Numbered from the stretch's first letter, positions 1 through 11,853 are shown. The stretch is DNA of 11,853 nt from Candidatus Hodarchaeota archaeon (GCA_029856365.1 JAHQWW010000121.1:1-11853); one strand, 5' to 3'. The notes: generated by a model from the letters alone, not told the origin. Made by a program: numbers and translations.

Positions 1-654
1 AAAAAAGAATTACCACAATATGCGCAAGACTATATTGAAATGGTAATAAAACTTACTGCAGACCATGGCCCAGCTGTAAGTGGTGCACACAATGCGATAA
101 TAACAGCTAGAGCTGGTAGAGATCTTATGTCCTCACTGTCGAGTGGAATCTTGACAATTGGTCCCCGATTTGGTGGTGCTATTTCTGATGCAGCCAAGTA
201 TATCAAAGAGGCAGTTGATAAAGGTATGAAACCTGTTGATTTTGTCGACTACATGAAAAATGTTGTAGGGATCAATATCCCTGGGATTGGTCATAGAATA
301 AAGTCGGTCCAGAATCCAGATGTTCGTGTTACACTCCTAAAAGAATTTGTCTTCAAACACTTTGAGAAACATCCACACCTCGATTTTTCTCTAGAAGTAG
401 AGAAAATAACTACTGCCAAGCGAAACAATCTTATCCTGAATGTTGACGGATGTATAGGAATTTGCTTCTTGGATCTCCTTTTAAATCTCGGTTTAACTGA
501 TGATGAGATACAGGATGTAATTGACAGTGAGCTGCTTAACGGATTATTCGTTCTTGGCAGATCTATTGGTATGATGGGGCACATCTTTGACCAGAAACGT
601 CAAAGAGCTGCACTTTATCGCCAACCGTGGGACGAGATTCTGTTTGCGGACTAA
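1..654 (+). CDS. aclA: ATP-citrate lyase large (alpha) subunit, C-terminal citryl-CoA lyase / citrate-synthase-homology domain; 5'-truncated by the window edge
   Basis: Frame is open from base 1 (KKELPQYAQDYIEM...), so the ATG at 40 is internal. ACL-specific motifs: TADHGPAVSGAHN, GPRFGGA, GIGHRIKS..NPD.RV, LEVEKITT.K..NLILNVDG, LNGLFVLGRSIG..GH..DQKR and LYRQPWDEI. Stop TAA at 652-654. Confidence 0.93.
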   Translation, partial: KKELPQYAQDYIEMVIKLTADHGPAVSGAHNAIITARAGRDLMSSLSSGILTIGPRFGGAISDAAKYIKEAVDKGMKPVDFVDYMKNVVGINIPGIGHRIKSVQNPDVRVTLLKEFVFKHFEKHPHLDFSLEVEKITTAKRNNLILNVDGCIGICFLDLLLNLGLTDDEIQDVIDSELLNGLFVLGRSIGMMGHIFDQKRQRAALYRQPWDEILFAD

Positions 655-660
655 AATCCC

Positions 661-674
661 TTTTTTTCTTTTTT
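661..674 (+). terminator. Oligo-T tract, archaeal-type terminator candidate after aclA
   Basis: TTTTTTTCTTTTTT begins 7 nt after the stop codon with no preceding GC hairpin. Confidence 0.5.
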
Positions 675-699
675 AACAAGACCTAAAAATAATTAATTA

Positions 700-736
700 G
701 AAGAAGAATTATAACAATTTAAAAGGCGGTATATTT
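700..736 (+). promoter_or_regulatory. Putative BRE/TATA promoter and ribosome-binding region of icd
   Basis: Purine-rich GAAGAAGAA followed by TTATAA (709-714) about 25 nt upstream of the ATG, a second TTTAAAA at 718-724, and an SD-like AGGCGG at 724-729. Confidence 0.35.
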
Positions 737-1930
737 ATGTCTGAAGAAAATATAAAAAAAGCAACAGAGCATTTTGAAAAACTTGTAAGAGAACAATTAG
801 AACGCGTTGAAAGAATGAAAACTGAGCCAGATTGGACAGATTTCAGCACATTGAAACCTATCATCATCGGTGCATGTGGTGGAGATGGGATTGGGCCTGA
901 AATAACTAAACATGCAGTAAAAATCCTAAACTTTCTTTTAGAAGATGAAATTAAGTCAGGAAAAGTTGAAGTCCGAATGATAGAAGGGTTAACCATCGAA
1001 AACAGAGTTAAAGTAATGAAAGCCATTCCAGACGACGTGCTAGAAGAACTTAAGAAATGTTATGTTATTCTTAAAGGACCTACTACAACTCCTTGGAAGG
1101 GTTCCCCCTGGCCAAACATTGAATCTGCAAACGTGGCTATGCGTCGAGAACTAGACCTTTTTGCTAATGTGCGACCTGTTAGAGTTCCAGAAAAGAACAT
1201 TGATTGGATGTTTTACCGAGAAAATACTGAAGGTGCTTACGTTCTCGGCTCAAAAGGTGTTGAAGTTTCTGATGACTTGGCAATCGACTTCAAAGTTATT
1301 ACAAACCAAGGTTCAGATCGGATTATCCGAGCAGCATTCGAGTATGCGAAGAAGAACAATATCAATAAAGTCACAGTGGTTACGAAAGCCAATGTTGTTA
1401 AAAAAACCGATGGGAAATTTCTTGCAATTGCAGAAGAAGTGGCAAAAGATTATCCAGAAGTAGAATGGGACGATTGGTATATCGATATTATGACAGCCAA
1501 ATTAATAGACCCGGCCCGACAAAGTTCCTTCCGAGTAATTACTGCTCCGAACCTTTATGGTGATATAATTACTGATGAAGCAGCCCAGATTCAAGGAGGA
1601 CTCGGGACAGCAGGTGCAGCTAATATTGGTAAGAGATATTCCATGTTTGAAGCAGTTCATGGTTCAGGTCTTCGAATGGTCGATGAAGGCCGTGTCCAAT
1701 ATGCTGATCCAACTAGCATCATAAAAGCCACTGCTATGCTCTTGAATCACATTGGTTTTACAGCCAAAGCTAACAAATTGGATAAAGCCTTAGATATTTG
1801 CTCCCAATATGAAAAGCGAATTACTTGCACTGGACGAGACACTGGTTGTACTGGTGATGAATTCGCTGATTATATCAATGAGACACTCATAGATCTCAAT
1901 CTGGAAGAGAAATGGCAGAGTTATCAATAA
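737..1930 (+). CDS. icd: Isocitrate dehydrogenase (isocitrate/isopropylmalate dehydrogenase family)
   Basis: Motifs GDGIGPEI; KGPTTTP...ESANVAMRRELDLFANVRP (the Ser-x-Asn-xxx-Arg isocitrate-binding pattern of IDH, not the IPMDH pattern); RENTEGAY; KAN; IDIM; PNLYGDIITD; FEAVHGS. Flanked by ACL and aconitase. Homoisocitrate dehydrogenase activity cannot be fully excluded. Confidence 0.82.
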   Translation: MSEENIKKATEHFEKLVREQLERVERMKTEPDWTDFSTLKPIIIGACGGDGIGPEITKHAVKILNFLLEDEIKSGKVEVRMIEGLTIENRVKVMKAIPDDVLEELKKCYVILKGPTTTPWKGSPWPNIESANVAMRRELDLFANVRPVRVPEKNIDWMFYRENTEGAYVLGSKGVEVSDDLAIDFKVITNQGSDRIIRAAFEYAKKNNINKVTVVTKANVVKKTDGKFLAIAEEVAKDYPEVEWDDWYIDIMTAKLIDPARQSSFRVITAPNLYGDIITDEAAQIQGGLGTAGAANIGKRYSMFEAVHGSGLRMVDEGRVQYADPTSIIKATAMLLNHIGFTAKANKLDKALDICSQYEKRITCTGRDTGCTGDEFADYINETLIDLNLEEKWQSYQ

Positions 1931-1939
1931 ATTCTCTAC

Positions 1940-1947
1940 TTTTTTTT
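1940..1947 (+). terminator. Oligo-T terminator candidate after icd
   Basis: T8 run starting 10 nt after the TAA stop. Confidence 0.5.
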
Positions 1948-1998
1948 ATTTCATTATTATTGAAGAATTATTCTTTTTCTTAAATAATGAATTATTAA

Positions 1999-2227
1999 AT
2001 GAATGAAATCAATACTTCCAATGAAACGGTAAGCAATACAAGGAAACAAAAAAAATGTTATCTCTTATTCTCCTTGAATTTCATGCAATTAAGAATATAA
2101 AAAAAGCAATAACAATACTATGGAACAGTAAATAACTGTACTAACTACTCATATATATAAAAAAATTCCAATAATCACTTATTGGGTATCCTACATACAA
2201 GCTTTAAGATAAGTTATTTATTGTCAT
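1999..2227 (-). pseudogene. Degraded N-terminal fragment of a MASE3-domain membrane sensor gene
   Basis: Minus-strand translation from 2158 reads IYMSS*YSYLLFHSIVIAFFIFLIA*NSRRIRDNIF. After a frameshift in the T8 run (2055-2048) it continues LFPCIAYRFIGSIDFIH. This matches, from recall, the MASE3 start LYxxSLYxYLLFHSLAExFSIVIAxxIFxIAWNSRRxxxNxYFLFLGIAYxFxGxxDxxH. An in-frame ATG lies at 2227, with a further stop 7 codons later. Confidence 0.72.
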
Positions 2228-2297
2228 CGATCTTAATTTACAAAATTCTATAGAGAAGAAATCTCAAAATTAAAAGGATTAAATGTATAATTATTGT

Positions 2298-2304
2298 AAA
2301 AAAA
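2298..2304 (-). terminator. Oligo-T terminator candidate after aconitase
   Basis: The minus strand reads CTTCCCCCACTTTTTTT about 20 nt after the TAA stop. Confidence 0.45.
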
Positions 2305-2324
2305 GTGGGGGAAGTTGATAAAGT

Positions 2325-4259
2325 TTATGTTGAAGCCACTGTGTAACTTAGTTTACCTCCCGTAAGGACTATTTGACGTTCACGTTCAGAGAGATCATAA
2401 GTGGTTTCGATTTCAAATCCTTGAGTCACATTACGAACAATGATTTTTTCATTGTTTTCTAATGCATTCCGTACTCCTTTGATCTCTAGCACATCATTGT
2501 CATTTATTTTATCGTAATCAGCACTGTTAGAAAATGTTAGAGGTAAGATACCGAAATTTACTAGATTATCTCTGTGAATTCGTGCAAAAGACTTTGTAAG
2601 AACAAATTTGACCCCAAGATACATCGGAGCTAATGCTGCGTGTTCCCTACTAGAACCTTGTCCGTAATTTTCTCCACCAATAATAAGACCCCCACCATTT
2701 TCCTTACTTTCTAAAGCTCTTTTAGGAAAAGAAGGATCAACTTGTTCGAAAACATGTTCACTGATCTTAGGGAGGTTTGATCTTAAAGGTAAAATTTCAG
2801 CTCCTGCTGGCATTATATGATCTGTTGTTATATTGTCTTCGACTTTGAGAAGAACTTTAGTGCCAATGAAATCCTCTGGAACTGGTTGAAATTCTGGTAA
2901 TGGCGCAATATTTGGGCCTCTCATAATTTCAACCTCTTCTGGTTTATCAGCTGGTTCAAGAATTAATGAATCATCGATTTCAATAGATGATGGCATTTCT
3001 ATTTTAGGATAATCTCCCAATTTACGTGGATCCGTAAATTCTCCAAATATAGCCGCGGCAACAGCAACTTCTGGACTAACTAGATACGCTTGAGCGCTTT
3101 TGGTTCCACTTCTACCCAGAAAATTCCTGTTAAATGTTCGAACTGTTGTAGCATTTGTCTTTGGTGCGAACCCCATTCCGATACATGGACCGCAAGCTGT
3201 TTCTAATAATCTGGCTCCTGCACTTATCATATCAGTAAGTCCACCAGTTTTAGATAAGTGCATGAGAACTTGCCGTGATCCTGGTGATATGCCTAATACA
3301 GTATTTTGATGTATTTTTCGTCCTTTTAAAAGAGTAGCCACAGTTAGCATATCTTTCAATGAACTATTGGTACAAGATCCGATTGCTACTTGGTCAACTG
3401 TCGTACCATATAATTCTGAAAGTGGTACAACATTACCAGGACTGTGGGGTTTTGCTACTAAGGGTTCAAGTTCTGAGAGATTAATTTCAATTATTTCATC
3501 AAAGTCCTCGTTAGTTCCTTCAGGAATCTCAACCCATTGGTCTTCCCTGTCTTGAAGTTTTAGGAATTCTTTTGTAATTTCGTCTGAAGGAAAAATCGAT
3601 GTTGTTGCACCTGTTTCAGCACCCATATTCGTAATTGTTGCTCGTTCAGGAACAGATAATGTTTTTATTCCTGGACCATAATATTCTAGAATTTTACCTA
3701 CCCCACCTTTCACACCTATTCTACGAAGGACTTCTAGAATGACATCTTTGGCTGAAACGTAATCTTTTAATTCTCCAGTTAATTTCACTCCCACGATCGT
3801 TGGTGTTTTAAGATAAAATGGACCACCACCCATTGCAACTGCGACGTCAAGTCCTCCAGCACCAATGGCTATCGCTCCAGTACCTCCTGCTGTTGGAGTA
3901 TGGGAGTCAGATCCTATTAAAGTCTTACCTGGTCTTGAGAAACGCTCAAGAAATACTTGATGAATTATCCCATTTCCTGGCCGTGAGAATTTTATCCCAT
4001 ATTTAGCAGCAACGCTTTGTAAATAACGATGATCATCAGGATTTTTAAAGTCTGTTTGTAAGGTATTATGGTCTACAACGGATACAGATAATTCAGTTTT
4101 TACTTTATCAAGCCCCATTGCCTCAAATTGTAAATATGCCATTGTTCCAGTTGCATCTTGAGTGACCGTCTGATCGATTCGAATTCCAATTTCTTCTCCA
4201 ACTTCATATTTTCCCTCAACAATGTGTTCTTCTAATATTTTCTTCGCGATTGATCCCAT
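2325..4259 (-). CDS. acnA: Aconitate hydratase (compact ~640-aa single-chain type)
   Basis: Motifs QDATGTMA, DHN, GNGIIHQV, GSDSHTPT and TNMGAETGATTS. [4Fe-4S] ligands in GSCTN and ACGPCIGMG; TFNRNF.GR. C-terminal swivel domain with ITTDHIMPAG and NYGQGSSREHAAL. SD-like GAAGGT upstream. Confidence 0.92.
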   Translation of the reverse strand: MGSIAKKILEEHIVEGKYEVGEEIGIRIDQTVTQDATGTMAYLQFEAMGLDKVKTELSVSVVDHNTLQTDFKNPDDHRYLQSVAAKYGIKFSRPGNGIIHQVFLERFSRPGKTLIGSDSHTPTAGGTGAIAIGAGGLDVAVAMGGGPFYLKTPTIVGVKLTGELKDYVSAKDVILEVLRRIGVKGGVGKILEYYGPGIKTLSVPERATITNMGAETGATTSIFPSDEITKEFLKLQDREDQWVEIPEGTNEDFDEIIEINLSELEPLVAKPHSPGNVVPLSELYGTTVDQVAIGSCTNSSLKDMLTVATLLKGRKIHQNTVLGISPGSRQVLMHLSKTGGLTDMISAGARLLETACGPCIGMGFAPKTNATTVRTFNRNFLGRSGTKSAQAYLVSPEVAVAAAIFGEFTDPRKLGDYPKIEMPSSIEIDDSLILEPADKPEEVEIMRGPNIAPLPEFQPVPEDFIGTKVLLKVEDNITTDHIMPAGAEILPLRSNLPKISEHVFEQVDPSFPKRALESKENGGGLIIGGENYGQGSSREHAALAPMYLGVKFVLTKSFARIHRDNLVNFGILPLTFSNSADYDKINDNDVLEIKGVRNALENNEKIIVRNVTQGFEIETTYDLSERERQIVLTGGKLSYTVAST

Positions 4260-4688
4260 AACATATTACCTTCTTTTTACAGGTTTTTTAGATTGCAGTG
4301 AGCTATTGTTTTTGTATGTAGCTCGAATTGAGAAATTCTTGTAATTTTTTAAATTTTTTTTCTCTTATCTTTGAGGAGAGATTCGAAATGCTTTTTGGGC
4401 AGTTTACTATTATTAATAAAAGAGAAGGCTGATTTTATGGAAATTTTCTGAAATTCATTAAAATAAAGGACCTCTATTGGATATTTACAAACTATCATAA
4501 AAGATAACAATATTTCCTTTCCCCATCAGCACATTCTTAAGCAAATAATACAAAGAAATAATATTTATTTATCATATTGTTTCATAATATTCTGTTAATT
4601 GATTAATAATGATTGTATCAAAGTTAAAAAATATAAAAATTTAATCATTAAACAAAAAACATGAATGAGCTTATACTGTATGAAAAGA

Positions 4689-4714
4689 GTAGGAAGGTCA
4701 GCTGAGGATCCTAC
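4689..4714. other. Imperfect 26-bp palindrome (hairpin terminator of lacZ, or an operator)
   Basis: GTAGGA-AGG-TCAG|CTGA-GGA-TCCTAC, 10/13 symmetric positions. On the minus strand it is followed by TCTTTT, about 85 nt downstream of the lacZ stop. Confidence 0.4.
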
Positions 4715-4797
4715 CTTTAAACAATTATTTAATCTAGAGTTGGCAACCATAACAAAAGAAGCCAAATTTAAGTTCTATCACTAATATAAATATTTAA

Positions 4798-7914
<3,117 letters not shown>

Positions 7915-8147
7915 TCATCAACAACCTGTGAATTCTAATCTAATAATGCATTCATGACGTTATTAAACTTATTTCGATATTATGCAAAAAATAATCCCTG
8001 AAATCTTTCTACATAAAGGGAGCTAGACCTGTATAATTCACAAAAAAATCTCAGAGTCACAAACCTCATTTTCTAGTTATATTCTGCTAAAACTTTAAAA
8101 TATTTTTTTATAAAACATCCACAATCAAGTAAGGTTGGTTAAAAACT

Positions 8148-8615
8148 GTGAGTAACCAAAAAAGAATCGAATTTTACAAGGATCAAGTTAAGTTAGAGAA
8201 CACAATTGTTGAAAAAGCTGAAAATGCTGTTCGAGGTTTGGAGAACATTCTCATTCGTGAATTGATTCTGGGGATTGCTCTAGACTCAAAAAAGCATGCA
8301 GGTATGTTGAATGCGCTGGTTAGCATTTATACTAAACCAACTCCCTCTGTAGCAGAGGAATTTGGAGATGAACTAAAAAAAGCAATTGCAGAACATATTG
8401 AACTAGAACAGCAAGCTATAGATACTTACCAAGAAAAACTGGAAACATCGGATAACGAAAGTGAGAGAATCATCATTAAAGCAATACTTAACGATGAAAA
8501 AAAACACCATAAACTCTTAACAACAATTCAAAAAATGATTGTGGAGAAACTAACTTTATCAGAAAAGGAATTATGGGAGATGGTAGAAGACAGCTATTTT
8601 GATTTTGGGGAATAG
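8148..8615 (+). CDS. Ferritin-like (rubrerythrin-superfamily) four-helix-bundle protein
   Basis: All-helical 155-aa protein with a two-fold internal repeat: KLE...IALDSKKH and HIELE...ILNDEKKH (E...ExxH di-iron pattern). GTG start; TATA-like TTTATAAA at 8107-8114. Confidence 0.75.
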   Translation: MSNQKRIEFYKDQVKLENTIVEKAENAVRGLENILIRELILGIALDSKKHAGMLNALVSIYTKPTPSVAEEFGDELKKAIAEHIELEQQAIDTYQEKLETSDNESERIIIKAILNDEKKHHKLLTTIQKMIVEKLTLSEKELWEMVEDSYFDFGE

Positions 8616-8645
8616 AACGCTTACACTTTTAGAGCTCTTATACTT

Positions 8646-8667
8646 GGAGATTCTCTCCCATTTTTTT
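8646..8667 (+). terminator. Short hairpin plus T7, terminator candidate for the ferritin-like gene
   Basis: GGAGA-TTC-TCTCC followed by CA-TTTTTTT. Confidence 0.45.
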
Positions 8668-8743
8668 CAATGCTTTACAACGGTGTTAAATCATCTTTAT
8701 TTTTTGTTAATTTACTTCTGTAAGTGATAAGTAGTTTGCTTTG

Positions 8744-8762
8744 AAAAAATTAAAAAGAAAAA
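8744..8762 (-). terminator. T-rich terminator candidate ending the korB-hdrA transcript
   Basis: The minus strand reads TTTTTCTTTTTAATTTTTT about 45 nt after the hdrA stop, facing the convergent ferritin-like gene. Confidence 0.45.
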
Positions 8763-8804
8763 TCCCAACCCTTGTTCACTCAGATATGTCTCTGTTGTAG
8801 AAAA

Positions 8805-11195
8805 TCAAGCTGTAGCTTTCGCCTCTTTATGGACTACTTCATGGTTTTTTCGAGCAATTTTACTCATTTCTGTGACAACATCTGCAAATTTCTTCCCTTC
8901 GGCAGCAGACATCCATTCAATGATAAACCGTTCATCAGCAATACCTTGTTTTTTCATCCAGCGGCGAATCTTTTTATCACGTTTCAACGCCCAATCATTC
9001 CCAGAAATGTAATGACAGTCTTGAGGATGACAACCAGTCAGCATTACGGCGCCTGCCCCACGTTCAAATGCACGTTTTATAAAATCAACATCGACACGAC
9101 CCGAACACATTGTACGGACAATTCTAGAATTGGTTGGGTACTGAATTCGACTAGTGCCGGCTAGGTCAGCACCTCCGTATGAACACCAGTTACAGGCAAA
9201 GATCATTACTTTCTCTGAGGCGTTGTCTCTAAGGGCAATGTCCACTTGCCGCATGATCATCGCATCTGTAAAATTGGTCATTGTAATAGCATCTTTCGGG
9301 CAATCTGCAGCACATGTTCCACAACCCTTGCATAAGATGGGATTAACATGAGCAGGAGTCTTCTTTTTCTTATCCACACTAATAGCATTGTAAGGACATC
9401 GTTTAGCACAGGTACCGCAGGAATTACAAAGTTCAGCATCAACATAGGCATATAAGGGTGCAACAGTAAACTCTCCTTTAGCAAGCAACCTTGTGACTCG
9501 TCCTGCTGCAGCACTGGCTTGCGTTACACATTCTCGAATGTCTTTCGGAGCTTCTGCACCACCAGCTATGAAAACACCATCAGTCGGAGTATCAACTGGT
9601 TTTAATTTGGGGTGAGCTTCAATATAAAACCCTTTAGGATCACGAGAAACTGGAAATGGAATAGGATATGGTGAACCCTCTGCTCCAACAGAGAGAACCA
9701 CAAGATCAAATTCTTTAGTTAGAAGTTTTCCTGATTGTGTATCTTCAACGGACACGAGAAGATTGTTGTTTCCTGGATTCTCTTCTATCAAACCTGGCCG
9801 GCCACGGATGAAATGGACTCCTTCTTCTCTTGAACGGGTATAAAGCTCTTCGAAACCTTTTCCAAAGGCTCGAATATCCATATAAAACACGGAAATGTCT
9901 ACATCAGGCCAATGCTCTTTAATCAAAAGACTGTCCTTTATAACTTCCATACAACAGAAGTTACTACAGTATGGATTAAATCGAACGTCTCTTGATCCAA
10001 CACAATTGATAAATGCAACACTTTTCGGGGGTTTGAGATCACTCGGGCGGACAAGTTCACCAGAAGTAGGACCAGCTGCATTAATCAATCGTTCAAATTC
10101 GAATGTTGTTACCACATTGGGATAACTTCCCCAACCATATTCTGGTATTTTCGAGGCATCAAAAATCTGAAAACCTGTAGCAATGATTATGGAACCCACT
10201 TTGAAGTTGTAAACCTTTTCAGTGTCTTCATAATTAATAGCCTCTTTATCGCACGTCGTAGTACATTTGCCACATGCTAATGGAGAAAGACCAAGACAGT
10301 TTTCAGTATCTATTAGGTAAGCTGCTGGAACAGATTGGGGATATGGAATATAAATTGCTTTCCTCCAACCTAGGTTACCAGAATATTCATCAATGACATT
10401 TACAGGACAAATGTCAATACAATCATTGCAAGCGGTACAAAGGTCTTCGTCTACATACCGTGGTTGCTTCGTAATAGTGACTTCGAAGTTTCCCACATAC
10501 CCATCGATATGTGTTACCTCCGCACTCGCAATCAAGTTGATATTGGGATGATTACCTACATCAGCCATTTTTGGGCCAAGAATACAGATTGAACAGTCCA
10601 TGGTGGGGAAGGTTTTGTCAATTAACGCCATTTTCCCTCCAATTGTCGGACTTTTCTCGACCATGATGACTTCATAATCATCAGCCAAATCTAACGCAGC
10701 TTGAATTCCCGCTACTCCCCCACCAATGATTAATACTCTTTTCTCAACAGGGACGATGATTTCATCAACAGCTTCTAATAATTCAGCTTTGGCTATTGCC
10801 ATTTCAGTTAATTCTTTGGCTTTTAATGTAGCCTCTTCTTTTTCGTGAAGGTGTACCCAAGAACAATGCTCTCTGATGTTAGCAACCTCAACCACTTCTG
10901 GATTCATTCCAAGACGTCTTAACAAGTTCTTCCACGTTGGAAGATGCAATCTTGGGGAACAGGCAGAGATTACTACTCTTTCTATTCCCTGTTCTTTAAT
11001 GGCTTCTTCGATCTCAACCTGTCCTGGATCTGAACAGGTATAGGTGTTTACCTGCACCAGTTTTACTCCTGGTAACTGCTCAACTTCTTTAGCGATTTCA
11101 TCAATATTGACAGTTCCACCGATATTCTTCCCACATTTACAGAGAAAAACACCAATTTTAGATTCATTTGTTGGTTGATCTACACTTTCGGTCAT
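8805..11195 (-). CDS. hdrA: Heterodisulfide reductase subunit A-like flavoprotein fused to a C-terminal MvhD/FlpD [2Fe-2S] domain
   Basis: N-terminal IGVFLCKCG.NI, TCS..GQ, ACSPR.H and NIREHCSWVH. FAD motif IIGGGVAG; DKTFPTMDCSICIL. Inserted ferredoxin (CTACNDCIDICP; CLG....CGKCTTTC). FEFER; CVGSRD...YCSNFCCMEVIK. C-terminal ferredoxin (CNSCGTCAKRCP, CKGCGTCAADCP). MvhD part: FACNWCSYGGADLAG, RTMCSGRVD, GCHPQDCHY, EWMSAAEG. ATG at 11195 preferred over GTG at 11204 because GTGAT then serves as SD. Confidence 0.93.
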   Translation of the reverse strand: MTESVDQPTNESKIGVFLCKCGKNIGGTVNIDEIAKEVEQLPGVKLVQVNTYTCSDPGQVEIEEAIKEQGIERVVISACSPRLHLPTWKNLLRRLGMNPEVVEVANIREHCSWVHLHEKEEATLKAKELTEMAIAKAELLEAVDEIIVPVEKRVLIIGGGVAGIQAALDLADDYEVIMVEKSPTIGGKMALIDKTFPTMDCSICILGPKMADVGNHPNINLIASAEVTHIDGYVGNFEVTITKQPRYVDEDLCTACNDCIDICPVNVIDEYSGNLGWRKAIYIPYPQSVPAAYLIDTENCLGLSPLACGKCTTTCDKEAINYEDTEKVYNFKVGSIIIATGFQIFDASKIPEYGWGSYPNVVTTFEFERLINAAGPTSGELVRPSDLKPPKSVAFINCVGSRDVRFNPYCSNFCCMEVIKDSLLIKEHWPDVDISVFYMDIRAFGKGFEELYTRSREEGVHFIRGRPGLIEENPGNNNLLVSVEDTQSGKLLTKEFDLVVLSVGAEGSPYPIPFPVSRDPKGFYIEAHPKLKPVDTPTDGVFIAGGAEAPKDIRECVTQASAAAGRVTRLLAKGEFTVAPLYAYVDAELCNSCGTCAKRCPYNAISVDKKKKTPAHVNPILCKGCGTCAADCPKDAITMTNFTDAMIMRQVDIALRDNASEKVMIFACNWCSYGGADLAGTSRIQYPTNSRIVRTMCSGRVDVDFIKRAFERGAGAVMLTGCHPQDCHYISGNDWALKRDKKIRRWMKKQGIADERFIIEWMSAAEGKKFADVVTEMSKIARKNHEVVHKEAKATA

Positions 11196-11213
11196 TGTAA
11201 TCACTTATTACCA

Positions 11214-11852
11214 TCATTTCTTCGTTTTACTTTGTGCAATGTCTATAACACGATCTATTTTCTGAGTAAAACCCTCCCGTTCTGCATGAACGAACTCCCC
11301 GCAAATAATTATACCTTGTTTGAAGTCAAATGTAGCTTCATGGGGTGGACAACTAGTTTTTACTCTAACTTGCTTTTTTAACCATTCTAGCATCGTCACA
11401 GCATCACCAAGCTTGTTCTTACGACCGTATTGGGTAAAACAAGGAGCGAGAACCTCTATGAAACTAAAACCTGGATTATCAAATGCTTTTAGGATGCTTT
11501 TTCGTAATCGAAGCGTGTCGTATCCAGGCCACCTAGCAACATAACTGGCTCCTGCTGCGGCAGCTAGAGAAACTAAGTTAAACGGAGGTTCAATGTTTCC
11601 GTAAGGCGTTGTTGCTGTGAAGTCACCTATTTGAGTCGTTGGAGCTACCTGCCCACCTGTCATTCCATACACATTATTGTTTATACATAGAACAGTTACC
11701 TCCACATTTCTTCTACACGCATGAATGAAATGATTGCCTCCTATTGCAAAGAGATCTCCATCTCCTGAAAGTACAACAACTTCAAGATCGGGATTCGCTA
11801 ATTTTAATCCTGTAGCAAAAGGAATAGCCCTTCCATGTGTAGTATGGAAAGC
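11214..11852 (-). CDS. korB: 2-oxoacid:ferredoxin oxidoreductase beta subunit (2-oxoglutarate synthase KorB-like); 5'-truncated by the window edge
   Basis: Frame is open to the window edge: AFHTTHGRAIPFATGLKLANPDLEVVVLSGDGDLFAIGGNHFIHACRRNVEVTVLCINNNVYGMTGGQVAPTT. This includes the TPP motif GDGD...NN, plus TTPYGN.E.PF and GFSFIEVLAPC. The GTG at 11705 in the ORF track is internal. Substrate assignment is less certain than family. Confidence 0.88.
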   Translation of the reverse strand, partial: AFHTTHGRAIPFATGLKLANPDLEVVVLSGDGDLFAIGGNHFIHACRRNVEVTVLCINNNVYGMTGGQVAPTTQIGDFTATTPYGNIEPPFNLVSLAAAAGASYVARWPGYDTLRLRKSILKAFDNPGFSFIEVLAPCFTQYGRKNKLGDAVTMLEWLKKQVRVKTSCPPHEATFDFKQGIIICGEFVHAEREGFTQKIDRVIDIAQSKTKK

Positions 11853-11853
11853 A

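Follow-up and report, generated by a model that had tools for sequence, protein, structure and literature searches.

A conserved kor-hdrA2 operon in an Asgard archaeon and its probable link between 2-oxoglutarate metabolism and flavin-based electron bifurcation

Gene content of the window

The stretch of DNA analyzed here (the window) is one whole contig of 11,853 nt from an Asgard (Hodarchaeales-type) archaeon, which is represented by a MAG of 204 contigs (83.6% complete, 4.2% contamination). Hodarchaeales have been proposed as the archaea most closely related to eukaryotes. The window contained genes of the TCA cycle, a ferritin/rubrerythrin-like ORF, and the 3' fragment of korB followed by hdrA2, which encodes an HdrA-MvhD fusion (Table 1).

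Table 1. Features of the 11,853-nt window, with positions counted from its first nucleotide
Feature	Position	Strand	Description
TCA-cycle context	1..4259		Three genes (next rows), by Pfam and NCBIfam
aclA 3' part	1..654	plus
icd	737..1930	plus
Aconitase gene	2325..4259	minus
Ferritin/rubrerythrin-like ORF	8148..8615		Convergent to hdrA2, opposite the T-rich tract
T-rich tract	8744..8762	minus	TTTTTCTTTTTAATTTTTT; 16 T in 19 nt, 43 nt past the hdrA2 stop
hdrA2 (HdrA-MvhD fusion, type Ia HdrA)	8805..11195	minus	796 aa from ATG 11195
hdrA2 stop codon	8807..8805	minus
MvhD (FlpD) domain, [2Fe-2S] carrier	8859..9209	minus	aa 666-782; PF02662, 154 bits
C-terminal 2x[4Fe-4S] ferredoxin domain of HdrA2	9279..9449	minus	aa 586-642; Pfam Fer4/Fer4_21
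Lys423 codon	9936..9938	minus	Aligns to K409 of 5ODC_A, at which the aligned line ends
Glu371 codon	10092..10094	minus	Aligns to E356 of 5ODC_A
Inserted ferredoxin domain of HdrA2	10245..10445	minus	aa 254-320; Pfam Fer4_16 at aa 256-319
korB-hdrA2 spacer	11196..11213	minus	18 nt, TGGTAATAAGTGATTACA
korB 3' fragment	11214..11852	minus	C-terminal 212 codons and stop; 5' part lost at the contig end
korB stop codon TGA	11216..11214	minus

The korB and hdrA2 genes lie on the same strand with a gap of 9 to 18 nt. The hdrA2 ORF opens at GTG 11204, which would give 799 aa; the spacer is counted as 18 nt because the conserved start is ATG 11195, and the M-T-E-S beginning (ATG-ACx-GAA-AGT) is common to nearly all HdrA2 orthologues. 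The spacer is too short to hold a terminator or a promoter. Its AGTGAT resembles a GGTGAT Shine-Dalgarno core, and many of the orthologous korB-hdrA2 spacers contain GTGA or GGTGA motifs. Spacing and conservation together point to cotranscription of korB and hdrA2. Oligo-T stretches are termination signals for archaeal RNA polymerase, and the T-rich tract downstream of hdrA2 is likely the terminator of the kor-hdrA2 operon. No hdrB, hdrC, mvhA, mvhG, fdh, or flx genes were found within the window by ORF prediction and domain search. An initial sequence-only reading had described both the tight, terminator-free junction and a transcript apparently ending at a T-rich tract that faces a convergent gene, with none of these partner genes following; the ORFs and the spacer bore out both descriptions within the window.

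Features of the HdrA2-MvhD protein

The best NCBIfam model for the protein was by far NF040770 (HdrA2), at 1,082.8 bits, a near miss of the curated cutoff of 1,100 that covered profile positions 1 to 769 of 777. HdrA2 residues 14 to 662 aligned to residues 3 to 654 of PDB 5ODC chain A (phmmer, E = 2.2e-223), with the thioredoxin-reductase-like FAD domain (GGGVAG motif at residue 161) matching the solved HdrA over its full length, and the MvhD chains of solved structures matched residues 664 to 782 (E = 1e-33 to 1e-38). The motifs FEFER (residues 368 to 372) and CCMEVIK (residues 417 to 423) contain E371 and K423, which were invariant in an alignment of 28 HdrA2 orthologues. The corresponding E356 and K409 of solved HdrA stabilize the bifurcating FAD, with K409 contacting N5 of the flavin (PMC12054007).

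All three Fe-S regions were present with their cysteines: the N-terminal domain, the inserted ferredoxin domain, and the C-terminal ferredoxin domain. Cysteines 256/259/262/266 and 303/311/314/318 of the inserted domain and 593/596/599/603 and 625/628/631/635 of the C-terminal domain were invariant in the orthologue alignment, as were those at 22, 24, 57, 82, and 401 to 418. The cysteines of the MvhD domain (C671-x2-C674-x25-C700-x24-C725-x4-C730) were likewise invariant, and their spacing fits the motif CX2CX25CX24CX4C quoted for MvhD (PMC5296606). The 5ODC alignment and the Pfam matches thus agree with the earlier proposal that the Glu and Lys of the bifurcating FAD, both ferredoxin domains, and a complete MvhD are retained. 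Judged by its sequence, HdrA2 lacks none of the features of a bifurcating HdrA, and it may bifurcate electrons.

Identity and genomic location of the Kor subunits

The korB fragment encodes the TPP-binding beta subunit (Pfam TPP_enzyme_C, PF02775, 116 bits), with the GDG...NN TPP motif present in the translation; its best NCBIfam model was NF007207 (2-oxoglutarate ferredoxin oxidoreductase subunit beta), and it was 88% identical to the full-length KorB (289 aa) of the related genome G009. A search for the upstream genes, which the sequence-only reading had proposed, located the other subunits in the same MAG: korD and the korA N terminus on contig C129, at its 3' end (88% and 89% identical, respectively, to their G009 counterparts) and korC (gamma) on contig C74 (75% identical to the gamma subunit gene adjoining korD in G018). 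The middle of korA and the 5' end of korB fall in an assembly gap. Alpha and delta subunits are complete in G009, and the domains of the subunits were POR_N and PFOR_II (alpha), 2x[4Fe-4S] (delta), and PF01558 (gamma). Chains of 8YS5 were the top or near-top solved matches of the G009 alpha and beta subunits (E = 2.5e-80 and 1.3e-61), the beta match being 8YS5_C.

KorA passed NF006412, a generic 2-oxoacid model, and the best models of KorB, KorD, and KorC were Oor/Kor beta, OorD, and OorC. The enzyme is accordingly best described as a putative 2-oxoglutarate (Oor/Kor DABC) type, a specificity that we infer because the beta, delta, and gamma subunits scored below the equivalog cutoffs, and that the TCA-gene context supports. 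In G009 the same TCA block (aclB-aclA-icd / acn, with aclB-aclA complete) lies with aclB-aclA-icd-acn within 9 kb of korDAB-hdrA2.

Conservation of the kor-hdrA2 linkage

Conservation of the korB-hdrA adjacency in relatives, a check named in the sequence-only reading, was strict: among loci in public genomes with an HdrA2 at least 70% identical and extending upstream, korB lay directly upstream of hdrA2 on the same strand in 45 of 45, with gaps of -56 to +32 nt and one outlier of 393 nt. Actual spacers of orthologous loci were a few to about 30 nt. The order korD-korA-korB-hdrA2 was kept in all same-genus loci that extended upstream, and the korB-hdrA2 junction was also present in two closed chromosomes (CP070695 and CP070760) and in dozens of independent assemblies. 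Four of the five same-genus genomes with no HdrA2 orthologue also had no KorA orthologue, and the fifth had korA at a contig end.

At 51 to 57% HdrA2 identity, a kor gene was found within 7 kb of hdrA2 in 17 of 23 loci, in other gene orders. These more distant homologues with kor genes nearby belonged to Bathyarchaeia (order hdrA2-korDABC), Thermoplasmata, and Deltaproteobacteria (order korA-korBC-hdrA2-hdrCB), and kor-linked lineages fell on both sides of the HdrA2 tree. Comparative gene order therefore supports korB and hdrA-mvhD as parts of one conserved unit, korD-korA-korB-hdrA2.

Relatives also bear on the absence of HdrBC. The genes hdrC-hdrB directly follow hdrA2 in G016, of the same genus, and in locus L095, both within the same HdrA2 clade, as well as in the more distant G121/L145 and in Deltaproteobacteria, so a lack of HdrBC is no inherent trait of the module. 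Orthologues of a cognate HdrB and HdrC followed hdrA2 only in G016, L095, and G121. The best HdrB and HdrC of the MAG itself were paralogues of 41 to 43% identity on contigs C75, C19, and C73, and no orthologue of the hdrA2-linked HdrB was found in G009, G007, G011, or G018 (best identity, 48%). Since the genes follow hdrA2 in relatives that include the same genus, hdrCB was probably lost in the lineage of the window, which would represent a reduced, derived state. With hdrCB absent from this lineage, a three-armed bifurcation would need a borrowed or unknown partner.

Predicted contact between HdrA2 and KorD

The complex modeling suggested by the sequence-only reading was run as HdrA2 with KorD and gave a score of 0.63, compared with 0.00 for the best of three controls. 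Of 80 solved complexes, 58 came up to this mark, as did 2 of 110 mismatched pairs; these counts are only approximate because our own alignments were fed to the model. Runs shared at least 82% of contacts, and partner pLDDT was at least 77. At the predicted interface the cluster loops of the two proteins meet, with HdrA2 residues 264 to 280 and 304 to 313 set against KorD residues 39 to 40 and 67 to 71; the inserted ferredoxin domain of HdrA2 is thereby the predicted docking surface, and the model would put the Kor delta subunit at the low-potential exit of HdrA2.

Within the kor-linked Asgard clade, HdrA2 loop 269 to 280 did not vary, and it was different in the Asgard HdrA2 clade without a kor link; the invariance has little weight given that the kor-linked clade is 73 to 97% identical overall. 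KorD was modeled without KorA and KorB, and many of the predicted contacts come from its N-terminal arm (residues 3 to 16), which may instead pack on the Kor core. Part of the model confidence may also be recall of a similar complex, because complexes of HdrA with a polyferredoxin have already been solved (7BKB and the 8RVU/9SW2 series).

Proposed electron flow

The reading favored here, to which we assign a probability of roughly 60%, is that a korD-korA-korB-hdrA2 operon closes with hdrA2 and that Kor and HdrA-MvhD form one electron-transfer assembly. A four-subunit 2-oxoglutarate-type Kor (with korC encoded elsewhere) and a complete HdrA-MvhD would act together, with the two [4Fe-4S] clusters of KorD docking on the inserted ferredoxin domain, the low-potential arm of the bifurcating FAD. 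The flavin would then trade electrons directly with the 2-oxoglutarate / succinyl-CoA plus CO2 couple, bypassing free ferredoxin. Partners encoded outside the operon would be reached through the MvhD domain and through the arm to which HdrC binds in canonical enzymes. Gene linkage and the model suggest physical contact between Kor and HdrA2, and the operon probably wires the 2-oxoglutarate step of the TCA cycle directly to flavin-based electron bifurcation, with the assembly presumably either bifurcating or confurcating.

The sequence-only reading had named a 2-oxoacid oxidoreductase as a possible coupled partner, which the conserved unit and the model support, and had put forward reductive carboxylation or, in reverse, confurcation from 2-oxoacid oxidation. 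Nothing favors the carboxylating direction. The evidence backs bifurcation-driven carboxylation in a reductive TCA cycle no more than it backs oxidation of 2-oxoglutarate, with confurcation, in the breakdown of glutamate or peptides. Cultured Hodarchaeales are anaerobic syntrophs that degrade peptides and glutamate (bioRxiv 10.1101/2025.02.26.640444). Another Asgard family has the operon next to genes for methylmalonyl-CoA mutase and an ADP-forming acyl-CoA synthetase, neighbors that would fit 2-oxoglutarate oxidation at least as well.

A more specific form of the assembly, which we consider doubtful, is a self-contained KorDABC-HdrA2 complex that confurcates 2-oxoglutarate electrons at the bifurcating FAD without HdrBC. 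Electrons from 2-oxoglutarate (about -500 mV) would pass through KorD to the FAD, merge with those of a higher-potential donor, and leave via MvhD to a mid-potential carrier or a hydrogenase. Cultured Hodarchaeales reportedly have neither a ferredoxin:NAD+ oxidoreductase nor a transhydrogenase (bioRxiv 10.1101/2025.02.26.640444), and such a complex, if real, would supply the ferredoxin-to-NAD(P)H/H2 link reported missing. Run backwards, it would let the cells build 2-oxoglutarate from succinyl-CoA and CO2 with no need for free low-potential ferredoxin. It would also give the first demonstrated case of a TPP enzyme wired directly to flavin-based electron bifurcation.

Alternative explanations

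The kor-hdrA2 linkage could also reflect coregulation only. HdrA2 would then belong to a separate Hdr complex whose HdrBC-like and MvhAG- or FrhB-like members are encoded elsewhere, and it would have no contact with Kor; their joint production would follow from the use of a common soluble ferredoxin. A shared operon can indeed mean a shared ferredoxin pool, and candidate partners exist in the MAG, which has 26 CCG-domain matches, three further MvhD domains, several HdrA paralogues, an hdrA'-mvhD/hdrC/hdrB set on contig C75, and NiFe hydrogenase genes. The sole characterized HdrA2, that of Methanosarcina acetivorans, uses HdrB2C2 and free ferredoxin or F420H2 (PMC5296606), and a sister Asgard family has hdrA2-hdrC-hdrB without kor genes. 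Coregulation is nevertheless unlikely in view of the strict 45-of-45 adjacency with spacers of a few to about 30 nt, the survival of the kor-hdrA2 linkage through rearrangement in distant phyla, the lack of similar linkage for other ferredoxin-using enzymes, and a HdrA2-KorD model that beats its controls.

Alternatively, HdrA2 could be an extra redox subunit forming a linear, nonbifurcating wire from Kor to one acceptor (F420, NAD(P)+ via another partner, or a hydrogenase through MvhD), making the enzyme a ferredoxin-independent 2-oxoglutarate dehydrogenase. Flavoprotein subunits serve in this way in the NADP-dependent KorABC of Azoarcus and in phenylglyoxylate dehydrogenase PadEFGHI. An operon with neither HdrBC nor another third-arm partner, the missing orthologous HdrB in close relatives, and the reported lack of both the oxidoreductase and the transhydrogenase in cultured Hodarchaeales are consistent with such a wire, as is the linked partner in Bathyarchaeia, an NAD(P)H-type flavoprotein (Pyr_redox_2 plus Fer4_8) rather than HdrBC. 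The retention of E371 and K423, proposed markers of bifurcating HdrA, together with all clusters of both arms, and the hdrCB carried by members of the same HdrA2 clade make it quite improbable, and a syntroph would seem to waste energy if electrons fell from about -500 mV to the level of a mid-potential carrier without coupling. Chance or assembly-made adjacency of unrelated genes, conceivable for a fragmented MAG with a contig break inside korB, was rejected as having negligible probability, given the same junction in the two closed chromosomes, dozens of assemblies, and all 45 loci.

Comparison with known systems

A literature search found no characterized Kor-HdrA complex, in line with the sequence-only reading, but the idea is not without precedent: Hdr-Kor gene clusters have already been proposed, and interpreted alike, for tubeworm symbionts and Syntrophobacter. 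The reductive TCA cluster of “Candidatus Endoriftia,” the Riftia symbiont, comprises aclAB, Hdr-Flx, korABCD, tfrAB, and pntAB, is coexpressed, has KorABCD between HdrA and HdrBC, and was read by its authors as flavin-based bifurcation feeding OGOR (PMC11636981). Both loci place a putative four-subunit 2-oxoglutarate Kor beside hdrA in a cluster with ATP-citrate lyase and other TCA genes. Unlike in Endoriftia, flxABCD, hdrBC, tfrAB, and pntAB are absent from the window and the 20-kb G009 locus, HdrA is fused to MvhD and encoded by the last gene of the kor operon, korC is detached, and the host is an Asgard archaeon. Its cultured relatives break down peptides instead of fixing CO2.

Syntrophobacter fumaroxidans also encodes an HdrA-type protein together with a 2-oxoacid:ferredoxin oxidoreductase, in the HdrAL/POR cluster Sfum_0012-0018, a putative joint complex that was not detected in the proteome (PMC5947623). 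That cluster differs in being bacterial, in its HdrL-type NAD(P)H-binding proteins, and in its annotation as a pyruvate enzyme. The Kor subunits match those of OorDABC/KorDABC (8YS5/8YS6, and 1YD7 for the Pyrococcus alpha subunit), whereas the fourth gene of the canonical D-A-B-C order is gamma and here is hdrA2, with gamma on another contig.

HdrA2 itself resembles that of M. acetivorans HdrA2B2C2 in its HdrA and MvhD fusion, one FAD, [4Fe-4S] clusters, and one [2Fe-2S] motif (PMC5296606). The window differs in having no adjacent hdrB2C2, in a host that is not a methanogen, and in a gene-order partner that is Kor, not F420H2 and CoM-S-S-CoB. With MvhAGD-HdrABC and the Fdh/Vhu-Hdr-Fmd/Fwd super-complexes (5ODC, 7BKB, 8RVU, and 9SW2), it shares HdrA from end to end, including the Glu and Lys of the FAD site. 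It differs from these methanogen assemblies in the fused MvhD, in an operon without hydrogenase, Fdh, HdrBC, or Fmd genes, and in a CO2-handling partner that would be a TPP enzyme. In methanogen super-complexes, low-potential electrons reach the CO2-fixing enzyme internally via a polyferredoxin (PMC13518236). The analogy with transfer to formylmethanofuran dehydrogenase, drawn in the sequence-only reading, gained support from the model, in which KorD sits at an exit like that of the Fmd/Fwd polyferredoxin, and the predicted docking of KorD on HdrA2 would follow the same logic as the methanogen route.

Results

The korB and hdrA2 genes of the window belong to a korDAB-hdrA2 operon that is real and strongly conserved. 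The host assembly (204 contigs; completeness, 83.6%; contamination, 4.2%) contains the window as one complete contig of 11,853 bp (G000:C151).

Features of the window and the korC gene of the same genome
Feature	Contig	Positions	Strand	Remarks
aclA, ATP-citrate lyase subunit, 3' part	C151	1-654	+	Ligase_CoA and citrate-synthase domains
Isocitrate dehydrogenase	C151	737-1930	+	
Aconitase	C151	2325-4259	-	
GH2 beta-galactosidase	C151	4798-7905	-	1,035 aa; LacZ type; five of five domains
Ferritin/rubrerythrin-like ORF	C151	8148-8615	+	155 aa; convergent with hdrA2
T-rich tract	C151	8762-8744	-	19 nt, 16 of them T
HdrA-MvhD fusion (hdrA2)	C151	8805-11204	-	ORF from GTG 11204; conserved start, ATG 11195
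korB stop codon (TGA)	C151	11216-11214	-	
korB, 2-oxoacid:ferredoxin oxidoreductase beta subunit	C151	11214-11852	-	Last 212 codons; runs off contig
korC, gamma subunit	C74	14742-15305		Outside the operon

All elements of the korB-hdrA locus described in the sequence-only reading were present. The korB stop and the hdrA ATG are separated by 18 nt containing an SD-like AGTGAT; the hdrA ORF opens at a GTG, and the conserved start is the ATG, with M-T-E-S in nearly all orthologues. The T-rich tract proposed as the transcript end lies between the hdrA stop and the convergent ferritin-like gene. In the protein, FEFER (residues 368 to 372) and CCMEVIK (417 to 423) were located as claimed, and E371 and K423 align with the solved HdrA structure 5ODC_A at E356 and K409, residues held to stabilize the bifurcating FAD (PMC12054007). 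Pfam matches covered both ferredoxin domains, inserted and C-terminal, as well as the whole of MvhD, and the MvhD cysteines (C671, C674, C700, C725, and C730) are spaced exactly as in CX2CX25CX24CX4C, the motif quoted for MvhD (PMC5296606). The score against the NCBIfam HdrA2 model was 1082.8 bits, just missing the cut-off of 1100.

Among relatives, the closed chromosome CP070760 (G015; loci L049 and L098) has an hdrA2 of only 639 codons that matches residues 1 to 585 at 93% identity and is thus without the C-terminal ferredoxin and MvhD domains; either this copy is truncated or its sequence contains an error. Many distant HdrA2 homologues from bacteria and Bathyarchaeia (L107 to L135) appear divided into two ORFs near residue 200 or gave matches with an in-frame TGA, a pattern consistent with selenocysteine-containing HdrA; the window protein has Cys throughout.

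The sequence-only reading had proposed that the remaining kor genes be sought on the upstream contig. In close relatives, the gene order is korD (94 to 95 aa, two [4Fe-4S]), korA (~384 aa), korB (~289 aa), and hdrA2, and this order is shared by the closed chromosome of one of them (G009; CP070695), whose HdrA2 is 94% identical to that of the window. The 3' end of contig C129 of the window's genome holds korD (88% identical to that of G009) and the start of korA (101 codons; 89%), and the neighbors upstream of korD are the same as in G009; because of these genes and neighbors, C129 and C151 are taken to abut across an assembly gap of ~1.1 kb. The assembly break falls inside the kor operon, between the 3' end of C129 (1 to 13541) and that of C151 (window position 11853), where korB resumes from about codon 80. 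The 5' end of C129 starts within a separate 2-oxoacid:ferredoxin oxidoreductase (OFOR) of the two-subunit type (fused alpha-gamma plus beta); since this enzyme differs in type and is 32 to 43% identical, the readings of C129 as circular or as repeating the same korA were ruled out.

The gamma gene, korC, was found on C74, preceded by an AsnC-type regulator gene, and is 75% identical to the gamma gene that divergently adjoins korD in two relatives (G018 and G020). Most other Asgard loci read korC-korD-korA-korB-hdrA2. A gamma-less OFOR with HdrA2 in place of gamma was ruled out by the orthologous korC on C74 and is also contradicted by korC adjoining korD in these relatives; the enzyme is therefore read as a normal four-subunit OFOR. 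In G009, the detached korC lies ~1.1 kb from a convergent hdrC-hdrB pair (L141:5344-8404; C1:1568343-1571403) coding for 165 and 290 aa, sizes equal to those of a pair on C75 of the window's genome; korC on C74 has no hdr neighbor, so this proximity is not conserved.

KorA passed the generic 2-oxoacid alpha model, whereas KorB, KorD, and KorC each matched a 2-oxoglutarate (Oor/Kor) model best, every one of these three scores being under the cut-off. Among solved enzymes, the 2-oxoglutarate enzyme 8YS5 came nearest to both the alpha and the beta subunit. On these grounds, and with support from the neighboring tricarboxylic acid (TCA) genes, 2-oxoglutarate is the likely substrate. In these Hodarchaeales, the operon forms part of an acl-icd-acn-kor island. 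The TCA block of G009 is aclB-aclA-icd/acn, with a complete pair of aclB (429 aa; Citrate_bind and ATP-grasp) and aclA (612 aa) at L152:4262-7393, ahead of icd. A search of the window's own incomplete genome with the ATP-citrate lyase citrate-binding profile PF16114 found no aclB, and the control was also without any match. The fumarate reductase profile PF02910 had a single match (C160), compatible with either a reductive or an oxidative TCA cycle.

The GH2 gene lies between the TCA genes and the operon. Its position is kept in the nearest relatives, at 67 to 76% identity versus 83 to 98% for its neighbors; more distant loci of the genus have no GH2 gene there, and aconitase follows hdrA2. 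The ferritin-like ORF matched encapsulin-associated ferritin-like cargo models weakly (EncB family, 32 bits, far under the cut-off), and G007, G014, and G017 have an insertion between it and hdrA2, a gene for a methyl-accepting chemotaxis protein of 636 aa.

Conservation of the kor-hdrA2 linkage

Loci encoding relatives of the window HdrA2 were collected from one genome per species (80 loci). At ≥70% HdrA2 identity there were 50 loci, 45 with upstream sequence, and the korB adjacency seen in the window was borne out in every one of the 45, directly upstream on the same strand, a count over nonindependent relatives. Spacers ranged from a few to ~30 nt, often with GTGA or GGTGA motifs. At 51 to 57% identity, 17 of 23 loci called had a kor gene within 7 kb in other arrangements. 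The order was [Fer4_8 + Pyr_redox_2 flavoprotein]-hdrA2-korD-korA-korB-korC in Bathyarchaeia, korA-korBC-hdrA2-hdrC-hdrB in Deltaproteobacteria, and korABC-hdrA(long)-...-hdrA2 in Thermoplasmata. Chance adjacency of kor and hdrA2 is excluded, and a link kept across several differing gene orders would be hard to explain without functional coupling.

In a phylum-wide sample of 300 genomes, close HdrA2 orthologues were present in 14 of 20 genomes of the window's genus, both genomes of its sister family, and 21 of 68 in a family of another class (77 to 79% identity); none were found in the remaining searched families of the window's own class. Such patchiness suggests that the korDAB-hdrA2 operon has moved laterally from one Asgard lineage to another. 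KorA orthologues were also absent from four of the five same-genus genomes lacking the HdrA2 orthologue, and in the fifth, korA was at a contig end; genes of one operon are lost jointly.

The sequence-only reading had also stressed that no hdrBC, mvhAG, fdh, or flx genes follow. None occur within the window, but the absence of hdrBC does not extend to the HdrA2 family. The hdrC (148 to 163 aa, Fer4_8) and hdrB (317 to 322 aa, two CCG domains) genes directly follow hdrA2 in G016 (same genus) and L095, both within the same HdrA2 clade, as they do in the more distant G121/L145 and Deltaproteobacteria. A second Asgard family (f11; 55 to 57% identity) has hdrA2-hdrC-hdrB and no kor genes. When 21 HdrA2 sequences were placed in a maximum-likelihood tree (midpoint root for drawing only), kor-linked lineages fell on both sides, with the f11 clade nested among them. 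The simplest reading, from a small sample with the root not fixed, would be an ancestral module of kor, hdrA2, and hdrCB that lost hdrCB in the window's lineage and the kor link in f11. No orthologue of the kor-linked HdrB was found in G009, G007, G011, or G018 (best match, 48% identity), and the best HdrB and HdrC of the window's genome were 41 to 43% paralogues, one set following another hdrA-mvhD on C75.

Predicted HdrA2-KorD complex

KorD, the exit-cluster subunit of four-subunit OFORs, was modeled with HdrA2 (28 alignment rows each). The pair scored 0.63 (best of three controls, 0.00); of 80 solved complexes, 58 attain this mark, as do 2 of 110 mismatched pairs, counts that are rough here, as our own alignments were used. 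Contact agreement between runs was at least 82% and partner pLDDT at least 77, confidence that may in part be recall, since HdrA-polyferredoxin complexes have been solved (7BKB and the 8RVU/9SW2 series). The predicted interface comprises residues 264 to 280, 304, and 310 to 313 of the inserted ferredoxin domain and residues 349 to 390 of HdrA2, and residues 3 to 16, 39 to 40, and 67 to 71 of KorD, whose N-terminal arm may be misplaced because KorA and KorB were left out; the cluster-binding loops of the two proteins would therefore face each other. The modeled contact site is the low-potential exit position of solved HdrA. HdrA2 loop 269 to 280 (N-x-I-D-E-x-S-G-N-L-G-W) is invariant across the kor-linked Asgard clade, which carries little weight in a clade 73 to 97% identical overall; the non-kor-linked Asgard clade differs in this loop, with charge reversal at 273, and has Ala to Arg at 310. 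The model supports KorD binding to HdrA2, short of proof.

Discussion

The 2-oxoglutarate:ferredoxin oxidoreductase step is the thermodynamically hardest of the reductive TCA cycle, and the enzyme is a main low-potential electron source in anaerobic amino acid catabolism. It has long been asked how cells provide electrons at about -500 mV or rid themselves of them. We favor, with a probability of roughly 0.6, a single assembly of KorDABC and HdrA2 linking the 2-oxoglutarate/succinyl-CoA + CO2 couple to the bifurcating FAD. Electrons would pass between this couple and the FAD by way of KorD and HdrA2's inserted ferredoxin domain, and candidate mid- or high-potential partners would be F420, NAD(P)H, a hydrogenase via MvhD, or a disulfide via borrowed HdrBC.

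Co-regulation through free ferredoxin, with no Kor-HdrA2 contact, would share the operon linkage and lack the modeled interface, and is an unlikely account. A linear, nonbifurcating wire to a single acceptor would leave the retained residues E371 and K423 to be accounted for and appears quite improbable.

The single KorDABC-HdrA2 assembly could run in either of two directions. Reductive carboxylation is favored by the nearby ATP-citrate lyase, icd, and acn genes and by the Endoriftia precedent (PMC11636981). Oxidation of 2-oxoglutarate with confurcation is favored by another Asgard family, whose operon adjoins genes for methylmalonyl-CoA mutase, acyl-CoA thioesterase, and ADP-forming acyl-CoA synthetase, all succinyl-CoA-using enzymes. 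It is also favored by cultured Hodarchaeales, strictly anaerobic syntrophs degrading peptides, including glutamate, that have 2-oxoacid:ferredoxin oxidoreductases and NiFe hydrogenases and reportedly lack ferredoxin:NAD+ oxidoreductase and transhydrogenase (bioRxiv 10.1101/2025.02.26.640444).

A direct electron connection between Kor and an HdrA bifurcation module, if real, would add a new type to the complexes that bifurcate electrons, a counterpart to the Hdr-Fmd supercomplexes of methanogens. Models of Asgard energy metabolism would be revised, including those for Hodarchaeales, whose energy metabolism bears on syntrophy scenarios for the origin of eukaryotes. With cultured strains and a minimal form of four genes, the question is testable.

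The literature search returned no description of a Kor-HdrA link in Asgard archaea. An HdrA survey covering archaea that metabolize methane does not mention oxoacid partners (PMC12054007), and the supplement text of the Hodarchaeales isolate preprint, in the part available, has no Hdr or oxoglutarate entries. The only characterized HdrA-MvhD fusion, HdrA2B2C2 of M. acetivorans, uses ferredoxin or F420H2 with CoM-S-S-CoB (PMC5296606). In the reductive TCA cluster of the Riftia symbiont, KorABCD lies between HdrA and HdrBC, with co-expression data, and was read as bifurcation coupled (PMC11636981); for S. fumaroxidans, HdrAL/POR is listed, with hdr genes adjoining OFOR genes (PMC5947623). The window operon is a reduced form of this Hdr-OFOR gene linkage, already described from gene clusters and co-expression, and differs from the described clusters in being without HdrBC and Flx, with MvhD fused and gamma detached.
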